Below, one piece after another: positions 1 through 64,000 of a stretch of 64,000 bases of DNA. Location of the stretch: NCBI RefSeq assembly GCF_030384885.1, contig NZ_CP128613.1; one strand, given 5' to 3'. A model generated the notes under the pieces. That model ran no database searches and was not told the origin of the DNA. It saw nothing but the letters and a program-made list of their open reading frames with translations. Numbering within the stretch: position 1 is the first letter of the stretch; each line of letters starts with the position of its first letter. This DNA comes from Escherichia coli (GTDB lineage Bacteria > Pseudomonadota > Gammaproteobacteria > Enterobacterales > Enterobacteriaceae). The position numbers were made by a program, and so were the translations under genes.

Positions 1-1117
1 TCCTGGCGGCAAATATCAGCATAACGGTAAAGAACAAACGTATCCGAATATCAAAATGATCTGGTGGGCGGGTGGCGGTAACTTTACCCATCACCAGGAT
101 ACTAATCGTCTGATTAAAGCATGGCAGAAACCGGAGATGATCGTCGTTTCTGAATGCTACTGGACCGCAGCTGCTAAACATGCAGATATCGTATTACCGA
201 TCACCACATCGTTTGAGCGCAATGACTTGACGATGACCGGTGATTACAGCAACCAGCATATTGTACCGATGAAGCAGGCTGTCGCTCCGCAATTTGAAGC
301 GCGTAACGATTTTGATGTGTTTGCCGATCTTGCTGAATTACTCAAACCTGGCGGAAAAGAGATCTATACCGAAGGTAGAGATGAAATGGCGTGGCTGAAA
401 TTTTTCTATGATGCCGCTCAGAAAGGTGCGCGTGCGCAACGCGTGACTATGCCGATGTTTAATGCTTTCTGGCAGCAAAATAAACTGATCGAAATGCGCC
501 GCAGCGAGAAGAACGAACAGTACGTTCGTTATGCTGATTTCCGCGCCGATCCGGTGAAAAATGCGCTGGGTACGCCAAGCGGCAAAATTGAGATTTACTC
601 CAAAACGCTGGAAAAATTTGGCTATAAGGATTGCCCGGCACACCCAACCTGGCTTGCGCCTGATGAGTGGAAAGGTTCCGCCGACGAGAAGCAGTTGCAG
701 CTTCTGACCGCACATCCGGCACACCGTTTACACAGTCAGCTTAACTATGCGGAACTGCGTAAAAAATATGCGGTTGCCGATCGTGAACCGATCACTATTC
801 ACACCGAAGATGCTGCTCGCTTTGGTATTGCGAATGGCGATCTGGTGCGTGTCTGGAACAAACGTGGTCAGATTCTGACAGGCGCGGTGGTGACTGACGG
901 GATCAAAAAAGGCGTGGTATGCGTGCATGAAGGTGCATGGCCAGATCTGGAAAATGGCTTGTGTAAAAACGGCAGTGCGAACGTGTTAACGGCGGATATC
1001 CCCAGCTCTCAGCTGGCAAATGCCTGTGCCGGTAACTCTGCGCTGGTGTATATCGAAAAATATACGGGCAATGCACCGAAGTTAACGGCGTTTGATCAGC
1101 CAGCTGTTCAGGCATAA
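1..1117 (+). CDS. torZ: Molybdopterin oxidoreductase (TMAO/biotin-sulfoxide reductase family), C-terminal part; 5' end outside window
   Basis: ORF continues in frame to window start; C-terminal domain typical of DMSO-reductase family; position next to cmoB matches torZ. Confidence 0.75.
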
Positions 1118-1168
1118 GACGTGAAAAGCGCCCGGAAACGGGCGCTGAGGTTATGCAAACGTAAAACT

Positions 1169-1267
1169 GCCTGATGCGCTATGCTTATCAGACCTACATA
1201 GTCCCTGCAACATATTGAATTAAAAAGGCTTTGTAGGCCGGATAAGGCGTTCACGCCGCATCCGGCA
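1169..1267. repeat. REP/BIME-type extragenic palindromes (two units)
   Basis: gcctgatgcg...cagacctac and gtaggccggataaggcg...ccgcatccggca motifs in torZ-cmoB intergenic region. Confidence 0.7.
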
Positions 1268-1281
1268 GTAATACCAGACCT

Positions 1282-3429
<2,148 letters not shown>

Positions 3430-3481
3430 ACAAACTCCCTTTAAAATGGCCGATGGCACCTGTCTATGATAGGTGGCAAAT

Positions 3482-4300
3482 TCAGAAAAGAGAAGATTGC
3501 TGTGGAATAGCCGGAACTGCTCCGATCTCTGGAAGTGTTTTACGTAAGCCTTCCCACAGGGTATGTACCAGTTCCGGTGCCTGGGCAATATCTGGCGTAT
3601 GTAAAAAAAGATAAGGCGTAGTGGTCTGATGCCACTGCGCTAATTTTTGTAACCAAACCTGAAACAACTCTCGGTTTTGCGTCATATCATCACTACCGAT
3701 AAAACGGATCAGCGGATTTGTCGCCGTCAGCACAGCATGTACGGGAACTTTAGGTTTTTTCCGTTGAGCGTCGCGAATAGCTTCACTGTGTGGGCGTGCT
3801 GCATGAACCGGGCGGCTGTCTAAAATCACCCGATTAACGCCGCGCTGATGTAAACCGCGATTAAGCGTTTGTTCCTCTTCCCCTTTGGCGAAAAACTGTG
3901 GATGGCGGACTTCCACACCATAATTAAACTCGCCGGGAAGAGAGTCGAGAAAATGCCAAAGCGCAGGCAGATCCCGTGGGCCAAATGTGGCAGGCAGTTG
4001 CAGCCAGTATTGCCCAATGCGCGGCGCTAACGGTGACAAGCGAGTCAAAAATTCAGTTACTAAATCATCGCAATGCCGTAATGCTGCCTGATGCGAAATG
4101 GTCGCCGGAAACTTAAAACAGAAGCGAAAATTATCTGTGGTCTGCTCACGCCAGCGCAGGACAACCTCGGATTTTGGCAGGGCGTAAAGCGTGGTGTTGC
4201 CCTCCACACAGTTAAAGTGGCGGGCATACTCTTCAAGGCTGGTGATCCCCAACCGCACCCATTTAGGATGCGACCATTGCGGCAGACCGATGTAAATCAT
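3482..4300 (-). CDS. yecE: DUF72 family protein
   Basis: 272-aa ORF; translation recognised as YecE. Confidence 0.88.
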
Positions 4301-4863
4301 AATGCGTTGAGGATCTCTTCCACACTGCGCACACGGGCGATGCGTGGGTAGATATGGTTGATGCTGTTATTGTGCTGCTCGGCGCTGGCGGCGCTGCAGG
4401 CGTCTTCGGCAATCACCAGATTAAAACCGAGTTCCCAGGCATTGCGGGCGGTGGATTCAACACCGATATTGGTCGAGATCCCACATAACACTATTGTATC
4501 GATACCCCGGCGGCGTAACTGCAACTCCAGATCCGTACCGTAAAACGCACCCCATTGACGTTTGATGATTTCGATGTCGCTGTCGGTTGCACCTAATGCA
4601 GCAGGATGTTGCCACCAGTTTTCGGGCAACACTTTAGCGGGGGAGGGGGCATCAACCGGCTGTTTTAATGCTTCGGCGTAATCGGTAGACCAACCAACGC
4701 GCACCAGAAACACGGGCTGACCGTTCGCGCGAAATTTCGCCGTCAGCTTCCCTGCTCGATTAACCACCTCATCGGCAGTATGAGGACCACCGGCAAAAGG
4801 TAAGATGCCTTCTTGTAAGTCAATTACCACCAGCGCAGTGGTTTTAGCATTCAGTTCAAGCAT
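4297..4863 (-). CDS. yecD: Isochorismatase-family hydrolase
   Basis: Track ORF trimmed to Met at MLELNAKTT (188 aa); 4-bp overlap with yecE. Confidence 0.85.
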
Positions 4864-5172
4864 GATGACTCCTGACAAAACAAAATCGTGCCTCTCACCT
4901 TAATGCGATTAGCCGATGGCGGAACGACAAATTTTGTTAATTTTTATGAGTTCGGGCAACACCTTTATAGCAAACTGGCGTAGAGTCTGATTTCAGGCCC
5001 GATATAAAGTGGTAACGAGGCGTTCCAGCGCGGGCCAGGCTCTTACGGTGCGGCAGAATTTCCAGTATAATAGCCGCCTTTTTTCATTCAGTTGTGACAT
5101 ACAGCTAACGCTGCGACTTGGTCACCTGCGCAGCAGGGGGCATCCGCCGGCAGCTAAGTTAAGGGATATCTC

Positions 5173-6945
5173 ATGCGTACAGAATATTGTGGACAGCTCC
5201 GTTTGTCCCACGTGGGGCAGCAGGTGACTCTGTGTGGTTGGGTCAACCGTCGTCGTGATCTTGGTAGCCTGATCTTCATCGATATGCGCGACCGCGAAGG
5301 TATCGTGCAGGTATTTTTCGATCCGGATCGTGCGGACGCGTTAAAGCTGGCCTCTGAACTGCGTAATGAGTTCTGCATTCAGGTCACGGGCACCGTACGT
5401 GCGCGTGACGAAAAAAATATCAACCGCGATATGGCGACCGGCGAAATCGAAGTGCTGGCCTCCTCGCTGACCATCATCAACCGCGCAGACGTTCTGCCGC
5501 TTGACTCTAACCACGTCAACACCGAAGAAGCGCGTCTGAAATACCGCTACCTCGACCTGCGTCGTCCGGAAATGGCTCAGCGCCTGAAAACCCGCGCTAA
5601 AATCACCAGCCTGGTGCGCCGTTTTATGGATGACCACGGCTTCCTCGACATCGAAACTCCGATGCTGACCAAAGCCACGCCGGAAGGCGCGCGTGACTAC
5701 CTGGTGCCTTCTCGTGTGCACAAAGGGAAATTCTACGCACTGCCGCAGTCTCCGCAGTTGTTCAAACAGCTGCTGATGATGTCTGGTTTTGACCGCTACT
5801 ATCAGATTGTAAAATGCTTCCGTGACGAAGACCTGCGTGCTGATCGTCAGCCTGAATTCACCCAGATCGATGTGGAAACCTCTTTCATGACCGCGCCGCA
5901 AGTGCGTGAAGTGATGGAAGCGCTGGTACGCCATTTGTGGCTGGAAGTGAAGGGCGTGGATCTCGGTGATTTCCCTGTAATGACCTTTGCGGAAGCAGAA
6001 CGCCGTTATGGTTCTGATAAACCGGATCTGCGTAACCCGATGGAACTGACTGACGTTGCTGATCTGCTGAAATCCGTTGAGTTCGCGGTATTCGCAGGTC
6101 CGGCGAACGATCCGAAAGGCCGCGTTGCTGCTCTGCGTGTTCCGGGTGGCGCATCGCTGACCCGTAAGCAGATCGACGAATACGGTAACTTCGTTAAAAT
6201 CTACGGCGCGAAAGGTCTGGCGTACATCAAAGTTAACGAACGTGCGAAAGGTCTGGAAGGTATCAACAGCCCGGTAGCGAAGTTCCTCAACGCTGAAATC
6301 ATCGAAGCCATCCTGGATCGTACTGCCGCGCAAGATGGCGATATGATTTTCTTCGGTGCTGATAACAAGAAAATTGTTGCCGACGCGATGGGCGCATTGC
6401 GTCTGAAAGTGGGTAAAGACCTTGGTCTGACCGACGAAAGCAAATGGGCACCGCTGTGGGTTATCGACTTCCCGATGTTTGAAGACGACGGTGAAGGCGG
6501 CCTGACGGCAATGCACCATCCGTTCACCTCACCGAAAGACATGACGGCGGCAGAGTTGAAAGCTGCACCGGAAAATGCGGTGGCGAACGCTTACGATATG
6601 GTCATCAATGGTTACGAAGTGGGCGGTGGTTCTGTGCGTATCCATAATGGTGATATGCAGCAGACGGTGTTTGGCATTCTGGGGATCAACGAAGAGGAAC
6701 AGCGCGAGAAATTCGGCTTCCTGCTCGATGCCCTGAAATACGGTACTCCGCCGCACGCAGGTCTGGCATTCGGTCTTGACCGTCTGACCATGCTGCTGAC
6801 CGGTACCGACAACATCCGTGACGTTATCGCCTTCCCGAAAACCACGGCGGCAGCATGTCTGATGACCGAAGCGCCAAGCTTTGCTAACCCGACTGCCCTG
6901 TCCGAGCTGAGCATTCAGGTTGTGAAGAAGGCAGAGAATAATTGA
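5173..6945 (+). CDS. aspS: Aspartate--tRNA ligase
   Basis: 590-aa ORF; class II aaRS motifs; translation recognised as AspRS. Confidence 0.97.
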
Positions 6946-6946
6946 T

Positions 6947-7390
6947 ATGACTTATAAGCGTCCCGTTTCTATTCTGGTGGTTATTTATGCGCAAGATACG
7001 AAACGGGTGCTGATGTTACAGCGGCGTGATGATCCCGATTTCTGGCAGTCGGTAACCGGCAGTGTGGAAGAGGGGGAAACCGCGCCGCAAGCCGCCATGC
7101 GCGAAGTAAAGGAAGAGGTCACCATTGATGTTGTCGCTGAACAACTGACCTTAATTGACTGTCAGCGCACGGTGGAGTTTGAAATTTTTTCACATTTACG
7201 TCATCGCTATGCGCCGGGCGTAACGCGTAATACGGAATCTTGGTTCTGTCTTGCACTCCCGCACGAGCGCCAGATCGTTTTCACTGAACATCTGGCCTAC
7301 AAGTGGCTTGATGCGCATGCTGCGGCGGCGCTCACAAAGTCATGGAGCAACCGGCAGGCGATTGAACAGTTTGTAATTAACGCTGCCTGA
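6947..7390 (+). CDS. nudB: Dihydroneopterin triphosphate diphosphatase (Nudix)
   Basis: 147-aa ORF starting 2 nt after aspS stop; Nudix box [20 protein letters not shown]; exact start uncertain. Confidence 0.85.
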
Positions 7391-7418
7391 ACAGGCAGGG
7401 CTACCTGGAGATATTTTT

Positions 7419-8159
7419 ATGGCAGGTCATAGTAAATGGGCCAACACCAGACATCGTAAAGCTGCGCAGGATGCTAAGCGCGGTAAAATCTTCACTAAAA
7501 TCATTCGTGAACTGGTAACCGCGGCGAAGCTGGGCGGTGGAGATCCGGATGCTAACCCGCGTCTGCGAGCAGCCATTGACAAAGCACTGTCTAACAACAT
7601 GACCCGTGACACCCTGAACCGCGCAATTGCACGTGGTGTGGGCGGTGATGATGATGCAAACATGGAAACCATCATCTACGAAGGTTACGGTCCTGGCGGC
7701 ACGGCAATCATGATTGAATGTCTGTCTGATAACCGCAACCGTACGGTTGCTGAAGTGCGTCACGCATTCAGCAAATGTGGCGGTAACCTCGGTACTGATG
7801 GTTCCGTAGCCTATCTGTTCAGCAAAAAAGGCGTGATCTCCTTCGAGAAAGGCGATGAAGACACCATCATGGAAGCAGCTCTGGAAGCTGGTGCTGAAGA
7901 TGTTGTGACCTATGATGATGGCGCGATTGACGTCTACACTGCATGGGAGGAAATGGGCAAAGTACGCGACGCTCTGGAAGCGGCAGGTCTGAAAGCAGAC
8001 AGCGCGGAAGTTTCCATGATCCCGTCCACCAAAGCTGATATGGATGCAGAAACCGCACCGAAACTGATGCGTCTGATCGATATGCTGGAAGATTGCGACG
8101 ACGTGCAGGAAGTCTACCATAACGGTGAAATCTCTGATGAGGTTGCAGCGACTCTCTGA
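7419..8159 (+). CDS. yebC: YebC/PmpR (TACO1) family transcriptional regulatory protein
   Basis: 246-aa ORF; translation recognised as YebC. Confidence 0.93.
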
Positions 8160-8193
8160 TGAGGCCTGCTAAACAGCAAAACGGAGACGCGTG

Positions 8194-8715
8194 ATGGCTA
8201 TTATTCTCGGCATTGACCCGGGTTCGCGCGTGACCGGCTATGGCGTCATCCGCCAGGTGGGCAGGCAGCTGTCCTACCTGGGTAGCGGATGTATACGCAC
8301 CAAAGTAGATGATTTACCGTCTCGTCTTAAGCTCATCTATGCGGGCGTGACGGAAATCATCACCCAGTTCCAGCCTGATTATTTCGCCATTGAACAAGTC
8401 TTTATGGCTAAAAATGCCGACTCGGCCCTGAAGCTGGGGCAGGCGCGTGGCGTGGCGATTGTGGCGGCGGTGAATCAGGAATTACCGGTATTTGAATACG
8501 CGGCACGTCAGGTAAAGCAAACGGTGGTAGGTATTGGTAGTGCCGAAAAAAGCCAGGTGCAGCATATGGTTCGCACCTTGCTGAAACTCCCCGCTAATCC
8601 TCAGGCGGATGCCGCTGATGCGCTGGCAATTGCCATCACCCACTGCCACGTTAGTCAGAATGCGATGCAGATGAGCGAATCGCGGCTGAACCTGGCGAGA
8701 GGGCGACTGCGTTAA
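8194..8715 (+). CDS. ruvC: Holliday junction resolvase RuvC
   Basis: Translation recognised as RuvC ([17 protein letters not shown]...); second Met taken as start (173 aa). Confidence 0.92.
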
Positions 8716-8716
8716 G

Positions 8717-9319
8717 TTATACCGCCTCAGTCAATTCAGGCTGAGGCGTTTCTACTCCCTCCGCATGAATCAACACCAAACCCGGATGATGCCACAAACT
8801 GGCTGGTGTTACGGTTTTACGCTCCCACGGAATCGAACCTAAAAACCAGAATTTCCAGAAAGTGAGTTTTGCGTTCGGATTGCTATTTAGCAGTTCTCCA
8901 AACGTCTCTATTTCACCCACCGGAATACATAACGCCTCTTTATAAATATCAAAAACGAATTTTGAGCAGAACTGGCGGGAAGATTCGTATTTAAAGCCGG
9001 TGTGGTAGAGCTTATGCAACCGTCCGGGGACCTTTTCGACCAGAGCAAGTTTTTGCTCTGCGGTTAAACCTCCTGCGAGGCGGCGAACACCGTAGCGTTG
9101 ATCGGTCGACCGTTCAATAAATCGTGACAAAGTTGTGATTGTGGAGAGCGGAACTCGACTCTCCGCAACCAGGTAATCATCACCGTCATGTCCGATGATT
9201 ATCCCCACATGGTTGCTCCAGCATTTCGAGGCTGCAGAGATTTGCCCAAACAGGCGAGCACCGATGCAGGTAAAAACAATATCACCGGTTTCATATTTAG
9301 CTGGGTAATTTATTTTCAC
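8717..9319 (-). CDS. yebB: DUF830 family protein
   Basis: 200-aa ORF convergent on ruvC; translation recognised as YebB. Confidence 0.82.
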
Positions 9320-9412
9320 TATATCAATCCATTATTTATATATAAAACAGCATCTATCTTTCGTGATGGTAAAGCATTAGCATTGTATTATAATAATGAC
9401 AAGGAATGTTTT

Positions 9413-10237
9413 ATGCGGTTATTTATTAATGTGATAATTATAGTTTCGATCAGTCAATGCGTGAATGTATTTGCTCAAGATAATGTCATCCGCTATCCCT
9501 GGCGATATGGACGTATTTCTTTAAATGAGAATAATGAGTTTGTGCCTCAAATTATTCATATGCGTGATGATATCTACGGCGTGGGTGAAGCTGGTGCAAG
9601 CCTTAACGATGCGAGAATGGCGCAAAGTGGTGTCGCCGTGAGGCTTAGCGTTATACAGCAGGGGCAGGTGGTGAATGCTTTACTGGATTTCTACAATAGC
9701 AATAATCAACCTGCTTATATCTTTGAAGGTGGTTTGATGCCTTGCAATAAAGCCTTTGACATCACAACAAGCAACATTGTCCTTGATGGGATGTGTGGAA
9801 TTTATGATGGGGTCGATGGCTGGCAAGTTATTCCTGCGGGTGATCATTATAAAGAATCATTTTCACTCACTCAGGCTTTTGAATTTCTGCCGGGAAAACA
9901 TCATTATAAAATTAATGCCGGAAGTTTTATCATCAGAGTCGGGGATGATATTTTTGCAAGAGAGGACGCCGAAAGCATTCTTTTTGATTTGATTAACTGG
10001 CGATATGGCTATGTGCTAAAAAGTTATGAAAGGGTGTCGAAGTGGGATTTAATGGCAGGGACTTATGTACTGCCTGAATACTCGGGGGATAAAAGAATGG
10101 ATGAGTATCGAATTTACTCAAACCAGGTGTCGATTGATCTTAATGGTGACGAGTTAGCACATACGGAGTCCTATCAGTGGCGAATTGATAGCGGAATGAT
10201 CCCGGAAAAATTCAGCGTTCAGGAACTCGCTGAATGA
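9413..10237 (+). CDS. Hypothetical secreted protein (signal peptide), unknown family; not part of the K-12 gene order as I recall it
   Basis: 274-aa ORF from ATG 9413 with AAGGAA RBS 6 nt upstream; N-terminus MRLFINVIIIVSISQCVNVFA/QD looks like a SPase I signal peptide; AT-rich codon usage; track ORF from 9188 overlaps yebB and is not the likely start. Confidence 0.6.
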   Translation: MRLFINVIIIVSISQCVNVFAQDNVIRYPWRYGRISLNENNEFVPQIIHMRDDIYGVGEAGASLNDARMAQSGVAVRLSVIQQGQVVNALLDFYNSNNQPAYIFEGGLMPCNKAFDITTSNIVLDGMCGIYDGVDGWQVIPAGDHYKESFSLTQAFEFLPGKHHYKINAGSFIIRVGDDIFAREDAESILFDLINWRYGYVLKSYERVSKWDLMAGTYVLPEYSGDKRMDEYRIYSNQVSIDLNGDELAHTESYQWRIDSGMIPEKFSVQELAE

Positions 10238-10274
10238 ATCGTCCTCTACCTGCTTGCCAGATACAGAGGCGCGG

Positions 10275-10859
10275 ATGAATTTATCAAGCGTATTCAATCA
10301 GCTTTTAATCTCATTTGCTCTTGCCGGGACGTTGATATTAAGCAGCTATCTCATGAAAGCTCACTACCCACGTTTCAGGAAGCCAATTGCGCTCTTTTAC
10401 TTCTTTTTAGCGATTTATACCAGTTATGCTGCCGTTCAGGAGTATGAGTACCACCGCAATAGCTTGACTACGCTCGCAAAAGTTTCTTCGATTCGTTATA
10501 CCAGTAATTTTAAGCGTAGCGCCTCGCACTCCTGCAATTTACTGCGGGGAGGAAGGATTGATTGCTCGGGGCTGTATGCCTATGACCTGACCTGGCAGAT
10601 TGACGGTAAGACCTGGAATTTGCATGTTGAGGACAAGCGTATAAAACCAGGAATCACCATGTGCGTGAAGGTTGTAAAAGATCGCCCCGCCATCGGGAAA
10701 CCCTGTGAAAACGTGTTTTTCAATATCAGCCCTTTGCCGATTCTGATAGCTATATGGGCAATAAGCGCATTTATATTTGCGGTCTTACTCCTTCACCAAC
10801 TAAAAAAATGCCGCGAATGGAAGCACGCCAGCAAGGAACGTGGAAAAATTGGCCATTAG
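10275..10859 (+). CDS. Hypothetical membrane protein, three predicted TM helices with Cys-rich loop, unknown family
   Basis: 194-aa ORF from ATG 10275 with GAGG RBS; 37 nt after upstream ORF stop; hydrophobic helices near N-terminus (x2) and C-terminus; basic C-terminal tail; AT-rich. Confidence 0.55.
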   Translation: MNLSSVFNQLLISFALAGTLILSSYLMKAHYPRFRKPIALFYFFLAIYTSYAAVQEYEYHRNSLTTLAKVSSIRYTSNFKRSASHSCNLLRGGRIDCSGLYAYDLTWQIDGKTWNLHVEDKRIKPGITMCVKVVKDRPAIGKPCENVFFNISPLPILIAIWAISAFIFAVLLLHQLKKCREWKHASKERGKIGH

Positions 10860-10957
10860 AAGTCAAAGAAAGAGTGCGATGTAAGGTGATTCATAGAAAA
10901 TTTCAGATACCGTGAGCCAAAGGATTATCAGTTCTGAAATGATTTAATATCATCCCT

Positions 10958-10977
10958 CGCTGGATATCTATCCAGCA
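10958..10977 (+). promoter_or_regulatory. LexA (SOS) box of ruvAB operon
   Basis: cgCTGGATATCTATCCAGca, CTG-N10-CAG palindrome about 50 nt upstream of ruvA start; matches the known ruvA SOS box. Confidence 0.8.
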
Positions 10978-11026
10978 TTTTTTTATCATACAGCATTATC
11001 TTTGATTCATTACGCAGGAGCGTCAT

Positions 11027-11638
11027 GTGATAGGCAGACTCAGAGGCATCATCATTGAAAAACAACCCCCGCTGGTATTAATTGAAGTGGGCGGCGTAGG
11101 CTATGAAGTGCATATGCCGATGACCTGTTTTTATGAACTCCCTGAAGCGGGTCAGGAAGCGATCGTTTTCACCCACTTTGTGGTGCGTGAAGACGCGCAA
11201 CTGCTGTACGGTTTTAACAATAAACAAGAGCGCACGTTGTTCAAAGAGTTGATCAAAACCAACGGCGTTGGGCCTAAACTGGCATTGGCAATCCTCTCCG
11301 GAATGTCAGCGCAGCAGTTCGTTAATGCCGTTGAGCGTGAAGAAGTCGGGGCTCTGGTGAAACTGCCGGGTATTGGCAAAAAAACCGCCGAACGCTTGAT
11401 TGTCGAAATGAAAGACCGATTTAAAGGTTTACATGGCGATCTCTTTACGCCAGCTGCCGACCTGGTACTCACGTCACCTGCGAGCCCGGCGACCGACGAT
11501 GCTGAACAGGAAGCGGTTGCCGCGCTGGTGGCGCTGGGCTATAAACCACAAGAAGCAAGCCGCATGGTGAGCAAAATCGCTCGCCCTGACGCCAGCAGTG
11601 AAACATTAATTCGCGAAGCCCTGCGCGCCGCGTTATGA
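11027..11638 (+). CDS. ruvA: Holliday junction branch migration complex subunit RuvA
   Basis: 203-aa ORF with GTG start; translation recognised as RuvA. Confidence 0.95.
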
Positions 11639-11643
11639 GGTAA

Positions 11644-12657
<1,014 letters not shown>

Positions 12658-12698
12658 GTTGAATAAGGCATTCAAGCCGCTTCCGACATTGGCGATAA

Positions 12699-12785
12699 GC
12701 CTGATGCGACGCTGTTCGCGTCTTATCAGGCCTACCAAAAGTAGCGAACCGTAGGTCGGATAAGGCGCTCGCGCCGCATCCGACA
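12699..12785. repeat. REP/BIME extragenic palindromes (two units)
   Basis: gcctgatgcgacgctg...cttatcaggcctac and gtaggtcggataaggcgctcgcgccgcatccgaca between ruvB and znuB. Confidence 0.7.
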
Positions 12786-12803
12786 AATGTGTTCAGCGAC
12801 AGA

Positions 12804-13589
12804 TTAGCTGGCCTGCTTTTTCATCATACTGATAATAAATAACAGTGCCGCACATAGCACTACCGACGGACCCGCCGGCGTATCGTAAAATGCGGAAAAG
12901 GTTAAACCGCCAGTTACTGCCACCATTCCCACCAAAACAGCGACACCGGCCATCTGTTCCGGCGTGCGGGCAAAGCGACGCGCTGTAGCTGCAGGAATAA
13001 TCAGCAGCGAAGTAATAATCAACGCGCCGACAAATTTCATCGCTACACCAATCGTCAATGCTGTCACCAGCATCAACAACAATTTCACGCGCTGTAATTT
13101 CACACCATCAACAAACGCCAGATCCGGGCTAATCGTCATCGACAGTAAATTACGCCATTGCCAGAACAAAATCGCTACCACGATGACCACGCCAATCGCA
13201 ATAGAGATGAGATCTTCTGGCGTCACTGCCAGCAAATCACCGAACAGGTAAGCCATCAAGTCAACACGAATGTTAGACATCAGACTAACGACTACCAGGC
13301 CCAGCGAGAGGGCACTGTGTGCCATAATCCCTAATAACGTGTCGATCGCCAGCTGTGGGCGCTTTTCCAGCCATACCAGACCACCCGCAAGCAGCAGCGT
13401 AACCGCAATCACCGCATAGAATGGATTAACGTCCAGCAGCAAACCAAACGCGACGCCAAGTAACGAGGCATGAGCCAGCGTATCACCGAAATAAGACATA
13501 CGACGCCAGACCACAAACGAACCCAGCGGACCCGCGGCACAGGCGAGCATGATCCCGGCTAACCAACCAGGAAATAATAATTCAATCAT
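12804..13589 (-). CDS. znuB: Zinc ABC transporter permease
   Basis: 261-aa hydrophobic ORF; translation recognised as ZnuB. Confidence 0.93.
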
Positions 13590-26217: not shown

Positions 26218-26237
26218 TACTGTATAAAATCACAGTT
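26218..26237 (+). promoter_or_regulatory. LexA (SOS) box upstream of yebG
   Basis: taCTGTATAAAATCACAGtt, CTGT-N8-ACAG, about 20 nt upstream of yebG start. Confidence 0.8.
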
Positions 26238-26254
26238 ATTATGAGAGGCTGCAA

Positions 26255-26545
26255 ATGGCGGTTGAAGTTAAATACGTAGTCATTCGTGAGGGCGAAGAGA
26301 AAATGTCGTTTACCAGCAAAAAGGAAGCCGATGCTTATGACAAAATGCTTGATACGGCGGATCTGCTTGACACCTGGCTGACAAATTCTCCAGTGCAAAT
26401 GGAAGACGAGCAACGTGAAGCCCTTTCGCTATGGCTGGCAGAACAAAAAGATGTGCTGAGCACCATTCTGAAAACCGGCAAATTACCGTCCCCACAGGTC
26501 GTCGGTGCTGAATCCGAAGAGGAAGATGCCTCACACGCGGCCTGA
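26255..26545 (+). CDS. yebG: DNA damage-inducible protein YebG
   Basis: 96-aa ORF with GAGAGG RBS; translation recognised as YebG. Confidence 0.9.
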   Translation: MAVEVKYVVIREGEEKMSFTSKKEADAYDKMLDTADLLDTWLTNSPVQMEDEQREALSLWLAEQKDVLSTILKTGKLPSPQVVGAESEEEDASHAA

Positions 26546-26563
26546 AGCAACTTGCGCTCCTGA

Positions 26564-26968
<405 letters not shown>

Positions 26969-26994
26969 TGGCCTCTGATAATTCGATTGACCGT

Positions 26995-27080
26995 CGGCGG
27001 ATGCGGCGCGAGTGCCTGGTCCGCCCTACAAGGCACCTCAATTGTAGGCCTGAGAAGACGCAACAGCGTCGCATCGGGCA
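26995..27080. repeat. REP-like extragenic palindromes
   Basis: cggcggatgcggcgcgagtgcc... and gtaggcctgagaagacgcaacagcgtcgcatcgggca downstream of yebF. Confidence 0.55.
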
Positions 27081-27294
27081 ATCAGCATCAAACAATGCCA
27101 CTCAAAACGTCAAATTACGTTCACCTAAAATACCCTTATCACCTGATATACAGTGAACACCTTACCTGGCGCGAATTTCTTTGAATAACGGCCTGCCGAC
27201 CCGCTTATTTGCGCATCTTTTGTCTCGATATACATTTTCTGACATCCTCATCCGCTATGCTACAGGCACTAAAAATGGTTATTGAGGAGCAAAT

Positions 27295-27954
27295 ATGGCT
27301 AACTGGTTAAATCAACTGCAATCCCTGCTTGGGCAAAGCAGTTCTTCTACCTCCTCGTCTGCGGATCAGGGATTGGGCAAACTTTTAGTGCCTGGCGCAT
27401 TAGGCGGACTGGCTGGGCTGCTGGTCGCAAATAAATCAGCACGTAAACTTCTTACGAAATATGGCACCAACGCGTTGCTGCTTGGCGGCGGAGCGGTAGC
27501 GGGTACGGTGCTGTGGAATAAATACAAAGATAAAATTCGCGCGGCGCATCAGGACGAACCGCAGTTTGGCGCGCAAAGTACGCCGCTGGATGAGCGTACG
27601 GCACGTTTGATCCTTGCGCTGGTCTTTGCCGCTAAAAGTGATGGTCATATTGATGCCAGAGAACGTGCGGTAATCGACCAGCAATTGCGTGAAGCCGGCG
27701 TGGAAGAGCAGGGGCGTTTACTCATTGAGCAGGCAATCGAACAACCGCTGGATCCACAACGCCTGGCTACCGGGGTCCGCAATGAAGAAGAGGCGCTGGA
27801 AATCTATTTCCTGAGCTGCGCGGCTATTGATATTGACCATTTTATGGAACGCAGTTACCTGAATGCCCTGGGTGACGCGCTGAAAATCCCCCAGGATGTT
27901 CGTGAAGGTATTGAACGCGATCTCGAACAGCAAAAACGTACTTTGGCGGAATAA
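27295..27954 (+). CDS. yebE: DUF533 inner membrane protein
   Basis: 219-aa ORF; translation recognised as YebE. Confidence 0.87.
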
Positions 27955-28135
27955 TTCCGCTCTCTGGATAGCCTGAAGTTGACTATTTCGGGCTATCCAG
28001 AACCGCACAGCCATTTGAACAGGCTGATCTTCTCTGTCTGCATAACATTCGAAATCCGCGCCATTACCTGTCATCATCTAAGCAATGACTCCCCTGTTTC
28101 GCTTGCATCCCCGGTGAGTTTTGCCACCCTTATAA

Positions 28136-30882
<2,747 letters not shown>

Positions 30883-30905
30883 GGCATGCTCCAGGCCGAA
30901 AAAGC

Positions 30906-31562
30906 CTAGCGTAATGGAATGATATCGCCTTGCCAACCCTGTGATGAACGCTGACCGACTAACAATAATGAACCACGATCGGCGCGAACGATGAGACGAC
31001 CATGTTCATCCCATAGTGCACTGTTACCACGGGCATTTGCCATCAGCACGGCAATTGAGTACTGATGTGAAAAAAATTGTAAGCGGCGGGTCGACGCCAG
31101 CAGGTCGGGTTCCCCCAGACATTGCCCTGTCGTAAATAGTGAACAGGTCGGATCCATATCCATACCTTGCGGTTGTTCATCGACCACCGTGATGGTTCTG
31201 GAACGACGGCCCAGACATGCACCATGACTCTGATGGTAGATCCCTGGCGTTTTTCGCCACGGTGCGAACACCGCAATTCCACGAATAAAGCGATCATTAT
31301 ATTCAACGGGAAGGCCGGCAATGATGGTCATTCGCCAGGTCGTTGCAGCATAACAAAGCGGGTCTAACAGCGAGAGATCGGGTGGGGCAGGAAGGGCACG
31401 TCGCGAATAATCACACCCCAGTAAAGAAAGCGATGGAAAAACTAACAGCTGACATTGTTGCCTGGCAGCGGCCCTCACAAACTCCAGATGATGAGCTACC
31501 TGTTCGGTCAGTGAGGTTTTACGAGGCTCATATTGCGCTGCTGCAACTTTCCAGAACGACAT
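30906..31562 (-). CDS. yobB: Carbon-nitrogen hydrolase family protein
   Basis: 218-aa ORF; translation recognised as YobB. Confidence 0.87.
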   Translation of the reverse strand: MSFWKVAAAQYEPRKTSLTEQVAHHLEFVRAAARQQCQLLVFPSLSLLGCDYSRRALPAPPDLSLLDPLCYAATTWRMTIIAGLPVEYNDRFIRGIAVFAPWRKTPGIYHQSHGACLGRRSRTITVVDEQPQGMDMDPTCSLFTTGQCLGEPDLLASTRRLQFFSHQYSIAVLMANARGNSALWDEHGRLIVRADRGSLLLVGQRSSQGWQGDIIPLR

Positions 31563-31663
31563 AATGACTTCCTTTTCAAAATGACTGCAAATTATGGGTG
31601 CGGTTTAGAAAATACTCATAATTTAGCAGGCGTTATGTAAGAAAGTGTAACTCTGTATAAGTT

Positions 31664-31894
31664 TTATTTAAGTTTGGGCTCGTAAGGTAAACGTGACAGA
31701 TTGACCGAAGCCAAACGGTGGGCGATAAGCCGCTCGCGAAACCAGCTGCGCAAATGTTCAGGCTGTTCACGTTCAACCGCTTCAGCGATCACCGGCATAT
31801 TGTAGCGTTCTTTAAATGCCACCCCGGCTGCCGCCAAATCGACATTCACTTTATCCATTTCTGTTTGATCCAGTTTAGCCAGATTCTTCAGCAT
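31664..31894 (-). CDS. holE: DNA polymerase III theta subunit
   Basis: Track ORF trimmed to Met at [31 protein letters not shown] (76 aa). Confidence 0.88.
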
Positions 31895-32032
31895 TCTTAA
31901 TCTCCTCATCATTCGCGGGCAAAAGTTACTAAGAGTGAGCCTGGATGGCAAGCCGGAATTGATGATCCTCGACTCAGACATTAGACAAGGTTATGCTCTG
32001 TAAAAAAGTTATTACAAAAAGGAATAGATAAT

Positions 32033-32407
32033 ATGACTTCAACTGCACGCTCCCTTCGCTACGCGCTGGCAATCCTGACCACTACGTTGGTGACACCTTC
32101 CGTCTGGGCACATGCGCATTTAACGCATCAGTATCCTGCGGCAAACGCGCAAGTGACAGCTGCCCCGCAGGCAATCACTTTAAACTTCTCGGAAGGCGTT
32201 GAAACAGGATTCAGTGGTGCAAAAATCACGGGGCCAAAAAACGAAAATATTAAAACATTACCGGCGAAGCGGAATGAGCAGGACCAAAAGCAACTGATTG
32301 TTCCACTGGCCGATTCGCTGAAACCCGGAACCTACACCGTTGACTGGCATGTTGTTTCGGTGGACGGGCATAAAACGAAAGGACACTACACCTTTAGCGT
32401 GAAATAA
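32033..32407 (+). CDS. yobA: CopC-family periplasmic copper-binding protein
   Basis: 124-aa ORF with signal peptide; translation recognised as YobA. Confidence 0.88.
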   Translation: MTSTARSLRYALAILTTTLVTPSVWAHAHLTHQYPAANAQVTAAPQAITLNFSEGVETGFSGAKITGPKNENIKTLPAKRNEQDQKQLIVPLADSLKPGTYTVDWHVVSVDGHKTKGHYTFSVK

Positions 32408-32410
32408 ATC

Positions 32411-33283
32411 ATGCTGGCGTTTACCTGGATCGCGCTGCGATTTATCCATTTCACCTCGCTGATGCTGGTTTTTGGCTTCGCAATGTACGGTGCCTGGCTG
32501 GCCCCCTTAACGATTCGTCGCTTGCTGACGAAGCGTTTTCTGCGTTTACAACAGCACGCTGCCGTCTGGAGTTTGATCAGTGCCACTGCAATGCTCGCCG
32601 TTCAGGGCGGGTTGATGGGAACGGGATGGTCAGATGTATTTTCGCCAAACATTTGGCAGGCTGTTTTGCAAACGCAGTTTGGTGGTGTCTGGTTATGGCA
32701 AATTGTTCTCGCCCTCGTAACGTTGATCGTCGCCCTTATGCAACCGCGGAATATGCCACGTTTGCTGTTTATGCTCACTACCGCGCAATTTATTCTGCTG
32801 GCGGGAGTCGGGCATGCGACGCTGAATGAAGGGGTAACGGCGAAAATCCATCAGACTAATCACGCGATTCACCTGATCTGTGCGGCGGCGTGGTTTGGAG
32901 GATTACTTCCGGTGCTCTGGTGTATGCAACTCATCAAAGGCCGTTGGCGACACCAGGCTATTCAGGCGCTGATGCGTTTTTCCTGGTGCGGGCATTTTGC
33001 GGTGATCGGCGTACTGGCAAGCGGCGTGCTTAATGCATTGTTGATTACCAGATTTCCCCCCACGCTTACGACTTACTGGGGCCAACTCTTATTGCTCAAA
33101 GCCATACTGGTGATGATTATGGTGGTCATCGCGCTGGCTAATCGTTATGTTCTTGTACCGCGCATGAGGCAGGATGAAGATCGTGCGGCTCCCTGGTTTG
33201 TGTGGATGACTAAACTCGAATGGGCGATAGGTGCGGTAGTGCTGGTGATCATCAGCCTGCTTGCGACTCTCGAACCTTTTTGA
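32411..33283 (+). CDS. yebZ: CopD-family inner membrane protein
   Basis: 290-aa hydrophobic ORF; translation recognised as YebZ. Confidence 0.88.
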   Translation: MLAFTWIALRFIHFTSLMLVFGFAMYGAWLAPLTIRRLLTKRFLRLQQHAAVWSLISATAMLAVQGGLMGTGWSDVFSPNIWQAVLQTQFGGVWLWQIVLALVTLIVALMQPRNMPRLLFMLTTAQFILLAGVGHATLNEGVTAKIHQTNHAIHLICAAAWFGGLLPVLWCMQLIKGRWRHQAIQALMRFSWCGHFAVIGVLASGVLNALLITRFPPTLTTYWGQLLLLKAILVMIMVVIALANRYVLVPRMRQDEDRAAPWFVWMTKLEWAIGAVVLVIISLLATLEPF

Positions 33284-33295
33284 TGGATTACGAAA

Positions 33296-33637
33296 ATGAT
33301 GAAAAAAAGTATTCTGGCGTTTCTGTTACTCACCAGTTCTGCAGCGGCGCTGGCGGCACCGCAGGTGATTACCGTCAGTCGTTTTGAAGTGGGTAAAGAC
33401 AAATGGGCATTTAACCGCGAAGAGGTGATGCTGACATGCCGACCGGGCCATGCGTTGTATGTTATTAATCCGAGTACCCTCGTGCAGTATCCTTTGAACG
33501 ATATCGCACAAAAGGAAGTCGCCAGCGGGAAGACCAATGCCCAGCCCATTTCGGTGATTCAGATTGATGATCCTAACAATCCAGGTGAAAAAATGAGTCT
33601 GGCACCGTTTATAGAGCGAGCTGAAAAACTCTGTTAA
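33296..33637 (+). CDS. yebY: Uncharacterised periplasmic protein YebY
   Basis: 113-aa ORF with signal peptide; translation recognised as YebY. Confidence 0.85.
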
Positions 33638-33666
33638 TTACCTAAAATAGCCTTTTGATTTCCAAT

Positions 33667-33709
33667 AAAAAACCGCCTCAGTTCTTTCACCAGAACAGGC
33701 GGTTTTTAA
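33667..33709. terminator. Bidirectional rho-independent terminator
   Basis: aaaaaccgcctcagttctttcaccagaacaggcggttttt: GC stem flanked by A-run and T-run. Confidence 0.8.
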
Positions 33710-34010
33710 CATTTAAGCTGATGACCACCACGCTTTTTATTGACCATTTTGCACGCAAACTGGAAAACCTGGCGTCGTCATCTATTCTTAAAGGGCAAGG
33801 CAACTAAGCCTGCATTAATGCCAACTTTTAGCGCACGGCTCTCTCCCAAGAGCCATTTCCCTGGACCGAATACAGGAATCGTGTTCGGTCTCTTTTTATC
33901 TGTTAAAAGCCAGAAGCATTCCCTTCGCTGACTTTATAGTCAACCATAACACACACTCTACTGTCTGAGTCCAGCGTTTTTTAACATTCTTGTTAAGATT
34001 ATGTGATCTT
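33700..34010 (-). ncRNA. ryeA: Antisense sRNA RyeA (SraC) overlapping sdsR; boundaries approximate
   Basis: Inferred from the known antisense arrangement at the yebY-pphA locus; ends not determined from sequence. Confidence 0.35.
33795..33897 (+). ncRNA. sdsR: Small regulatory RNA SdsR (RyeB)
   Basis: Sequence gcaaggcaactaagcctgcattaatgcc...ggaccgaatacaggaatcgtgttcggtctcttttt recognised as SdsR; 3' terminator hairpin plus T-run; sigma-S-like -10 (tctattctt) just upstream. Confidence 0.75.
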
Positions 34011-34031
34011 TAGCGCGGGAGGAAAATATTG

Positions 34032-34688
34032 ATGAAACAGCCTGCGCCCGTTTATCAGAGAATTGCGGGTCATCAATGGCGACATATCTGGCTTTCAGGC
34101 GATATACACGGTTGTCTTGAGCAGTTGCGCCGCAAATTATGGCATTGTCGTTTTGAACCGTGGCGAGATTTACTTATCTCAGTGGGAGACGTTATCGATC
34201 GTGGGCCGCAAAGTTTACGTTGCCTGCAGTTACTGGAACAACATTGGGTTCGTGCGGTAAGAGGCAATCATGAACAGATGGCGATGGATGCGCTGGCATC
34301 CCAGCAGATGTCTTTGTGGTTGATGAATGGCGGCGACTGGTTTATTGCGCTGGCAGATAATCAACAGAAACAAGCGAAAACGGCGCTGGAAAAATGTCAG
34401 TATTTGCCCTTTATTCTTGAAGTACACAGTCGCACCGGCAAACATGTTATTGCCCATGCCGATTATCCGGATGATGTTTATGAATGGCAAAAGGACGTCG
34501 ATTTGCATCAGGTCTTGTGGAGCCGCTCACGATTACGTGAAGGCCAAAAAGGGCAGGGAATTACAGGTGCTGATCATTTCTGGTTTGGTCATACACCGTT
34601 GCGCCATCGCGTGGATATTGGCAACCTGCATTATATTGATACCGGTGCTGTCTTTGGGGGAGAACTGACTCTTGTGCAATTGCAATAA
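34032..34688 (+). CDS. pphA: Serine/threonine protein phosphatase 1
   Basis: ATG 34032 with GGGAGG RBS; motifs GDIHG, GDVIDRG, GNHE; translation recognised as PphA/PrpA. Confidence 0.9.
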   Translation: MKQPAPVYQRIAGHQWRHIWLSGDIHGCLEQLRRKLWHCRFEPWRDLLISVGDVIDRGPQSLRCLQLLEQHWVRAVRGNHEQMAMDALASQQMSLWLMNGGDWFIALADNQQKQAKTALEKCQYLPFILEVHSRTGKHVIAHADYPDDVYEWQKDVDLHQVLWSRSRLREGQKGQGITGADHFWFGHTPLRHRVDIGNLHYIDTGAVFGGELTLVQLQ

Positions 34689-34880
34689 TTAAAAATCACC
34701 GTACTCCTGTGCAGGTCGCCAGAAACCATCTATAAAATCCTCAATCGGAAAACAACCGCCATGGCGGATCCGTTGATCGCTCATAGAATAAAGACACTGT
34801 TGTTCCGTGTTGTAGACATCCACAACAATATCTTCACAACCGCCATCCAGGTAGCAAACAAAAAGTACCAGCGCGAACAT
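34689..34880 (-). CDS. yebW: Small protein YebW
   Basis: Track ORF trimmed to Met at MFALVLFVCYLDGG (63 aa). Confidence 0.65.
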   Translation of the reverse strand: MFALVLFVCYLDGGCEDIVVDVYNTEQQCLYSMSDQRIRHGGCFPIEDFIDGFWRPAQEYGDF

Positions 34881-34984
34881 TTCATCCCCGAAGTGTGGTG
34901 CCGTACCGTTAAGTTTAGGAGAGATTTTACAACGGGGGAATAACCAGGACAAATAACCCGCCATGCCGACGGGTTCTTTTTGGA

Positions 34985-35221
34985 TCAGGCAAGACGCATA
35001 ATCCAGGCATCAGATTGTTGATCGTAACGGGTACGGTAAAGGACAGAGTGTTCGCCATTTAGTAGGGCAGGGATACTGGTTTCAGCATCCCAGGCATCCA
35101 GTTGCATACATAAATCGGGGTCTGATTTACAAGGAATGGTTAACGTTCGATCACCCGGCGATTCGCCGTGTAATTCGCCGTCGTCGATTTCAAAAGCGCC
35201 TATGCGCACACTGGTTTTCAT
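34985..35221 (-). CDS. yebV: Small protein YebV
   Basis: Track ORF trimmed to Met at MKTSVRIGAFEIDDGELHG (78 aa). Confidence 0.78.
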   Translation of the reverse strand: MKTSVRIGAFEIDDGELHGESPGDRTLTIPCKSDPDLCMQLDAWDAETSIPALLNGEHSVLYRTRYDQQSDAWIMRLA

Positions 35222-35338
35222 CTTCGTGCTCTCCATTTAGCTGCCGGTTGTGGTACGACCAGTCCGATCGCACCATTTTTCAGCCTAGTTGAGGCAGCCG
35301 AATGTGCCAGTCAAAAAGTGCGCTTTTTTTGTGCGCTG

Positions 35339-36778
35339 TCAGGCGTTACCTGTAAAAAGTTTCCCGTCCCGCACCAGTTCACGCGGGTAGCTGTTTTTCA
35401 GTCGCGAACCAATCCGTTTGGCTAAACCAATCGGCTGATGCTGGAAAGTAACCAATACATCATCCGCGACTGGCGCGGCTTGCGGGTAAACATCGCGCCC
35501 GCGATACCACTCTTCCGCTTCCTGCGGTGTCAGTTCAAAAGCGTTCACATTGTCGGGGGAGGCAAGGGCAATAACCGCTTCATGCTGCCAGCGATAACCT
35601 TTGTTATGTGTTTCGGCAAGTTTAATCCCCAACCGAGAAAATCGGACTTTACCGATCAAGGCTTCAATGCCCACCGGGAACAACCACAGTTCTTTGTCGC
35701 GTTGCCAGAGTCGCAGGTTTCCATCCCAGTTTAAGCCAACACTTGCAGCCGCCTGACGAATTTGACCGGCTTCGCGATCTTTCACCGGGCTAAACGGGAA
35801 ATTGCCCACTTTGTATTTTGGGGCGGGTAAGACGGGGATCGCCTGAGTTTTACGCAGACGAGCAACGAAGAAGCCTTCGCAGTCGTAAATTTGTGGGAAA
35901 ACATGCAAAAAGCCTTCTTCGGTCAGCGCCTTATTTGCACCAGGGAAGAGATCGCCAAGCGGTATAAACTCTACTGCGTCGGGGTAAGTCTCTTTCAGCC
36001 ACCGGCAGACGGCTTCATTTTCTTCCTGGTTTAAGGTACAGGTCGAGTAAATCAGCGTACCGCCAGGGCGTAATGCATGAAAGGCGCTGTCGATCAGTTC
36101 CCGTTGGGTAGCTGCGATTTCCTGATTGCTTTCTGGTGACCAGTTTTTTAGCGCATCGGGATCTTTACGCACCACGCCTTCGCCGGAGCAGGGAGCGTCC
36201 AGCAAAATGGCATCGAACATTTCTGGCACTGCCGCACCAAATACACGGCCATCAAAATGCGTGAGCGCAACATTACGGATGCCACAGCGGCTGATATTGG
36301 CATGTAACACTTTTACCCGACTGGCGGAAAACTCATTGGCAAGGATCTCCCCTTCGTTATTCATCCGCGCGGCAATTTGCGTCGTTTTGGAGCCGGGCGC
36401 GGCAGCGACATCCATCACCCGCTGTGGTGCATTACCGTCAGCAAACAAGGCGGCGACGGGCAACATTGAACTGGCTTCCTGAATATAAAACAGGCCACTT
36501 AAATGCTCGGCGGTACTACCCAATGGCAAGGCATCTTCATCGTCGCGTTCAATCCAGAAACCTTCTTCACACCACGGAATTGGCGTAAGCGTCCAGCCAT
36601 AAGGGGCGGTTAATTGCAGGAAATCAGCAACGGAGATTTTCAGCGTATTAACGCGAATACTGCGGCGCAACGGGCGCTGACAGGCGGCAAGAAAATCATC
36701 AAATGAGAGCGTCGAAGGCATTGCTTCGCGCATTTGTGTCAGAAAGGCGTCCGGGAAATAAACGGTGTGTTGGGCCAC
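35339..36778 (-). CDS. rsmF: 16S rRNA m5C1407 methyltransferase
   Basis: Track ORF trimmed to GTG start giving [12 protein letters not shown]... (479 aa); translation recognised as RsmF/YebU. Confidence 0.88.
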
Positions 36779-36858
36779 GAGCATGTACCACTGGCAAAAA
36801 AAACAGGTGCGCAGTTTAGCATAAACGCTCCGGCGCAGGCACGCCGGAGCAGTGGGCA

Positions 36859-39492
36859 TTATTTGGGAAGCGCTGTTCCCCATTCACGCCACTCTTTCGG
36901 TTCACTTTCCTGCAACAGGAAGTGCTTGCCTTCCTGGGCTTTCGGTGCCAGCGGCGTACCCGGAGGCGTAGCGAAGGCGATGCCGCCACGGATAAACTGG
37001 TTAAAGGTGCCGGTTTTCACGACGCCGCCCGTCAGACCAAAGTCCAGACTGTAACCCGATGCCAACCAGAAGACGGAATTGTTACGCACCAGGTGTTGAT
37101 AGCGTTTACTGATGCGCATCGCAATCATCACGCGATCTGACAATGTCCCCAGCGTCATTCCGGTAACCGTACCGACTTCCAGACCACGGAACAGCACAGG
37201 CGTACCGATGCCTAACGAACCGGCTTCCGGCGCTTCAACAATAATGCTTAAGCCATCCAGGTAACGCGAATCAGTTATGGTGGCCTCTTGTAATTCAAAG
37301 TCGCGGCGAGGATTGCCCCGGCCTGGTTCGACGTTGATATACGGCTGGAGGATAGTATCAAGATGCTCAACGCCAGCTGCCGAAATTTGCGGTGTGACCA
37401 CTGAGAAGCGTGTACCACCGCGTGCAAAGGTCTGGACATATTCCGGATAGAGTACCGCCTTTGCCTGTACTTCATTGCGCGCGGTAATCAGATCCAGCGT
37501 CTGGATTTGCCCGATATCAATACCGAGATAGCGAATTGGCATCCCGACCGCCAGTTTTCCGGCATCGAAAGCGTGAAGCGTAATTTGCCCGCCAACCGCA
37601 CGGGCCGCTGTTTCGGAAGCATACAGAATACGCTTGTCGCCTTTACGCTGACTGGCGCTGGCACCGCTGAGGTTATCGAAGCTAATAGCTCCCTTTAATG
37701 CTCTGGAGAGCGGGGATGCCTGTACAGTCAGACCACTACCATTTAGCTGAACTTTCGCCCCACCTTCTGCCCAGAACACGCTGTTGCTGGTCAGAAGGTT
37801 GCGATACTCCGGCTTAATATGCAGATCGATATCAAACGCGTTAGCTCGCGGACGCACAGTAATAACTTCACCAACTTCAAATTTACGGTACAGCACTACC
37901 GATCCTGCCTGCACATCCGGCAGCGTCTCTGCACTCAAACTCACGGTTGTGGTGGGTAAATCGCTAAGGCTGTTCTCCAGCGCTTTTTCCAGATTGGCAT
38001 ACAGTGGATAGCTGGCTTTCATCTCGCCTTTATCGCCTGGCAGAATACGTATCCCGCCGTTAATCCATTCTGAGGCGCTGGCACCGAGAAACTCAACGCC
38101 ATCCAGCCCCACCTTCACGTCGACACGGCTGTTGACGACAAATTTGCTATCGCCTTTTACCAGTTCGCGATGCTGAGGCTCGATGGCGACGGTAAAGGTG
38201 ACGCCTTTGCTGGTGAGTTTACGATCGATAACCTGGCCTACCTGCACGCCGTGAAGAATGAGCGGCTGACCAGCATCAATACCGTAACTTTCCGGCGCAG
38301 TCAGGGTCAGCGTCAGAACATCTGGCTCATGGAGCAGGGCTTTTTCGCCAGGAACAACAATAAACTCTTTACGTGGCTCACCGTCGCCCGGCACCAACTC
38401 GAAGGTTTTGCCGGTCAGCAAGGTACTGAGATTAGCATCGCTAAGGGATAATTTTGGATTACGTAATTCGATGCGGGTATTTTCCCGTAACAGCGTTACG
38501 ACGCTGGGATCAACGGTCATTTCTCCGGTGACTTTACCGCCAGGATTTAAATCCAGTTTAGTCAGCTGTCCGACTTCCAGCCCCTGATACATTAACGGCG
38601 TAGAGTCGGCGGTTAATCCGGCCCCACTCGGCAGTTCCAGTTTTATTATTACGCCACGCTGGCTGTGGGCGAGATCTTCATACAGACCAAAGGTATCTTC
38701 CGCCTCGGCAGGTTTTGACTCTTCTGGCGAATCGAAGGCAATTGCACCGTTAACCAGTGCCGCCAGACTTTCCAGTTTCACTTTTGCGCCACTGATACTG
38801 ACGTTGGCATCAACGCCGGAAACGTTCCAGAAACGGCTACCTTTTTTCACCAGATCGGTAAAACGTCGCTCGATCAGGACATCAATCACTACGCCTTGCT
38901 TATTGGGATTGATGGCATAGTCGTAGACTTTACCCACCGGGATCTTACGGAAATATACCAATGAACCACTGTTCAGTGAACCGAGATCGGGGGCTTGCAG
39001 GTGGATCATCAGATCGCCGTTATCCAGCCGATATTTCGGTTGGGTATCGAGTGCGACAAAGTGATCCTGCTCTTTACCTTTACCCGGCATCATGCCGATA
39101 TAGTTACCCCCGACGAGGGCGTCCAGCCCGGAGACTCCTGCCAGCGAGGCTTTTGGCGTCACCAGCCAGAACTGTGTCTCCTCGCGCAGCGCATCTTTCA
39201 TATCGGACTTGATGCTGACTTTGACTTCAATCTTACGAAGATCGTCGCTCAGGCTGATATCTTGCACTGTTCCGACCTCAACGCCCTGATAACGAACAGG
39301 TGTGCGGCCCGGGACGATACCGTCCGCCGACATAAAGTCGATGGTGACGGTATTACCCCGATCCTGATAACTGTCCCAAATCAGCCAACCGGCAATCATA
39401 AGCGCGATGAACGGCAGCAGCCAGAAAGGTGAGATACGGCGTTTATTTTTAATCTGCGCTTCAGTCGTCGAAGCGGGCGTTTCCTGACTCAT
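36859..39492 (-). CDS. letB: Lipophilic envelope-spanning tunnel protein LetB (seven MCE domains)
   Basis: Track ORF trimmed to [13 protein letters not shown]... (877 aa); translation recognised as LetB/YebT. Confidence 0.92.
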
Positions 39493-40744
39493 GTGCATCC
39501 CAAAGTAAGCGGCTGTCCAGCCATTCCACAGCAAGAATAGTCAAAATTACCGCTGCGCCGAAATAAAACGCAGCCGGTCCCATAGTAAAAGCGAGGATCT
39601 GATCGCGATTAATCAGCGACATGGTTAAAGATATGACAAACAGGTCGAGCATCGACCAGCGACCGATCCAGGTCACCATCCGCAGTAACAGAATCCGTGT
39701 GCGTAAACCTTGCTGGCATTTAAAATGAATGCTCAACAGTAAAGTGAACATGACGATCACTTTGGTAAATGGCACCAGAATACTGGCGATAAACACGATT
39801 CCGGCGACCGCAATGTTGCTACTTGCCAGCGACATAATCCCGGAAAGAATCGTATCTTCCTGCCGGCCACCATTCAGATAAATGATAGAAATAGGTAACA
39901 GGTTGGCAGGTAACAACAACACGATTGATGCTAACAGCGCCGCCCAGCACTTTTGCAGACTATGACGGCGACGCAGGCGTAGCGGGATATGGCAACGCGG
40001 GCAGCGACCACGCTGATCGGGATAGCCGGTAAAATGGCATCCCAGGCAGACACGAAGTTTCTCGTCCCTACGCGTAGCGGGGCGCTGTGGATAAAATCGC
40101 GCCCACAGTTCCTCGACATTAAGATGTGACAACGTCACCGTGGTCAATATCACTAATGCAACAAAAGAGAACAGACCAATACCCGCCTGAATGTGCGCAT
40201 AATCCTGCACCTTTATAGAAGCAACGCCAATACCGACCAGATAGATGTCCAGCATCACCCACTCTTTCAATCGCTCAAGCATCAGCAGTACCGGGCGTAG
40301 ATTCATTCCCAGTCGGTTACCAAACCATAAATAAGCTATGGAGGTCACCAGAATAAGGGGGGCACCAATAACGCAAAAAAAGACCATCGCCCCCGTTATT
40401 GCATCGCCCTGTTTGGTCATTTGCCAGATGCCTTGCATGACATTGGCGTCAATACGAATACCTAACAGCCAGATATGCAACAGCGGTTCGCCCCAGGCAA
40501 ACGGCATCAGCAACAGCATGGTGAATGCCATTGCTGCCAGGCGCGTTAGCGACCAGTCGCGCCCGTCACGAATTTTTGCCTGACAGCGCGGACAATAGGC
40601 ACTTTGATGAGAGTTTATCTCGGGTAGGCTAAACAGCATGTCACATTGCGGGCAACGTTGGTAATCACCACGCGGCAGTTCCTCGCAAATTGCCCTCACT
40701 GTTATCTTTTTTGTCGGCGTAATTTGTGGTGTGTTAAGAGCCAT
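39461..40744 (-). CDS. letA: PqiA-family inner membrane protein LetA
   Basis: 427-aa ORF; Cys-pair motifs; 32-bp overlap with letB start; translation recognised as LetA/YebS. Confidence 0.9.
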
Positions 40745-40873
40745 GACGTGCCAAATGTAATAAGAATTAACATTAATCTTAACCCATGATGGGAATGATC
40801 TTGAGCATTAACGCATTTAATGCTTATTTTAATAGGCTGGCAGTTCCAGGTAAGACAACCAAGTGATTATATA

Positions 40874-41371
40874 ATGAACAAAACAGAATTTTACGCGGAT
40901 TTAAACCGTGACTTTAACGCGCTGATGGCAGGAGAAACCAGTTTTCTGGCAACGCTGGCAAACACCAGTGCGTTGTTATATGAGCGTCTCACTGACGTAA
41001 ACTGGGCAGGTTTTTATTTACTTGAGGACGAGACGTTGGTTCTCGGACCGTTTCAGGGCAAAATTGCTTGTGTACGCATCCCCGTCGGGCGAGGTGTGTG
41101 TGGCACTGCAGTTGCCCGTAATGAAGTGCAGCGAATCGAGGATGTTCACGCTTTTGACGGACATATTGCCTGTGATGCAGCAAGTAATTCTGAAATTGTC
41201 CTACCGCTGGTGGTGAAAAATCAGATTATTGGTGTTCTCGATATCGACAGTACCGTCTTCGGTCGCTTTACAGACGAGGACGAGCAGGGCTTACGTCAGC
41301 TTGTGGCACAGCTTGAAAAGGTGCTTGCAATGACGGATTACAAAAAATTCTTTGCGAGCGTCGCAGGATAA
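40874..41371 (+). CDS. msrC: Free methionine-(R)-sulfoxide reductase (GAF domain)
   Basis: Track ORF trimmed to MNKTEFYADLNRDF... (165 aa). Confidence 0.88.
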   Translation: MNKTEFYADLNRDFNALMAGETSFLATLANTSALLYERLTDVNWAGFYLLEDETLVLGPFQGKIACVRIPVGRGVCGTAVARNEVQRIEDVHAFDGHIACDAASNSEIVLPLVVKNQIIGVLDIDSTVFGRFTDEDEQGLRQLVAQLEKVLAMTDYKKFFASVAG

Positions 41372-41467
41372 TCAACGGATAACGTAGCATTTACTGATGG
41401 CGTCATTATAATGACGCCTGTTCATGCCTGCGCTTGTTGGCTACGTCCGTTGTAATCAGGAAATTTC

Positions 41468-42166
41468 ATGGAAAATCAACCTAAGTTGAATAGCAGTAAA
41501 GAAGTAATCGCGTTTCTGGCCGAACGTTTTCCCCACTGTTTCAGTGCGGAAGGTGAAGCGCGTCCGCTGAAAATCGGTATTTTTCAGGATTTGGTCGATC
41601 GTGTTGCCGGGGAAATGAACCTGAGCAAAACGCAATTGCGATCCGCTTTACGTCTCTATACCTCGAGCTGGCGTTACCTTTACGGTGTTAAACCCGGCGC
41701 AACGCGTGTCGATCTTGACGGCAACCCATGCGGTGAGCTGGACGAGCAACATGTAGAGCATGCTCGCAAGCAGCTTGAAGAAGCGAAAGCACGTGTTCAG
41801 GCACAGCGTGCTGAGCAGCAAGCGAAAAAACGCGAAGCTGCCGCAGCTGCTGGTGAGAAAGAAGACGCACCGCGCCGTGAACGCAAGCCACGTCCGACCA
41901 CGCCACGCCGCAAAGAAGGCGCTGAGCGTAAACCACGTGCGCAAAAGCCGGTAGAGAAAGCGCCAAAAACAGCAAAAGCACCTCGCGAAGAACAGCACAC
42001 CCCAGTTTCTGACATTTCAGCTCTGACTGTCGGACAAGCCCTGAAGGTGAAAGCGGGTCAAAACGCGATGGATGCCACCGTATTAGAAATCACCAAAGAC
42101 GGCGTCCGCGTCCAACTGAATTCGGGTATGTCTTTGATTGTGCGCGCAGAACACCTGGTGTTCTGA
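41468..42166 (+). CDS. proQ: RNA chaperone ProQ
   Basis: 232-aa ORF; translation recognised as ProQ with basic linker. Confidence 0.95.
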
Positions 42167-42185
42167 AACGGAGGCCGGGCCAGGC

Positions 42186-44234
42186 ATGAACATGTTTTTT
42201 AGGCTTACCGCGTTAGCTGGCCTGCTTGCAATAGCAGGCCAGACCTTCGCTGTAGAAGATATCACGCGTGCTGATCAAATTCCGGTGTTAAAGGAAGAGA
42301 CGCAGCATGCGACGGTGAGTGAGCGCGTAACGTCGCGCTTCACCCGTTCTCATTATCGCCAGTTCGACCTCGATCAGGCATTTTCGGCTAAAATCTTTGA
42401 CCGCTACCTGAATCTGCTCGATTACAGCCACAACGTGCTGCTGGCAAGCGATGTTGAACAGTTCGCAAAAAAGAAAACCGAGTTGGGTGATGAACTGCGT
42501 TCAGGCAAACTCGACGTTTTCTACGGTCTCTACAATCTGGCACAAAAGCGCCGTTTTGAACGTTACCAGTACGCTTTGTCGGTACTGGAAAAGCCGATGG
42601 ATTTCACCGGCAACGACACTTATAACCTTGACCGCAGCAAAGCGCCCTGGCCGAAAAACGAGGCTGAGTTGAACGCGCTGTGGGACAGTAAAGTCAAATT
42701 CGACGAGTTAAGTCTTAAGCTGACAGGAAAAACGGATAAAGAAATTCGTGAAACCCTGACTCGCCGCTATAAATTTGCTATTCGTCGTCTGGCGCAAACC
42801 AACAGCGAAGATGTTTTCTCGCTGGCAATGACGGCGTTTGCACGTGAAATCGACCCGCATACCAACTATCTTTCCCCGCGTAATACCGAACAGTTCAACA
42901 CTGAAATGAGTTTGTCGCTGGAAGGTATTGGCGCAGTGCTGCAAATGGATGATGACTACACCGTTATCAATTCGATGGTGGCAGGTGGCCCGGCAGCGAA
43001 GAGTAAAGCTATCAGCGTTGGTGACAAAATTGTCGGTGTTGGTCAAACAGGCAAGCCGATGGTTGACGTGATTGGCTGGCGTCTTGATGACGTGGTTGCC
43101 TTAATTAAAGGGCCGAAGGGCAGTAAAGTTCGTCTGGAAATTTTACCTGCTGGTAAAGGGACCAAGACCCGTACTGTAACGTTGACCCGTGAACGTATTC
43201 GCCTCGAAGACCGCGCGGTTAAAATGTCGGTGAAGACCGTCGGTAAAGAGAAAGTTGGCGTGCTGGATATTCCTGGCTTCTATGTGGGTTTGACAGATGA
43301 TGTCAAAGTACAACTGCAGAAACTGGAAAAACAGAATGTCAGCAGTGTGATCATCGACCTGCGTAGCAATGGCGGTGGGGCGTTGACCGAGGCAGTATCG
43401 CTTTCAGGCCTGTTTATTCCTGCAGGTCCGATTGTTCAGGTTCGTGATAACAACGGTAAAGTTCGTGAAGACAGCGATACCGACGGTCAGGTCTTCTATA
43501 AAGGCCCGCTGGTGGTGCTGGTTGACCGCTTTAGTGCTTCGGCTTCAGAAATCTTTGCTGCGGCAATGCAGGATTACGGTCGTGCGCTGGTTGTGGGTGA
43601 ACCGACATTTGGTAAAGGCACTGTCCAGCAGTACCGTTCATTGAACCGTATTTACGATCAGATGTTACGTCCTGAATGGCCAGCTTTGGGTTCTGTTCAA
43701 TACACGATCCAGAAATTCTATCGCGTTAACGGCGGCAGTACGCAACGTAAGGGCGTAACGCCAGACATCATCATGCCGACAGGTAATGAAGAAACGGAAA
43801 CGGGAGAGAAATTTGAAGATAACGCGCTGCCGTGGGATAGCATTGATGCTGCAACCTATGTGAAATCAGGCGATTTAACGGCCTTTGAACCGGAGTTGCT
43901 GAAGGCGCATAATGCGCGTATCGCGAAAGATCCTGAGTTCCAGAACATCATGAAGGATATCGCGCGCTTCAACGCCATGAAGGACAAGCGCAATATCGTT
44001 TCTCTAAATTACGCGGTGCGTGAGAAAGAGAATAATGAAGATGATGCGACGCGTCTGGCGCGTTTGAACGAACGCTTTAAACGCGAAGGTAAACCGGAGT
44101 TGAAGAAGCTGGATGATCTACCGAAAGATTACCAGGAACCGGATCCTTATCTGGATGAGACGGTGAATATCGCACTCGATTTGGCGAAGCTTGAAAAAGC
44201 CAGACCCGCGGAACAACCCGCTCCCGTCAAGTAA
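42186..44234 (+). CDS. prc: Tail-specific (C-terminal processing) protease
   Basis: Track ORF trimmed to MNMFFRLTALAGLLAIAGQTFA (682 aa); 19 nt after proQ. Confidence 0.95.
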   Translation: MNMFFRLTALAGLLAIAGQTFAVEDITRADQIPVLKEETQHATVSERVTSRFTRSHYRQFDLDQAFSAKIFDRYLNLLDYSHNVLLASDVEQFAKKKTELGDELRSGKLDVFYGLYNLAQKRRFERYQYALSVLEKPMDFTGNDTYNLDRSKAPWPKNEAELNALWDSKVKFDELSLKLTGKTDKEIRETLTRRYKFAIRRLAQTNSEDVFSLAMTAFAREIDPHTNYLSPRNTEQFNTEMSLSLEGIGAVLQMDDDYTVINSMVAGGPAAKSKAISVGDKIVGVGQTGKPMVDVIGWRLDDVVALIKGPKGSKVRLEILPAGKGTKTRTVTLTRERIRLEDRAVKMSVKTVGKEKVGVLDIPGFYVGLTDDVKVQLQKLEKQNVSSVIIDLRSNGGGALTEAVSLSGLFIPAGPIVQVRDNNGKVREDSDTDGQVFYKGPLVVLVDRFSASASEIFAAAMQDYGRALVVGEPTFGKGTVQQYRSLNRIYDQMLRPEWPALGSVQYTIQKFYRVNGGSTQRKGVTPDIIMPTGNEETETGEKFEDNALPWDSIDAATYVKSGDLTAFEPELLKAHNARIAKDPEFQNIMKDIARFNAMKDKRNIVSLNYAVREKENNEDDATRLARLNERFKREGKPELKKLDDLPKDYQEPDPYLDETVNIALDLAKLEKARPAEQPAPVK

Positions 44235-44240
44235 CATCAA

Positions 44241-44270
44241 TCAGGCACAAGAAATTGTGCCTGATTTTTT
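44241..44270 (+). terminator. Rho-independent terminator after prc
   Basis: tcaggcacaa-gaaa-ttgtgcctga hairpin followed by T6. Confidence 0.8.
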
Positions 44271-44425
44271 AACAGCGGCAAGATGCCGTAAATCAGATGC
44301 TACAAAATGTAAAGTTGTGTCTTTCTGGTGACTTACGCACTATCCAGACTTGAAAATAGTCGCGTAACCCATACGATGTGGGTATCGCATATTGCGTTTT
44401 GTTAAACTGAGGTAAAAAGAAAATT

Positions 44426-45307
44426 ATGATGCGAATCGCGCTCTTCCTGCTAACGAACCTGGCCGTAATGGTCGTTTTCGGGCTGGTACTGAGCCTGACA
44501 GGGATACAGTCGAGCAGCGTTCAGGGGCTGATGATCATGGCCTTGCTGTTCGGTTTTGGTGGTTCCTTCGTTTCGCTTCTGATGTCCAAATGGATGGCAT
44601 TACGATCTGTTGGCGGGGAAGTGATCGAGCAACCGCGTAACGAAAGGGAACGTTGGCTGGTCAATACTGTAGCAACCCAGGCTCGTCAGGCGGGGATCGC
44701 TATGCCGCAAGTGGCTATCTACCATGCGCCGGACATCAACGCTTTTGCAACCGGTGCGCGCCGTGATGCCTCTCTGGTTGCTGTCAGCACCGGTTTGCTG
44801 CAGAACATGAGCCCGGATGAAGCTGAGGCGGTAATTGCTCACGAAATCAGTCACATCGCCAATGGTGATATGGTCACCATGACGCTGATTCAGGGCGTGG
44901 TGAACACCTTCGTTATCTTTATTTCCCGTATTCTGGCGCAGTTGGCTGCTGGCTTCATGGGCGGTAACCGTGACGAAGGTGAAGAGAGCAACGGCAACCC
45001 ACTGATCTACTTTGCGGTTGCAACGGTTCTGGAACTGGTGTTTGGTATTCTGGCGAGCATTATCACCATGTGGTTCTCGCGTCACCGTGAATTCCACGCC
45101 GATGCGGGTTCAGCAAAACTGGTTGGTCGTGAGAAAATGATTGCCGCGCTGCAACGCCTGAAAACCAGCTATGAACCACAAGAAGCAACCAGCATGATGG
45201 CTTTCTGTATTAACGGGAAGTCGAAATCGCTCAGTGAGTTGTTCATGACTCACCCGCCGCTGGATAAACGTATTGAAGCTCTGCGTACGGGTGAATACCT
45301 GAAGTAA
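44426..45307 (+). CDS. htpX: Membrane zinc metalloprotease HtpX
   Basis: 293-aa ORF; HEISH zinc motif; translation recognised as HtpX. Confidence 0.95.
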
Positions 45308-45322
45308 TATGAAGTAAATACT

Positions 45323-45354
45323 AAAAAGCGCGTCCTGATCGACGCGCTTTTTTT
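45323..45354. terminator. Bidirectional terminator between convergent htpX and yebQ
   Basis: aaaaa-gcgcgtc-ctgatc-gacgcgc-ttttttt; overlaps yebQ stop codon. Confidence 0.8.
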
Positions 45355-46726
45355 ATGCCCTGGATCGTGGCTGGGTAATACGTAAGCCACTGACACAGGC
45401 AGCAATCACTGCCAGAATAGCCGCAGCCATCAGCGAGACGTGTGTACCATTATCACCAAACTGATTTAGCATCAGCGCCACCAGCGCCGCGCCACTACTC
45501 TGACCCAATAGACGAGCCGTCCCTAACATGCCACTGGCCCCACCGCTACGTTCGCGCGGAGCGGAGGTAATAATGGTGTGGTTATTGGGTGACTGGAATA
45601 AGCCAAATCCAGCGCCACATAAGATCATCGGCCAGATAATATTGATATCCGCAGGTGACGCGGGCAGCAGAACCAGGGAAAAAAGCCCAGCAGCCATGAT
45701 GAGCAACCCTAAAGCACCCAGCAATCCTGCATGTACGCGTTCAATCAAATAGCCTGCCAGCGGAGCCATCACCATTGTTGCTAACGGCCACGGTGTCAGA
45801 AGTAAACCTGTTTCGACTTCACTACGCCCGAGCACGTTTTGCAGGTAAAAGGGCAGGGAAACCATTGCCAGCATTTGTGCGCAGAAAGAGCAAACAGATG
45901 TGCAAATAGAAAGTGAAAACAGCGGGATACGCAGTAAATCCACCGGTAGCAGCGGTACGGGAAGAGAAAGCTGGCGGCGAATAAAGAAAATACCAACGAC
46001 AACCATTACCACCAGTTCCGCGCCAATCAACGTCAGCGATTGCCCCTGAGCGAAACCACTCAATGCAGTAATAAGCAGGCCGAAGGTTAACGCGTTCATC
46101 ACGGCGCTGGGCAGGTCGAAACGGGGTTTACTGGCACGAGAGCCATTGGGTGGCAGAAAACGCATGGCCAGAAGCAGGGCGATAATACCCAACGGTACGT
46201 TGATTAAAAATAACCATTTCCAGGATGCGATGGAGAGGATTGCTGCAGCAATTGTCGGCCCGGCAGCAGAAGAGACGGCAACAATAAACGAGTTTATGCC
46301 CATCCCTCTACCCAGAAAACGTTGTGGATAGATCAGGCGGATAAGTGCGGTATTAACGCTCATCAACGCTGCACCGCCGAAACCTTGTATGACACGCGCA
46401 AGGGTGAGCATTTGTAGCGAATCAGAAAGGGCACAGAACAGTGAAGACAACAGAAAAACGACCAGACCGCATTTATAAATACGTCGATAGCCAAACATAT
46501 CGCCCAGAAACGAAAACGAGAGCAGGGAGATGACAATGGCGATTTGATAGGCGTTCACTACCCAGATGGAACTGGCCGGTGTGGCATGAAGGTCTGTGGC
46601 GATTGTTGGCAAGGCGACGTTGGCGATTGCGCCGTCAAGCACAGCCATCGAAATACCAATCACAATGGTTAATATCGCACCGTATCGCTGGGGCAACGGC
46701 AGGCCGTCGGCCTGAACTTTTGGCAT
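45353..46726 (-). CDS. yebQ: MFS transporter
   Basis: Track ORF trimmed to MPKVQADGLPLPQRYG... (457 aa); multi-TM. Confidence 0.88.
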   Translation of the reverse strand: MPKVQADGLPLPQRYGAILTIVIGISMAVLDGAIANVALPTIATDLHATPASSIWVVNAYQIAIVISLLSFSFLGDMFGYRRIYKCGLVVFLLSSLFCALSDSLQMLTLARVIQGFGGAALMSVNTALIRLIYPQRFLGRGMGINSFIVAVSSAAGPTIAAAILSIASWKWLFLINVPLGIIALLLAMRFLPPNGSRASKPRFDLPSAVMNALTFGLLITALSGFAQGQSLTLIGAELVVMVVVGIFFIRRQLSLPVPLLPVDLLRIPLFSLSICTSVCSFCAQMLAMVSLPFYLQNVLGRSEVETGLLLTPWPLATMVMAPLAGYLIERVHAGLLGALGLLIMAAGLFSLVLLPASPADINIIWPMILCGAGFGLFQSPNNHTIITSAPRERSGGASGMLGTARLLGQSSGAALVALMLNQFGDNGTHVSLMAAAILAVIAACVSGLRITQPRSRA

Positions 46727-46902
46727 AGGAATTTTATATCTTTGGTGAATAATCAACAGGGGTAAGATTCTAGCACTGATATTCACGGTGGATGTCGCAG
46801 AATTGTAACTAACCGGCAAAAGATGGATTGCGACCACCCAGGTGCGAAATTATAATAAAAAACAGTTCTGATTTTTATAAAACACTCGCAACGAGGTGAT
46901 AA

Positions 46903-47694
46903 ATGGCTAACGCAGATCTGGATAAACAGCCTGATTCTGTATCTTCCGTGCTGAAAGTTTTTGGCATTTTGCAGGCGCTGGGTGAAGAGCGCGAAATAGG
47001 GATAACCGAGCTGTCGCAGCGCGTCATGATGTCAAAAAGCACCGTTTATCGCTTTTTACAGACCATGAAAACCCTGGGTTATGTGGCGCAGGAAGGGGAG
47101 TCGGAGAAATATTCGCTGACCTTGAAATTGTTTGAACTGGGCGCTCGCGCGTTACAAAACGTCGATTTAATTCGTAGCGCAGATATCCAGATGCGTGAGA
47201 TCTCCCGCCTGACGAAAGAAACTATCCACCTCGGCGCACTGGACGAAGACAGTATTGTTTACATCCACAAAATTGACTCTATGTACAATTTGCGCATGTA
47301 TTCACGGATTGGTCGTCGTAATCCGCTGTACAGCACCGCGATTGGTAAGGTACTGCTGGCATGGCGCGATCGCGATGAAGTGAAGCAAATTCTCGAGGGC
47401 GTGGAGTATAAACGCAGTACCGAACGGACCATCACCAGTACAGAAGCGTTATTACCCGTTCTGGACCAGGTGCGCGAGCAGGGGTATGGCGAAGATAACG
47501 AAGAGCAGGAAGAAGGACTGCGTTGCATTGCGGTTCCGGTATTTGATCGCTTTGGCGTGGTCATTGCCGGTCTGAGCATCTCCTTCCCGACGTTGCGTTT
47601 CTCTGAAGAGCGTTTACAGGAATATGTCGCAATGTTGCATACCGCGGCGCGCAAAATTTCTGCCCAAATGGGTTATCACGACTATCCGTTCTGA
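46903..47694 (+). CDS. kdgR: IclR-family transcriptional regulator KdgR
   Basis: 263-aa ORF; translation recognised as KdgR. Confidence 0.93.
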   Translation: MANADLDKQPDSVSSVLKVFGILQALGEEREIGITELSQRVMMSKSTVYRFLQTMKTLGYVAQEGESEKYSLTLKLFELGARALQNVDLIRSADIQMREISRLTKETIHLGALDEDSIVYIHKIDSMYNLRMYSRIGRRNPLYSTAIGKVLLAWRDRDEVKQILEGVEYKRSTERTITSTEALLPVLDQVREQGYGEDNEEQEEGLRCIAVPVFDRFGVVIAGLSISFPTLRFSEERLQEYVAMLHTAARKISAQMGYHDYPF

Positions 47695-47703
47695 TGAGAG
47701 TAA

Positions 47704-47740
47704 GAACCTGTCTGAATATCAAACAGACAGGTTCTTTATT
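47704..47740 (+). terminator. Rho-independent terminator after kdgR
   Basis: gaacctgtctgaatatcaaacagacaggttc hairpin followed by tttattt. Confidence 0.75.
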
Positions 47741-47837
47741 TAGCATGAGAAAAATAAAGTTGAAGGTGGCGTTATATTAAACGCACTTGCGATAAGAATA
47801 TTTTACTTATGAGTGAGAATCTGGTTATTTATTACCC

Positions 47838-48077
47838 TTAACCATTATCGACCACAATATTGCTTTTACGTAACAACGGGCAATCTGTTATCCCCAGAAA
47901 ACCACTTTTAGTGTGCAGGTATTGTACCGTGCTGGTGCCTCTGGCGGTCAGATAGGTACATTGCAAACCTAATCCCGCGGCATTCTCTTTGCTTCCAATC
48001 AAAACGCCATATCCGCTGAGTAATAATCCTATCCATACCAGTGCTATCAGCATAACTGTGCGAATGATGAATCGCAT
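47838..48077 (-). CDS. yobH: Small membrane-associated protein YobH
   Basis: 79-aa ORF with hydrophobic N-terminus; matches expected position. Confidence 0.7.
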   Translation of the reverse strand: MRFIIRTVMLIALVWIGLLLSGYGVLIGSKENAAGLGLQCTYLTARGTSTVQYLHTKSGFLGITDCPLLRKSNIVVDNG

Positions 48078-48235
48078 TACAACCTCTTCTCTTTTTATGT
48101 TCGCTTAATCGTAGCGGCAATATGCGCTGAAGCAAGCGACTCATTCTGAAAAAGCACGAATATCGACATAGTTAGGCGCTGTTTAACTAACACATGCTAG
48201 TTTAATGACATAAGGTAGGTGAAACGGAGATTGGA

Positions 48236-48379
48236 GTGAAAAAGTTTCGATGGGTCGTTCTGGTTGTCGTGGTGTTGGCTTGCTTGCTGCTTTGGGCGCA
48301 GGTATTCAACATGATGTGCGATCAGGATGTACAATTTTTCAGCGGAATTTGTGCCATTAACCAGTTTATCCCGTGGTGA
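48236..48379 (+). CDS. mgrB: PhoQ inhibitor small membrane protein MgrB
   Basis: GTG start; translation [47 protein letters not shown] (47 aa) recognised as MgrB; below the ORF-track size cutoff. Confidence 0.85.
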
Positions 48380-48453
48380 TATCATTTTTTCAGCACTAGA
48401 TTTTCTTCCTCTCCAGCAGTGGTAGAATAGCGCCTCTACTCAGAGGTGGTGAA

Positions 48454-48741
48454 ATGAACGAAGTTGTAAATTCAGGCGTGATGAACATTGCGTCTTTGGT
48501 TGTATCGGTGGTGGTTCTTCTTATCGGGCTCATCTTGTGGTTTTTTATCAATCGTGCCAGTTCACGAACTAACGAACAGATTGAACTGCTTGAGGCGTTG
48601 CTGGATCAGCAAAAACGTCAAAATGCACTGTTACGTCGTTTGTGCGAAGCAAACGAACCTGAGAAAGCAGATAAAAAGACCGTTGAGAGTCAAAAATCGG
48701 TTGAAGACGAAGATATTATTCGTCTGGTCGCCGAACGGTAA
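48454..48741 (+). CDS. yebO: Small membrane protein YebO
   Basis: 95-aa ORF; N-terminal TM then charged coiled region. Confidence 0.78.
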   Translation: MNEVVNSGVMNIASLVVSVVVLLIGLILWFFINRASSRTNEQIELLEALLDQQKRQNALLRRLCEANEPEKADKKTVESQKSVEDEDIIRLVAER

Positions 48742-49410
48742 TCCTTCCTCAATCTTGAGTAACCCCGTCGTTGAAGGGTTACTCAATTCATCCTGATTAT
48801 ACGCACTGTCATGGTGCAACTGCTTCAATTTAAAACTCTGGTCTGACTTCAAATAATTATCATATTATTTATTTGCGTAACGGGATATCAGAAAAAGATA
48901 TTTAGCCCATTAATTTATTAGGATGTTTACATCGGATTTGTGATTAAGCGTGTTATTATTTATTAGCGAAACGTTTCTCTCTTGATTTTTTTGCGCATTC
49001 ATCAATTTTTCTTATTTTAAATTTACAATACCTTTGGGGATTGACTTCTCTTTGGGGTGATTGATAGCCGTTAACTGACTGTTTTATGAGAAAAAGTGAT
49101 ATAACTTTTTATTCATTGCATAGCAGAAAATGTGATATTGCACGCACTATGTAATAACTTCTCCCATTGGCCTGGAACAACTGAACTTATTGAACTATGT
49201 TAGAAAATACGTCAGTTTAAGTATCTGCCTGAACTGGCAAGGTTAAGCACAATGATATATCGGCGCGTATTCCGTTGCATAAGTGTGCAAAAAAAGTGGA
49301 AGACGTATCGAGATTTGTGCGTCTGATCGAGACATGTTTAAAAATGGCTTGCCATAATTAACGTTGTATGTGATAACAGATTTCGGGTTAAACGAGGTAC
49401 AGTTCTGTTT

Positions 49411-49554
49411 ATGTGTGGCATTTTCAGTAAAGAAGTCCTGAGTAAACACGTTGACGTTGAATACCGCTTCTCTGCCGAGCCTTATATTGGTGCCTCATGC
49501 AGTAATGTGTCAGTTTTATCTATGTTATGCCTGCGGGCGAAGAAAACAATCTAA
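49411..49554 (+). CDS. yobF: Small protein YobF
   Basis: 47-aa [50 protein letters not shown] ending 12 nt before cspC; below the ORF-track size cutoff. Confidence 0.8.
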
Positions 49555-49566
49555 GGAATTTTTCAA

Positions 49567-49776
49567 ATGGCAAAGATTAAAGGTCAGGTTAAGTGGTTCA
49601 ACGAGTCTAAAGGTTTTGGCTTCATTACTCCGGCTGATGGCAGCAAAGACGTGTTCGTACACTTCTCCGCTATCCAGGGTAATGGCTTCAAAACTCTGGC
49701 TGAAGGTCAGAACGTTGAGTTCGAAATTCAGGACGGTCAGAAAGGTCCGGCAGCTGTTAACGTAACAGCTATCTGA
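49567..49776 (+). CDS. cspC: Cold-shock-domain protein CspC
   Basis: 69-aa ORF; RNP motifs KGFGFI and VFVHF. Confidence 0.95.
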
Positions 49777-49823
49777 TCGAATCCACTGATCTGAAGTGTG
49801 AAGACACTTCAATCTCGCTATAA

Positions 49824-49849
49824 AGCCTCGTCGAATGCGAGGCTTTTTA
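49824..49849 (+). terminator. Rho-independent terminator after cspC
   Basis: agcctcg-tcgaat-gcgaggct hairpin followed by T5. Confidence 0.8.
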
Positions 49850-49941
49850 CTTTGTTTTATCTTCGCTCCTGGCGTTCGGATATTTGCCCGCCGCGTGATT
49901 CGCGTTACACTTGCGGCCTTTAGTATCCTGCCGGAGTTGTC

Positions 49942-50751
49942 ATGTCGTTTTCCTGTCCACTTTGCCATCAGCCTCTTTCGCGTGAAAAAAACAGCTATAT
50001 CTGTCCCCAGCGACATCAGTTTGATATGGCGAAAGAAGGGTATGTCAATCTGCTGCCCGTTCAGCATAAACGGTCTCGTGATCCGGGCGACAGCGCGGAA
50101 ATGATGCAAGCACGCCGCGCATTCTTAGATGCCGGACATTATCAGCCGCTGCGTGATGCAATTGTCGCCCAACTGCGGGAACGGCTTGATGAAAAGGCCA
50201 CGGCGGTGCTGGATATTGGCTGTGGTGAAGGGTATTACACACACGCATTTGCCGATGCGCTGCCCGAAATCACCACGTTTGGCCTGGATGTCTCGAAGGT
50301 AGCGATAAAAGCGGCGGCGAAACGCTATCCGCAGGTCACTTTTTGTGTTGCTTCCAGCCACCGTTTGCCGTTTTCCGATACCAGTATGGACGCCATAATA
50401 CGTATTTACGCGCCGTGTAAAGCAGAAGAATTAGCGCGAGTAGTGAAGCCCGGCGGTTGGGTCATTACTGCCACGCCGGGACCGCGACATTTGATGGAGC
50501 TGAAGGGGCTGATTTACAATGAAGTACATCTTCACGCACCTCATGCAGAACAACTGGAAGGTTTTACATTACAGCAGAGTGATGAGTTGTGTTATCCGAT
50601 GCGTCTTCGCGGTGACGAAGCCGTCGCGTTATTGCAGATGACGCCGTTTGCCTGGCGTGCGAAACCAGAAGTCTGGCAAACGCTGGCAGCAAAAGAAGTG
50701 TTCGACTGCCAGACGGACTTTAATATTCACCTCTGGCAGCGTTCTTATTAA
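49942..50751 (+). CDS. rlmA: 23S rRNA m1G745 methyltransferase
   Basis: 269-aa ORF; N-terminal Cys4 zinc motif and SAM motif DIGCGEGYY. Confidence 0.92.
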
Positions 50752-51314
50752 CCGTGGAAGTGCGTCCAGAGGATCTGGACGCCGATGCCGATCAGTACCA
50801 GCCCACCGAGAATTTCCGCTTTCTTCCCAATAATTGAGCCGATAAAGCGACCAACCATCATCCCTAATGTCGACATAATCAAGGTTGCACAACCAATGGC
50901 CAATGCGGTCGCGATAATGTTGACCTGCAGGAAGGCGAGACCAACACCTACAGCCATCGCATCCAGGCTGGTGGCAATCGCGGTGGTTACCAGTAGCCAG
51001 AAACCGTGTCGACGGCGCGGTTCTTCATCTTCATCATCTGCGCCACGAAAACCCTCAATAATCATTCGCCCGCCGAGGAATATCAGCAGCACAAACGCAA
51101 TCCAGTGGTTCCATTCAAGGACAAACCGGCTGGCTAACATGCCCATTCCCCAGCCGATCAGCGGCGTCAGGGTTTCGACGGCACCAAAAATAAGGCCAGT
51201 TCGCAAAGCTTCAGAAAATTTCGGTTTATGGAGGGTGGCACCTTTACCGATTGATGCAGCAAATGCATCCATCGACATACCAAACGCAAGAAGAACAGTA
51301 GCAGTGATATTCAT
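50748..51314 (-). CDS. mntP: Manganese efflux pump MntP
   Basis: Track ORF trimmed to [21 protein letters not shown]... (188 aa); 4-bp convergent overlap with rlmA. Confidence 0.9.
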
Positions 51315-51329
51315 GACAACGTCCTGACC

Positions 51330-51500
51330 GGGGTATCCATAAAACACATCATCGCCCCCAGCAAACATGCATACATGAACAACAAACTGCGATGATTTTC
51401 GCGTTCATGCAGGCATAGCGATTGATGTGCATATGGTCTCGCCTGACTGAAAGTGTTCAGTCCGTACGTGCCACGTTTTGCAACGAGTATGTTGACACGT
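51330..51500 (-). promoter_or_regulatory. mntP 5' leader; expected site of the yybP-ykoY Mn2+ riboswitch (boundaries approximate)
   Basis: Long untranslated leader upstream of mntP; riboswitch assignment is from established knowledge of E. coli mntP, not structurally verified here. Confidence 0.45.
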
Positions 51501-51680
51501 ACATTTCCGGAATCTGGAAATCGGCTACTCCCCAAATGAGGGCGCAACATTAACATATTTTTAGAATATAAAACAACTGTTGGGATATATTATTTCAGCA
51601 GTTAATTGATAACGATTGTCATTTAGATTTATATATCAATGAAACGTTAAAATAAATAACAAATAAGGGAAGGGGTAATA

Positions 51681-51732
51681 TAGCCTAAGCTATGTCTGAT
51701 TATTAAAAATACACTAAACATAGCTTTGGCTA
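51681..51732. promoter_or_regulatory. 15-bp inverted repeat with MntR-box-like arms; alternatively yobD terminator
   Basis: tagcctaagctatgt - 22-nt AT-rich spacer - acatagctttggcta; arms resemble the MntR half-site AACATAGC. Confidence 0.3.

Positions 51733-64000: not shown

Follow-up and report, generated by a model that had tools for sequence, protein, structure and literature searches.

A rare accessory islet between yebB and ruvA of Escherichia coli carries a candidate orphan homologue of presumed immunity proteins of M35-like T6SS effectors

Introduction

In Escherichia coli 2013C-4282, the interval between yebB and ruvA holds an insert of approximately 1.6 kb, which raises the questions of how it came to lie there and what its genes may do. 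A sequence-only reading of the 64-kb stretch of DNA analysed here (the window) had described two co-oriented ORFs in this interval, regarded them as an accessory insertion in otherwise core sequence, and compared their layout with that of toxin/immunity pairs. Both ORFs, called here ORF1 and ORF2, are present as described (Table 1).

Table 1. Features of the yebB-ruvA interval of E. coli 2013C-4282 (window coordinates)
Feature	Coordinates	Strand	Description or basis
yebB, YebB family permuted papain-like enzyme, mosaic allele	8717..9319	-	NCBIfam NF008547, E 8e-115
Divergent cassette haplotype tract (yebB 5′ half, intergenic region, ORF1, ORF2)	9005..10949	.	Replaces the K-12-type yebB 5′ half and yobI
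yebB/ORF1 divergent intergenic region, probable promoter region, with ORF1 ribosome-binding site AAGGAA	9320..9412	.	Alignment
ORF1, exported-type protein of 274 aa	9413..10237	+	Orphan homologue within the immunity-position family of VgrG-linked M35-like T6SS effectors
ORF2, predicted inner-membrane protein of 194 aa	10275..10859	+	TM1, positive loop, TM2, periplasmic beta-domain, TM3, short basic tail
ruvA SOS (LexA) box CTGGATATCTATCCAG (10960-10975), followed by a T-run	10959..10986	+	Intact, just right of the junction
ruvA, core gene, right flank	11027..11638	+	ORF list

A rare haplotype of the yebB-ruvA interval

The accessory character of the insertion was borne out by complete E. coli genomes, since the cassette was found in only 19 of 5,426 chromosomes, with identities of 94.9-100%, and the other 5,407 (99.65%) show the gene order yebB-yobI-ruvA. 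In K-12 and most E. coli, then, the locus is not colinear with the one described here. The expectation that K-12 has nothing between yebB and ruvA turned out to be mistaken, as yobI, a gene of 21 codons, stands in the K-12-type locus where the cassette haplotype has ORF1 and ORF2. The bounds first proposed for the insert (9320-10960) also required correction. Identity with K-12, of about 94%, falls to 53-78% at around position 9005, no homology is detected from 9334 to 10949, and homology is back at 10950, which places the left end inside yebB and makes the tract stop 10 bp short of the ruvA LexA box. The 3′ half of yebB is 93% identical to K-12 and the 5′ half 70%, the latter being 80% identical to that of Pseudocitrobacter. 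The LexA box and its T-run, which overlap the ruvAB promoter hexamers, are terminator-like for read-through from ORF2, and no second LexA box was found inside the cassette.

The lower GC content noted for both genes holds in part. There is a dip to 0.33-0.44 over positions 9150-10350 against 0.50-0.56 in the flanks, but per-gene values (ORF1, 41.5%, GC3 39%; ORF2, 44.8%, GC3 52%; ruvC, 55%; ruvA, 53%) show that, of the two cassette genes, only ORF1 is clearly AT-rich. As in the previous description, a search around the cassette revealed neither a tRNA, an IS or an integrase nor direct repeats on its flanks. A mobile genomic island, an IS or a prophage remnant was rejected, because there are no such signatures and the junctions sit in homologous sequence. 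Homologous recombination would instead have imported the tract into a few E. coli lineages, with proposed crossovers inside yebB at about 9005 and, close to the ruvA SOS box on its upstream side, at 10950, and with the replacement of yobI. Synteny of the ORF1 locus extends over at least three genera: Escherichia, Pseudocitrobacter and Superficieibacter-like genomes all show it at this site, amid flanks of their own. Nearly all species representatives of the Enterobacteriaceae are devoid of ORF1. In summary, the cassette is a real accessory islet that gives the interval between yebB and ruvA an alternative, rarely found haplotype; it is not a new kind of system.

ORF1 and its family

ORF1 is predicted to be a Sec-exported, periplasmic protein. 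Its putative signal peptide MRLFINVIIIVSISQCVNVFA, cleaved before QDN (9413-9475), shows hydrophobic residues 1-23 followed by VFA/QDN and no lipobox, and the same N-terminal pattern is seen throughout the family alignment. Together with the transmembrane helices predicted for ORF2, this agrees with the original description of one secreted and one membrane protein, in which neither protein had been recognised; the Pfam, NCBIfam, PADLOC and PHROG collections gave no significant match to either. No catalytic motif is present in ORF1. When its family profile was run against PDB sequences, a chance match was all that resulted, and the AF2 model of ORF1, built on the shallow first alignment that preceded the remote homologues, is unusable (pLDDT 38). 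Within the ORF1 clade Cys111 and Cys128 are invariant, protein identity across genera is 49-71%, and dN/dS values are 0.19-0.42.

Remote relatives of ORF1 were detected with a profile of its clade, which gave 41 matches by hmmsearch at E <= 0.001 among 1.84 billion representatives, most of them near-full-length and, for the 39 non-self ones, with E-values from 8e-17 to 4e-4. A reciprocal profile-profile comparison by hhalign between the ORF1 clade and the VgrG-linked members only gave a probability of 99.9% (E 7e-34, 248 columns), and tblastn with ORF1 reached the gene of the E. coli KE48/Nissle type (E 6e-7). Every invariant and near-invariant position of the family is retained in ORF1. These profile comparisons provide robust support for the homology of ORF1 to an unnamed Enterobacterales family of exported proteins of about 280 aa. 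Identity between ORF1 and the VgrG-linked members is only 18-28%, the two common C-terminal cysteines of the family are missing from the ORF1 clade, and ORF1 shows an internal deletion. A search of 15 billion proteins gave no closer VgrG-linked relative and hence no plausible cognate effector of ORF1, a point against an immunity role of ORF1 in view of the usual specificity of immunity proteins.

The genomic context of these relatives is uniform. In each locus examined (E. coli, Buttiauxella, Citrobacter farmeri, Citrobacter sp., Rahnella and two metagenomic or unassigned contigs), the homologue comes right after a HExxH...GTxD protein without signal peptide. At most of the loci, the start of this protein overlaps the stop of vgrG. 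Loci of the Nissle 1917/ATCC 25922 type follow the order PAAR, VgrG, 'peptidase M35', homologue and second homologue, and in E. coli Nissle 1917, ATCC 25922 and KE48 it is the 'peptidase M35' WP_000107952.1 that precedes the homologue, annotated as 'hypothetical protein'. The effector profile matches M35 structures only (1g12, E 7e-5; AsaP1, E 3.5e-4). Membership of the M35-like effector in the VgrG2b/Tpe family was rejected, since the profiles match M35 aspzincins only and not the VgrG2b structure 6H56. In B2 E. coli, a VgrG-linked M35 peptidase has been reported to be toxic only if targeted to the periplasm (PMC7904677). Sitting right after a VgrG-linked M35-like peptidase, the exported family would occupy the position and the compartment of a cognate T6SS immunity protein, and its VgrG-linked members are presumed to be immunity proteins on the basis of gene position and localisation. 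In the literature on immunity to aspzincin or M35 T6SS effectors, neither a description of this immunity-position family nor a published test of it was found. As for ORF1 itself, a search of the 64-kb window and of the yebB-ruvA loci detected neither vgrG nor the M35-like effector family, and no complete E. coli genome carries effector-immunity DNA of the L010 type.

The conservation of the ORF1 site offers another reading, in which ORF1 would be an old, vertically kept periplasmic housekeeping protein, co-regulated with yebB through their shared divergent promoter and acting, for example, as an inhibitor or chaperone of an endogenous envelope enzyme. Its tie to T6SS would have been lost or never have existed, and the VgrG-linked immunity genes would be relatives of ORF1 rather than its source. 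The occupation of the same site in the three groups of genomes, the linkage of the yebB 5′ half with the cassette, and the separate long branch formed by the ORF1 clade, with no close VgrG-linked relative, are in keeping with such a resident. So is the yebB-ORF1 intergenic region, which is conserved more strongly than the ORF1 gene: mean column identity is 87% in a 116-column alignment (positions 9310-9425; Escherichia, Pseudocitrobacter and a Superficieibacter-like MAG) versus 67-80% for the ORF1 coding DNA. However, the absence of ORF1 from almost all E. coli and Enterobacteriaceae representatives indicates that it is not essential housekeeping, its AT-richness is typical of accessory genes, and all other family members examined are linked to T6SS, so that we consider a resident of this kind unlikely.

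ORF2 and the second slot

The periplasmic beta-domain of ORF2 spans about 100 aa and contains four invariant cysteines. The ORF2 family is confined to Escherichia and Superficieibacter, where it was observed only beside ORF1. A cytoplasmic tail of 60-70 aa is present in 12 of the 16 ORF2 clusters and missing from the E. coli alleles, and a search for a tail remnant in other frames 3′ of the stop codon gave chance matches only. Lengths differ (181, 189 and 194 aa), and dN/dS within Escherichia ranges from 0.55 to 2.0. Scans against Pfam, NCBIfam, PADLOC and PHROGs gave nothing significant, with no detectable toxin, immunity or defence kinship, and tblastn against plasmids gave nothing either. 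The AF2 model (pLDDT 59, from a shallow first alignment) returned weak DUF3592-like matches by Foldseek (E > 0.01, TM-scores 0.2-0.4). DUF3592-type membrane proteins, which top this weak list, share with ORF2 the succession of a TM helix, a small beta-domain and a TM helix, but ORF2 lacks a match to Pfam PF12158 and has an extra N-terminal TM helix and four conserved cysteines.

ORF1 and ORF2 are not obligate partners, which speaks against the pairing suggested at first. Pseudocitrobacter carries ORF1 without ORF2, and Escherichia sp. E1V33 has an unrelated Cys-rich membrane protein in the ORF2 slot, with no Pfam or NCBIfam match, which was rejected as an ORF2 homologue (hhalign probability 1%). 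ORF2 is thus dispensable to the islet, ORF1 being the constant gene and the second slot variable. ORF2 could serve as a further protective protein. Its E. coli form is probably in the course of decay.

These observations weigh upon the reading of ORF1 and ORF2 as a self-contained two-gene system, for example a secreted toxin with its membrane immunity protein or a sensor and its partner. Their common orientation, the gap of 37 bp, the ribosome-binding sites, the combination of a secreted and a membrane protein and the constant location of ORF2 beside ORF1 would all suit such a system. Nevertheless, ORF1 occurs without ORF2 or with an unrelated gene, it has no catalytic motif, there is little constraint on ORF2 within E. 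coli, and PADLOC models of known anti-phage defence gave zero families for either protein. The homologues of ORF1, moreover, stand in the immunity slot and not in the toxin slot, so the suggested link to toxin/immunity biology survives, but not with ORF1 as the toxin. A self-contained pair seems to us highly improbable. A different proposal would make ORF1, rather than a stray copy, a T6SS-independent inhibitor of periplasmic metallopeptidases, chromosomally fixed and expressed with YebB by way of the conserved divergent promoter, which together with interchangeable membrane proteins in the second slot would constitute a new envelope-protection module, from which the M35 immunity genes of T6SS would have been recruited; we hold this to be very unlikely.

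A last alternative is that the E. coli cassette is a functionless remnant that hitch-hiked with the imported haplotype. ORF1 is frameshifted in MFDS1022581, and its disruption in MFDS1019527 is deduced from the same three-CDS annotation, which together with the very low frequency of the cassette and with the variable length, lost cytoplasmic tail and relaxed dN/dS values of ORF2 could indicate decay. In contrast, ORF1 is intact in 17 of the 19 carriers, and its dN/dS values, its degree of identity across genera and the conservation of the ribosome-binding sites and upstream region argue for a gene that is kept, which makes a relic distinctly unlikely.

A candidate orphan immunity protein

The explanation that we favour, with middling confidence and from sequence comparisons, is that of a recombined haplotype in which ORF1 would be an orphan immunity-type protein guarding against an M35-type T6SS toxin. 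ORF1 is read as an orphan because neither an effector nor vgrG lies beside it; to be a homologue of an immunity family without adjacent effector is one mark of an orphan immunity gene. After cleavage of the signal peptide and the probable formation of a Cys111-Cys128 disulfide, mature ORF1 would reside in the periplasm, where it would bind and block an M35-type peptidase toxin injected by the T6SS of a rival, and in this way would shield a cell that does not have that weapon. The dN/dS values of ORF1 and its synteny in at least three genera amount to maintenance and weigh in favour of this explanation, whereas the low identity to the VgrG-linked members, the missing C-terminal cysteines and the disruption of ORF1 in 2 of the 19 carriers (one of them deduced) weigh against it.

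Comparison with known systems shows both similarities and differences. ORF1 resembles the presumed immunity genes of VgrG-linked M35-like effectors in its near-full-length homology, similar size, Sec signal peptide, Cys111 and common motifs, but it differs from them in lacking a neighbouring effector, vgrG and PAAR, in its sequence divergence, cysteine losses and internal deletion, and in its core-genome site. In strain BCE049, the M35 module 5 (PMC7904677) matches the Nissle-type locus in layout, the only feature by which the two are likened. Orphan immunity genes, such as the arrays reported in Vibrio cholerae and a putative immunity islet of Salmonella Typhi (PMC7400221; PMC7702109), appear to share with ORF1 the lack of an own effector, a low GC content, a patchy spread and a variable neighbour slot; ORF1 appears to differ in not being beside a T6SS or auxiliary cluster, in having no effector remnant and in being fixed at one core locus across genera. 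The Tpe/Tpi pairs, which include the C-terminal metallopeptidase of P. aeruginosa VgrG2b with PA0261, Tpe1-Tpi1 of A. baylyi and SARI_02727/SARI_02726 of S. arizonae (PMC6899460; PMC12992299), are alike in concept: a periplasm-delivered HExxH metallopeptidase is matched with an exported immunity protein. Protection by PA0261 depends on DsbA, with cysteines partially conserved in its family (PMC6899460; PMC12992299), and ORF1 has its two clade-invariant cysteines. However, Tpi proteins belong to a different family: they are short, at 154 aa, contain DUF7480 and are often lipoproteins, whereas ORF1 is longer and has no Pfam match. No DUF7480 turned up when ORF1 and 31 members of its family were scanned against Pfam.

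Conclusions

With this analysis, two E. coli genes that had been 'hypothetical' are connected with interbacterial warfare, and light falls on an unannotated immunity-position family of M35-like T6SS effectors that is present in the widely used strains Nissle 1917 and ATCC 25922, yet has no Pfam or NCBIfam model. If ORF1 gives no protection, the finding would come down to a rare accessory haplotype. Two deeply diverged haplotypes of the yebB-ruvA interval exist, the yobI type and the cassette type, which matters to studies of the pan-genome, of recombination and of yobI. ORF1 itself is a concrete candidate for weapon-free protection, in the form of an orphan immunity gene that would be held at a core-genome site.

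The yebB-ruvA islet and its boundaries

The window matches the E. coli 2013C-4282 chromosome (NZ_CP027579.1) at 100% identity, and the two co-oriented ORFs that a sequence-only reading had placed between yebB and ruvA are both present (see table). GC content falls to 0.33-0.44 across 9150-10350, as compared to 0.50-0.56 in the flanks, but the low GC ascribed to the whole cassette holds for ORF1, the only clearly AT-rich gene of the two, and not clearly for ORF2. As had also been stated, no tRNA, IS, integrase or flanking repeats were found at the cassette. ORF1 homologues are 273-274 aa long and share the same start Met, which supports the 274-aa protein and indicates that the longer RefSeq model is over-extended.

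Feature coordinates (window positions unless a locus handle or residues are given)
Feature	Position	Strand	GC (%)	GC3 (%)	Remarks
ruvC			55		
yebB	8717-9319	-			left neighbour of ORF1; RefSeq model shortened to 187 aa, 200 aa supported by homologues in other strains and genera
ORF1	9413-10237	+	41.5	39	274 aa, co-oriented with ORF2
ORF1, RefSeq model	9188-10237				349 aa, antisense overlap with yebB
ORF2	10275-10859	+	44.8	52	194 aa, co-oriented with ORF1
ruvA LexA box	10960-10975				CTGGATATCTATCCAG
ruvA	11027-11638		53		right neighbour of ORF2
Divergent znuB/znuC tract	12600-13900				versus L004
LexA-box-like palindrome	26220-26235				CTGTATAAAATCACAG, 20 bp upstream of yebG start
ORF2 TM1	residues ~8-27				followed by basic loop KAHYPRFRKP
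ORF2 TM2	residues ~38-55				
ORF2 beta-domain					~100 aa; invariant cysteines 87, 97, 130, 144
ORF2 TM3	residues ~153-175				followed by short basic tail
228-aa protein gene, E1V33	L007 5854-6540				in place of ORF2
PstS-like gene	L020 1342-2850; L023 1342-2850; L003 3753-5246				between ruvC and yebB
IS621 (IS110-like)	L022 7106-8086; L024 7107-8087				between ruvB and znuB
Extra paralogues or pair fragments	L025 8762-9733; L017 6916-7734, 9359-10279; L009 6021-6997; L013 10213-11499				

With 9320-10960 as megablast query, 19 of 5,426 complete E. coli genomes were found to carry the cassette, always on the chromosome and at 94.9-100% identity, whereas the remaining genomes match the flanks only, in the order yebB-yobI-ruvA, so that most E. 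coli are not colinear through this interval. K-12, described earlier as having nothing between yebB and ruvA, indeed lacks the cassette but carries there the 21-codon yobI, whose place the cassette takes and which has no match anywhere in the window. Among 5.8 billion proteins, ORF1 and ORF2 form six and four 90%-identity clusters, respectively, and matches among 100,044 species representatives are restricted to Escherichia sp. E1V33 and Pseudocitrobacter vendiensis; a protein identical to ORF2 is also named in E. fergusonii. In every inspected locus (the Escherichia/E. coli-type L004-L006, E1V33, P. vendiensis and a Superficieibacter-like MAG), ORF1 keeps its position after yebB and ahead of ruvA.

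On the right side, homology to the K-12-type locus resumes at 10950, 10 bp ahead of the LexA box, which leaves the SOS-controlled ruvAB promoter intact. On the left side, homology runs unevenly through yebB, dropping from ~94% to 53-78% identity at ~9005; of the insertion span first proposed (9320-10960), the right edge is thus nearly correct, but the left one lies inside yebB. The 3′ part of yebB is 93% identical to K-12, as compared to 70% for its 5′ 315 nt, which is as low as between genera (69% for K-12 versus Pseudocitrobacter); the same 315 nt of the window reach 80% with Pseudocitrobacter and 97% with E1V33. Because of this between-genus level of divergence, the exchanged unit appears to be a divergent haplotype of ~1.95 kb (~9005-10949) moved by homologous recombination, and a site-specific insertion was rejected on the same grounds.

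Other features were observed in the window and in related loci. Some cassette-bearing E. coli show a longer version with a gene for a 502-aa PstS-family substrate-binding protein, also present in the Superficieibacter-like MAG and absent from the window strain. Cassette-sharing strains (L004) are ~99% identical to the window over nudB-ruvB and only 78-84% over parts of znuB/znuC, a second divergent tract. IS621 occurs in two cassette-bearing strains and is absent from the window. Finally, the perfect palindrome ahead of yebG is an expected one, since this gene is annotated as DNA-damage-inducible.

A protein family linked to VgrG and M35-like effectors

The ORF1 N-terminus (MRLFINVIIIVSISQCVNVFA/QDN) is a predicted Sec-type signal peptide without lipobox. 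Neither cassette protein had been recognised from sequence, and this stands: ORF1 matches no Pfam, NCBIfam, PADLOC or PHROG model, and the ORF2 model gave only weak DUF3592-like Foldseek matches. A profile of the ORF1 clade, with invariant Cys111 and Cys128, retrieved 41 proteins at E <= 0.001 among 1.84 billion representatives, most of them of 270-315 aa and aligned over almost their full length. All aligned matches show a hydrophobic N-terminal leader, and the named ones (Buttiauxella, Escherichia, Citrobacter, Rahnella) are almost all "hypothetical protein". As a control for circularity, an alignment of members outside the ORF1 clade only (A6) was compared with the clade profile to profile, resulting in a probability of 99.9% (E 7e-34, 248 columns), and a plain tblastn search with ORF1 reached an E. 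coli KE48/Nissle-type gene at E 6e-7. Mean identity is 22.6% between the clade and the rest of the family, and 29.6% among the rest; the ORF1 clade forms a separate long branch.

In all fetched loci (E. coli L009-L011, Buttiauxella L012, C. farmeri L013/L014, Rahnella L015, metagenomic contig L016, Citrobacter sp. L017 with two pairs and an extra homologue, unassigned contig L018 and E. coli KE48 L025), a protein of 190-310 aa without signal peptide is encoded immediately before the homologue, in most cases with its start overlapping the vgrG stop, and several loci lie within full T6SS clusters (Hcp, ClpV, TssM) or adjoin PAAR. The upstream proteins form one family (alignments A5/A8) with an invariant HExxH and a GTxD conserved 14-17 residues further on; its profile matches only M35 aspzincin structures (peptidyl-Lys metalloendopeptidase 1g12, E 7e-5; AsaP1, E 3.5e-4), and RefSeq labels the E. 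coli protein "peptidase M35". Complete E. coli genomes with this effector-immunity arrangement number 134-153, Nissle 1917 and ATCC 25922 among them. Periplasm-acting T6SS effector-immunity pairs, such as VgrG2b/PA0261 (Wood et al., PMC6899460), canonically consist of an effector that lacks a signal peptide and, right after it, an exported protein, and from this shared layout we strongly infer that the VgrG-linked ORF1-family members are immunity proteins of M35-like effectors. A B2 E. coli strain has a VgrG-linked M35 peptidase that is toxic only if directed to the periplasm (PMC7904677), and the layout of this peptidase locus matches L025.

Membership of the ORF1 family in the Tpi/PA0261 family (DUF7480) was rejected by sequence-family comparison. 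Downstream of the first pair, further ORF1-family paralogues or effector-immunity pair fragments are often present in VgrG/M35 loci, where they have the appearance of immunity-type gene arrays. The L025 contig (NZ_CP141085.1), labelled as a 385-kb KE48 "plasmid", yet with genes of chromosomal type (narZ operon, nhoA, yddE/H) and T6SS vgrG islands, may be a mis-assigned chromosomal segment.

Possible roles of ORF1 and ORF2

No effector or vgrG was found in the 64-kb window, and ORF1, as an orphan immunity-type protein, would act in the periplasm, binding an incoming M35-type peptidase, a mechanism to which we give an even chance. Against it count the at most ~28% identity of the closest VgrG-linked relative, so that no cognate toxin is known for ORF1, the lack in the ORF1 clade of two C-terminal cysteines that the family commonly has, and the frameshifted ORF1 of MFDS1022581, with the same three-CDS annotation in MFDS1019527. 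On the other hand, ORF1 is under purifying selection (dN/dS 0.19-0.42) with cross-genus synteny, and it is quite improbable that the cassette is a relic without present role. ORF1 could also be a long-resident, domesticated gene co-regulated with yebB, which we consider unlikely. In its support, an alignment of 116 columns (9310-9425, with L007, L008, L003 and L020) that spans the 93-bp yebB-ORF1 intergenic region (9320-9412) has a mean column identity of 87% over three genera, as compared to 67-80% for ORF1 coding DNA. This conservation suggests a shared divergent regulatory region.

The ORF2 layout comes from the agreement of its sequence with a low-confidence AF2 model (pLDDT 59), and the positive-inside rule together with the cysteines would place the beta-domain in the periplasm. 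Its family occurs only in Escherichia and Superficieibacter (16 clusters, down to 37% identity). A conserved 60-70-aa cytoplasmic tail, present in 12 of the 16 clusters, is missing from the E. coli alleles, with no remnant detectable downstream of E. coli ORF2; within Escherichia, lengths are 181, 189 and 194 aa and dN/dS is 0.55-2.0, with few substitutions. ORF2 is probably decaying in E. coli. The two genes do not always occur together: in Pseudocitrobacter ORF2 is missing and ruvA starts 132 bp past ORF1, whereas E1V33 carries in its place a multi-TM protein of 228 aa whose C-terminal domain is Cys-rich, without Pfam or NCBIfam match, not found in complete E. coli genomes and rejected as an ORF2 homologue (hhalign probability 1%). 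The association of ORF2 with ORF1 is not obligate, and a self-contained pair of the two seems very unlikely; ORF2 could instead be a further protective protein, anchored in the membrane and occupying a variable slot.

In any case, the uncharacterised system first proposed is a real islet, but its best description is that of an islet with an orphan T6SS-immunity-like gene, carried by a recombining haplotype, and the chief by-product of its analysis is a family, so far without annotation, that takes the immunity position after M35-like T6SS effectors.

Follow-up and report, generated by a model that had tools for sequence, protein, structure and literature searches.

A rare gene between yebB and ruvA of Escherichia coli belongs to a protein family encoded beside M35-like T6SS effectors

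Results and Discussion

Gene content and reading frame

We analyzed a stretch of 64,000 nucleotides of Escherichia coli DNA (GCF_030384885.1, NZ_CP128613.1), hereafter the window. Here the genes are arranged as aspS-nudB-yebC-ruvC, yebB (minus strand), two plus-strand genes which we call A and B, and ruvA-ruvB. Gene A (9413-10237, plus strand) has 274 codons, ends with a TGA stop at 10235-10237 and encodes a 274-aa precursor with a predicted 253-aa mature periplasmic protein. A Shine-Dalgarno sequence, AAGGAA (9401-9406, plus strand), can be read six nucleotides ahead of the ATG at 9413. The neighboring yebB (8717-9319, minus strand) is a divergent allele coding for a YebB-family permuted papain-like enzyme (NCBIfam NF008547, E 8e-115). 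Gene B (10275-10859, plus strand), co-oriented with A, was delimited by its ORF and by hydropathy and encodes a 194-aa predicted inner-membrane protein. Its hydropathy profile suggests two N-terminal transmembrane helices, a periplasmic domain with four conserved cysteines, a C-terminal transmembrane helix and a basic tail. We found no match to B in Pfam, NCBIfam or PADLOC, and its homologues form only four clusters.

The reading frame of A is also open further upstream. In RefSeq, the PGAP model of the gene starts at an ATG at 9188 and yields 349 aa, and yebB is shortened to 187 aa in this annotation. A preliminary description of the sequence had noted this longer ORF with its antisense overlap with yebB, both of which are indeed present, and had preferred the start at 9413 with its AAGGAA. 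The latter choice is borne out by the lengths of the orthologues (273-274 aa), by upstream stop codons and by a conserved RBS: an equivalent AAGG motif precedes the orthologues of L012, Pseudocitrobacter vendiensis (L013) and an enterobacterial metagenome-assembled genome (MAG, L003), the latter two keeping a GGA-containing RBS, and in-frame stops lie seven and five codons upstream of the equivalent ATG in P. vendiensis and the MAG, respectively. Because these orthologues from other genera have stops at five to seven codons, the 349-aa model must be too long. It is very improbable that the true product nevertheless starts at 9188 and that its hydrophobic stretch serves as an internal membrane anchor with no cleaved signal. 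PGAP has used this model in several genomes, and a 156-member cluster is represented by a protein called with a comparable extension (342 aa), but the extension runs antisense to the yebB coding sequence, the frame is closed in both of the genomes just named, and no RBS precedes 9188. The dN/dS of gene A against its orthologues is about 0.2 (0.19-0.26), which shows that it is a protein-coding gene under purifying selection and no chance ORF.

Predicted export and cysteines of protein A

The precursor begins with a predicted Sec signal peptide (residues 1-21, 9413-9475, plus strand), MRLFINVIIIVSISQCVNVFA, directly followed by QD. It has one basic residue, a hydrophobic core of 18 residues with a peak 11-residue Kyte-Doolittle hydropathy of 3.0, and V and A at positions -3 and -1 (VFA/QD, the slash marking predicted cleavage). 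Hydropathy and the -3/-1 rule thus support the classic signal peptide before QD, and the export, that the preliminary description had predicted. By hydropathy, the rest of the protein contains no transmembrane-like segment. The signal peptide does not end in the lipobox of bacterial lipoproteins, [LVI][ASTVI][GAS]C: Cys16 follows I-S-Q, with Gln at its position -1, and this cysteine is not conserved in orthologue P0006. The cleavage sites of the A subfamily are conserved (NVFA/QD, NVCA/ND, NAFA/ND and NVFA/GE), and sites in which FA is followed by S or A recur in some distant members of the family described below. All 33 aligned family members have in silico an N-terminal hydrophobic segment and no other transmembrane-like segment. 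These features suggest that A is exported to the periplasm through its Sec signal peptide.

The mature protein of 253 aa has a pI of 4.7. It had been described as rich in Tyr, Asp and Gly, and the bias exists, yet it is only mild (Y 6.3%, D 7.9%, G 8.3%). Its only cysteines, Cys111 and Cys128 (codons within 9743-9796, plus strand), were compared in alignments. Both are invariant in the A subfamily, and Cys111 is nearly invariant across the whole family. The two residues probably form a disulfide in the periplasm.

Distribution and exchange of the yebB-ruvA segment

Compared with the common E. coli haplotype, which carries the 21-aa gene yobI at this position (annotated in O157), the window has a replacement segment of about 2 kb (8940-10949, no strand assigned), the breakpoints of which were placed by identity. 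On the left, within yebB, sliding identity to O157 changes from 92-98% to 60-85% from about 8940. On the right, the junction is at 10949/10950, and homology of 98.7% resumes at 10950. Ten nucleotides right of this junction, a hairpin scan located the palindrome CTGGATATCTATCCAG (10960-10975, no strand assigned) upstream of ruvA. It delimits the conserved ruvAB control region, and we take it to be the ruvAB LexA box (CTG-N10-CAG consensus). The GC contents of A and B are 41.5% and 44.8%, compared with 50% for the window. An insertion by a mobile element was considered and rejected: no direct or inverted repeats flank the segment, and there are no IS elements or integrase genes.

Genes A and B are found in 19 of 5,426 complete E. 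coli genomes at 95-100% identity; in the other 5,397 matching genomes, only the last 77 bases before ruvA match. A yebB allele at least 95% identical to that of the window is restricted to the same 19 genomes. In 5,379 other E. coli genomes yebB falls in a band of 80-90% identity (about 82% among the matches listed), with the differences clustering in its 5' half. Close relatives of A comprise six clusters among 5.8 billion proteins. A scan of about 100,000 species representatives with a 5-sequence alignment of A found relatives in two, Escherichia sp. E1V33 (94% identity) and P. vendiensis (71%); P. corydidari and the MAG (49%) are further carriers. Wherever the flanks can be read, in E. coli and three other taxa, A lies between yebB and ruvA.

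The gene following A varies. In the MAG it is a B homologue of 45% identity. In P. vendiensis nothing follows A and B is absent, and in Escherichia sp. E1V33 an unrelated 228-aa membrane protein takes the place of B. In some Salmonella serovars, homologues of the 228-aa protein sit at this site with no A present. The occurrence of A alone or with a different partner shows that A has no obligate partner, and we rejected an obligate pairing of A with B. Between the window and E1V33, A and yebB have a synonymous divergence of 0.10-0.15, well below the 0.39 of the adjacent ruvA, which points to horizontal exchange by recombination through conserved flanks. The segment consisting of the 5' half of yebB, A and B thus appears to spread by homologous recombination via the ruvC and ruvA flanks. 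A functional link between A and YebB found no support; the recombination breakpoint inside yebB explains why the two genes are linked.

A family of signal-peptide proteins

No match to A was found in Pfam, NCBIfam, PADLOC, PHROGs or the PDB sequences, with the single sequence or with profiles. No Pfam domain was detected in any of the 33 family members, and PDB sequences searched with both the profile of A orthologues and the family profile returned only unrelated proteins, at E 2.1 and 0.22. The absence of a recognizable family in the preliminary description therefore holds for curated libraries. It does not hold for profile searches; a remote homology search was among the checks which that description had proposed. 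A profile of five A orthologues scored against 1.84 billion representative proteins gave 41 matches at E<=0.001, with a best non-self match of 8e-17. A few of the matches are fragments or unrelated repeat proteins; three repeat proteins with many short repeated matches (P0013, P0018 and P0039) were set aside as repeat artefacts. There are about 40 clusters in total.

The best non-self matches (8e-17 to 1e-10) align over nearly the full length of A, and most of the remaining members are 270-315 aa long and carry signal sequences. The family is characterized by the motifs C...F.ITT.NI.LD, FLPG.H.Y.I and IRSNQV.I.IDGD and by a Cys pair. Many members have a loop of about 15-20 residues following Cys128 and a second, C-terminal Cys pair. 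Both are missing from the A subfamily, and judged by these sequence differences its function may have changed. Identity between A and every effector-linked member of the family is 18-28%, and no effector-paired immunity protein more than 28% identical to A was found in our searches.

Association with M35-like T6SS effectors

We read the contigs of nine distant family members. In seven of them, the gene lies directly 3' of an ORF of 186-301 aa with an HExxH motif (within DSQ.STLCHE.SHF) and with NAYNIE.YF, and all of these ORFs except the shortest (186 aa) also contain GGMGTxD. At seven of the nine loci, the effector ORF overlaps or follows the 3' end of a vgrG gene. Two effector-immunity pairs stand side by side in tandem at one locus, and tssF lies downstream at one. 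An effector remnant is all that one member retains, and a short contig is devoid of an effector. A profile of the effectors matches peptidyl-Lys metalloendopeptidase 1g12 (E 7e-6) and the catalytic domain of AsaP1 (E 7e-5) in the PDB, as well as Pfam Aspzincin_M35. Near-full-length homology (E 8e-17 to 1e-4) connects A with the proteins encoded downstream of these vgrG-linked M35-like effectors. A belongs to a family encoded directly after genes of vgrG-linked M35/aspzincin-like T6SS effectors, and both the gene position and the signal peptide match what is seen in immunity genes against effectors that act in the periplasm.

Such loci also occur within E. coli. The upstream DNA matches annotated E. 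coli vgrG genes, and RefSeq contains annotated E. coli modules in the order PAAR-VgrG-'peptidase M35'-hypothetical. The type of module located at ansP-yncG was counted in 135 of the 5,426 E. coli genomes, among them Nissle 1917, CFT073 and 83972, and the 'hypothetical' protein of this N96/Nissle-type module is 28% identical to A by BLASTP (E 2e-14). One effector-immunity locus from outside E. coli, L009, had no megablast match in E. coli.

Published toxicity data exist for effectors of this kind. An 'M35-peptidase' of phylogroup B2 E. coli is toxic to E. coli when targeted to the periplasm and not as a cytoplasmic form (PMC7904677). In E. coli PAR, the effector M35-PAR (AKO63_2955) kills E. 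coli, and co-expression of the downstream AKO63_2956 neutralizes it (PMC10673891). The T6SS cluster of PAR in RefSeq, located at metV, has two VgrG-effector-immunity modules. In the second of these a frameshifted vgrG, which fits the separate VgrG and DUF2345 ORFs of the published account (PMC10673891), is followed by genes for a 262-aa and a 308-aa protein. The 262-aa protein matches the effector profile (E 4e-76), and the 308-aa protein matches the family profile (E 1e-84) and the A-subfamily profile (E 4e-14); a 203-aa protein of PAR also matches the A-subfamily profile (E 1e-11). Going only by gene order, the 262-aa and 308-aa proteins would be AKO63_2955 and AKO63_2956. The curated domain libraries that we searched do not yet annotate the family, and by gene order at least one of its members has been tested experimentally.

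The 308-aa PAR protein and the hypothetical proteins of Nissle 1917 and CFT073 belong to the same family as A, with BLASTP identities of 25-28% at E about 1e-14. They share with A a Sec signal peptide, a length of 270-315 aa, the first Cys pair and the motifs FLPG.H.Y and SNQV.I.(I/L).G(D/N). A differs from them in having no adjacent vgrG or effector, in its core-genome site between yebB and ruvA, in the missing loop (about 15-20 residues) and C-terminal Cys pair, and in its identity of at most 28%.

Predicted structure of protein A

An alignment of the five orthologues gave an unusable AF2 model (pLDDT 38), and the usable model came from the alignment of 33 sequences (pLDDT 76, pTM 0.70). It shows a beta-sandwich at about residues 25-176, a long helix at 179-205 and a confident C-terminal hairpin at 231-244. 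An independent Foldseek search with this model placed four chains of AsaP1 on top (E 1e-5 to 1e-4), followed by the Bacillus subtilis intracellular proteinase inhibitor BsuPI (PDB 3isy). Three of the four AsaP1 chains superimpose on the model over about 104 columns at 2.8 A. The aspzincin 1g12, which consists of a catalytic domain only, is missing from both structure-match lists, and the matched part of A is all-beta. From these two observations we infer that the match is to the propeptide of AsaP1 (PDB 2x3a/2x3b/2x3c), the matched range itself being deduced and not reported by the search. In AFDB50, the model matches enterobacterial 'uncharacterized' members of the family and sponge precursors of 'lysine-specific metallo-endopeptidase'.

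The predicted beta-sandwich of A can thus be superimposed on AsaP1, probably on its propeptide, or on BsuPI, and the structure prediction and Foldseek comparison suggested by the preliminary description lead to a modeled resemblance to protease-inhibitor domains. The AsaP1 propeptide reportedly has an inhibitory role. Unlike these two proteins, A has an additional C-terminal module of helix and hairpin in the model, and it has no detectable sequence similarity to either in Pfam or the PDB sequences. A further difference is that the pro-region of AsaP1 is N-terminal to its protease, whereas members of the A family are separate polypeptides encoded after the protease gene. The effector resembles an aspzincin catalytic domain by sequence, and the immunity protein resembles an aspzincin pro-domain by predicted fold.

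Protein A as a probable orphan immunity protein

We think it fairly probable that A is an orphan member of a family of immunity proteins against T6SS zinc-metallopeptidase effectors of the M35/aspzincin-like type, acting as a periplasmic protease inhibitor. Six-frame translations of the 64-kb window contained no effector-like sequence by the effector profile (best E 2.2), and the upstream neighbor of A is yebB on the opposite strand, so that A does not lie directly downstream of a cognate effector and is an orphan within its family. It is kept under selection all the same, with the dN/dS given above and an intact reading frame in all carriers. By its modeled resemblance, A is probably a prodomain-like protease inhibitor. 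Of the roles put forward in the preliminary description (effector, inhibitor or envelope factor), that of an inhibitor is favored, and that of an effector finds no support, as A has no catalytic motif, its predicted fold is inhibitor-like and no secretion system is encoded nearby.

In this proposal the precursor would be exported by Sec and cleaved after Ala21, and Cys111 and Cys128 would form a disulfide in the periplasm. The beta-sandwich core, similar to the AsaP1 propeptide, would then bind an incoming M35-like effector and block its active site. A cell with A would be protected from attackers carrying such an effector, even though no effector adjoins gene A. Both the inhibition by prodomain mimicry and the protection conferred by A itself are what we would expect from the family context and the predicted fold.

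Orphan T6SS immunity genes are stand-alone genes which protect against attack by non-kin and are known from Vibrio cholerae, Bacteroidales and Salmonella. They are more often found in arrays beside T6SS or vgrG islands. A resembles them in the absence of a cognate effector, in its patchy distribution among strains, in low GC content and in horizontal exchange. It differs from them in being a single gene at a conserved housekeeping locus that spreads by allelic replacement, and in having no array beside a T6SS, no mobile element and no flanking repeats. For an orphan immunity gene, it is unusual that A keeps to a single core-genome site in four taxa.

A comparable immunity protein is known from Pseudomonas. 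PA0261, which has a signal peptide, is the immunity protein of the C-terminal metallopeptidase domain of P. aeruginosa VgrG2b; it neutralizes this periplasm-acting T6SS zinc metallopeptidase by binding and needs disulfides formed by DsbA (PMC6899460). VgrG2b-Cter is classified as a gluzincin of the thermolysin-like kind, its third zinc ligand being Glu. By analogy, the A family would follow the same logic of periplasmic immunity to a T6SS zinc metallopeptidase. It is set apart by the type of effector: effectors of the A family carry the GTxD motif of aspzincins, and a search of the PDB with the effector profile (E<=10) returned only M35 entries (1g12, 2x3a and 2x3b) and no gluzincin.

Alternative interpretations

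A less likely explanation, which we nonetheless take seriously, is that A descends from the immunity family and has been exapted for a role outside T6SS, either as an inhibitor of another metalloprotease or as an envelope component acting with B or YebB. Another metalloprotease could be periplasmic or extracellular and could be endogenous or belong to a host or another microbe. This explanation would account for the isolation of the subfamily, with its shortened loop and at most 28% identity to all effector-linked members, for purifying selection with no effector nearby, for the constant position of A beside yebB at one chromosomal site in four taxa, and for the fact that the second gene after A, where there is one, in every case codes for an inner-membrane protein whose periplasmic part is Cys-rich. 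However, Pseudocitrobacter has A but not B, and E1V33 has A next to an unrelated partner. YebB lacks a signal peptide, and almost all E. coli without A possess it. No gene nearby codes for an M35-like or other candidate target, and the breakpoint within yebB is a simple explanation of the linkage with that gene.

It is quite improbable that A is a relic, the immunity gene of a vanished effector lineage which persists neutrally in a rare haplotype with no present function. Its rarity (19 of 5,426 E. coli genomes and two of about 100,000 species representatives) would fit such a history, as would the lack of a cognate effector in the profile search of 1.84 billion proteins and in the 64-kb window. 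Yet the 19 E. coli genomes, E1V33, two Pseudocitrobacter species and the MAG all keep A intact and at full length, at identities down to 49%, its dN/dS is far from the value of about 1 that neutrality would give, and the RBS, start codon and signal peptide are conserved. Hardly credible is the idea that A itself is a secreted effector, toxin or envelope-acting enzyme: the signal peptide, low GC content and patchy distribution would agree with it, but A has no catalytic motif and no match to an enzyme family, its predicted beta-sandwich resembles protease-inhibitor and pro-domains, and its homologues occupy the immunity position downstream of a toxin, the PAR homologue there being by gene order the gene whose co-expression neutralized that toxin.

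Wider implications

The orphan immunity reading makes A most likely a rare defensive gene and no new kind of factor. A broader and more tentative possibility, which we regard as rather unlikely in its entirety, is that effector and immunity protein represent a split zymogen: the catalytic domain of an aspzincin would have given rise to the M35-like T6SS effector, and the inhibitory propeptide of that aspzincin, now separately encoded and exported, to the immunity protein. As parts of this same possibility, the A subfamily would be a free-standing inhibitor of the prodomain type, kept as a rare defense allele spread by recombination at yebB-ruvA, and the yebB-ruvA site would be a small variable 'immunity islet' across Enterobacteriaceae in which B and the 228-aa protein of E1V33 and Salmonella would also be orphan immunity proteins. 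Two aspects may be new, and we found neither described in the searchable literature: the predicted fold of the family, with its resemblance to a propeptide, and the role of the intergenic site between yebB and ruvA as a small variable islet.

A is a divergent, orphan addition to the known T6SS immunity proteins. T6SS immunity and orphan immunity genes are established concepts, and the practical stakes are modest. The analysis provides a testable function for a gene which is labeled 'hypothetical protein' and has a wrong start in RefSeq, and likewise for an unannotated family in Nissle 1917, CFT073 and PAR. By its predicted fold, the immunity family is linked with the aspzincin propeptide, which suggests both a mode of neutralization and a possible origin of the effector-immunity pair. 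If A does protect against M35-type T6SS effectors, interbacterial defense would here be carried as an allelic variant of a core locus and not by a mobile element.

A variable site between yebB and ruvA

Across Enterobacteriaceae, the stretch between yebB and ruvA forms an islet with variable gene content; in the DNA studied here it spans window 9320-10949. While most E. coli carry yobI at this site, genes A (window 9413-10237, plus strand) and B (window 10275-10859, plus strand) are found together in 19 E. coli genomes and in a metagenome-assembled enterobacterial genome. In Escherichia sp. E1V33 (comparison locus L012, 6854-7540), A is accompanied by an unrelated 228-aa multi-transmembrane, cysteine-rich protein, and in Pseudocitrobacter (L013, 6822-6958) A is present without a second gene. 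Salmonella serovars Kua, Kuessel and Pomona possess a homologue of the E1V33 228-aa protein at the site, without A (L024, 7001-7693). All islet occupants except yobI are predicted envelope proteins.

The yebB allele and the start of gene A

The yebB gene of the carrier haplotype is a mosaic with a divergent 5' half at window 8940-9319 (minus strand). Compared with O157, its 3' half shows 92-98% identity and its 5' half only 60-85%. The encoded protein is 87.5% identical to the common E. coli YebB and 85-89% identical to YebB of other genera, and is thus equally distant from both. In the RefSeq/PGAP annotation of strain 2013C-4282, A is modelled as a 349-aa protein starting at 9188, in antisense overlap with yebB (window 9188-10237 versus 8717-9319), and YebB is cut to 187 aa. 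The preliminary description had placed the start of A at 9413 rather than 9188, and comparative evidence points the same way; it likewise favours a full 200-aa YebB over the 187-aa model.

Gene B and the right junction

The product of B is predicted to be a 194-aa inner-membrane protein with four conserved cysteines in a periplasmic domain. It had no match in any of the domain libraries searched, and its homologues comprise only four known clusters, one of them from E. fergusonii (89% identity). B could be a candidate second orphan immunity protein.

On its right side, the replacement segment (window 8940-10949) ends 10 nt away from a palindrome, GCTGGATATCTATCCAGC, which is followed by a T-run (window 10959-10976) and was scored as terminator-like. 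This palindrome agrees with the LexA-box consensus CTG-N10-CAG, and is probably the ruvAB LexA box. Given this short distance, transcription of A and B could read through into ruvAB. Elsewhere in the window, Rfam matches at 33757-33901 and 49391-49851 correspond to SraC/RyeA and SdsR/RyeB, which form an antisense sRNA pair, and to the cspA thermoregulator; these are usual E. coli features with no relation to the finding on A.

Effector-immunity modules in other E. coli

E. coli PAR has a T6SS cluster at its metV tRNA gene that contains two tandem VgrG-M35 effector-immunity modules (L023, 15770-24429; NZ_CP012379.1, 2965770-2974429), the second with a frameshifted vgrG. All four effector and immunity genes of this cluster are labelled "hypothetical protein" in RefSeq; one of the pairs, equated here by gene order, has been tested experimentally (PMC10673891). 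The 19 genomes with A include that of E. coli N96, in which a PAAR-VgrG-M35-immunity module is present as well, at the ansP-yncG locus (L018, 3037-7125). The M35 effector of this module is in two fragments and the immunity gene 3' of it is intact. Nissle 1917 and CFT073 are among the 135 E. coli genomes that carry the module in intact form.

The 385-kb "plasmid" of E. coli KE48 (NZ_CP141085.1) bears the chromosomal genes narI, nhoA and yddE, and may be a misassembly or a piece of chromosome. On this replicon, a cognate immunity gene is followed by a second family member of 261 aa (L020, 5948-6733). This second member has no effector of its own, which makes the locus a small immunity array.

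What the first reader, a model, noticed from the sequence alone, without database searches (positions are those of the whole stretch)
10275..10859. Second cassette gene encodes a membrane protein with a Cys-rich loop between helices
Hydrophobic helices lie at roughly residues 10-30, 45-62 and 165-190, with a basic C-terminal tail (KKCREWKHASKERGKIGH) that suggests a cytoplasmic C-terminus. The roughly 100-residue loop between helices 2 and 3 contains several cysteines, consistent with a disulfide-bonded periplasmic domain. That would place its soluble domain in the same compartment as the upstream secreted protein, suggesting a binding partner (immunity, receptor or anchor). The 37-nt spacing and shared orientation suggest a single transcription unit.
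Basis: inference. Interest (0 to 1): 0.6.

Follow-up and report, generated by a model that had tools for sequence, protein, structure and literature searches.

The report
Truncated DUF3592-like membrane protein beside ruvA
The gene is real and encodes an inner-membrane protein that displays a small disulfide-bonded domain in the periplasm, but it is a shortened member of a rare, old enterobacterial family that occurs with or without its upstream neighbour, so it is probably not that neighbour's dedicated partner.

Summary
Window 10275-10859 (E. coli 2013C-4282) encodes a 194-aa protein with three helices (about 8-27, 38-56, 154-176). It has a 97-residue loop with four cysteines and a basic tail, and starts 37 nt after ORF-A. 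The positive-inside rule places the loop in the periplasm. The four cysteines are invariant across all relatives.

The partner interpretation is mostly not supported. ORF-B belongs to a very small Enterobacteriaceae family that nearly always sits just upstream of the ruvA SOS box. It is found intact where ORF-A is absent or decayed (at least seven loci). ORF-A is found intact without ORF-B (L017/L018).

ORF-A is homologous to two genes in the immunity position behind a T6SS VgrG-M35 metallopeptidase toxin. It therefore looks like an immunity-type protein, not a secreted toxin.

The AlphaFold model of ORF-B (pLDDT 82.6) matches DUF3592 proteins by fold, but no Pfam sequence match exists. The Escherichia gene lost a 61-codon cytoplasmic domain by in-frame deletion and evolves almost neutrally (omega 0.72). 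Nonsense mutations nevertheless hit only its last 13 codons.

The two-gene haplotype occurs in 19 of 5,426 complete E. coli genomes and shows no mobile-element signature. Biochemical function remains unknown. Interest is modest.

The parts
10275..10859 (+). ORF-B coding sequence (194 aa plus stop). Three-TM inner-membrane protein with a DUF3592-like fold.
   Evidence: ORF list and PGAP annotation; homologs; AF2 model with pLDDT 82.6; Foldseek AFDB50.
10296..10355 (+). TM1 (residues about 8-27). This extra N-terminal helix is found only in the Escherichia-type subgroup (window, P0001-P0004).
   Evidence: Hydropathy; AF2 helix 3-29; alignment A1 shows it is absent from distant relatives.
10356..10385 (+). 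Short cytoplasmic loop KAHYPRFRKP (4 K/R, no acidic residue).
   Evidence: Positive-inside count.
10386..10442 (+). TM2 (residues about 38-56). It corresponds to the single N-terminal TM of the distant relatives.
   Evidence: AF2 helix 31-61; alignment A1.
10443..10733 (+). Predicted periplasmic beta-rich domain (residues 57-153) with four invariant Cys (C87, C97, C130, C144).
   Evidence: AF2 strands 63-76, 100-109, 112-121, 128-134, 141-143 at pLDDT about 90; invariant columns; DUF3592-type fold matches.
10734..10802 (+). TM3 (residues about 154-176), the most hydrophobic segment.
   Evidence: Kyte-Doolittle maximum 2.71; AF2 helix 154-190.
10803..10856 (+). Basic cytoplasmic tail (residues 177-194). 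A deletion scar at about 10828-10830 marks where 183 bp (61 codons) encoding a cytoplasmic domain were lost. Residues 182-194 are dispensable, as shown by W182* and G190* alleles.
   Evidence: blastn of L005 against the window; allele survey; nonsense-clustering test P=0.007.
10238..10274 (+). The 37-nt ORF-A/ORF-B spacer, with Shine-Dalgarno GAGG at 10266-10269.
   Evidence: Sequence; no terminator predicted here.
9413..10237 (+). ORF-A (274 aa). It has a Sec-type signal peptide MRLFINVIIIVSISQCVNVFA|QDN and an invariant Cys pair C111/C128. It is a remote homolog of genes in the immunity position of a T6SS VgrG-M35 locus.
   Evidence: alignment A3; tblastn; context, hhalign probability 97%, blastp E=6e-14; omega 0.23.
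10959..10985 (+). ruvA SOS-box palindrome GCTGGATATCTATCCAGC plus a T-run. It is terminator-like, is the likely 3' end of an ORF-A/ORF-B transcript, and lies at the right edge of the variable segment.
   Evidence: Identification of the palindrome as the LexA box of ruvAB rests on established knowledge.
9020..10950 (.). Alternative haplotype relative to standard E. coli: divergent 5' part of yebB, ORF-A and ORF-B. Standard strains carry about 0.57 kb containing yobI instead.
   Evidence: Sliding identity and junction alignments; present in 19 of 5426 genomes; standard locus.

Best explanation
ORF-B is a genuine gene for a small inner-membrane protein with N-out/C-in topology and three TM helices. 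It displays a roughly 95-residue beta-rich DUF3592-like domain in the periplasm, probably stabilised by two disulfides formed from four invariant cysteines.

It belongs to a very small Enterobacteriaceae-restricted family that is an old, syntenic occupant of the slot just upstream of the ruvA SOS box. The ancestral architecture is TM, periplasmic domain, TM, then a basic cytoplasmic domain of about 65 aa. This suggests a protein that links a periplasmic binding or sensing domain to a cytoplasmic module.

The Escherichia version gained an extra N-terminal TM helix. It lost the cytoplasmic domain through a 183-bp in-frame deletion. It now evolves under weak amino-acid constraint, while its membrane and periplasmic core stays protected from truncation.

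ORF-B acts independently of ORF-A. The two genes are neighbours by shared ancestry of the slot and have been lost independently in different lineages. ORF-A is best read as an orphan periplasmic protein of T6SS (Tpi-like) immunity type.

Shown: gene reality, family, synteny, independent occurrence, the deletion, the selection pattern and the fold resemblance. Inferred: topology, disulfides, and any binding or sensing role. The biochemical function is unknown.
For: Gene and topology. Four invariant Cys.

Family size and membership: 4 clusters among 5.8 billion proteins. About 10 true relatives among 1.84 billion representatives. The profile search adds only the paralog subfamily. Only two GTDB species-representative genomes match, both Superficieibacter.

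Synteny next to ruvC/yebB and ruvA.

Independence from ORF-A.

Fold: after the family's own members, essentially all of 171 AFDB50 hits at E<=1e-3 are DUF3592 proteins.

Deletion: L005 1100-1169 matches window 10761-10830, and L005 1353-1496 matches window 10828-10969, leaving 183 nt missing. The tail SKERGKIGH aligns with the ancestral ...SRKGRRKIG end.

Selection:
- Full-length forms have omega 0.10-0.21 (P<1e-11).
- Escherichia ORF-B has omega 0.72 (P=0.29 against neutrality), with 29 nonsynonymous to 10 synonymous changes, compared with 21:22 for ORF-A (Fisher P=0.024).
- All 14 Escherichia alleles keep residues 1-181. Both independent nonsense events fall in the last 13 codons (P=0.007).

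ORF-A as immunity-type: together with PMC6899460 and PMC10673891.

No mobile signature.
Against: - No Pfam, NCBIfam, PADLOC or PHROG profile matches any family member, so the DUF3592 link rests on predicted structure only. TM-scores are modest (0.33-0.49), and the AF2 alignment had only 10 sequences.
- Topology and disulfides are predictions.
- Within Escherichia the gene is statistically indistinguishable from neutral, so it may be losing function.
- Independent occurrence does not exclude an optional interaction with ORF-A where both are present. The tight 37-nt spacing in Escherichia is compatible with co-expression.
- Genomes carrying only ORF-A may hold a distant ORF-B paralog elsewhere. 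Pseudocitrobacter cyperus P0042 sits at the upp-purM slot.
- Several key loci are short metagenomic contigs of unknown taxonomy.
Confidence: 0.55

Rival explanations
1. ORF-B is the cognate partner (immunity protein, receptor or membrane anchor) of the secreted ORF-A. The two are made from one transcript and meet in the periplasm.
For: Both products are predicted to face the periplasm. The genes share orientation, are 37 nt apart with no intervening terminator, and ORF-B has a good SD. The gene order yebB, A, B, ruvA is kept in the two lineages that have both genes, Escherichia and L016.
Against: The genes occur independently in both directions.
- ORF-B occurs without ORF-A in L012, L013, L014, L019 and L020. 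ORF-A is decayed beside an intact ORF-B in L004, L005, L003 and L028.
- ORF-A is intact and under purifying selection without ORF-B in L017/L018.

The spacing is 289 nt in L016. ORF-A has no toxin domain, and its homologs occupy the immunity position of a T6SS M35 locus. In Escherichia ORF-B is the less constrained of the two genes. This is unexpected for an essential immunity gene.
Confidence: 0.12
2. ORF-B is itself an orphan immunity protein. It would be membrane-anchored, periplasm-exposed and disulfide-dependent, and would act against some periplasm- or membrane-acting toxin delivered by competitors. Together with ORF-A it would form a small islet of immunity genes.
For: - The architecture resembles membrane-anchored periplasmic immunity proteins such as A. 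baylyi Tpi1/ACIAD0054. The conserved Cys recall the DsbA-dependent PA0261 family (PMC6899460).
- The neighbouring ORF-A is related to immunity-position genes.
- The distribution is patchy, the region is AT-rich (GC 0.45 against 0.50 for the window) and the protein diverges fast.
- A DUF3592 protein is encoded in an LXG toxin cluster of S. suis, with unclear function (PMC12482557).
Against: None of the roughly 13 genomic contexts examined for the family or its paralogs contains a toxin, VgrG, PAAR, Rhs or CDI gene. All are housekeeping slots, either ruvC-ruvA or upp-purM. PADLOC gives no hit. The ancestral form carries a conserved cytoplasmic domain, which immunity proteins do not usually need. 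The ORF-A and ORF-B families are unrelated.
Confidence: 0.15
3. In Escherichia ORF-B is a non-functional remnant on its way to loss. It would be an open reading frame that has simply not yet been disrupted after deletion of its cytoplasmic domain.
For: - The 61-codon deletion removed a domain that is conserved and constrained elsewhere.
- omega is 0.72 and not different from neutral. The periplasmic domain shows 7 nonsynonymous and 0 synonymous changes between E. coli and E. fergusonii.
- Tail length varies among alleles (181, 189 or 194 aa).
- The haplotype is absent from 99.65% of complete E. coli genomes.
Against: - No frameshift or stop falls within residues 1-181 in any of 14 alleles. Both nonsense events are confined to the last 13 codons (P=0.007).
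- A second lineage lacking the C-terminal domain (L004, 55% identity) has kept an intact 194-aa ORF over saturating synonymous divergence, with dN/dS about 0.14.
- The paralog P0042 lost the same domain independently and remains intact. This suggests the TM, periplasmic domain and TM core works on its own.
Confidence: 0.18

Closest known systems
DUF3592 (Pfam PF12158) membrane proteins
   Same: The architecture is a TM helix, a compact beta-rich extracytoplasmic domain, then TM helix or helices. Apart from the family's own members, nearly all significant AFDB50 Foldseek matches of the ORF-B model are DUF3592 proteins (E 5e-6 to 2e-4, probability 1.00).
   Different: None of 10 family members matches the Pfam HMM, even at E<=0.1. 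The profile search retrieved no Pfam-annotated protein. Identity to DUF3592 hits is 12-21% and TM-scores are 0.33-0.49. ORF-B's family also has four invariant Cys, ancestrally a basic cytoplasmic C-terminal domain, and in Escherichia an additional N-terminal TM helix. DUF3592 has no established function.
Tpe-Tpi T6SS metallopeptidase effector and immunity pairs (VgrG2b C-ter with PA0261; Tpe1 with Tpi1/ACIAD0054; E. coli PAR M35 with its downstream immunity gene)
   Same: This family is relevant mainly to ORF-A. ORF-A is homologous (hhalign probability 97% and 91%; blastp E=6e-14 and 6e-9) to two tandem genes immediately downstream of VgrG and an Aspzincin_M35 protein in E. coli KE48, Nissle and ATCC 25922. 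These genes carry signal peptides and a Cys pair. ORF-B resembles Tpi1 only loosely, in being an inner-membrane-anchored protein that exposes a Cys-containing domain to the periplasm.
   Different: The 64-kb window contains no M35 toxin. ORF-B has no sequence or contextual link to any toxin locus.
yobI and the standard yebB-ruvA intergenic region of E. coli K-12/O157
   Same: It occupies the same chromosomal slot, between yebB and the ruvA SOS box.
   Different: It is not homologous. Standard strains have a 273-bp spacer encoding the 21-aa YobI. The window haplotype instead has 1.7 kb with ORF-A and ORF-B, plus a divergent 5' part of yebB.

Membership tests
DUF3592 (PF12158) | Significant match to the Pfam profile HMM | tested here: not met
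   hmmscan of ORF-B and of all 10 members of alignment A1 gave no DUF3592 hit even at E<=0.1.
DUF3592 (PF12158) | Architecture of TM helix, beta-rich domain, then TM helix or helices (the feature as recalled from the Pfam description) | tested here: met
   AF2 model has H31-61, strands 63-143 and H154-190. Hydropathy agrees. Distant relatives have exactly TM, domain, TM.
DUF3592 (PF12158) | Fold similarity to DUF3592 models | tested here: met
   Foldseek AFDB50 ranks 5-50 are almost all DUF3592 proteins, with E 5e-6 to 2e-4 and TM 0.33-0.49. No solved structure is available for comparison.
Cognate toxin-immunity (or ligand-receptor) pair ORF-A/ORF-B | The two genes co-occur and are inherited together | tested here: not met
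   ORF-B without ORF-A in at least 7 loci; ORF-A without ORF-B in L017/L018; ORF-A disrupted beside intact ORF-B in 3 E. coli genomes.
Cognate toxin-immunity (or ligand-receptor) pair ORF-A/ORF-B | The upstream gene carries a toxin or effector domain | tested here: not met
   ORF-A has no Pfam, NCBIfam, PADLOC, PHROG or PDB hit. Its homologs lie in the immunity position, not the toxin position.
Cognate toxin-immunity (or ligand-receptor) pair ORF-A/ORF-B | Physical interaction of the two products | not testable with these tools
   No multimer prediction is available, and the ORF-A monomer model failed (pLDDT 33).
T6SS periplasmic immunity protein (Tpi-like), applied to ORF-B | Encoded adjacent to a cognate effector in at least some genomes | tested here: not met
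   All contexts are housekeeping slots, either ruvC-ruvA or upp-purM.
T6SS periplasmic immunity protein (Tpi-like), applied to ORF-B | Bulk of the protein exposed to the periplasm, with conserved Cys | tested here: met
   Positive-inside topology and four invariant Cys. This is a prediction only.
T6SS periplasmic immunity protein (Tpi-like), applied to ORF-A | Homologs encoded immediately downstream of an M35-type effector, signal peptide, conserved Cys, and orphan copies in toxin-less genomes | tested here: met
   Neutralising activity and homology to PA0261 were not tested.
Mobile gene cassette or genomic islet | Flanking direct or inverted repeats, an integrase or transposase, or presence on plasmids or phages | tested here: not met
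   No boundary repeats. No ORF-B hit in 72,556 plasmids or 50,697 phages. The breakpoints lie inside yebB and at the SOS box, as expected for homologous replacement.

The most novel reading that the evidence does not exclude
ORF-A and ORF-B together form a chromosomal 'immunity islet' at the ruvA-proximal slot. ORF-A would be an orphan Tpi-type immunity protein against T6SS M35 metallopeptidase toxins. The ORF-B family would be a previously unrecognised, membrane-anchored, disulfide-dependent DUF3592-like immunity or sensor protein. Its ancestral cytoplasmic domain would relay envelope attack to the cell, possibly connected to the adjacent SOS-regulated ruvAB. That would give the DUF3592 fold its first function.
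Probability: 0.08. Interest if true: 0.6.

Novelty: new variant of a known kind. Interest (0 to 1): 0.3.

Why it matters
If the reading is right, this is a small and well-delimited example of how a housekeeping intergenic slot (yebB-ruvA) carries alternative, anciently polymorphic accessory genes that are lost independently. The genes are not a mobile 'cassette'.

It adds a sequence-orphan, Cys-containing branch to the functionally unknown DUF3592 fold. It also documents a natural domain-deletion series: full-length, +TM1, and without the C-terminal domain. That series could be used to dissect the function of the fold.

The more practical by-product concerns ORF-A, which is linked to genes in the immunity position of the T6SS VgrG-M35 locus of E. 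coli Nissle and ATCC 25922. This suggests a testable orphan-immunity role.

None of this touches a long-standing open question, so the value is modest.

Tried and rejected
- **Family libraries.** Pfam, NCBIfam, PADLOC and PHROGs gave no significant hit for ORF-A or ORF-B. The only PHROG hit had E=0.1 over a TM helix.
- **ORF-A structure.** The AF2 model had pLDDT 33 and was unusable, so no fold search was run on it.
- **Repeat-protein hits.** Multi-stretch phmmer hits (P0010-P0029) are RCC1-like repeat proteins matching the short motif SHSCNLLRGGRIDCSG. I rejected them as spurious because the motif is not conserved in true relatives.
- **Genome scan.** The first genome-contig scan with A1 failed because the alignment was too diverse. 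The rerun with A2 found only two Superficieibacter genomes.
- **Context look-ups.** P0035 and P0039 are not on record.
- **Mobile-cassette idea.** Rejected: no flanking repeats, and no plasmid or phage copies.
- **Other checks.** Rfam found nothing in 8700-11100. ORF-A and ORF-B are not homologous to each other. No protein-level remnant of the lost C-terminal domain was found downstream of ORF-B; the DNA alignment showed a clean deletion instead. Whether L004's loss of the C-terminal domain is the same deletion could not be resolved, because DNA similarity stops before the junction.
Full report
**1. What is at the coordinates**

The window is the chromosome of E. coli 2013C-4282 (100% match to NZ_CP027579.1). 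The region reads aspS-nudB-yebC-ruvC, yebB on the minus strand, then two hypothetical genes, then ruvA-ruvB and znuBC.

It has a GAGG Shine-Dalgarno 5 nt upstream and starts 37 nt after the ORF-A stop.

ORF-A is best started at 9413, giving 274 aa. That start has an AAGGAA Shine-Dalgarno and a signal peptide MRLFINVIIIVSISQCVNVFA|QDN. The 349-aa PGAP model from 9188 overlaps yebB and is not used in other PGAP records.

**2. Checking the observation**

Hydropathy and the AlphaFold2 model give helices at about 8-27, 38-56 and 154-176, and a 97-residue loop with Cys at 87, 97, 130 and 144. The tail is KKCREWKHASKERGKIGH.

Positive-inside analysis supports N-out, loop out, tail in:
- The N-terminus has no charge.
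- Loop 1 (KAHYPRFRKP) has four K/R and no acidic residue.
- The tail has seven K/R in 18 residues.

Distant relatives with only two TM helices have a basic N-terminus and a very basic C-terminal domain. Their loop is therefore also periplasmic.

**3. Family**

No profile library recognises ORF-B (Pfam, NCBIfam, PADLOC, PHROGs). The word-indexed search of 5.8 billion proteins finds four clusters:
- E. coli, 94% identity
- E. fergusonii, 89%
- Two unnamed metagenomic clusters, 71% and 55%

The exhaustive HMMER search of 1.84 billion representatives adds a handful at 24-42% identity. A profile search adds a paralog subfamily found in S. electus, Salmonella Namur and Pseudocitrobacter cyperus. Among 100,044 species-representative genomes, only two Superficieibacter genomes match. 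Foldseek also lists a Klebsiella huaxiensis member.

In the 10-sequence alignment, all four loop cysteines are invariant. Most relatives have one N-terminal TM, the loop domain, a second TM and a conserved basic cytoplasmic domain of about 65 aa (YRIY..LLxET...A..F...YR....VR.RKGRRK). The Escherichia-type subgroup has an extra N-terminal TM. Except for the 71% relative (P0003/L005), that subgroup lacks the cytoplasmic domain.

**4. The Escherichia gene is a deletion derivative**

DNA alignment of L005 with the window shows colinear blocks on either side of a 183-nt gap (61 codons, in frame). L005 1100-1169 matches window 10761-10830, and L005 1353-1496 matches window 10828-10969 at 80% identity (E=2e-32). 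The present tail SKERGKIGH corresponds to the ancestral terminal ...SRKGRRKIG.

Among 14 Escherichia alleles the protein is 194, 189 or 181 aa long. The differences come from two independent nonsense mutations, G190* and W182*.

**5. Fold**

AF2 with the family alignment gives mean pLDDT 82.6, with the loop domain at about 90. The model has five beta strands between two long helices.

After the family's own entries, Foldseek against AFDB50 returns almost exclusively 'DUF3592 domain-containing protein' hits. The E-values run from 5e-6 to 2e-4, 171 hits have E<=1e-3, and TM-scores are 0.33-0.49.

No solved structure matches significantly, and no Pfam hit links any member to PF12158. I therefore describe ORF-B as DUF3592-like by fold, not as a demonstrated member. 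The literature held here gives DUF3592 no function.

**6. Context and co-occurrence, the key test of the interpretation**

ORF-B-type genes lie in the same chromosomal slot in almost every context recovered, between ruvC/yebB and the ruvA SOS box.

Both genes present:
- E. coli and E. fergusonii.
- L016, a Superficieibacter-like metagenome scaffold, where the gap between the genes is 289 nt.

ORF-B without ORF-A:
- L012, with 267 bp between yebB and ORF-B.
- L013, where ORF-B follows directly after ruvC.
- L014, where a different membrane ORF lies upstream and the ruvA SOS box lies downstream.
- L019 and L020, from two Superficieibacter species.

ORF-B intact next to a decayed ORF-A:
- L004, where the N- and C-terminal fragments of ORF-A are fused.
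- L005, where the ORF-A fragments are frameshifted.
- E. coli L003 and its twin H7, with a frameshift in ORF-A.
- E. coli L028, with a premature stop in ORF-A giving 237 aa.

ORF-A intact without ORF-B:
- L017 and L018, where the ORF-A stop lies 132 bp from ruvA.

The paralog subfamily occupies a second housekeeping slot, upp-X-purM, in two genera. No toxin, VgrG, Rhs or mobile gene is present in any context.

**7. Selection**

Full-length family members show omega of 0.10-0.21, with P<1e-11 against neutrality.

Between the window and E. fergusonii:

| Gene | omega | Detail |
|---|---|---|
| ORF-B | 0.72 | 23.8 nonsynonymous / 9.2 synonymous; P=0.29 against neutrality |
| ORF-A | 0.23 | P=1.5e-5 |
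| yebB | 0.08 | |

Across alleles, ORF-B has 29 nonsynonymous to 10 synonymous states, against 21:22 for ORF-A (Fisher P=0.024).

Against simple decay, two points stand out:
- No allele is disrupted within residues 1-181. Both nonsense events lie in the last 13 codons, which hold 7 of the 85 possible stop-creating single-nucleotide changes (P=0.007).
- L004, an independent lineage lacking the C-terminal domain, keeps an intact ORF over saturating synonymous divergence, with dN/dS about 0.14.

I conclude that the TM, periplasmic domain and TM core is still retained. Amino-acid constraint in Escherichia is weak, or possibly diversifying. The data lack the power to tell these apart.

**8. What ORF-A is**

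ORF-A has no profile or PDB hit, and its AF2 model failed.

tblastn against plasmid records found one relative in E. coli KE48. The genes there run PAAR, VgrG, a 200-aa HExxH protein (Pfam Aspzincin_M35, E=4e-5), ORF-A-like 1 and ORF-A-like 2.

| Comparison with ORF-A | hhalign | blastp |
|---|---|---|
| ORF-A-like 1 | probability 97.2%, E=3e-11 | E=6e-14 |
| ORF-A-like 2 | probability 90.7%, E=1.3e-6 | E=6e-9 |

The Cys pair and the motif block are aligned in these comparisons.

Published work shows that M35-type T6SS toxins act in the periplasm. Examples are P. aeruginosa VgrG2b C-ter, A. baylyi Tpe1 and an E. coli PAR M35 protein. They are neutralised by the periplasm-exposed, DsbA-dependent protein encoded immediately downstream (PMC6899460; PMC10673891).

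The full locus is in 118 of 5,426 E. coli genomes, including Nissle and ATCC 25922. ORF-A-like 2 alone is found in about 550 more. This distribution is typical of orphan immunity genes.

ORF-A, with its signal peptide, invariant C111/C128 and omega of 0.23, is therefore best read as an orphan immunity-type periplasmic protein. Direct homology to PA0261 was not testable here. ORF-A and ORF-B are unrelated to each other.

**9. Nature of the 'cassette'**

Only 19 of 5,426 complete E. coli genomes carry the two genes. Standard strains have a 273-bp yebB-ruvA spacer containing yobI.

The divergent segment runs from about 9020, inside yebB, to about 10950, just before the SOS box. Across yebB as a whole, dS to standard E. 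coli is 1.15, while RuvC and RuvA proteins are identical.

An E. fergusonii genome is 97-99% identical to the window from aspS through ruvB. Identity then drops to about 80-84%. A block that includes the two genes has therefore been exchanged between the species by homologous recombination.

There are no boundary repeats and no plasmid or phage copies of ORF-B. The segment is an alternative haplotype of an old slot, not a mobile cassette.

The first terminator-like structure downstream of ORF-B is the SOS-box palindrome plus T-run at 10959-10985. This is compatible with an ORF-A/ORF-B transcript that ends before ruvA. That is an inference.

**10. Verdict**

The partner or immunity part is not supported.

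The best explanation (confidence about 0.55) is an autonomous inner-membrane protein with a DUF3592-like fold and a disulfide-bonded periplasmic domain. It is an ancient syntenic resident of the ruvA-proximal slot. In Escherichia it is a variant that has lost its cytoplasmic domain and is only weakly constrained.

Three rivals remain:
- Partner of ORF-A (0.12).
- Independent orphan immunity protein (0.15).
- Functionless remnant (0.18).

Novelty: a sequence-orphan variant of a known fold whose function is unknown. Interest is modest (0.3).

Noticed in passing
window 9413-10237; L031 4151-6733: ORF-A is a remote homolog of two tandem genes that lie immediately downstream of a T6SS PAAR-VgrG-Aspzincin_M35 toxin gene in E. 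coli KE48, Nissle and ATCC 25922. These genes carry signal peptides and occupy the immunity position. The second of them persists alone in about 550 further E. coli genomes, an orphan-immunity pattern.
   Followed up: partly
window 9188-9412: PGAP's 349-aa model of ORF-A starts at 9188 and overlaps yebB by 132 nt. The conserved 274-aa form starting at 9413 has an SD and a signal peptide and is used in other PGAP records. The long start is therefore probably an annotation artefact, as is the shortened 187-aa yebB call.
   Followed up: partly
window about 9000-9020 (inside yebB, 8717-9319 minus strand): A recombination breakpoint lies inside yebB. The 3' two-thirds is 90-95% identical to standard E. 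coli, while the 5' third is only 57-78% identical. Across the whole gene, dS is 1.15 against standard E. coli but 0.12 against E. fergusonii.
   Followed up: yes
window about 4000-12500 compared with L007: An E. fergusonii genome is 97-99% identical to this E. coli from aspS through ruvB, then falls to about 80-84% from znuB onward. This indicates interspecies exchange of a block of at least 8 kb that includes ORF-A and ORF-B. The direction of transfer was not resolved.
   Followed up: partly
[not shown]
   Followed up: no
window 10959-10985: The ruvA SOS-box palindrome GCTGGATATCTATCCAGC is followed by a run of seven T. It scores as an intrinsic-terminator-like hairpin, so it may also terminate transcripts coming from upstream (ORF-B here, yobI in standard strains).
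   Followed up: no
window 10530-10577 (ORF-B residues about 84-99): The motif SHSCNLLRGGRIDCSG draws many spurious phmmer hits to RCC1-like repeat proteins (HTCALLRGGTVECWG). The motif is not conserved in true family members, so the resemblance is treated as chance.
   Followed up: yes
L015 6001-6774; L020 3944-4639; L032 5001-5564: Superficieibacter electus carries two paralogs of the ORF-B family, one at the ruvA slot and one between upp and purM. The upp-purM paralog is also present in Pseudocitrobacter cyperus, where it has independently lost the cytoplasmic C-terminal domain.
   Followed up: partly
window 4000-26000 compared with L026: Across the flanking housekeeping genes this strain is only about 95-97% identical to E. 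coli O157:H7. This is lower than I would expect between typical E. coli strains (my own expectation, not tested here), so 2013C-4282 may belong to a divergent lineage.
   Followed up: no

Follow-up and report, generated by a model that had tools for sequence, protein, structure and literature searches.

The DNA analysed here is a window of 64,000 nucleotides from Escherichia coli (contig NZ_CP128613.1 of assembly GCF_030384885.1), in which ruvA and ruvB, with the LexA operator and the promoter located in front of them, are preceded by two accessory genes, ORF-A and ORF-B, the latter in the same orientation as ruvA (Table 1). The start assigned to ORF-A, which renders a product of 274 aa, agrees with the annotation of strain R32_14_1F. 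Neither ORF-A nor ORF-B matched a Pfam, NCBIfam or PADLOC family, no solved-structure relative was detected by sequence for either of them, and an AlphaFold model of ORF-A (pLDDT 73) gave only weak beta-sandwich matches, with a TM score of ca. 0.3, to the AsaP1 structure and to a protease inhibitor.

Table 1. Features of the region between ruvC and ruvB, in coordinates of the window
Feature	Position	Strand	Details
yebB	8717..9319	-	5' half (9002-9319) shares one divergent haplotype block with ORF-A and ORF-B
Hairpin between convergent ruvC and yebB	8723..8748	+	10 pairs, 7 GC; dG -17.9 kcal/mol
ORF-A	9413..10237	+	274 aa, predicted signal peptide; first of the accessory pair; Shine-Dalgarno AAGGAA 7 nt upstream
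ORF-B	10275..10859	+	194 aa, membrane protein, four invariant Cys; stop TAG 10857-10859
Allele-specific non-coding spacer 3' of ORF-B	10860-10949	+	no K-12 counterpart (blastn blocks, column-by-column comparison)
Inverted repeat	10900-10907 and 10933-10940	+	perfect 8-bp arms ATTTCAGA and TCTGAAAT, 25 nt between arms
Weak promoter-like match	10925-10953	+	TTATCA-17-TATCAT, 9/12 matches, inside allele-specific sequence
ruvAB control region common to K-12	10950-11026	+	76/77 identical, mismatch at 10956
20-nt LexA site	10958-10977	+	CGCTGGATATCTATCCAGCA
LexA operator palindrome and T-run	10959-10976; T7 10978-10984	+	GCTGGAT-ATCT-ATCCAGC, then A10977 and T7
LexA 16-mer box	10960-10975	+	CTGGATATCTATCCAG, CTG-N10-CAG form
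ruvAB sigma-70 core promoter	10961-10989	+	-35 TGGATA 10961-10966, 17-bp spacer, -10 TATCAT 10984-10989
ruvA	11027-11638	+	GTG start 11027-11029, Shine-Dalgarno AGGAG 11016-11020
ruvB	11647-12657	+	

Homology to K-12 detected by blastn is arranged in two blocks, 7102-9333 and 10950-12700, and the right-hand breakpoint, between 10949 and 10950, is located 10 bp before the LexA box. From this point on the two sequences are nearly the same, differing over 10950-11149 only at positions 10956 and 11077, and the RuvA product is WP_000580323.1, the same RefSeq protein as in K-12. The LexA box is identical to that of K-12, has the CTG-N10-CAG form of a near-consensus box, and is the single match in the window (0 in 100 shuffles), so that the initial annotation was right in describing both the box and the GTG start of ruvA as intact. 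The coordinates first given for the box, 10958-10977, correspond to the 20-nt LexA site (Table 1). The box overlaps the -35/-10 elements right before ruvA-ruvB; the promoter match was also found in K-12 by the promoter scan, its hexamers are those given by Shimada et al. 2014 (PMC3946193), and we infer a transcription start near 10995. The comparison with the K-12 ruvAB promoter thus renders as common features the LexA box, the -35 element, the 17-bp spacer, the -10 element, the Shine-Dalgarno sequence, the GTG codon and the RuvA protein, whereas only the upstream neighbour is different (ORF-A and ORF-B, 1616 bp, instead of a 183-bp yobI segment), together with a divergent 5' half of yebB. The Shinagawa and Lloyd groups reportedly described the SOS promoter and LexA operator of K-12 ruvAB in 1988; the feature flagged here is this textbook promoter, unchanged, and there is consequently no sign of abnormal control of Holliday-junction processing in the source strain. 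On the basis of near-identity to K-12, binding of LexA and induction by DNA damage are predicted for the promoter of the window. For the ruvAB site a heterology index of 7.6, a ca. 2-fold SOS induction and a high basal level have been described (PMC11228462).

The exact 18-mer palindrome was used to retrieve the corresponding region from 71 species of Enterobacterales, in counts that include related species and do not represent independent events. In 46 of the 71 the ruvC stop is found 5-32 nt (mostly 5-11) before the palindrome, or 8-35 nt if the stop codon is counted, while the remaining species bear various small gene sets between ruvC and the palindrome. Cross-genus alignments are conserved only from the palindrome onward, or from ca. 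10 bp earlier within the lineages that bear yebB. These comparisons bear on the suggestion, made in the initial annotation, that upstream promoter elements had been displaced, i.e., that acquired DNA had removed or replaced an UP element or an activator site, changing ruvAB expression or its SOS control. It is true that the sequence upstream of 10950 (ca. -45 from the putative start) is wholly unlike that of K-12, is somewhat AT-richer and contains a weak promoter-like match. That match, however, is at chance level (about 5 sites scoring 9/12 would be expected in the 3.1 kb scanned) and is probably fortuitous, and the start site predicted for it would coincide with the LexA box. Since conservation starts at the palindrome in the 71 species, there is no conserved upstream element available to be lost: the conserved sequence at ca. 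-40 to -60 among orthologous promoters by which an UP element or activator site would be recognized was not found, and this position corresponds to the 3' end of ruvC coding sequence in those 46 species, so that a common element is unlikely. With K-12 homology running from 10950 to the GTG codon with one base different, displacement appears very improbable, and we are highly confident that the ruvAB promoter is intact, with no element missing.

The block of ca. 1.6 kb upstream takes the place of the yobI segment of K-12 and is not an addition to it; no yobI-like sequence was found in the 64-kb window. The G+C content of the block, in 300-nt windows, is ca. 33-48%, as compared to ca. 52% in the flanks. 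Divergence from K-12 extends to yebB, whose region shows an identity per 100-nt bin of 59-76% over 9002-9301 and of ca. 89-99% further left. The N-terminal half of YebB is 94-96% identical to the proteins of genomes labelled E. fergusonii and of locus L004 and 77% identical to that of K-12, whereas the C-terminal half is identical to K-12, which makes yebB a mosaic. Hence the left boundary of the block is a gradient within yebB and the right boundary is sharp. The gene pair is present in 19 of 5426 complete E. coli genomes, in 19 places that are all chromosomal and correspond to one locus (94.8-100% identity), and the divergent yebB allele (at least 90% identity) in 20. Genomes labelled E. fergusonii bear ORF-A and ORF-B at the same yebB-ruvA locus; at the same position, locus L003 has both genes, with an ORF-A identity of 49%, and locus L004 has ORF-A only (71% identity), while locus L009 has only a homolog of ORF-B. 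ORF-B homologs are located immediately before ruvA in the E. fergusonii-labelled genomes, L003 and L009. Besides the E. fergusonii-labelled genomes, the lineages with genes of the block at this locus are two more divergent ones, apparently Superficieibacter- and Pseudocitrobacter-like.

The initial annotation had treated the two genes as an inserted cassette. A mobile cassette of the integron, IS or phage type, recently inserted at a specific target by the LexA box, would be consistent with the low G+C content, the rarity of the gene pair and the sharp right boundary. On the other hand, no integrase, transposase, attC-like site or target duplication was found among the ORFs and flanks of the block, and the direct repeats searched for as insertion scars rendered only chance-level two-copy pairs of 10-18 nt. 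Neither of the two hallmarks of such an element was thus observed, i.e., a recombinase or repeats, and presence at several loci or on plasmids: among the 5426 genomes there are no plasmid copies and no other locus, and the copies differ by up to 5%. Moreover, synteny is the same in other genera at 49-71% protein identity, and the left boundary is not a sharp junction. Since E. fergusonii-labelled genomes and two divergent lineages have the two genes at this very position, it follows that the block was spread or maintained by recombination within the core genes on either side and not as a mobile element. A recent mobile insertion is accordingly hardly credible; the sequences point instead, very probably, to an old and rare allele whose locus is fixed. 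In E. coli, ORF-A/ORF-B (rare) and yobI (common) are alternative haplotypes of this gap. As a separate matter, yobI was considered as a relic of the signal-peptide region of ORF-A, from a resemblance noticed by eye (MYIFITHFF and MRLFINVII), and this was rejected, since aligning the K-12 segment locally to the block gave a score of 20 as compared to 21 +/- 2.3 for shuffled sequences.

The distance from the ORF-B stop to the LexA box, given before as about 100 nt, is exactly 100 nt. The spacer differs among carriers by a 12-nt indel, and a search of 8600-11700 for RNA families detected no known family at E <= 1. In agreement with the statement that no strong terminator separates ORF-B from the LexA box, the terminator scan of 10860-10958 rendered zero terminator-like sites. 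The 99 nt of this interval comprise 37 A, 15 C, 20 G and 27 T; with so few C residues, the spacer does not resemble a Rho loading site. A weak imperfect repeat had been noticed at around 10890-10935, and an inverted repeat does exist there, but its arms are perfect and are located somewhat further downstream (Table 1). It was discarded as a terminator candidate: its arms are A/U-rich, no T-run is found behind it, its folding (dG -9.8 kcal/mol, z -0.49) is equalled by 58 of 200 shuffles, and in the fergusonii-type allele one pair is broken without compensation.

Given that ORF-B is directed towards ruvA and that the spacer is empty of terminator-like sites and not C-rich, a polymerase leaving ORF-B would reach the LexA box. 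To this extent, the read-through into ruvAB that had been regarded as conceivable is supported, but the path beyond the spacer includes a hairpin followed by U7 that overlaps the operator. The terminator scan flags the LexA palindrome itself in the window, and flags the corresponding site in K-12 and Salmonella; this terminator form of the palindrome plus T7 had been overlooked in the initial annotation. The hairpin has a perfect stem of 7 bp with 4 G-C pairs and a 4-nt loop, and T7 is separated from the stem by a single A. Its dG is -9.1 kcal/mol in isolation and -10.6 in context (z = -4.55), and the minimum-energy fold of 10850-11030 retains it. Among the attributes by which intrinsic terminators are recognized, a stable G+C-containing stem, a loop of 3-8 nt, a 3' U-tract and a position after a gene in the same direction are found at the operator. 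A strict motif, defined as a perfect stem of 6 bp or more and, no further than 2 nt from it, a run of 6 or more T, was found 6 times in 64 kb, as compared to 0.08 expected, and coordinate mapping places the other five matches ca. 6-108 nt after a same-direction stop codon. Of the six, the operator hairpin is the least stable, and a 1-nt gap between stem and T-run is found in it alone. A d'Aubenton-Carafa-type score, in our own implementation, is -19 with the tail starting at the stem end and +23 with the tail starting one base further on.

Further information was obtained from the 71 species, which are uninformative as to conservation of the core stem, their retrieval having required the exact 18-mer. 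A T-run of at least 6 is found behind the palindrome in 61 of them. The stem is extended by at least 2 pairs in 43 of the 46 species with an abutting ruvC and by at most 1 pair in 17 of the 25 others; the extension reaches 10 pairs in Salmonella arizonae and has been lost in Escherichia, where a C/A mismatch occupies the first flanking position. In 40 distinct sequences, the first flanking pair is G-C in 29, A-U in 4, G-U in 1 and unpaired in 6, and the second is A-U in 20, G-U in 2, G-C in 1 and unpaired in 17. Distant taxa pair the flanks by different bases (A-U then G-C in Photobacterium; AAAAC/GUUUU in Limnobaculum). Five cells appear changed on both sides of the flanking pairs, as compared to 0.7 in shuffles, although few lineages are involved and the core was held constant by the retrieval; the first flanking pair is part of the 20-nt LexA site, and its covariation cannot be separated from the symmetry of that site.

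Taken together, these features suggest that the operator hairpin may act as a terminator or insulator, a proposal that we regard as a serious possibility a little short of probable. It can also be the case that the palindrome and the T-run are merely operator and promoter spacer, with no role in termination, and that little transcription arrives from upstream, that LexA or Rho halts it, or that it enters ruvAB in the manner of a ruvCAB operon. LexA symmetry by itself accounts for the core palindrome and, as indicated, the covarying pair also falls inside the LexA site; the T-run could be a favourable AT-rich promoter spacer, and both could be conserved without a role in RNA. The dependence of the terminator score on where the tail starts points in the same direction, as do the co-transcription of ruvCAB in other bacteria and the E. 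coli data on 3' ends and full-length transcripts, whose supplements (PMC7815308, PMC6131387) contain no ruvA or yobI rows and hence no 3' end at this site. A literature search on LexA boxes acting as terminators found nothing relevant. Against an operator without a role in RNA stand the occurrence of the strict motif elsewhere in the window solely at gene ends, the longer extension of the stem beyond the LexA site in those species where ruvC has no other terminator, and the maintenance of pairing by different bases in Photobacterium and Limnobaculum. In addition, as compared to the LexA consensus TACTG(TA)5CAGTA (PMC11228462), the ruvAB box departs at position 4 (G) and position 13 (C), and through these departures the RNA stem gains a G-C pair. 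We consider a purely operator role possible but rather doubtful.

The evidence on the hairpin also bears on whether transcription of ORF-A and ORF-B continues into ruvAB to the extent of giving substantial SOS-independent expression in the source strain. In favour of this, besides the co-directional genes and the spacer, are the low stability of the operator hairpin, its 1-nt gap and the lack of stem extension in Escherichia, as well as the abutment of ruvC in most genera, as a result of which ruvC-ruvA co-transcription may be ancestral and tolerated. However, the hairpin and U7 in the path belong to a class whose other members in the window are all located at gene ends, and LexA bound at the operator would form a roadblock, as would be expected of DNA-bound repressors in general. 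Moreover, no promoter above threshold was found on the + strand before ORF-A, the low G+C content of the block is typical of poorly expressed acquired DNA, and with a high basal level of ruvAB and an induction of only ca. 2-fold (PMC11228462) a minor contribution would easily escape notice. Substantial read-through is for these reasons unlikely, and read-through into ruvAB is probably limited.

As a more tentative generalization from the sequence comparisons, the ruvAB LexA operator could serve two uses across Enterobacterales: as DNA it would be the LexA site and the -35 element, and as RNA, together with the T-rich spacer, it would serve the preceding transcription unit as intrinsic terminator, this unit being yebC-ruvC in most genera, yobI in K-12 and ORF-B here. 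In the explanation favoured for the window, the palindrome and the T7 of the promoter spacer would constitute, once transcribed, a modest intrinsic terminator for the upstream gene, the client of which would change with the lineage, being ruvC in most genera, yobI in K-12 and ORF-B in the window, and LexA bound at the operator would add a roadblock at the same spot. The ruvAB transcripts would arise nearly all from their own promoter, leaky and roughly 2-fold SOS-inducible, and the accessory genes would alter ruvAB transcription little. The putative terminator resembles known intrinsic terminators in its perfect 7-bp stem with 4 G-C pairs, its 4-nt loop, its U7 tract and its location downstream of a same-direction stop, but differs from them in that the stem doubles as a protein site, the U-tract coincides with the spacer of the promoter that follows and is reached only after a 1-nt gap, no other member of its class is as weak, and its role as a terminator is a prediction. 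If this holds, one compact sequence would be operator, promoter element and terminator, caution would be required in annotation and operon prediction near SOS boxes, and the built-in insulation would explain the repeated uptake of unrelated gene sets at the ruvC-palindrome junction without disturbance of ruvAB SOS control. Overall, the explanation that we favour, as somewhat probable, is that the window contains an ordinary, compact and self-contained LexA-repressed ruvAB promoter beside a gap that varies naturally and is occupied here by a rare allele, a grade that is a compromise among those of the steps, i.e., the intact promoter, the old allele and the operator terminator.

That ruvC abuts the palindrome in 46 of the 71 species makes a same-direction gene beside the ruvAB promoter the normal situation. 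Where other genes intervene, the nearest one is almost always directed into the palindrome, and most inserts end in a same-direction gene 27-114 nt before it; K-12 has the same layout, with the palindrome ca. 70 nt after yobI. Judging from these genomes, the location of a gene next to the operator is general and not peculiar to the source strain. Contiguous ruvC-ruvA-ruvB genes are co-transcribed in other bacteria as ruvCAB operons, which the enteric arrangement resembles in the closeness of ruvC to the ruvA control region in those 46 species, but from which it differs in having a LexA operator between ruvC and ruvA. Escherichia differs further in bearing yebB and other genes between ruvC and ruvA and in having for ruvC, which no longer abuts the palindrome, a hairpin of its own between ruvC and yebB (Table 1), which is its predicted terminator in this genus. 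Hot spots of gene gain are known to occur between conserved core genes, and the ruvC-ruvA gap is comparable to them in its small gene sets that differ per lineage, its core-gene flanks and an exchange that apparently takes place by homologous recombination, whereas it is distinguished by its very small size, by the LexA palindrome that is always its right edge and by its lack of mobile-element genes. The gap between ruvC and the ruvA operator is a small recurrent site of gene gain in Enterobacteriaceae.

The junction upstream of ruvA carries the usual ruvAB SOS promoter, intact, beside a rare, old accessory-gene haplotype. The gene order in the window is aspS-nudB-yebC-ruvC, yebB (minus strand), ORF-A, ORF-B and ruvA-ruvB, then znuB and znuC; E. 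coli strain 2013C-4282 is a 100% match over 8600-11200. The K-12 counterpart consists of yebB (minus strand), yobI (21 codons, plus strand) and then ruvA. Homology blocks between the window and K-12 cover 7102-9333 and 10950-12700, and 1616 bp in the window replace 183 bp of K-12 that include yobI. The right-hand breakpoint is found 10 bp 5' of the LexA box, at ca. -45 from the inferred start, and only two bases (10956 and 11077) differ from K-12 in 10950-11149. The core promoter detected by the promoter scan carries the hexamers given for ruvAB by Shimada et al. 2014 (PMC3946193). The comparison shows that operator, promoter and leader are of K-12 type and intact, with a same-direction gene pair upstream and no terminator-like site between that pair and the operator. 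The LexA box, the GTG start of ruvA and the distance of about 100 nt from the ORF-B stop codon, as read in the initial annotation, are all present.

Coordinates of features between yebB and ruvA
Feature	Position	Strand	Remarks
ORF-A	9413-10237 (most likely extent)	+	274 aa, signal peptide
ORF-B	10275-10859	+	194 aa, transmembrane segments, four invariant Cys
ORF-B stop TAG	10857-10859	+	100 nt ahead of LexA box
Inverted repeat	10900-10907 / 10933-10940		perfect 8-bp pair
LexA 16-mer CTGGATATCTATCCAG	10960-10975		single copy in window; 0 in 100 shuffles
Core promoter TGGATA-17-TATCAT	10961-10989	+	promoter scan
ruvA start GTG	11027	+	AGGAG at 11016-11020 ahead of GTG

A scan for GCTGGATATNTATCCAGC in one genome per species rendered 71 loci with the motif just 5' of ruvA. 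Conservation runs from the LexA operator palindrome onward (T-run, TAT(G/C)AT, leader and GTG), and the sequence 5' of it varies solely with the gene present there, which leaves the allele no conserved promoter element upstream to displace. With the K-12-type promoter also intact, it is very unlikely that the insertion displaced promoter elements, as had been proposed. The last ruvC codon is located 8-35 nt 5' of the palindrome in 46 of the 71 species, including Citrobacter, Salmonella, Enterobacter, Klebsiella, Cedecea, Buttiauxella and Erwinia; the distance is commonly 8 or 14, so the ruvC stop codon is usually 5-11 nt away. In most of the remaining species the gene adjoining the palindrome is oriented like ruvA, with its end 27-114 nt ahead of the palindrome. 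As a rule, then, the ruvA operator is preceded by a gene that reads into it in the direction of ruvA. The intervening genes are yebB and yobI in E. coli, yebB and a gene for a 228-aa membrane protein in E. albertii, a regulator and a 293-aa dehydrogenase-like gene in a Kosakonia/Enterobacter group, and a PstS-like gene with yebB, ORF-A and ORF-B in E. coli strain 24A16CRGN010 and in L003, a locus from a more divergent, apparently Superficieibacter-like lineage. Seven loci (L012, L110, L096, L072, L100, L003 and L131) hold unrelated small gene sets in the ruvC-ruvA gap, which looks like a miniature gene-gain hot spot.

The terminator scan found no terminator-like site in 10860-10958, in agreement with the earlier reading that no strong terminator separates ORF-B from the LexA box. 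The inverted repeat noticed there exists, but its arms are perfect rather than imperfect and slightly displaced from the region first indicated (10890-10935). Shuffled sequence folds equally well (z = -0.49), no T-run is present 3' of the repeat, and in the fergusonii-type allele one pair is lost without compensation. A promoter-like TTATCA-17-TATCAT (10925-10953, plus strand), in the allele-specific sequence just 5' of the LexA box, is kept among carriers; it is a chance-level match whose start would land on the operator.

The same scan flagged the operator itself in the window, as GCTGGAT-ATCT-ATCCAGC followed by A and T7. In K-12 the operator hairpin is the sole match after yobI, and in Salmonella arizonae, where the operator is also flagged, flanking bases lengthen the stem to 10 pairs. 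By itself the hairpin has -9.1 kcal/mol, and within its context -10.6 (z = -4.55); when 10850-11030 is folded as a whole, both the minimum-energy and the centroid structure retain it. Under a strict motif definition, requiring a perfect stem of 6 bp or more that includes no fewer than 3 G-C pairs, a 3-8 nt loop and, no more than 2 nt away, 6 or more consecutive Ts, the 64-kb window gave 6 matches versus 0.08 in shuffles. When we placed their coordinates on the K-12 gene table and the list of ORFs, the remaining five fell ca. 6-108 nt past the same-direction stops of mepM, prc, htpX, pyk and a 286-aa ORF. None of the six is weaker than the operator site, which alone has a 1-nt gap; on a d'Aubenton-Carafa-type scale, as implemented here, it scores -19 or +23, according to the origin of tail counting, and the ruvC/yebB hairpin (8723-8748) +3.8. 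The 71 species are related, and counts taken across them do not represent independent events; in 61 of them the palindrome is followed by a T-run of 6 or more, a feature outside the search pattern. The core stem is fixed by the search pattern; past the 18-mer, at least 2 extra pairs form in 43 of the 46 ruvC-abutting species, and at most 1 in 17 of the 25 others. The first flanking pair, still inside the 20-nt LexA site, is G-C in 29 of 40 distinct sequences, A-U in 4, G-U in 1 and unpaired in 6, these last being yebB-bearing lineages. Photobacterium and Limnobaculum have 5-8 extra pairs, built from different bases.

These sequence features suggest that the LexA operator may double as the terminator for the unit upstream throughout Enterobacterales, the sole mildly new idea here; if true, this would explain why the ruvC-ruvA gap accepts insertions. 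It is only slightly less probable that palindrome and T-run are only operator and spacer, ruvC-ruvA co-transcription being tolerated. With an operator-terminator, RNA polymerase leaving ORF-B would meet the hairpin and U7 (and LexA when bound) and mostly stop, and ruvAB would be transcribed from its own promoter, with a start near 10995. Its behaviour would be that of K-12, whose ruvA is induced only about 2-fold and has a poor LexA box, with a heterology index of 7.6 (PMC11228462); Salmonella ruvA shows no detectable induction by nalidixic acid (PMC8072944). The G+C content of the block is low (ca. 33-48% in 300-nt windows, versus ca. 52% in the flanks) and no promoter above the scan threshold precedes ORF-A, the best candidate, read directly from the sequence, being a TATAAT at 9389-9394 with a poor -35; together these suggest low input transcription. 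Significant read-through into ruvAB is unlikely, with some chance left to it because the operator hairpin is weak in Escherichia. In a read-through RNA the U-tract could pair within an 11-nt perfect complement, TAAAAAAATGC (10801-10811, near the ORF-B end) with GCATTTTTTTA (10975-10985, operator end and T-run), which is probably due to chance, the expectation being ca. 0.4 such pairs per 1.85 kb.

The ORF-A/ORF-B block is an old alternative haplotype, swapped by recombination in flanking core genes, that replaces yobI. All relatives with readable context lie between yebB and ruvA (locus L010, too short to show neighbours, falls outside this comparison): in E. fergusonii-labelled genomes, in L003 with both genes (ORF-A identity 49%), in L004, apparently Pseudocitrobacter-like, and L005 with ORF-A only (71%), and in L009 with ORF-B only. 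Of 5426 complete E. coli genomes, 19 carry the block, on the chromosome every time, in one copy each and at 94.8-100% identity; a divergent yebB 5' allele (at least 90% identity) occurs in 20, so the two are linked. The block contains no integrase or transposase, and no flanking repeats beyond chance were found. Its confinement to one locus and the replacement of yobI, which is absent from the 64-kb window, likewise tell against a mobile cassette, the term first applied to it, and make that origin highly improbable. The left boundary is not sharp: identity to K-12 is 59-76% per 100 nt over 9002-9301, most of the yebB 5' half, and ca. 89-99% in bins left of 9002. The C-terminal half of YebB is identical to that of K-12; the N-terminal half is 77% identical to it and 94-96% identical to the E. 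fergusonii-labelled and L004 proteins. A recombination breakpoint lies inside yebB, a mosaic with a K-12-like 3' half and a divergent 5' half (9002-9319) linked to ORF-A and ORF-B.

The nudB-yebC-ruvC segment (6947-8715) is 99.2% identical to L008, an E. fergusonii-labelled locus, versus 95.9% to K-12, while ORF-A is 91.8% and the whole 7.6-kb locus 92.8% identical to L008; this patchiness suggests repeated exchange between lineages around the locus. The collinear 47 kb (window 1-51258) show only 96-97% identity to K-12, which places the source strain in a fairly distant lineage. The missing yobI encodes a 21-aa stress-response small protein in K-12.

ORF-A (secreted) and ORF-B (membrane) make up a very small orphan family, known to date only from the yebB-ruvA interval of a few Enterobacteriaceae, with 6 and 4 clusters, respectively, among 5.8 billion proteins and no Pfam, NCBIfam or PADLOC match for either. 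RefSeq gives ORF-A in the source strain as 349 aa from 9188, overlapping yebB by ca. 130 nt; the 274-aa start fits better, with a Shine-Dalgarno sequence and signal peptide, and is so annotated in R32_14_1F. The ORF-A model predicts a beta-sandwich with helices (pLDDT 73), a fold matched only weakly, by the AsaP1 structure and by a protease inhibitor. Two promoter-like sites on the minus strand face yebB, TTCACG-17-TATAAT (9437-9465), within the ORF-A 5' end, and TTTATA-17-TATAGT with a TG motif (9318-9346), and the control regions of yebB and ORF-A may thus overlap on opposite strands.

Follow-up and report, generated by a model that had tools for sequence, protein, structure and literature searches.

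Organization of the locus

The region at 33665-34031 of the window, by which we mean the whole 64,000-nucleotide stretch of Escherichia coli DNA that was analyzed, holds two small-RNA genes on opposite strands, set between two protein-coding genes. Upstream is the yebY coding sequence (33296..33637, plus strand), a 113-aa ORF, and downstream is pphA, which encodes protein phosphatase 1 (34032..34688, plus strand) and has the SD sequence GGGAGG at 34017-34022. Both flanks, which a previous sequence-only reading of this DNA had named as yebY and pphA, are annotated as such in E. coli K-12 and in NZ_CP027579.1, a genome that is 100% identical to the window here. Gene order in NZ_CP027579.1 is yobA, copD, yebY, a gap, pphA, yebW, yebV and rsmF, and the same synteny is found in K-12. 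The K-12 MG1655 annotation places ryeA (b4432, 272 nt) and sdsR (b4433, 104 nt) between pphA and yebY.

Pairwise alignment of the yebY-pphA intergenic region with that of E. coli K-12 MG1655 yielded four differences in 395 columns: the A-run at 33667-33672 is one letter shorter, 33697 has A where K-12 has G, 33715 has A in place of C, and 33921 has C in place of T. All three SNPs and the single indel sit in segments belonging to RyeA only, and none falls within sdsR or either promoter. With 33640-34030 as the megablast query, 5,425 of 5,426 complete E. coli genomes gave a match, and in six the identity was 100%. No feature is listed at the sdsR/ryeA locus in the PGAP-annotated genomes. The lack of an annotated feature under the BLAST matches was considered as an argument against the RNAs and was rejected, as the listed genomes annotate neither RNA whereas the K-12 RefSeq record does.

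An Rfam covariance scan of the whole window was performed at gathering thresholds and matched three families, and the sequence from 33400 to 34300 was inspected directly. On the plus strand, SdsR_RyeB (RF00111) matched 33798-33897 and scored 114.4 bits, its gathering threshold being 38 (E=1.8e-21; model positions 1-100 of 100). On the minus strand, SraC_RyeA (RF00101) matched 33901-33757 over the full model and scored 175.1 bits, its threshold being 37 (E=2.9e-40). Of the 145 RF00101 model positions, about 100 mirror SdsR, and since the second match is thus largely a mirror image of the first, we did not count it as independent evidence for RyeA. The sequence-only reading had proposed a scan for these two families and an alignment with K-12 sdsR. 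Both families scored above threshold and the alignment gave 100% identity, and neither of the failures it had named, a missing Rfam match or a missing terminator hairpin, was encountered. Given the Rfam E-values and the near-identity to the reference locus, a chance match is excluded.

All sequence-testable defining features of RF00111 and RF00101 were found, and nothing in the window contradicted the sdsR/ryeA reading. Identity, family membership, promoter motifs, structure with covariation, termini (by annotation transfer) and synteny are directly supported here. The region is almost certainly the canonical, intact sdsR/ryeA (ryeB/sraC) bidirectional small-RNA locus, functionally equivalent to that of K-12. 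The locus is already known, and the window's copy is ordinary, being the reference locus and not a variant of it. For annotation, the consequence is that two ncRNA genes should be labeled and a 63-aa ORF that crosses them removed.

The SdsR RNA

The sdsR (ryeB) gene occupies 33795..33897 on the plus strand and encodes a 103-nt RNA that is 100% identical to K-12 b4433; the 104-nt RefSeq version of K-12 sdsR maps to 33794-33897. Using primer extension and RACE, Choi et al. (2019) placed the sdsR start in K-12 1 nt further downstream than the 5' end of the older annotation, at the same position as in Salmonella, and reported RACE 3' ends at +100 to +102 (PMC6610125). When these K-12 ends are carried onto the window, +1 of sdsR falls at 33795 and the 3' ends at 33894-33896.

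The MFE fold of 33795-33898 had a free energy of -34.8 kcal/mol, with z = -4.05 relative to 200 dinucleotide-shuffled sequences, and contains three stem-loops. Stem-loop 1 (33795..33813, plus strand) pairs GCA-GGC with GCC-UGC; of these six pairs, four have changed in a compensatory manner in other genera. Stem-loop 2 (33837..33854, plus strand; GGCUCU/AGAGCC) is present in the Rfam consensus structure as well as in the MFE fold. Stem-loop 3 (33863..33897, plus strand) is the Rho-independent terminator, with an 11-bp stem at 33863-33891, the loop AGGAAUC at 33874-33880 and the tail CUUUUU at 33892-33897; a terminator scan reported an 11-bp stem followed by CTTTTT, the same stem as in the fold. 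A role of the terminator loop in fepA control has been reported (PMC11979758). Between the first two stem-loops and overlapping the first is the putative target-pairing region (33808..33836, plus strand), in which seed 1 would span nt 14-32, the RNase E cut would fall at nt 31 (33825) and seed 2 would span nt 31-42 (CUUUUAGCGCAC). These seed and RNase E positions were carried over from Salmonella experiments (PMC3333887; PMC5137417). The region is the best-conserved stretch of the SdsR alignment described below, although conservation at 33829-33842 is partly ascertainment, as the search pattern fixed it.

The sigma-S promoter of sdsR lies at 33761..33791 on the plus strand and is identical to that of K-12. 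It comprises the -35 element TGGAAA at 33761-33766, a 16-bp spacer, T-14 at 33781, C-13 at 33782, the -10 element TATTCT at 33783-33788 (-12 to -7) with C-8 at 33787, and the A/T discriminator taa at 33789-33791. Frohlich et al. (2012) list T-14, C-13, TATTCT, C-8, the 16-bp spacer and the A/T discriminator as the sigma-S determinants of sdsR (PMC3333887). In vitro, sdsR is transcribed by E-sigma-S alone, and RyeA is made by E-sigma-70 (PMC6610125). A simple sigma-70 consensus promoter scan detected neither the sdsR nor the ryeA promoter and returned one unrelated sigma-70-like site at 33621-33648. This miss is expected, because the sdsR promoter is of the sigma-S type and the ryeA promoter combines a weak -35 with a putative TGn-extended -10; both promoters were therefore placed from the literature and from published primer sequences.

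The three details that had been read from the letters alone for SdsR proved accurate. A 103-nt RNA at 33795-33897 agrees with the RF00111 match and the K-12 identity, and its first position is exactly the experimental 5' end. The 3' terminator appears as the 11-bp hairpin with CTTTTT in both the scan and the fold, and the sigma-S-type -10 quoted as "tctattctt" is at 33781-33789, within a promoter that has every published sigma-S determinant.

The antisense RNA RyeA

The ryeA (sraC) gene encodes a 271-nt antisense RNA at 33665..33935 on the minus strand, placed by aligning K-12 b4432 (272 nt) to the window and matched by RF00101. RyeA spans the whole of sdsR and its promoter on the opposite strand and is perfectly complementary to all of SdsR. 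Its 5' end, AAAGUCAGCG, agrees with the RACE primer and the TSS given in PMC6610125, and its 3' ends in K-12 were reported at +261 to +270, counted from the most downstream start (PMC6610125). The RyeA fold gave z = -3.87 and ends in a terminal hairpin with a U6 tail.

The sigma-70 promoter of ryeA (33943..33951, minus strand) is identical to that of K-12. Its -10 element, TATGGT at 33948..33943, was deduced from the mutagenesis primer RyeA-p3, which changes TATGGT to CTCGAG (PMC6610125), and the start at 33935 is 7 nt downstream of it. The TGn at 33951..33949 that precedes TATGGT may act as an extended -10.

At the other end of the gene, a bidirectional intrinsic terminator at 33665..33707 (both strands) ends yebY on the plus strand and RyeA on the minus strand, the RyeA 3' end being taken from the K-12 annotation. 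Read from the sequence and the RyeA fold, it consists of a hairpin at 33673-33702 flanked by A6 at 33667-33672 and T5 at 33703-33707. Two of the differences from K-12 fall within it: the A-run is shorter by one, and 33697 is A and not G, which turns a U-G pair into U-A. The terminator scan did not detect this yebY/ryeA terminator, because its stem has a 2-nt bulge, and it was confirmed from the RyeA fold instead. Thus ryeA has its own promoter, start and terminator opposite sdsR, identical or nearly identical to the experimentally mapped K-12 elements.

The antisense RyeA/SraC expected on the minus strand was borne out by the RF00101 match and by the K-12 annotation at 33935..33665. The left boundary of the locus had been set at 33700, and this needs correction: RyeA reaches 35 nt further left, into the terminator shared with yebY. 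The phrase "sRNA sponge" is imprecise, as RyeA is an antisense antagonist encoded in cis to SdsR and not a trans-encoded sponge of the classical kind (PMC6610125; PMC8687705).

Conservation and covariation

To collect homologs, one genome per species was scanned for exact matches to the SdsR core pattern TAGCGCACGGCTCT-N6-AGAGCC, which gave at least 120 loci. The matches listed are mostly from Enterobacterales and range from Escherichia to Yersinia, Serratia, Dickeya and Sodalis. Across 114 distinct promoter-plus-RNA homologs among the matches listed, the -35 motif CTGG..AAA, C-13, T-12, A-11, C-8 and T-7 were each at least 95% conserved. Sequence beyond the sdsR overlap diverges fast in the homolog alignment.

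Beyond the Enterobacterales, the matches listed include SdsR-family RNAs from five Shewanella (L027, L046, L058, L061 and L112) and one Paraglaciecola (L102). These keep the core UAGCGCACGGCUCU...AGAGCCAUU.CCCU and the terminator, and their 5' part is different. Their RF00111 scores are 62-88 bits, so they are already covered by the Rfam family.

The structure was assessed on 85 distinct SdsR sequences among the matches listed, for which RNAalifold recovered the middle and terminator helices. With partners in register, 91.8% of cells in the three-helix structure were paired, compared with 21-45% when partners were slid by 1-3 columns. Nine pairs showed compensatory changes, and none of 500 shuffles reached any of five measures. 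The terminator helix was paired in 99.7% of cells, with five pairs changed on both sides and almost none broken. The middle helix was built into the search pattern, and its invariance is therefore uninformative as to covariation. Helix 1 was the least well supported, with 68% of cells paired in the MAFFT alignment, and RNAalifold did not predict stem-loop 1 on that alignment. A good part of the shortfall probably reflects register shifts from indels in the 5' segment; when the 85 homologs were folded singly, the 5' hairpin formed in 59 of them.

Proposed regulation and competing interpretations

For the expression pattern, Hfq and RNase dependence, targets and read-through of the window's copy we rely on experiments published for K-12 and Salmonella, which lead us to expect the following. 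In stationary phase the sigma-S (RpoS)-selective promoter would fire and give the ~103-nt SdsR from the plus strand, predicted to begin with a hairpin, followed by a single-stranded and conserved seed region, a second hairpin in the middle, an Hfq site rich in A and U, and the hairpin of the terminator. SdsR would bind Hfq and pair with trans-encoded mRNAs, leading to their repression, and an RNase E cut at nt 31 would generate a shorter variant, SdsR+31, with a second seed. During exponential growth the sigma-70 promoter would produce the ~271-nt RyeA from the minus strand. SdsR and RyeA would form a duplex sensitive to RNase III and in this way bring about each other's destruction, and transcription of ryeA, being convergent, would interfere with the sdsR promoter; mutual degradation and interference together would restrict SdsR to stationary phase. 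Most pphA mRNA would come from transcription that continues past the sdsR terminator.

In the published work, SdsR accumulates in stationary phase under RpoS and ppGpp (PMC3333887), binds Hfq at ~nt 27 and ~nt 65 and uses two seeds, nt 14-32 and the conserved stretch just after the RNase E cut (PMC3333887; PMC5137417). Its targets include ompD, crp, stpA and tolC in Salmonella (PMC5137417) and tolC, yhcB, mutS and fepA in E. coli (PMC6610125; PMC11979758). RyeA has been described as its cis-encoded antisense antagonist, or "antitoxin", acting through mutual RNase III-assisted degradation and transcriptional interference (PMC6610125; PMC8687705). Its expression has been reported from exponential phase, with levels that run opposite to those of SdsR (PMC3333887; PMC6610125). 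Read-through also produces an sdsR-pphA dicistron, and the sdsR promoter is the main source of pphA transcription (PMC6610125), a role of the locus that the sequence-only reading did not mention. In biological terms the locus is a classic example of an Hfq sRNA under sigma-S control that is held in check by its own antisense RNA, and it doubles as the pphA promoter.

The same pair has also been presented as an RNA-RNA toxin-antitoxin module ("type VIII"), in which SdsR is the toxin, RyeA the antitoxin and growth arrest or death the main role. As Choi et al. (2018/2019) are represented in PMC6610125 and PMC8687705, SdsR overexpression kills through repression of yhcB and RyeA rescues the cells; the pair is listed in toxin-antitoxin reviews and databases, and RyeA is by construction complementary to the entire SdsR. 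The toxicity, however, was reported under ectopic overexpression in K-12 (PMC8687705). SdsR accumulates naturally and to high abundance in stationary phase, and it regulates many targets (PMC3333887; PMC5137417). Moreover, sdsR is conserved far more widely than the ryeA promoter elements (PMC3333887; Rfam matches in Shewanella and Paraglaciecola), which is the opposite of what a co-inherited addiction pair would show, and the locus belongs to the chromosomal core and is not on a mobile element. We therefore regard growth arrest or death as a possible but doubtful main role, and the difference from the regulatory interpretation is one of label more than of mechanism.

The regulatory interpretation gives RyeA a function of its own, and it might be asked whether sdsR is the only functional gene, with RyeA no more than non-selected antisense transcription. 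Frohlich et al. (2012) argued that SdsR is the primary product, on the grounds that species differ in their sraC promoter elements and in the size of the RNA (PMC3333887), in line with the quick divergence outside the sdsR overlap in our alignment, and mutation of the ryeA promoter changed few genes in RNA-seq (PMC6610125). On the other hand, inactivation of the ryeA -10 in K-12 makes SdsR appear earlier and raises pphA expression, and RyeA and SdsR promote each other's degradation (PMC6610125); the ryeA promoter, start and terminator are also conserved between the window and K-12. A RyeA devoid of any role is thus improbable.

The 63-aa ORF

The 63-aa ORF with a TTG start at 33740..33931 (plus strand), already called spurious in the sequence-only reading, is a chance open frame and not a gene. 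Transcription of sdsR was mapped to begin 55 nt downstream of this TTG, so the start codon cannot be on the sdsR transcript. The frame boundaries are kept in 2 of 121 loci among those listed, that of the window and that of the E. coli representative; in most of the other species listed, a stop interrupts the frame within the SdsR 5' region. A Pfam search of the ORF found no family, and it is annotated neither in K-12 nor in the PGAP genomes examined. That it is nevertheless a real small-protein gene to which the RNA signals are secondary or, in a weaker form, part of a dual-function transcript is extremely improbable: in most homologs the frame runs uninterrupted through the conserved SdsR core, and it reaches at least 60 aa in 27 of the 121 loci listed, but the core happens to contain no stops in that frame, and substitutions across the region track base-pairing, with compensatory changes in the helices, and not codon structure. 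The ORF was therefore rejected as a coding gene on its unconserved boundaries, its start off the mapped transcript and its lack of a Pfam family.

We would likewise give almost no credence to a dual-function RNA locus arising from translation of an E. coli-specific frame through sdsR or of another short frame on the sdsR-pphA read-through. Translation of the frame from a transcript that starts further upstream and has not been mapped, for instance by read-through of yebY, is conceivable, though unlikely.

Insertions at the locus in other genomes

The last 23 bp of sdsR (33875..33897, no strand assigned) correspond to a phage attB core, which is empty, that is uninterrupted, in the window. The attB of Salmonella phage PhiW104 is the last 23 bp of ryeB according to Balbontin (2008), as cited in PMC7380047. 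In the megablast search with 33640-34030, ~237 genomes showed partial coverage only, and a prophage junction at the sdsR 3' end was found in 228 of the 5,426 complete E. coli genomes (~4%). In E. coli EH2252 (L003, 6240-7470), a lambdoid prophage led by tyrosine integrase and excisionase genes begins right after sdsR, with ralR, recT and recE nearby. EH2252 and the window agree up to ~33904 except for two substitutions on the 3' side of the terminator stem, which implies that the phage supplies a near-identical replacement of the sdsR end. Going by Balbontin (2008), lysogens of this kind would be expected to have less ryeA and more sdsR. A "...ccgaaat" motif ~45 nt beyond sdsR is common to many other Enterobacterales loci among those listed and suggests that similar insertions occurred there. 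The recurrent use of the E. coli sdsR 3' end by prophages is the point of wider interest here and extends a phenomenon known from Salmonella, the window's own site being empty.

A different insertion is present in E. coli FDAARGOS_944 (L004, 5249-5946), where IS1A lies between yebY and ~nt 10 of sdsR. As a result, sdsR is cut off from its sigma-S promoter, and ryeA is truncated.

Other features of the window

The whole window is collinear with K-12 1,955,694 to 1,893,450 in reverse orientation, with two exceptions, an insert between yebB and ruvA and a pentapeptide-repeat gene. The first is a segment of ~1.6 kb at 9334-10949 that is absent from K-12, which has the 184-bp yobI region in its place. 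It contains two hypothetical ORFs on the plus strand (~9413-10237 and 10254-10859), and its GC content is 0.42-0.44 compared with 0.50-0.53 in the flanks. Pfam and PADLOC scans of the two predicted proteins returned no match. The insert is full-length in only 19 of the 5,426 complete E. coli genomes and is 100% identical to that of strain 2013C-4282.

The second exception, at 62457-62909 (plus strand), encodes a 150-aa pentapeptide-repeat protein (PF00805, E=3e-21) on a segment of ~450 bp that adjoins yoaH and has no K-12 counterpart. Conversely, ~125 bp of K-12 between aspS and nudB (1,948,618-1,948,742) are missing from the window at 6952/6953, and this K-12 segment may be a repetitive extragenic element. 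The third Rfam family matched in the window was the cspA thermoregulator (RF01766) at 49391-49851 (plus strand), with 135.4 bits against a threshold of 78. By K-12 collinearity this match lies over yobF-cspC, so the model picks up a cspA paralog and its leader.

Comparison with known systems

The closest known system is the K-12 locus itself. Relative to K-12 SdsR/RyeB (b4433; RF00111), the window has a 100% identical RNA and sigma-S promoter, the same strand with respect to yebY and pphA, and the same three stem-loops with terminator. The lone discrepancy is one of annotation convention, the RefSeq start at 33794 being 1 nt upstream of the mapped +1 at 33795. Likewise, K-12 RyeA/SraC (b4432; RF00101) shares with the window's RyeA the start sequence, the -10 TATGGT, the terminator hairpin held in common with yebY and the full overlap with sdsR. 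The window's RyeA differs from it in length (271 versus 272 nt, with a U6 in place of a U7 tail) and by three SNPs in RyeA-only segments, and the effects of these polymorphisms are probably negligible.

Salmonella SdsR/SraC belongs to the same RNA family and shares the sigma-S promoter logic, the seeds, the RNase E site and the 3'-terminal integration segment. It differs in that its SraC is ~35 nt longer, with the -10 box further upstream (PMC3333887), and in that ompD, the first SdsR target described and found in Salmonella, is according to the literature not present in E. coli. The CJnc190/CJnc180 pair of Campylobacter likewise has an antisense partner that antagonizes a trans-acting sRNA with the involvement of RNase III (PMC8687705). 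Its sequence and organism are unrelated, and the likeness to SdsR/RyeA is an analogy of mechanism and not membership in the same family.

Follow-up and report, generated by a model that had tools for sequence, protein, structure and literature searches.

The closest described counterpart of the locus analysed here is the letA/letB pair of Escherichia coli K-12, for which an overlap of '32 bp' between the two genes has already been given (Nature 2026; PMC13017536). In the same work LetA and LetB were detected and purified as separate proteins, and refactored, non-overlapping letA and letB open reading frames carried on plasmid pBEL2071 served as the wild type background for a functional deep mutational scan (PMC13017536). 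Overlaps between bacterial genes are mostly short, more than 80% being below 30 bp with 32 nt falling in the rarer tail, and between genes on one strand no spacing is more frequent than -4 (review PMC12548453). Termination-reinitiation has been shown to couple other overlapping gene pairs native to E. coli (PMC10666635).

The window, that is the whole stretch of 64,000 nt of E. coli DNA that was analysed, shows 100% identity to positions 599609-663608 of the E. coli 2013C-4282 chromosome (NZ_CP027579.1), and the NCBI PGAP annotation of that chromosome was used throughout. Junction coordinates were read from this annotation, from a list of open reading frames and from the raw sequence, and the three sources concurred on every junction coordinate given in an earlier note on this DNA. 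The claim made there that the 3' end of letA overlaps the letB start by 32 nt was borne out by PGAP, by the K-12 RefSeq record (NC_000913.3) and by the sequence itself. In K-12 letA/letB and both convergent gene pairs considered below are arranged as in the window, and the letA/letB junction sequence is identical, with this strain differing from K-12 only elsewhere in the two genes. For comparison, letA loci of 80 Enterobacteriaceae species (LetA identity 75-98%) were used together with distant syntenic letAB loci (L084, L086, L087, L088 and L089; LetA identity 50-36%) obtained by a representative search and contig look-ups; in a word-indexed search for LetA homologues the relatives among the matches listed were all at least 77% identical.

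The letA/letB overlap and its length

The letA (yebS) gene occupies positions 39461-40744 on the minus strand and encodes a protein of 427 aa with two PqiA modules, identified from the annotation and from two stretches matching Pfam PF04403 (271.9 bits). Downstream on the same strand letB (yebT, 36859-39492) encodes 877 aa with seven MCE (MlaD) domains, seen as seven stretches matching PF02470. The pair has the composition of the known LetAB lipid transport operon, in which a gene for a protein with two PqiA modules is followed by one for a protein that starts with a transmembrane helix and carries 6-8 MCE domains. The LetB protein matches LetB of PDB entries 9n8w and 6v0c, chain 9n8w_B aligning over residues 1-877, and LetA is its inner-membrane partner. 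The letAB transcription unit may end at a terminator-like hairpin of 11 bp with eight G-C pairs (36826-36851, minus strand), detected by pattern scan only in the interval from the letB stop to rsmF.

The overlap itself covers 39461-39492 (minus strand; sequence, open reading frames, PGAP and K-12 RefSeq). In the letA frame it comprises two nucleotides of the His418 codon, the codons for Glu419 to Asp427 and the TGA stop (39461-39463), and in the letB frame, which is shifted by +1, it comprises Met1 to Thr10 and two nucleotides of Glu11, so that the letB ATG splits the letA codons as cAT|Gag. Cryo-EM showed no density for LetA residues 419-427, and LetB residues 1-13 were either missing or not modelled, so that the dual-coded stretch corresponds to the flexible ends of both proteins. 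As only flexible ends are encoded, double coding costs little, and the restriction of the overlap to disordered tails accounts for the safe refactoring of the two genes.

The position of the letB start relative to LetA was more constant than the length of the overlap. In E. coli and in loci L084, L086 and L089 the letB ATG lies two codons past a LetA ...SRL(L/I)W(D/K) motif and in the phase xAT|Gxx, a phase shared by L087. Overlap length was 32 nt in 76 of the Enterobacteriaceae species and 44 nt in the remaining four, and among the distant loci it was 56 nt in L084, 38 nt in L086, 11 nt in L089 and 8 nt in L087, with a short gap in L088, in the pqiAB-like locus L091 and between pqiA and pqiB of K-12. 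In the four species with 44 nt an ACT to ACG change, synonymous in letB, destroys the letA TGA and extends LetA by four residues. Overlap length thus varied around an ATG of constant place and phase and reflects drift of the LetA stop codon; from these sequence comparisons it appears to result from drift in a tail under little constraint rather than from selection on the length itself. The chance of meeting no stop in nine codons is (61/64)^9, or approximately 0.65, and a length of 32 nt is about what the first chance stop in the LetA frame would give. The letA/letB overlap is real, ordinary and already published, and it is the sole junction in the window that is at all unusual.

Initiation at letB and possible coupling to letA

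The letB initiation region is written within the end of letA. A Shine-Dalgarno core, GGGA (39498-39501, minus strand), lies at -9 to -6 of the letB ATG and is formed from the Trp415-Asp416 codons of LetA (TGG GAT); it was invariant in 80/80 species, with a predicted duplex energy of -4.0 kcal/mol with the 16S rRNA 3' end. Directly upstream of this core is a U-rich tract, TTACTTT (39502-39508, minus strand), contributed by the rare LetA Leu codons TTA and CTT, and the third positions of both codons were likewise invariant in 80/80 species. A/T-rich Leu or Ile codons occupy the equivalent place in L084, L086 and L089.

Activity of this region was assessed from published INRI-seq data, in which synthetic mRNAs covering -30 to +153 of each gene are translated in a reconstituted cell-free system in the presence of retapamulin. 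A peak of 30-69 CPM was present at the annotated yebT (letB) start in 5/5 replicates (RNA 59 CPM), compared with a peak of 6-8 CPM at the annotated yebS (letA) start (RNA 541 CPM), although any ratio of peak to RNA abundance spans two different libraries and is crude. The letB fragment therefore initiated in vitro in all replicates without the letA start. In the in-vivo retapamulin profiling reported beside the INRI-seq data there was a peak for neither letA nor letB, and no match was found in the TRAINSPOTTER supplements, searched for in-vivo start-site or N-terminal data, or in a kasugamycin profiling supplement. No Shine-Dalgarno site was found in the start region of letA itself, and the LetAB complex consists of six LetB subunits to one LetA.

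Taken together, the in-vitro start activity and the 6:1 complex favour independent letB initiation over obligate coupling, and the reading we consider probable is that the letB region, embedded in the end of letA, supports mainly autonomous internal initiation, with the length of the overlap arising from drift of the LetA stop. The U-rich tract and GGGA core are built from the last conserved codons of LetA (...Arg-Leu-Leu-Trp-Asp), and beyond the motif the LetA frame reads on for nine codons past the letB ATG, as an unstructured tail, until the first stop is reached, giving the 32-nt overlap. Comparison of the lineages suggests that the position of the LetA stop alone moves between them. On the probable reading, ribosomes would mainly bind the internal letB site directly, making it an autonomous and comparatively strong initiation region, and the weak letA start region combined with a strong letB start would fit a complex of six LetB to one LetA. 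Ribosomes ending letA may add a minor contribution by reinitiating after a 32-nt step back, which would not be required.

The main competing explanation is obligate coupling, in which letB would be translated only or mainly by ribosomes that terminate on letA and move back 32 nt, or after letA-dependent unfolding of the mRNA. There are precedents for such distances, with backward reinitiation over -38 nt in coat/lysis of phage fr and coupling of the unfolding type at -50 nt in phage MS2 (PMC12548453), subunits of one complex are over-represented among overlapping pairs (PMC10666635), and an overlap was retained in 80/80 species. However, a fragment without the letA start still initiates at letB, and no sequestering RNA structure at the letB start was supported, the predicted fold of -70 to +40 being no more stable than shuffled sequences (z = -0.08). 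The letB start is thus neither silent alone nor predicted to be sequestered, as would be expected of coupling by RNA unfolding, and at -32 the junction also lies outside the stop-to-start distances of about -8 to +10 nt that characterize termination-reinitiation. In native E. coli pairs coupling drops steeply at a stop-start distance of approximately 20 nt (PMC10666635). Reinitiation at 1:1 on a weakly initiated letA could not supply a complex of six LetB to one LetA, which argues against obligate coupling, and the two reading frames could be separated with function kept (PMC13017536). The latter result indicates that letAB expressed from plasmid pBEL2071 can do without the overlap, neutrality at native levels being a separate matter. 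We therefore regard obligate coupling as unlikely. The general claim of the earlier note, that overlap indicates translational coupling, was reasonable for the ATGA pairs described below, but for letA/letB obligate coupling is disfavoured by the evidence. Overlap alone does not mean coupling, and it seems that a weak start upstream, together with a strong one embedded downstream, supplies the 1:6 complex.

Synonymous constraint and the choice of letB start codon

A block of low synonymous variation of approximately 66 nt surrounds the letB start (39461-39526, minus strand; -34 to +31 of the ATG). When synonymous-codon entropy was calculated along letA for 72 species, the 11 twelve-codon windows of lowest entropy, out of 400, all started at letA codons 407-417, with values of 0.09-0.19 bits vs a gene mean of 1.19 bits, and in letB variation was back to normal beyond approximately +45. 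The block is about the size of the 30S initiation footprint defined by classical protection data, and judged from the sequence the constraint fits an embedded ribosome-binding site together with dual coding. Because letA codons 407-418 carry the ribosome-binding site for letB, LetB expression would probably be disturbed by their recoding.

The frozen block reaches approximately 25 nt upstream of the GGGA core, and directly upstream of the core there is a small hairpin, GGCTGGACAGCC, followed by the U tract, which was also flagged by the terminator pattern scan. The full extent of the block may exceed what a plain ribosome-binding site explains. A dedicated cis-element that sets the approximately 6:1 ratio of LetB to LetA synthesis, acting as a standby site or a transcription pause site, or an initiation region responsive to letA traffic, could be proposed in its place, and we give this proposal little weight.

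Constraint upstream of the ATG could also arise if the letB start were mis-called, the true start being one of two upstream codons and the frozen block then representing dual coding throughout. The earlier note had pointed out that a longer letB open reading frame would overlap letA further, and this was confirmed, the frame being open back to a TTG at 39534 (TTG-42; 39532-39534, minus strand) that would give 891 aa and a 74-nt overlap. A second candidate, ATG-6 (MHMSQ...; 39496-39498, minus strand), lies two codons upstream of the MSQETPA ATG, would give a 38-nt overlap and exists both in this strain and in K-12, and synonymous constraint in letA begins near codons 397-408, close to TTG-42. 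Neither candidate is conserved, however, TTG-42 being TTT in three Citrobacter species of the 80 and ATG-6 being ACG or ATA in 20/80 species, another E. coli among them, whereas the MSQETPA ATG was invariant at 80/80 Enterobacteriaceae junctions. Changes in the extension frame are radical (Trp/Leu/Ser, Leu/Gln and Thr/Ile). Among the distant loci, L084 and L087 have a stop codon 4-7 codons upstream of the letB ATG and L086 lacks any other start codon upstream, which leaves the homologous ATG as the sole possible start in all three. No Shine-Dalgarno pairing at usable spacing was found for ATG-6 or for the upstream start generally, the best combination of energy and spacing belonging to the MSQETPA ATG (GGGA, -4.0 kcal/mol, ending at -5). 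Finally, the INRI-seq peak was observed at the MSQETPA codon on an mRNA fragment that begins at -30, which excludes TTG-42, although the peak window lies 12-18 nt downstream of a start and separates the annotated ATG only weakly from ATG-6. These data make an upstream start very unlikely, and TTG-42 was rejected.

A start further downstream, which would leave no real overlap, is more improbable still. Long annotated overlaps are often the result of start-codon errors, but the next in-frame ATG, GTG or TTG in letB is Met32, which falls inside the transmembrane helix (residues ~14-45), and the hydrophilic stretch of approximately 18-27 residues preceding the SP(F/L)WLLP transmembrane helix was kept in all distant homologues. 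Initiation at a later codon, with loss of the overlap, had been raised in the earlier note as the outcome that would overturn it; on checking, the in-vitro peak sat at the annotated ATG. The choice of the MSQETPA Met as the letB start, on which that note had made the overlap depend, is accordingly upheld by conservation in 80/80 species, the distant loci, the Shine-Dalgarno site, the in-vitro peak and the 877-residue PDB chain. For annotation the letB start codon is confirmed and the longer open reading frame is not the gene. A programmed +1 frameshift at the letA stop yielding a LetA-LetB fusion is suggested by the frame relation only (GAC TGA A being readable as ACT GAA) and was rejected from the sequence as scarcely credible, given established knowledge of such sites, since the P-site codon GAC, unable to re-pair on ACU, is not prone to shifting and, unlike in prfB, no Shine-Dalgarno-like stimulator lies upstream, with LetA and LetB detected and purified separately (PMC13017536).

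Other overlapping junctions and comparison with known systems

The earlier note had listed three 4-bp overlaps, and all proved to be ATGA, formed on the minus strand by the cmoA stop and cmoB start (2250-2253), the yecD stop and yecE start (4297-4300) and the znuC stop and znuB start (13586-13589; annotation and sequence in each case). These belong to the co-directional -4 (NTGA) class, which letA/letB at -32 does not, and they lie within the termination-reinitiation distance of about -8 to +10 nt; by analogy with the pairs studied experimentally, coupling by termination-reinitiation is plausible at all three. In the INRI-seq data peaks of 23-45 CPM were recorded for cmoB (RNA 303 CPM), which has a Shine-Dalgarno site AGAGGA (-5.8 kcal/mol), and of 43-60 CPM for znuB (RNA 930 CPM), while for yecE the peak was 0 in 5/5 replicates (RNA 51 CPM) and no Shine-Dalgarno site at usable spacing was found. 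Because yecE has neither a usable Shine-Dalgarno site nor an in-vitro peak, it is the likeliest of the three to depend on the gene upstream.

Two convergent pairs, ptrB>/<exoX (30220-30223) and rlmA>/<mntP (50748-50751), overlap at their stop codons as had been claimed, the TAA stops of each pair sharing TTAA here and in K-12 (annotation, sequence and K-12), which places both in the tail-to-tail 4-nt class with shared stop bases [TC]TA[AG]. That such pairs have no room for independent terminators is true of the intergenic space, but terminators may lie inside the opposing gene, or termination may be Rho-dependent. A pattern scan revealed no terminator-like site within approximately 500 nt of the ptrB/exoX junction and one at rlmA/mntP (51002-51022, plus strand), the number expected by chance, and the TERMITe supplements contained no 3'-end match for the convergent pairs. 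Transcripts of these pairs probably stop within the gene that faces them or through Rho, and the transcriptional interference raised in the earlier note is a conjecture. Across the window 6/45 co-directional neighbour pairs overlap (-32, -13, -8 and three at -4) and 5/12 convergent pairs are at most 3 nt apart. Two of the annotated co-directional overlaps, of 8 nt in aspS/nudB and 13 nt in yoaL/yoaE, were absent from the earlier note. The ATGA and TTAA overlaps are the commonest overlap types and represent nothing beyond chance or general practice. Elsewhere in the window, an orphan protein encoded at 9413-10237 gave a predicted structure with a mean pLDDT of 37.9, too low to support a search by fold.

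Compared with known systems, letA/letB of the window has the geometry and junction sequence of the published K-12 pair and differs from it in nothing of substance (PMC13017536). The -4 termination-reinitiation junctions of Huber et al. (2019, 2023; PMC6728339, PMC10666635) have the exact motif of cmoA/cmoB, yecD/yecE and znuC/znuB, which are likened to them by motif, and znuCB resembles letAB in that both specify subunits of one complex; letA/letB at -32, however, lies outside the -8 to +10 range of coupling demonstrated in that work. The coat/lysis pairs of phages fr and MS2 (-38 and -50 nt) are like letA/letB in having a downstream start well inside the upstream gene, but the phage lysis starts are silent without coat translation whereas the letB start works alone in vitro, with no sequestration predicted. 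The paralogous E. coli operon pqiA/pqiB/pqiC has the gene order of letAB, with a PqiA-like protein followed by a multi-MCE protein, but there is a 4-nt gap between pqiA and pqiB and a 4-nt overlap between pqiB and pqiC in contrast to the 32-nt overlap of letA/letB, and PqiA-like proteins end soon after the LLWD motif (as in L091) whereas LetA has a read-on tail.

Terminator-like patterns at the 3' end of letA

Three terminator-like patterns, each consisting of a hairpin with a T-rich stretch after it, were observed on the coding strand within the letA 3' end (39510-39657, minus strand), where shuffled sequences give an expectation of 0.6 +/- 0.8. One of these, at 39510-39523 with its adjoining U tract, lies within the block around the letB start codon in which synonymous variation is suppressed (39461-39526, minus strand), immediately 5' of the letB Shine-Dalgarno core.

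Annotated overlaps at other gene junctions

The 93-nt overlap annotated between a 349-residue 'hypothetical protein' and the 5' end of yebB, encoded on opposite strands (9188-9280), is on homologue comparison an artefact of an over-extended start, because full-length homologues of this protein are all of 273-274 residues and begin MRLFINV..., corresponding to position 9413. At the aspS/nudB junction the 8-nt overlap (6938-6949) results from assignment by PGAP of a non-canonical ATA start to nudB at 6938; the first ATG of nudB is at 6947, 1 nt past the aspS stop codon. The nudB N-terminus in the window (..MTYKR) is unlike that of K-12 NudB. In both this strain and K-12 the small protein gene yoaL (55271-55429) shares 13 nt with the start of yoaE (55417-56972); here the annotation lists yoaE as a frameshifted pseudogene.

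The insert between yebB and ruvA

A two-gene insertion of low GC content (33-46% vs about 52%) was observed between yebB and ruvA (9300-10900), with both genes on the plus strand at approximately 9413-10237 (protein 1, the 'hypothetical protein' considered above) and 10275-10859 (protein 2). Of 5426 complete E. coli genomes, only 19 carry the full-length insert, and homologues formed only six clusters among the 5.8 billion proteins searched. In one relative (locus L093) the position and two-gene layout are identical, with 49% protein identity. Neither protein had a match in Pfam, NCBIfam, PHROGs or PADLOC. The N-terminus of protein 1 resembles a signal peptide and its predicted structure (mean pLDDT 37.9) was of a quality below use, whilst protein 2 has hydrophobic stretches close to both its N- and C-terminal ends.

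RNA elements identified with Rfam

The manganese (yybP-ykoY) riboswitch was located upstream of mntP (51445-51541, minus strand; E = 5.5e-10). Its score of 41.9 bits falls slightly below the Rfam gathering score of 45, which is why the default Rfam scan did not report it. Known elements identified were the SraC/RyeA and SdsR/RyeB antisense sRNA pair (33757-33901) and a cspA-type thermoregulator over the yobF-cspC leader (49391-49851). The gene downstream of this thermoregulator is named cspE by PGAP, whereas in K-12 it is cspC.

Follow-up and report, generated by a model that had tools for sequence, protein, structure and literature searches.

Three very short open reading frames (ORFs) on the Escherichia coli chromosome, mgrB, yobF and yoaH, raise the question of whether they, or the longer ORFs displayed at the same positions by a first-stage ORF track, are the genes of these loci, and, in the case of yobF, whether conservation acts on the protein or on the nucleic acid that encodes it. 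The window analyzed here is a 64,000-nucleotide stretch of E. coli chromosome that is 100% identical to strain 2013C-4282 over the stretches compared. The coordinates, strand, length and start codon that the initial annotation had assigned to each of the three ORFs are exact (Table 1), and upon alignment their translations are 100% identical to the K-12 proteins b1826 (mgrB), b1824 (yobF) and b1811 (yoaH). The reason first offered for their omission holds in part; the track displays ORFs from a cutoff of 60 aa, and length below that cutoff explains all three absences, whereas the GTG start of mgrB does not contribute, since the ORF caller takes both GTG and TTG as starts.

ORFs this short are by themselves not significant here, as the 1.8-kb mgrB-yobF stretch is overlapped by 34 ORFs of 20 aa or longer. 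That the three ORFs are real follows from their identity to curated K-12 proteins, together with family matches, RefSeq annotation and evolutionary signatures. RefSeq carries coding sequence (CDS) features for mgrB, yobF and yoaH at the same coordinates, in a stretch shared by 5416 of the 5426 complete E. coli genomes; all three also appear in the output of the NCBI PGAP pipeline and in the curated K-12 annotation, and nothing contradicts their gene identities; sequence searches of the PDB with MgrB, YobF and YoaH returned nothing meaningful. They are almost certainly genuine, long-annotated small-protein genes of E. coli, hidden only by the 60-aa cutoff of the track.

The initial list of short genes was correct for these three, but it was not complete, since yoaL also lies in the window. 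The ORF caller mis-starts this gene, extending it to an 84-aa ORF with a TTG start. When a stop codon is placed in yoaL, yoaE-lacZ is expressed less (bioRxiv 10.1101/511675). The 21-aa gene yobI, found between ruvA and yebB in K-12, is absent from the window, where just 39 nt of its flank are left.

Table 1. Genes, sites and competing reading frames in the window (aa, amino acids; nt, nucleotides)
Feature	Position	Strand	Details
PhoP-box-like direct repeat TAGTTAggcgcTGTTTA	48169..48185	+	upstream of mgrB; consensus with 2 mismatches
Spurious ORF antisense to mgrB	48197..48385	-	62 aa; no family match
mgrB Shine-Dalgarno GGAG	48226..48229	+	6 nt before GTG; read from sequence
mgrB CDS	48236..48379	+	47 aa, GTG start; identical to K-12 b1826; RefSeq CDS
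Spurious ORF antisense to yobF start and leader	49243..49449	-	68 aa; no family match
Candidate yobF-cspC promoter	49349..49377	+	TTGCCA, 17 nt, TGtGATAAC (extended -10); inferred from conservation
GGGTTAAACGAGG block	49385..49397	+	contains yobF Shine-Dalgarno GAGG, 13 nt before ATG; complementary to OxyS nt 15-27
yobF CDS	49411..49554	+	47 aa, ATG start; first gene of yobF-cspC operon; identical to K-12 b1824; RefSeq CDS
yobF codons 1-26, nucleotide-constrained block	49411..49488	+	8/6/3 variable columns of 26 at codon positions 1/2/3 (10 genera)
Alternative-frame ORF	49451-49765	+	104 aa
ORF over yobF region	49525-50109	-	194 aa
Small hairpin GCC-TGCG-GGC	49529..49538	+	in yobF 3' part; aligns with GCCgaaaGGC hairpin of cspA leader model (Rfam)
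yobF stop TAA overlapping cspC Shine-Dalgarno (tAAGGA)	49552..49557	+	cspC ATG at 49567
cspC	49567..49776	+	69 aa; cold-shock-domain RNA chaperone; downstream partner of yobF; NCBIfam CspC subfamily, 170 bits
yoaL	55271..55429	+	52 aa; leader ORF overlapping start of yoaE (mgpA); identical to K-12 b4751; RefSeq CDS
Spurious ORF antisense to yoaH	62255..62554	-	99 aa; no family match
yoaH Shine-Dalgarno AGGAG	62260..62264	+	6 nt before ATG; read from sequence
yoaH CDS	62271..62450	+	59 aa, ATG start; UPF0181 family; divergent from pabB; identical to K-12 b1811; RefSeq CDS

Conservation of yobF within the cspC leader

YobF matches the Pfam family PF10736 (DUF2527/DUF2627) with 105 bits against a cutoff of 25 (E = 1.7e-30), and NCBIfam holds no model that matches it. 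Almost all named members among its 74 relatives come from Enterobacterales. The gene immediately precedes cspC and is read in the same direction, both in the window and in each of the nine other genera sampled, and its ATG is retained in 10 of 10 genera. The K-12 locus shows no difference, with the same 47 aa and 12 nt from the yobF stop to the cspC ATG. A terminator-like hairpin lies downstream of cspC, at 49822-49846. In Apirhabdus, the cspC copy downstream of yobF is frameshifted. A tblastn search of the yebO-yobF spacer for remnants of the metallo-beta-lactamase-fold gene found there in other genera revealed none. Translation of yobF has been documented by a Ribo-RET start peak and an epitope tag, and YobF-6xHis was located to the membrane fraction (PMC11429745); a yobF::sfgfp translational fusion is likewise active, and is repressed by OxyS (PMC10965054).

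Unlike an ordinary protein family, YobF has a core (codons 1-26) that is conserved as nucleotides and a C-terminal part that is variable. The excess of third-position changes that marks purifying selection on a protein is not seen in codons 1-26 across 10 genera, where third positions are instead the least variable of the three (Table 1). Their pairwise difference is 0.050, compared with 0.244 in cspC (Fisher p = 1.8e-5), placing third-position variability about 5-fold below that of cspC synonymous sites in the same genomes; cspC itself has a codon signature of 3/1/42 variable columns of 69. The loci were picked via YobF protein hits, which favours conserved ORFs but cannot alone make third positions the least variable. 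Conservation is continuous from the untranslated leader into the ORF. Among the loci sampled, the 3' half of yobF carries non-triplet indels (-2/+2 in Klebsiella) and frameshift-like protein variants, and its stop varies in position, with products of 38-56 aa. Taken alone, these comparative data do not show selection on the YobF peptide. The lack of a coding signature weakens the claim of an ordinary protein family, not that of translation, and conservation of codons 1-26 at all three positions places yobF within a nucleotide-constrained cspC leader. We found no description of this synonymous-site constraint in the papers examined.

The candidate promoter blocks, AAAAATGGCTTGC(C/T)AT and GT(A/G)TGT(G/A)ATAAC, are near-invariant in 10 genera; the pick of a consensus scanner differs (49329-49358), and its -10 is not conserved. 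The GGGTTAAACGAGG block is also near-invariant in 10 genera, and its predicted duplex with K-12 OxyS has an energy of -36.4 kcal/mol, compared with -28.0 +/- 4.0 for shuffles, 13 of 300 of which were as good. OxyS is known to repress yobF-cspC (PMC10965054). At the other end of the ORF, Citrobacter, Klebsiella and Leclercia share the E. coli spacing between the yobF stop and cspC. In Serratia, Rouxiella, Brenneria and Atlantibacter the stop comes 36-41 nt earlier, and in Cronobacter the ORF continues into cspC. Overlap of the stop with the cspC Shine-Dalgarno is not conserved beyond the Escherichia-Citrobacter-Klebsiella-Leclercia group.

We also looked for a structured RNA in the leader. The Rfam model of the cspA thermoregulator (RF01766) matches 49391-49851 with 135.4 bits against a gathering threshold of 78, over model positions 1-428. 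The yobF-cspC leader shares with the cspA leader the short blocks GUACAG, AGUAA-GAAGUCC and CGUUGA and the GCC-loop-GGC hairpin; unlike the cspA leader, it contains a translated ORF. Over the 5' UTR, however, the alignment has low posterior probability and many broken or non-canonical pairs, and the csp coding region gives most of the score. Neither RNAalifold on 10 genera nor single-sequence folding provided evidence for temperature-dependent structure, and we do not class the leader as a thermosensor, the score above threshold being carried by csp coding sequence. In 9 of 10 genera the 3' hairpin of yobF retains its stem with a changing loop, but shows no double compensatory change. RNAalifold on the same number of genera predicted a long-range helix of 41 pairs, none of which has a compensatory change, the sequence being too invariant, and the single-sequence fold of the E. 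coli leader was no more stable than shuffles (z = +1.04). A conserved RNA structure is not claimed, given the lack of compensatory pairs and a stability like that of shuffles.

One alternative is that yobF is primarily a cis-acting cspC leader, with conservation imposed on RNA or DNA through sRNA pairing, cspA-type elements or internal promoters and a peptide that matters little. The low variability of third positions in codons 1-26, the unbroken conservation from leader to ORF, the indels, frameshift-like variants and displaced stops of the 3' half, the Rfam cspA-leader model spanning the ORF and the OxyS site at the yobF Shine-Dalgarno all point in this direction. In further support, the phenotype of a Salmonella yobF deletion was a polar effect on cspC that a yobF plasmid did not rescue (PMC8599858), and IS insertions in yobF silence cspC (PMC13162491). 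Yet the low-Mg growth defect of a yobF deletion can be complemented in trans by plasmid-borne yobF only if its start codon is intact, and not by a start-to-stop mutant, which points to the peptide, or at least to its translation (PMC11429745). The ATG present in all ten genera and the unsupported leader RNA structure also speak against a purely cis-acting role, and we regard this alternative as rather unlikely. The part of it by which translation of yobF serves mainly to control cspC seems to us doubtful to the same degree. In arrangement, yobF resembles the leader ORFs of yoaL-yoaE and mgtL-mgtA that tune a downstream gene, in that a short ORF lies next to a larger gene, or overlaps its ribosome-binding site, on one transcript. 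Unlike those ORFs, yobF has a reported trans-acting peptide phenotype (PMC11429745), and its stop does not keep a conserved position relative to cspC. An effect of yobF translation on that of cspC is putative.

The reading that we prefer assigns yobF two roles. A 47-aa peptide is made from the 5' part of the yobF-cspC transcript, with its ORF embedded in a leader conserved as nucleic acid and an OxyS pairing site at the yobF ribosome-binding site; the locus would be both a small-protein gene and a control region setting cspC expression. We tentatively suggest, at somewhat less than even confidence, that the YobF 'protein family' is largely a side effect of a regulatory element, RNA or DNA, under deep conservation, and that yobF has a dual coding and cis-regulatory function. 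By the same account, to which we give comparably guarded credence, the first ~80 nt of yobF and the ~27 nt before them would form a nucleotide-constrained cspC leader module that is translated incidentally. Within this module would lie the site of OxyS pairing, and perhaps also leader elements of the cspA type or sites of Csp autoregulation.

MgrB and YoaH as small proteins

The product of mgrB matches NCBIfam NF007635 over its full length, 1-47, with 89.9 bits against a cutoff of 40 (E = 8e-26), and Pfam PF13998 with 66.3 bits against a cutoff of 27. Across 7 genera, its sense frame has 23/15/38 variable columns of 47 at codon positions 1/2/3, the classic third-codon-position substitution pattern. 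The GTG start is retained in 7/7 genera and the GGAG-N6-GTG arrangement in six of them, the remaining genus, Citrobacter, having a 6-nt insertion there. MgrB shows the expected layout of ~47 aa, an N-terminal hydrophobic helix and a C-terminal CDQD...FFSGIC...IPW region with two conserved cysteines; throughout the 7 genera, C28, C39 and W47 do not vary and residues 6-24 stay hydrophobic. Upstream, the GTTTA of the proximal PhoP half-site is invariant in 7 genera. The PhoP-box pattern, with 2 mismatches allowed, has 25 matches in the window where 15 are expected, which alone is not significant and is not evidence; PhoP dependence of the mgrB promoter and function of its PhoP box are known from the literature (PMC11429745). 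The sequence, GTG start, GGAG-N6 spacing, upstream PhoP box and yobH-mgrB-yebO neighbourhood are those of K-12 b1826 without difference, and its opposite strand reflects only the orientation of the window, which runs in reverse to K-12 numbering.

The role of PhoQ feedback inhibitor that the initial annotation gave to MgrB is established for the identical K-12 protein, for which a Ribo-RET (retapamulin) start peak and an epitope tag have also been published (PMC11429745). The mechanism comes from that literature, and the sequence anatomy is confirmed by our analysis. In that mechanism, MgrB is a 47-aa inner-membrane peptide whose transcription is activated by PhoP via a PhoP box at the -35 position; by inhibiting the PhoQ kinase, the peptide closes a negative feedback loop.

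The name given to NF007635, 'PhoP/PhoQ regulatory lipoprotein MgrB', and to one RefSeq record, implies instead a lipid-anchored lipoprotein whose signal peptide is cleaved at Cys16, rather than an uncleaved transmembrane peptide. Cys16 is invariant in 7 genera and in E. coli is preceded by a lipobox-like V-L-A. Across the seven genera, however, the position just ahead of Cys16 is occupied by A, V, A, L, A, T and G; V and L belong neither to the canonical G/A/S set, as given in PMC12462473, nor to any other accepted set. The canonical lipobox [LVI][ASTVI][GAS]C is therefore not conserved. No paper linking MgrB to lipidation was found in our literature search, and MgrB has been described as a 47-aa transmembrane protein (PMC11429745). 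We consider the lipoprotein assignment improbable, and retain that of a transmembrane peptide.

YoaH matches NCBIfam NF003476 with 114.2 bits against a cutoff of 72 (E = 1.5e-33) and Pfam PF03701 (UPF0181) with 100.9 bits against a cutoff of 23.5, and has 640 relatives at E <= 1e-3. With 11/5/43 variable columns of 59 at codon positions 1/2/3 in four genera, yoaH displays the classic third-codon-position pattern, and purifying selection is clear. The AlphaFold2 model is a helical hairpin with a core pLDDT of 95-98; a Foldseek search of the PDB gave no significant relative of this fold (best E = 2.8), and a literature search found no direct translation data or function for YoaH. The gene encodes a 59-aa soluble protein with a predicted two-helix hairpin and a disordered acidic tail, always divergent from pabB, and YoaH is most likely a small protein-binding module. 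The K-12 protein is the same over all 59 aa and is likewise encoded divergently from pabB. The loci differ downstream; in the window a 150-aa pentapeptide-repeat gene starts 6 nt past the yoaH stop, whereas K-12 has a 119-nt gap and a convergent yoaC.

The longer reading frames at the same positions

As the initial annotation had pointed out, antisense and alternative-frame ORFs are displayed where mgrB, yobF and yoaH lie. Only five ORFs of at least 60 aa cover these positions (Table 1). There is practically no chance that four of these, all except the 194-aa ORF, are the genuine genes and that the short sense ORFs are incidental. All four are longer than 60 aa and uninterrupted in the window, and the one antisense to mgrB is also open in Citrobacter, but none of the four is annotated in RefSeq or K-12, and the three minus-strand ORFs tested (antisense to mgrB, to the yobF start and to yoaH) have no match in Pfam or NCBIfam. 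Most other genera have stops in the frames antisense to mgrB and yoaH. The former contains 1-3 stops in 5/7 genera. The latter is open only in E. coli, with every antisense frame having at least one stop in Klebsiella, Cronobacter and Atlantibacter. The upstream sequence needed by the ORF antisense to the yobF start diverges completely between genera. In addition, the substitution patterns of mgrB and yoaH fit their sense frames, and the 104-aa plus-strand ORF crosses cspC, which has its own unambiguous coding signature, out of frame. As genes, these four ORFs are effectively refuted by family, annotation, stop and substitution evidence.

Implications for annotation and for yobF-cspC

Loss of mgrB hyperactivates PhoQ and, in Klebsiella, results in colistin resistance. 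All three genes are handled by standard annotation, and knowledge of the genome gains nothing new from their recovery; the result is one of quality control, in that a 60-aa cutoff conceals functionally important genes and displays spurious antisense ORFs in their place. The yobF-cspC operon is a recurrent adaptive hotspot, with a link to RpoS and PhoP regulation. Given that the core of yobF is constrained as nucleic acid and not as protein, experiments on yobF-cspC should separate the effects of the peptide from those of the leader.

Small genes below the length floor

The initial annotation held that mgrB, yobF and yoaH were missing from the mechanical ORF track, and our ORF scan found all three at exactly the coordinates, strands, lengths and starts it had claimed (table below); the track shows only five ORFs over these positions at its 60-aa floor, as had been described. 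Short ORFs are frequent by chance, with 34 of at least 20 aa overlapping the 1.8-kb stretch around mgrB-yobF, and therefore the case for these genes rests on other evidence. Their translations are the K-12 MG1655 proteins (b1826, b1824 and b1811, respectively), including the GTG start of mgrB; RefSeq annotates them at exactly the same coordinates, and three antisense ORFs that we tested had no Pfam or NCBIfam match. Length alone accounts for all three omissions; the non-ATG start also blamed for mgrB does not, since the ORF caller allows GTG and TTG as starts too. The window is E. coli chromosomal DNA, and its stretches 47800-49800 and 62000-64000 match NZ_CP027579.1 (E. coli strain 2013C-4282) at 100% identity. 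Of 5426 complete E. coli genomes, 5416 carry the former at ≥80% coverage and only three carry the latter in full.

Features discussed, in window coordinates (mgrB, yobF and yoaH from the ORF scan)
Feature	Position	Strand	Start, length	NCBIfam	Pfam
yebB-ruvA insertion	9188-10859	+
SraC/RyeA and SdsR/RyeB	33757-33901	- and +
mgrB	48236-48379	+	GTG, 47 aa	NF007635, E = 8e-26	PF13998
track ORF	48197-48385	-	62 aa
yebO-yobF spacer	48742-49410		669 bp
track ORF	49243-49449	-	68 aa
GGGUUAAACGAGG	49385-49397
cspA-leader match	49391-49851
yobF	49411-49554	+	ATG, 47 aa	none	PF10736, E = 1.7e-30
track ORF	49451-49765	+	104 aa
track ORF	49525-50109	-	194 aa
cspC	49567-49776	+
PhoP box	55221-55237
yoaL	55271-55429	+	ATG, 52 aa
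yoaE	55417-56973		518 aa
yoaH	62271-62450	+	ATG, 59 aa	NF003476, E = 1.5e-33	PF03701
track ORF	62255-62554	-	99 aa
pentapeptide-repeat gene	62457-62909	+	150 aa

The list of small genes was right in the three it named but left out a fourth annotated gene below 60 aa, yoaL, which is identical to K-12 b4751. The track does not omit yoaL but mis-starts it, as an 84-aa TTG ORF from 55175. yoaL is a published leader ORF of yoaE/mgpA (10.1101/511675; PMC12421838), and the near-consensus PhoP box 34 nt 5' of it, TGTTTAactccCGTTTA, is a published DNase I-footprinted PhoP site (PMC5775216). yoaE is intact in the window, with a run of six G at 55693-55698; NZ_CP027579.1 has five, its yoaE is annotated as frameshifted and window-to-record coordinates shift by one base, probably a homopolymer sequencing error in that record.

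Elsewhere in the window, the 21-aa K-12 gene yobI is absent and an insertion carried by 19 of 5426 E. coli genomes takes its place between yebB and ruvA, with two hypothetical genes, one of 349 aa and one of about 200 aa, and just 39 nt of yobI flank left (10950-10988). The antisense sRNA pair SraC/RyeA and SdsR/RyeB scores well above the Rfam threshold, as in K-12. Upstream of mntP (about 51315-51742, minus strand), nothing reached an Rfam gathering score; in K-12 the literature puts a yybP-ykoY Mn riboswitch in the mntP leader. RefSeq locus tags skip one number here (RS03240).

Coding signal in mgrB and yoaH

We compared the yobF neighbourhood with that of nine other Enterobacterales genera, and yoaH with three, counting variable alignment columns at codon positions 1/2/3. 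The positive control, cspC, gave 3/1/42 of 69 columns (nine genera), mgrB 23/15/38 of 47 (seven genera) and yoaH 11/5/43 of 59 (four genera). By this measure mgrB and yoaH behave as protein-coding genes in their sense frames, and stops arise in the frames antisense to both in most other genera.

All seven genera share the GTG start and the residues C16, C28, C39 and W47 of MgrB, and six of them retain GGAG-N6-GTG. That MgrB inhibits PhoQ, as had been noted, agrees with its restated role as a PhoP-induced inhibitor (PMC11429745), the protein here being identical to that of K-12. The start profiling proposed as a check is already published: Ribo-RET peaks fall at the annotated MgrB and YobF starts, following earlier epitope-tag validation (PMC11429745). 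The NCBIfam release 20 model is named 'PhoP/PhoQ regulatory lipoprotein MgrB'. The residue preceding invariant Cys16 is A, V, A, L, A, T or G across the seven genera, so that a canonical lipobox (residues 13-16) is not kept, and our literature search found no paper supporting MgrB lipidation.

yoaH is divergent from pabB in 4/4 genera, and the gene downstream differs among them; here a pentapeptide-repeat gene, with no K-12 gene at its position, begins 6 nt past the yoaH stop. An AlphaFold2 model from 38 diverse homologues gives a two-helix hairpin (residues 10-25 and 30-46, core pLDDT 95-98) with a disordered acidic tail; the PDB held neither a significant structural neighbour nor a sequence relative, and our literature search returned only a transcriptomic mention. 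The YoaH-like hairpin motif, LTxEQQQxV...GxxxxEAIxxVAxxLR, also occurs as three to six tandem repeats in database proteins P0280, which has a signal-peptide-like N-terminus, and P0213, which lacks one, and C-terminally in proteins of roughly 365 aa (P0213, P0280, P0240 and P0261 are the proteins concerned).

Nucleotide-level constraint in yobF

yobF differs. In codons 1-26, compared across 10 genera, third positions vary least (8/6/3 of 26 columns), with a mean third-position pairwise difference of 0.050 versus 0.244 for the cspC of those genomes (Fisher p = 1.8e-5). Conservation runs unbroken into the 27 nt before the ATG and then into promoter-like blocks farther upstream. Drift sets in past codon 26, with a -2 indel followed by one of +2 in Klebsiella, a shift to the +1 frame in some database proteins, and a stop whose position varies, so that the products of the sampled loci are 38-56 aa long. 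Because third positions vary least, conservation extends upstream and the distal sequence drifts, the YobF-family core is under constraint at the nucleic-acid level; selection on the peptide is not shown by comparison of sequences alone. Experimentally, YobF-6xHis associates with the membrane, and delta-yobF grows poorly in low Mg, its plasmid rescue needing an intact start codon (PMC11429745); a delta-yobF phenotype in Salmonella was a polar effect on cspC (PMC8599858).

The downstream gene is named cspE in RefSeq records, but it is the cspC orthologue, because it scores higher with the NCBIfam CspC subfamily (170 bits versus 145 for CspE) and its syntenic K-12 gene is cspC. yobF-cspC is a mutational hotspot, and cspC is silenced there when an IS inserts in yobF (PMC13162491). 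In Apirhabdus apintestini (locus L013, about 2660-2870), the cspC copy downstream of yobF lacks 1 nt and loses its reading frame after codon 38, and no gene is called there; either this is a pseudogene or the assembly is in error. The yebO-yobF spacer has no annotated gene, is 35% GC (window 50%) and coincides with one skipped RefSeq locus-tag number (RS03215). Cronobacter, Atlantibacter, Leclercia, Apirhabdus, Serratia and Rouxiella have a metallo-beta-lactamase-fold gene of ~330 aa upstream of yobF; no remnant of that gene was detectable in the E. coli spacer.

As to what could impose the constraint, the Rfam cspA-leader model matches at 135 bits (gathering score 78), aligning well over the csp coding region and in the leader only in short blocks (GUACAG, AGUAA-GAAGUCC, CGUUGA and a GCC-loop-GGC hairpin at 49529-49538). 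The consensus leader fold lacks compensatory pairs, and in stability the E. coli leader does not exceed shuffled sequence (z = +1.04). The invariant GGGUUAAACGAGG includes the yobF Shine-Dalgarno, unusually far (13 nt) from the ATG, and is complementary to OxyS nt 15-27; this predicted pairing agrees with published repression of yobF-cspC by OxyS (PMC10965054). An overlap of the yobF stop TAA (49552-49554) with the Shine-Dalgarno of cspC in E. coli suggests that the two genes are coupled; otherwise only Citrobacter, Klebsiella and Leclercia retain this geometry.

Altogether, the initial observation is confirmed and its interpretation supported, and all of its content was already known and annotated. 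One added point alone may be of interest, namely that the 5' half of yobF is constrained at the nucleotide level; this is a reason to regard yobF both as a small-protein gene and as belonging to the region that controls cspC.

Follow-up and report, generated by a model that had tools for sequence, protein, structure and literature searches.

The 669-bp spacer that separates yebO from yobF in the window (the whole 64-kb stretch of Escherichia coli DNA that was analysed) is, with a probability that we put at roughly two in three, a composite transcriptional control region of the yobF-cspC operon, made up of neutral AT-rich filler and four conserved DNA elements held at fixed spacing. The spacer is largely ordinary, namely a long, AT-rich, H-NS-flagged and multi-promoter control region, much of which evolves neutrally. 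New and unannotated are a distal promoter kept at fixed spacing throughout the family, a palindrome with a fixed position at an orphan RNA 3' end and a conserved, putative LacI-type operator-like motif. The global RNA chaperone CspC has effects on RpoS, virulence (PhoP) and the use of succinate and is a recurrent target of adaptive mutation; the transcriptional control of its gene is poorly described, and the databases give two promoters adjoining yobF. A third promoter and two putative regulator sites would provide a concrete handle on what determines CspC levels, for instance growth phase and the carbon or ribose status.

Composition and conservation of the yebO-yobF spacer

The locus has the gene order kdgR - yobH - mgrB - yebO - yobF - cspC - rlmA - mntP, in reversed orientation with respect to K-12, the genes being identified from how K-12 and an identical E. 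coli genome are annotated and from the Pfam families YebO, DUF2527/2627 and CSD. The spacer occupies 48742-49410, between the yebO stop codon (ending at 48741) and the yobF ATG at 49411, and yobF ends at 49554, leaving a gap of 12 nt before the cspC start at 49567. Whereas GC averages 0.50 in the window, the spacer has 0.34 at 48791-49312 and 0.32 at 48800-49100, and a 200-bp GC of 0.33 or less is reached at only four places in the 64 kb, which corresponds to the 1st percentile. The low GC upstream of the distal promoter is kept in all genera compared. As the longest ORF lying wholly within the distal part of the spacer has 31 aa, no credible ORF was found, and the long AT-rich gap of about 670 bp without a convincing ORF that the preliminary description had pointed out is confirmed. 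The same description had regarded the ORFs 49243-49449 (minus) and 49451-49765 (plus) as spurious, and this is supported by the lack of a Pfam match for either of them, unlike YobF, YebO and CspC. Conservation of the minus-strand ORF is confined to its overlap with the invariant promoter block, and neither a 24-aa ORF at 49252-49326 nor a short ORF at the ATG of the distal promoter element (island B) is conserved.

Of 5426 complete E. coli genomes, at least 5412 contain the spacer. The copies of the window and of K-12 are collinear, each 669 bp long, and differ by 11 substitutions, all of them distal, and no indels, so that K-12 coordinates (x) can be converted exactly by window = 49411 - (x - 1907591). 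The part of the spacer upstream of the distal promoter carries the following features.

48755-48765 and 48776-48786 (arms), extending to 48790, plus strand: yebO terminator hairpin, a perfect 11-bp inverted repeat
48791-48936, unstranded: variable AT-rich stretch 1, identity 0.64-0.75, with no constraint detected and unalignable outside Escherichia
48937-49025, unstranded: distal module I, with four sub-elements and an Escherichia identity of 0.75-0.80
49026-49107, unstranded: variable stretch 2, identity 0.60-0.67, at the neutral rate
49108-49171, unstranded: semi-conserved segment upstream of the distal promoter, with TTTATGCATTACAAAGCATAAAAAGTGATAT in Citrobacter and Salmonella

The yebO hairpin is significantly stable on folding (dG -15.5 kcal/mol, z -3.7), and the primary 3' end of yebO lies right after it, at K-12 1908212/3, which is 48790 in the window (Term-seq, Adams 2021).

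Conservation was assessed on 80 orthologous loci collected with YebO as the probe, with motif counts taken over 78 genomes and with the four-fold degenerate sites of the flanking genes (identity 0.65-0.66 within Escherichia) as the neutral reference. The variable parts, which make up ~60% of the spacer, show an identity of 0.60-0.75 within Escherichia and are thus neutral, and identity to other Escherichia lineages is 0.75-0.80 in module I, 0.78-0.95 in island B, 0.89-0.97 over 49276-49312 and 0.94-0.98 in the proximal block. Outside Escherichia, ordinary alignment holds only for 49305-49410, where identity reaches 82-95%, the level of coding sequence. The segment 49108-49171 is near neutral in Escherichia (0.68-0.71) and has an aligned identity of 73-77% in Citrobacter and Salmonella. 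The spacer measures ~600-700 bp in Escherichia, Salmonella, Citrobacter and Klebsiella. A comparison across Enterobacteriaceae, proposed earlier as a check, thus resolved discrete conserved elements at fixed spacing amid neutral filler.

In 32 of the 80 loci the spacer is extended to ~1.5 kb because a gene for an MBL-fold hydrolase of 331-341 aa is inserted after yebO, a gene that is absent from this E. coli. The spacer beyond the proximal ~100 bp could on this account be functionless filler, left for example after loss of the hydrolase gene, with its islands being chance or mutational cold spots. Neutral evolution of ~60% of the spacer, the missing gene and the distal position of all 11 differences from K-12 agree with such an origin, which we nevertheless consider quite unlikely. 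Where the hydrolase gene is retained, ~520 bp remain between that gene and yobF, carrying the shared motifs at unchanged distances; the motifs recur at fixed spacing in 58-71 of the 78 genomes amid scrambled flanks, and one island coincides with a mapped transcription start site (TSS). A search for a remnant of the hydrolase gene in the window by tblastn returned chance matches only.

Low GC content raises another explanation, by which the AT-rich stretch would be horizontally acquired or mobile-element DNA silenced by H-NS. Besides its place in the 1st percentile of GC in the window, the spacer is flagged for H-NS in a table based on gSELEX (Shimada 2014), and in both respects it resembles other AT-rich intergenic DNA bound by H-NS. 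However, it is syntenic in the 80 loci, homologous across Enterobacteriaceae and present in nearly all E. coli, and the low GC upstream of the distal promoter is common to all genera. The spacer has no similarity to phages, its plasmid matches are only chromosomal sequences filed as plasmids, and no IS-, REP- or transposon-like repeats were found in it. Unlike foreign DNA bound by H-NS, the spacer is vertically inherited and contains conserved motifs, and a foreign origin is therefore extremely improbable.

Proximal promoters and the csp-type leader

The strongest conservation lies next to yobF, and the features of this region and of the downstream transcript are as follows.

49313-49410, plus strand: invariant proximal block, nearly invariant up to the ATG in an alignment of 25 genera
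49329-49334 (-35 GAGACA) and 49350-49358 (extended -10 tgcCATAAT), plus strand: promoter P-b, 18-bp spacing, TSS ~49363
49340-49344, plus strand: A-tract in the invariant block, just upstream of the -35
49349-49354 (-35 TTGCCA) and 49369-49377 (extended -10 tgtGATAAC), plus strand: promoter P-a, 17-bp spacing, TSS 49384-49387
49394-49397, plus strand: GAGG of the leader, within the proximal block
49391-49851, plus strand: yobF-cspC mRNA, comprising the csp-type leader, the CDS and the terminator, matching the Rfam cspA thermoregulator RF01766 end to end, outside the spacer

Both proximal promoters agree with the pattern of sigma70 promoters (hexamers 16-18 bp apart and a TSS 5-9 nt downstream), both have the TG extension, and their hexamers were recovered in a scan for consensus promoters. 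Of the two, TTGCCA-17-(tgt)GATAAC has been published for yobF (Shimada 2014). The main E. coli TSS, given by three independent sources including tagRNA-seq, is at K-12 1907615-18 (1905641 in old coordinates), which corresponds to 49384-49387 in the window and lies 24-27 nt upstream of the yobF ATG. A Salmonella reporter construct that was built from a mapped TSS starts at GTTGTATGTGATAAC, equivalent to ~49363 and ~48 nt before the yobF ATG, and this start fits the overlapping promoter GAGACA-18-(tgc)CATAAT. The same reporter primer rules out the long Salmonella leader that Tn5 coordinates had implied, and with a TSS ~48 nt before the ATG the transposon insertions described as lying in the '5'-UTR' (172 and 181 nt downstream) are located within the coding sequence of yobF.

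RF01766 is matched with 135.4 bits, where the gathering score is 78, and the 5' end of the model falls ~20 nt ahead of the yobF start codon, both in E. coli and in 15 further genera. As the match begins there, the csp-type leader is the segment that contains yobF and not the AT-rich spacer. Between the TSS at 49385 and the cspC ATG at 49567 there are 182 nt, with yobF inside this stretch. At the other end of the transcript, a terminator scan placed the cspC terminator at 49822-49846, and Term-seq places the cspC 3' end at K-12 1907153, that is, 49849 in the window. The transcript from the proximal TSS matches the full cspA thermoregulator model, with the 5' end of the model at the TSS, and its first ~80 nt show a modest similarity to the cspA leader (z 2.7). 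Unlike the cspA leader, this 'leader' holds a translated ORF of 47 codons, yobF, and a thermosensing switch in it is putative.

The spacer itself might, in the manner of the cspA family, serve as a long, structured and post-transcriptionally controlled 5' UTR of yobF-cspC, as the preliminary description had suggested. A minority TSS at 49209 does give a leader of 202 nt, the csp family uses long leaders and RF01766 matches at the locus. The major TSSs, however, give leaders of ~25 and ~48 nt, in 16 genera the match to RF01766 sets in only downstream of the spacer, at 49391, and ~470 bp of the spacer lies upstream of any mapped TSS. The 202-nt leader, moreover, folds like shuffled sequence (z -0.91, computed on 212 nt), and its first ~70 nt are neutral and wholly different between genera. 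Searches of the spacer against Rfam returned nothing, either at a permissive E-value in E. coli or at the gathering score in 15 other genera, and structure prediction on the spacer RNAs gave neither unusual structure nor a conserved fold. A long structured csp-type leader in the spacer is thus not supported and we regard it as very unlikely, which corrects the natural assumption that the long spacer is itself the csp-type leader. The preliminary description had also named what would speak against it, namely a TSS immediately upstream of yobF together with neither transcription nor conservation of the upstream region. The main TSSs do lie immediately upstream of yobF, but the upstream region is both transcribed and conserved in part.

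Binding data from the literature extend beyond the two promoters. The 'multiple RpoD peaks within the 670 bp spacer' refer to RpoD-holoenzyme in vitro (Shimada 2014), and RpoS holoenzyme peaks from gSELEX and ChIP, along with an RpoN peak, cover 49242-49479. A sigma54 promoter (TGGCAC-N5-TTGCA) under the RpoN peak was rejected, as the best candidate matches 9/11 and lacks the GG and 9% of shuffles reach its score. The spacer signal marked '-f' in ROMA was likewise rejected as an antisense promoter, since yebN (mntP), its leader and 'antisense cspC' appear in the same sigma70-preferred table, and it probably represents in-vitro read-through from the mntP promoter. The earlier suggestion of UP elements or nucleoid-protein sites is borne out in part, by the invariant A-tract upstream of the -35 and by the H-NS flag.

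The distal promoter and the RNA end at 49286

Apart from the two proximal promoters, a third promoter at 49209 is conserved in Enterobacteriaceae at a fixed distance from the proximal pair. The features of this part of the spacer are listed below.

49172-49209, plus strand: distal promoter (island B) CTGGAACAACTGAACTTATTGAACTATGTTAGAAAATA, with -10 TATGTT at 49196-49201, C at -13 and TSS 49209
49209-49286, plus strand: transcribed variable segment, forming either a putative RNA of ~78 nt or the 5' portion of the mRNA with the 202-nt leader
49275-49290, unstranded: palindrome TTGCATAAGTGTGCAA, family consensus GCATAAnTGTGCA, overlapping the 3' end at 49286

A second yobF TSS, found in M9 glucose at old coordinate 1905817, corresponds to 49209 in the window and had 107 reads against 249 for the main TSS, both counts coming from the single dataset on which the distal TSS rests (Kim et al. 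2012). Its distance to the yobF ATG downstream is 202 nt, and the sequence published for the region before it, ending in CTGGAACAACTGAACTTATTGAACTATGTTAGAAAATA, equals that of the window except for one strain SNP at 49167. This TSS had been published but passed over without remark; with it, the yobF-cspC operon has at least three mapped TSSs.

Of 78 Enterobacteriaceae genomes, 70 contain the core TTGAGCTATGGTA of the distal promoter. The distance between the distal promoter and the proximal anchor is 136-140 bp (128 bp in the Kosakonia/Phytobacter clade), and a conserved length of 95-108 nt separates the TSS at 49209 from the proximal block. The transcribed stretch that lies between the distal and proximal promoters is, in sequence, wholly different from one genus to another. 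A promoter spacing that is fixed around freely varying sequence points to a positional role such as interference. Spacers with tandem promoters are known, the five-promoter mngB-cydA region being an example (cited by Shimada 2014), and the yobF spacer is likewise long and co-directional with several holoenzyme peaks in vitro. It differs from the mngB-cydA type in that the distance between its distal and proximal promoters is kept within a few bp while the sequence between them varies.

Downstream of the distal TSS, Term-seq gives an orphan 3' end at K-12 1907716 (49286 in the window), only in the sheet for LB at OD 2.0, one of the three conditions (Adams 2021). On the same sheet this end has 264,852 reads, whereas yebO has 46,490 and the cspC terminator 3.06 million (Adams 2021). 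It was classed as 'orphan, upstream of ORF', at -125 from yobF, and is left without discussion in Adams 2021. The end belongs to the same catalogue as the short RNAs that are derived from 5' UTRs or prematurely terminated (Adams 2021) but, unlike these, it lies upstream of the main promoters, outside the main 5' UTR, and has no terminator structure. The terminator scan found neither an intrinsic terminator nor a U-tail at 49286, and the end sits inside the palindrome with an A-run following it. The TSS at 49209 and the 3' end at 49286 may belong to one molecule of ~78 nt. It could also be noted, and was counted against the model, that the 49286 end could derive from processed yebO read-through.

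The palindrome GCATAAnTGTGCA occurs in 58 of the 78 genomes, always 62-63 bp upstream of the proximal anchor, and in the window it lies ~82 and ~102 bp upstream of the two proximal TSSs. Its conservation at this position marks it as a putative regulator binding site.

As a TSS and a discrete RNA end flank the segment 49209-49286, its transcript could be a free-standing, trans-acting sRNA gene. It has its own conserved promoter and mapped TSS, its 3' end in stationary phase is discrete and fairly abundant, and ~78 nt is a typical sRNA size. However, there is neither an intrinsic terminator nor a U-tail at 49286, and no Rfam match. The segment has an identity of 0.67-0.70, equal to the neutral level, and it is unalignable between genera, and hence it has no conserved sRNA seed. 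Folding of the 78-nt RNA showed no excess stability either, z being +0.25 for E. coli and averaging -0.42 over 70 genomes, only 3 of which fall below -2. We consider such a gene unlikely. Of the unannotated sRNA or long leader proposed in the preliminary description, what stands is the second TSS at -202 and the orphan 3' end at 49286, and what does not is a conserved structure or a terminator.

The reading that we prefer for the spacer, a composite transcriptional control region, would work as follows. The proximal ~100 bp, where two overlapping extended -10 promoters of sigma70 type with an upstream A-tract were shown, yields the cspA-like yobF-cspC mRNA with leaders of ~25 and ~48 nt. Transcripts from 49209 would either read through the proximal promoters to form the long-leader mRNA or, in early stationary phase, end at 49286 as the ~78-nt RNA. 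The stop would most likely reflect an elongating polymerase that meets polymerase or another protein on the proximal promoter region. A polymerase with its active site at 49286 would, judging from its footprint, have its front edge at ~49305, where the proximal promoter complex begins on the upstream side. The effect of the distal promoter would then come chiefly from promoter interference or from an additional input, rather than from its RNA sequence, which is unconstrained. The palindrome GCATAAnTGTGCA, with its fixed position, may bind a regulator, module I may add an upstream input under the control of a repressor, and the AT-rich filler, according to the literature, binds H-NS and RNA polymerase holoenzymes in vitro.

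Module I and its RbsR-like motif

The sub-elements of distal module I, in order, are given below.

48937-48944, unstranded: TTTGTGAT motif
48951-48959, unstranded: extended -10-like TGtTATTAT, just upstream of the operator-like palindrome
48965-48980, unstranded: operator-like palindrome AGCGAAACGTTTCTCT, resembling the rbsD operator
~48996-49025, unstranded: degenerate E. coli copy of the family-wide TGTCAT-N5-TTTCATTATTTTGGTGCA, in the second half of the module

The core CGAAACGTTT is the most conserved 10-mer of the distal region and is present in 71 of the 78 genomes, 320-390 bp upstream of the promoter anchor, including those that carry the hydrolase gene. It makes up the left half and centre of the palindrome and is invariant in these 71 genomes, while the right flank varies (CTCT, TGCT, TTAT); the right half is degenerate in Kosakonia-type genomes, and Klebsiella and Raoultella lack the core. 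Compared with the K-12 rbsD operator AGCGAAACGTTTCGCT, the palindrome AGCGAAACGTTTCTCT matches at 15/16 positions, with the left half and the central CG identical, and the match to AGCGAAACGTTTCGCT is 15/16 in E. coli, Citrobacter and Salmonella and 14/16 in Enterobacter-type genomes. The palindrome is thus near-identical in sequence to the RbsR operator of rbsDACBK, which belongs to the LacI/GalR family, but unlike the rbsD operator it lies away from any known promoter, ~390-445 bp upstream of the yobF promoters and ATG. Judged by sequence, it appears to be of the LacI-family operator type and most like the RbsR operator, RbsR being the candidate factor. The consensus sites of Cra and PurR share the central AAACGTTT. 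The remaining motifs gave no convincing fit to the sites of PhoB, CytR, NtrC, CRP and Fur.

The adjoining TGtTATTAT would put a +1 at the operator, and a LacI-type palindrome next to an extended -10-like sequence suggests an upstream input controlled by a repressor; no TSS has been reported there in M9 glucose, and TGtTATTAT is poorly conserved outside Escherichia. Further downstream in module I, most genera share an inverted repeat TTGCCT...AGGCA together with TGTCAT-N5-TTTCATTATTTTGGTGCA. The degenerate state of this second half in E. coli was counted against the model. A conserved small ORF in the module (the 'FIILV' frame) was rejected, as it has stop codons in at least 8 genera and its start codons vary, and so was an RNA hairpin formed by the inverted repeat, which is mostly invariant, with weak covariation, and whose one variable pair mixes compensatory changes with mismatches.

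As a tentative extension, to which we give a low probability, module I may be a ribose- or nucleotide-responsive operator of RbsR type acting on an unannotated upstream promoter or on the distal promoter, and it may form with the distal promoter and the 78-nt stop product a promoter-interference switch on cspC. By gSELEX, only ~5 sites have been reported for RbsR, a point counted against the model. In a Salmonella screen, rbsR and cspC mutants share a succinate-growth phenotype, and the authors attribute the rbsR effect to RpoS, so that direct action of RbsR on cspC is no more than an idea open to testing. Were it true, RbsR would be linked directly to CspC, and this could explain the succinate phenotype that the rbsR and cspC mutants have in common.

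The yobF cistron and the csp-type leader

The yobF ORF sits where the cspA-type 5' leader lies (window 49385-49566). In 16 genera the Rfam cspA model (RF01766) has its 5' end at the proximal TSS, the main start of yobF-cspC in E. coli, and the initial ~80 nt bear a modest likeness to the cspA leader (z 2.7), which together suggest that the small ORF arose inside, or was kept in, a csp leader. Term-seq data place an internal 3' end within yobF at window 49523 (K-12 1907479) in LB 0.4 and M63 (Adams 2021). This end lies upstream of the cspC ATG at a distance of 44 nt and could mark a site of pausing, attenuation or processing between the yobF and cspC cistrons.

Variation of the yebO-yobF spacer

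In 32 of the 80 Enterobacteriaceae loci, collected with YebO as probe, yebO and yobF are separated by a gene for an MBL-fold hydrolase of 331-341 aa with the Pfam domain Lactamase_B_2. Its coordinates in two of these loci, and the window positions that would correspond to them, are as follows.

L009, 3308-4303: MBL-fold hydrolase gene
L031, 3310-4335: MBL-fold hydrolase gene
Window, about 48742-48940: corresponding position

The carriers include Lelliottia, Kosakonia, Leclercia, Buttiauxella, Cedecea and some Enterobacter, and the gene was absent at this position from Escherichia, Salmonella, Citrobacter and Klebsiella, with no detectable remnant. The spacer of E. coli holds a direct repeat (48863-48882 and 48954-48973) whose copies are 90% identical and 91 bp apart, and which is missing from the other aligned Escherichia lineages. 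The repeat, TATTATTTATT followed by GCG(A/T)AACG, duplicates the left part of the operator-like region, which holds a palindrome resembling the rbsD operator.

Between yebO and yobF of locus L001 (NZ_CP027579.1) the locus tags skip RS03215, going from RS03210 directly to RS03220; a feature of that number was therefore once called in the spacer and is gone from the current feature table. The spacer is matched by four 'plasmid' entries of PLSDB, 0.4-4.9 Mb in size, which in fact hold E. coli chromosomal sequence entered as plasmids. The yebO-yobF-cspC locus in the assembly labelled 'Chryseobacterium sp. 18061' (CACSKA010000003.1) is typically enterobacterial, with a CspC identity of 100%, and this assembly is probably mislabelled or contaminated.

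The mntP side and antisense signals

Two features concern the minus strand.

51445-51541, minus strand: yybP-ykoY manganese riboswitch upstream of mntP (Rfam match)
49411-50750 and the spacer, minus strand: antisense signals of an in-vitro run-off array

At 41.9 bits (E = 7e-9) the riboswitch match falls slightly short of the Rfam gathering score, which is 45. The published array tabulates 'antisense of cspC' and the '-f' strand of the yobF-yebO spacer alongside mntP and its leader, a pattern that looks like a single transcript reading through from the mntP promoter in the absence of Rho, and not like local antisense promoters. Past the riboswitch, the mntP-yobD spacer (51501-51800) is one of the four most AT-rich spots of the window, and a 200-bp GC of 0.33 or less (1st percentile of the window) is also reached at 9251-9550 and 63501-63750. 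A comparable locus-tag gap (RS03240) was seen between mntP and yobD in L001.
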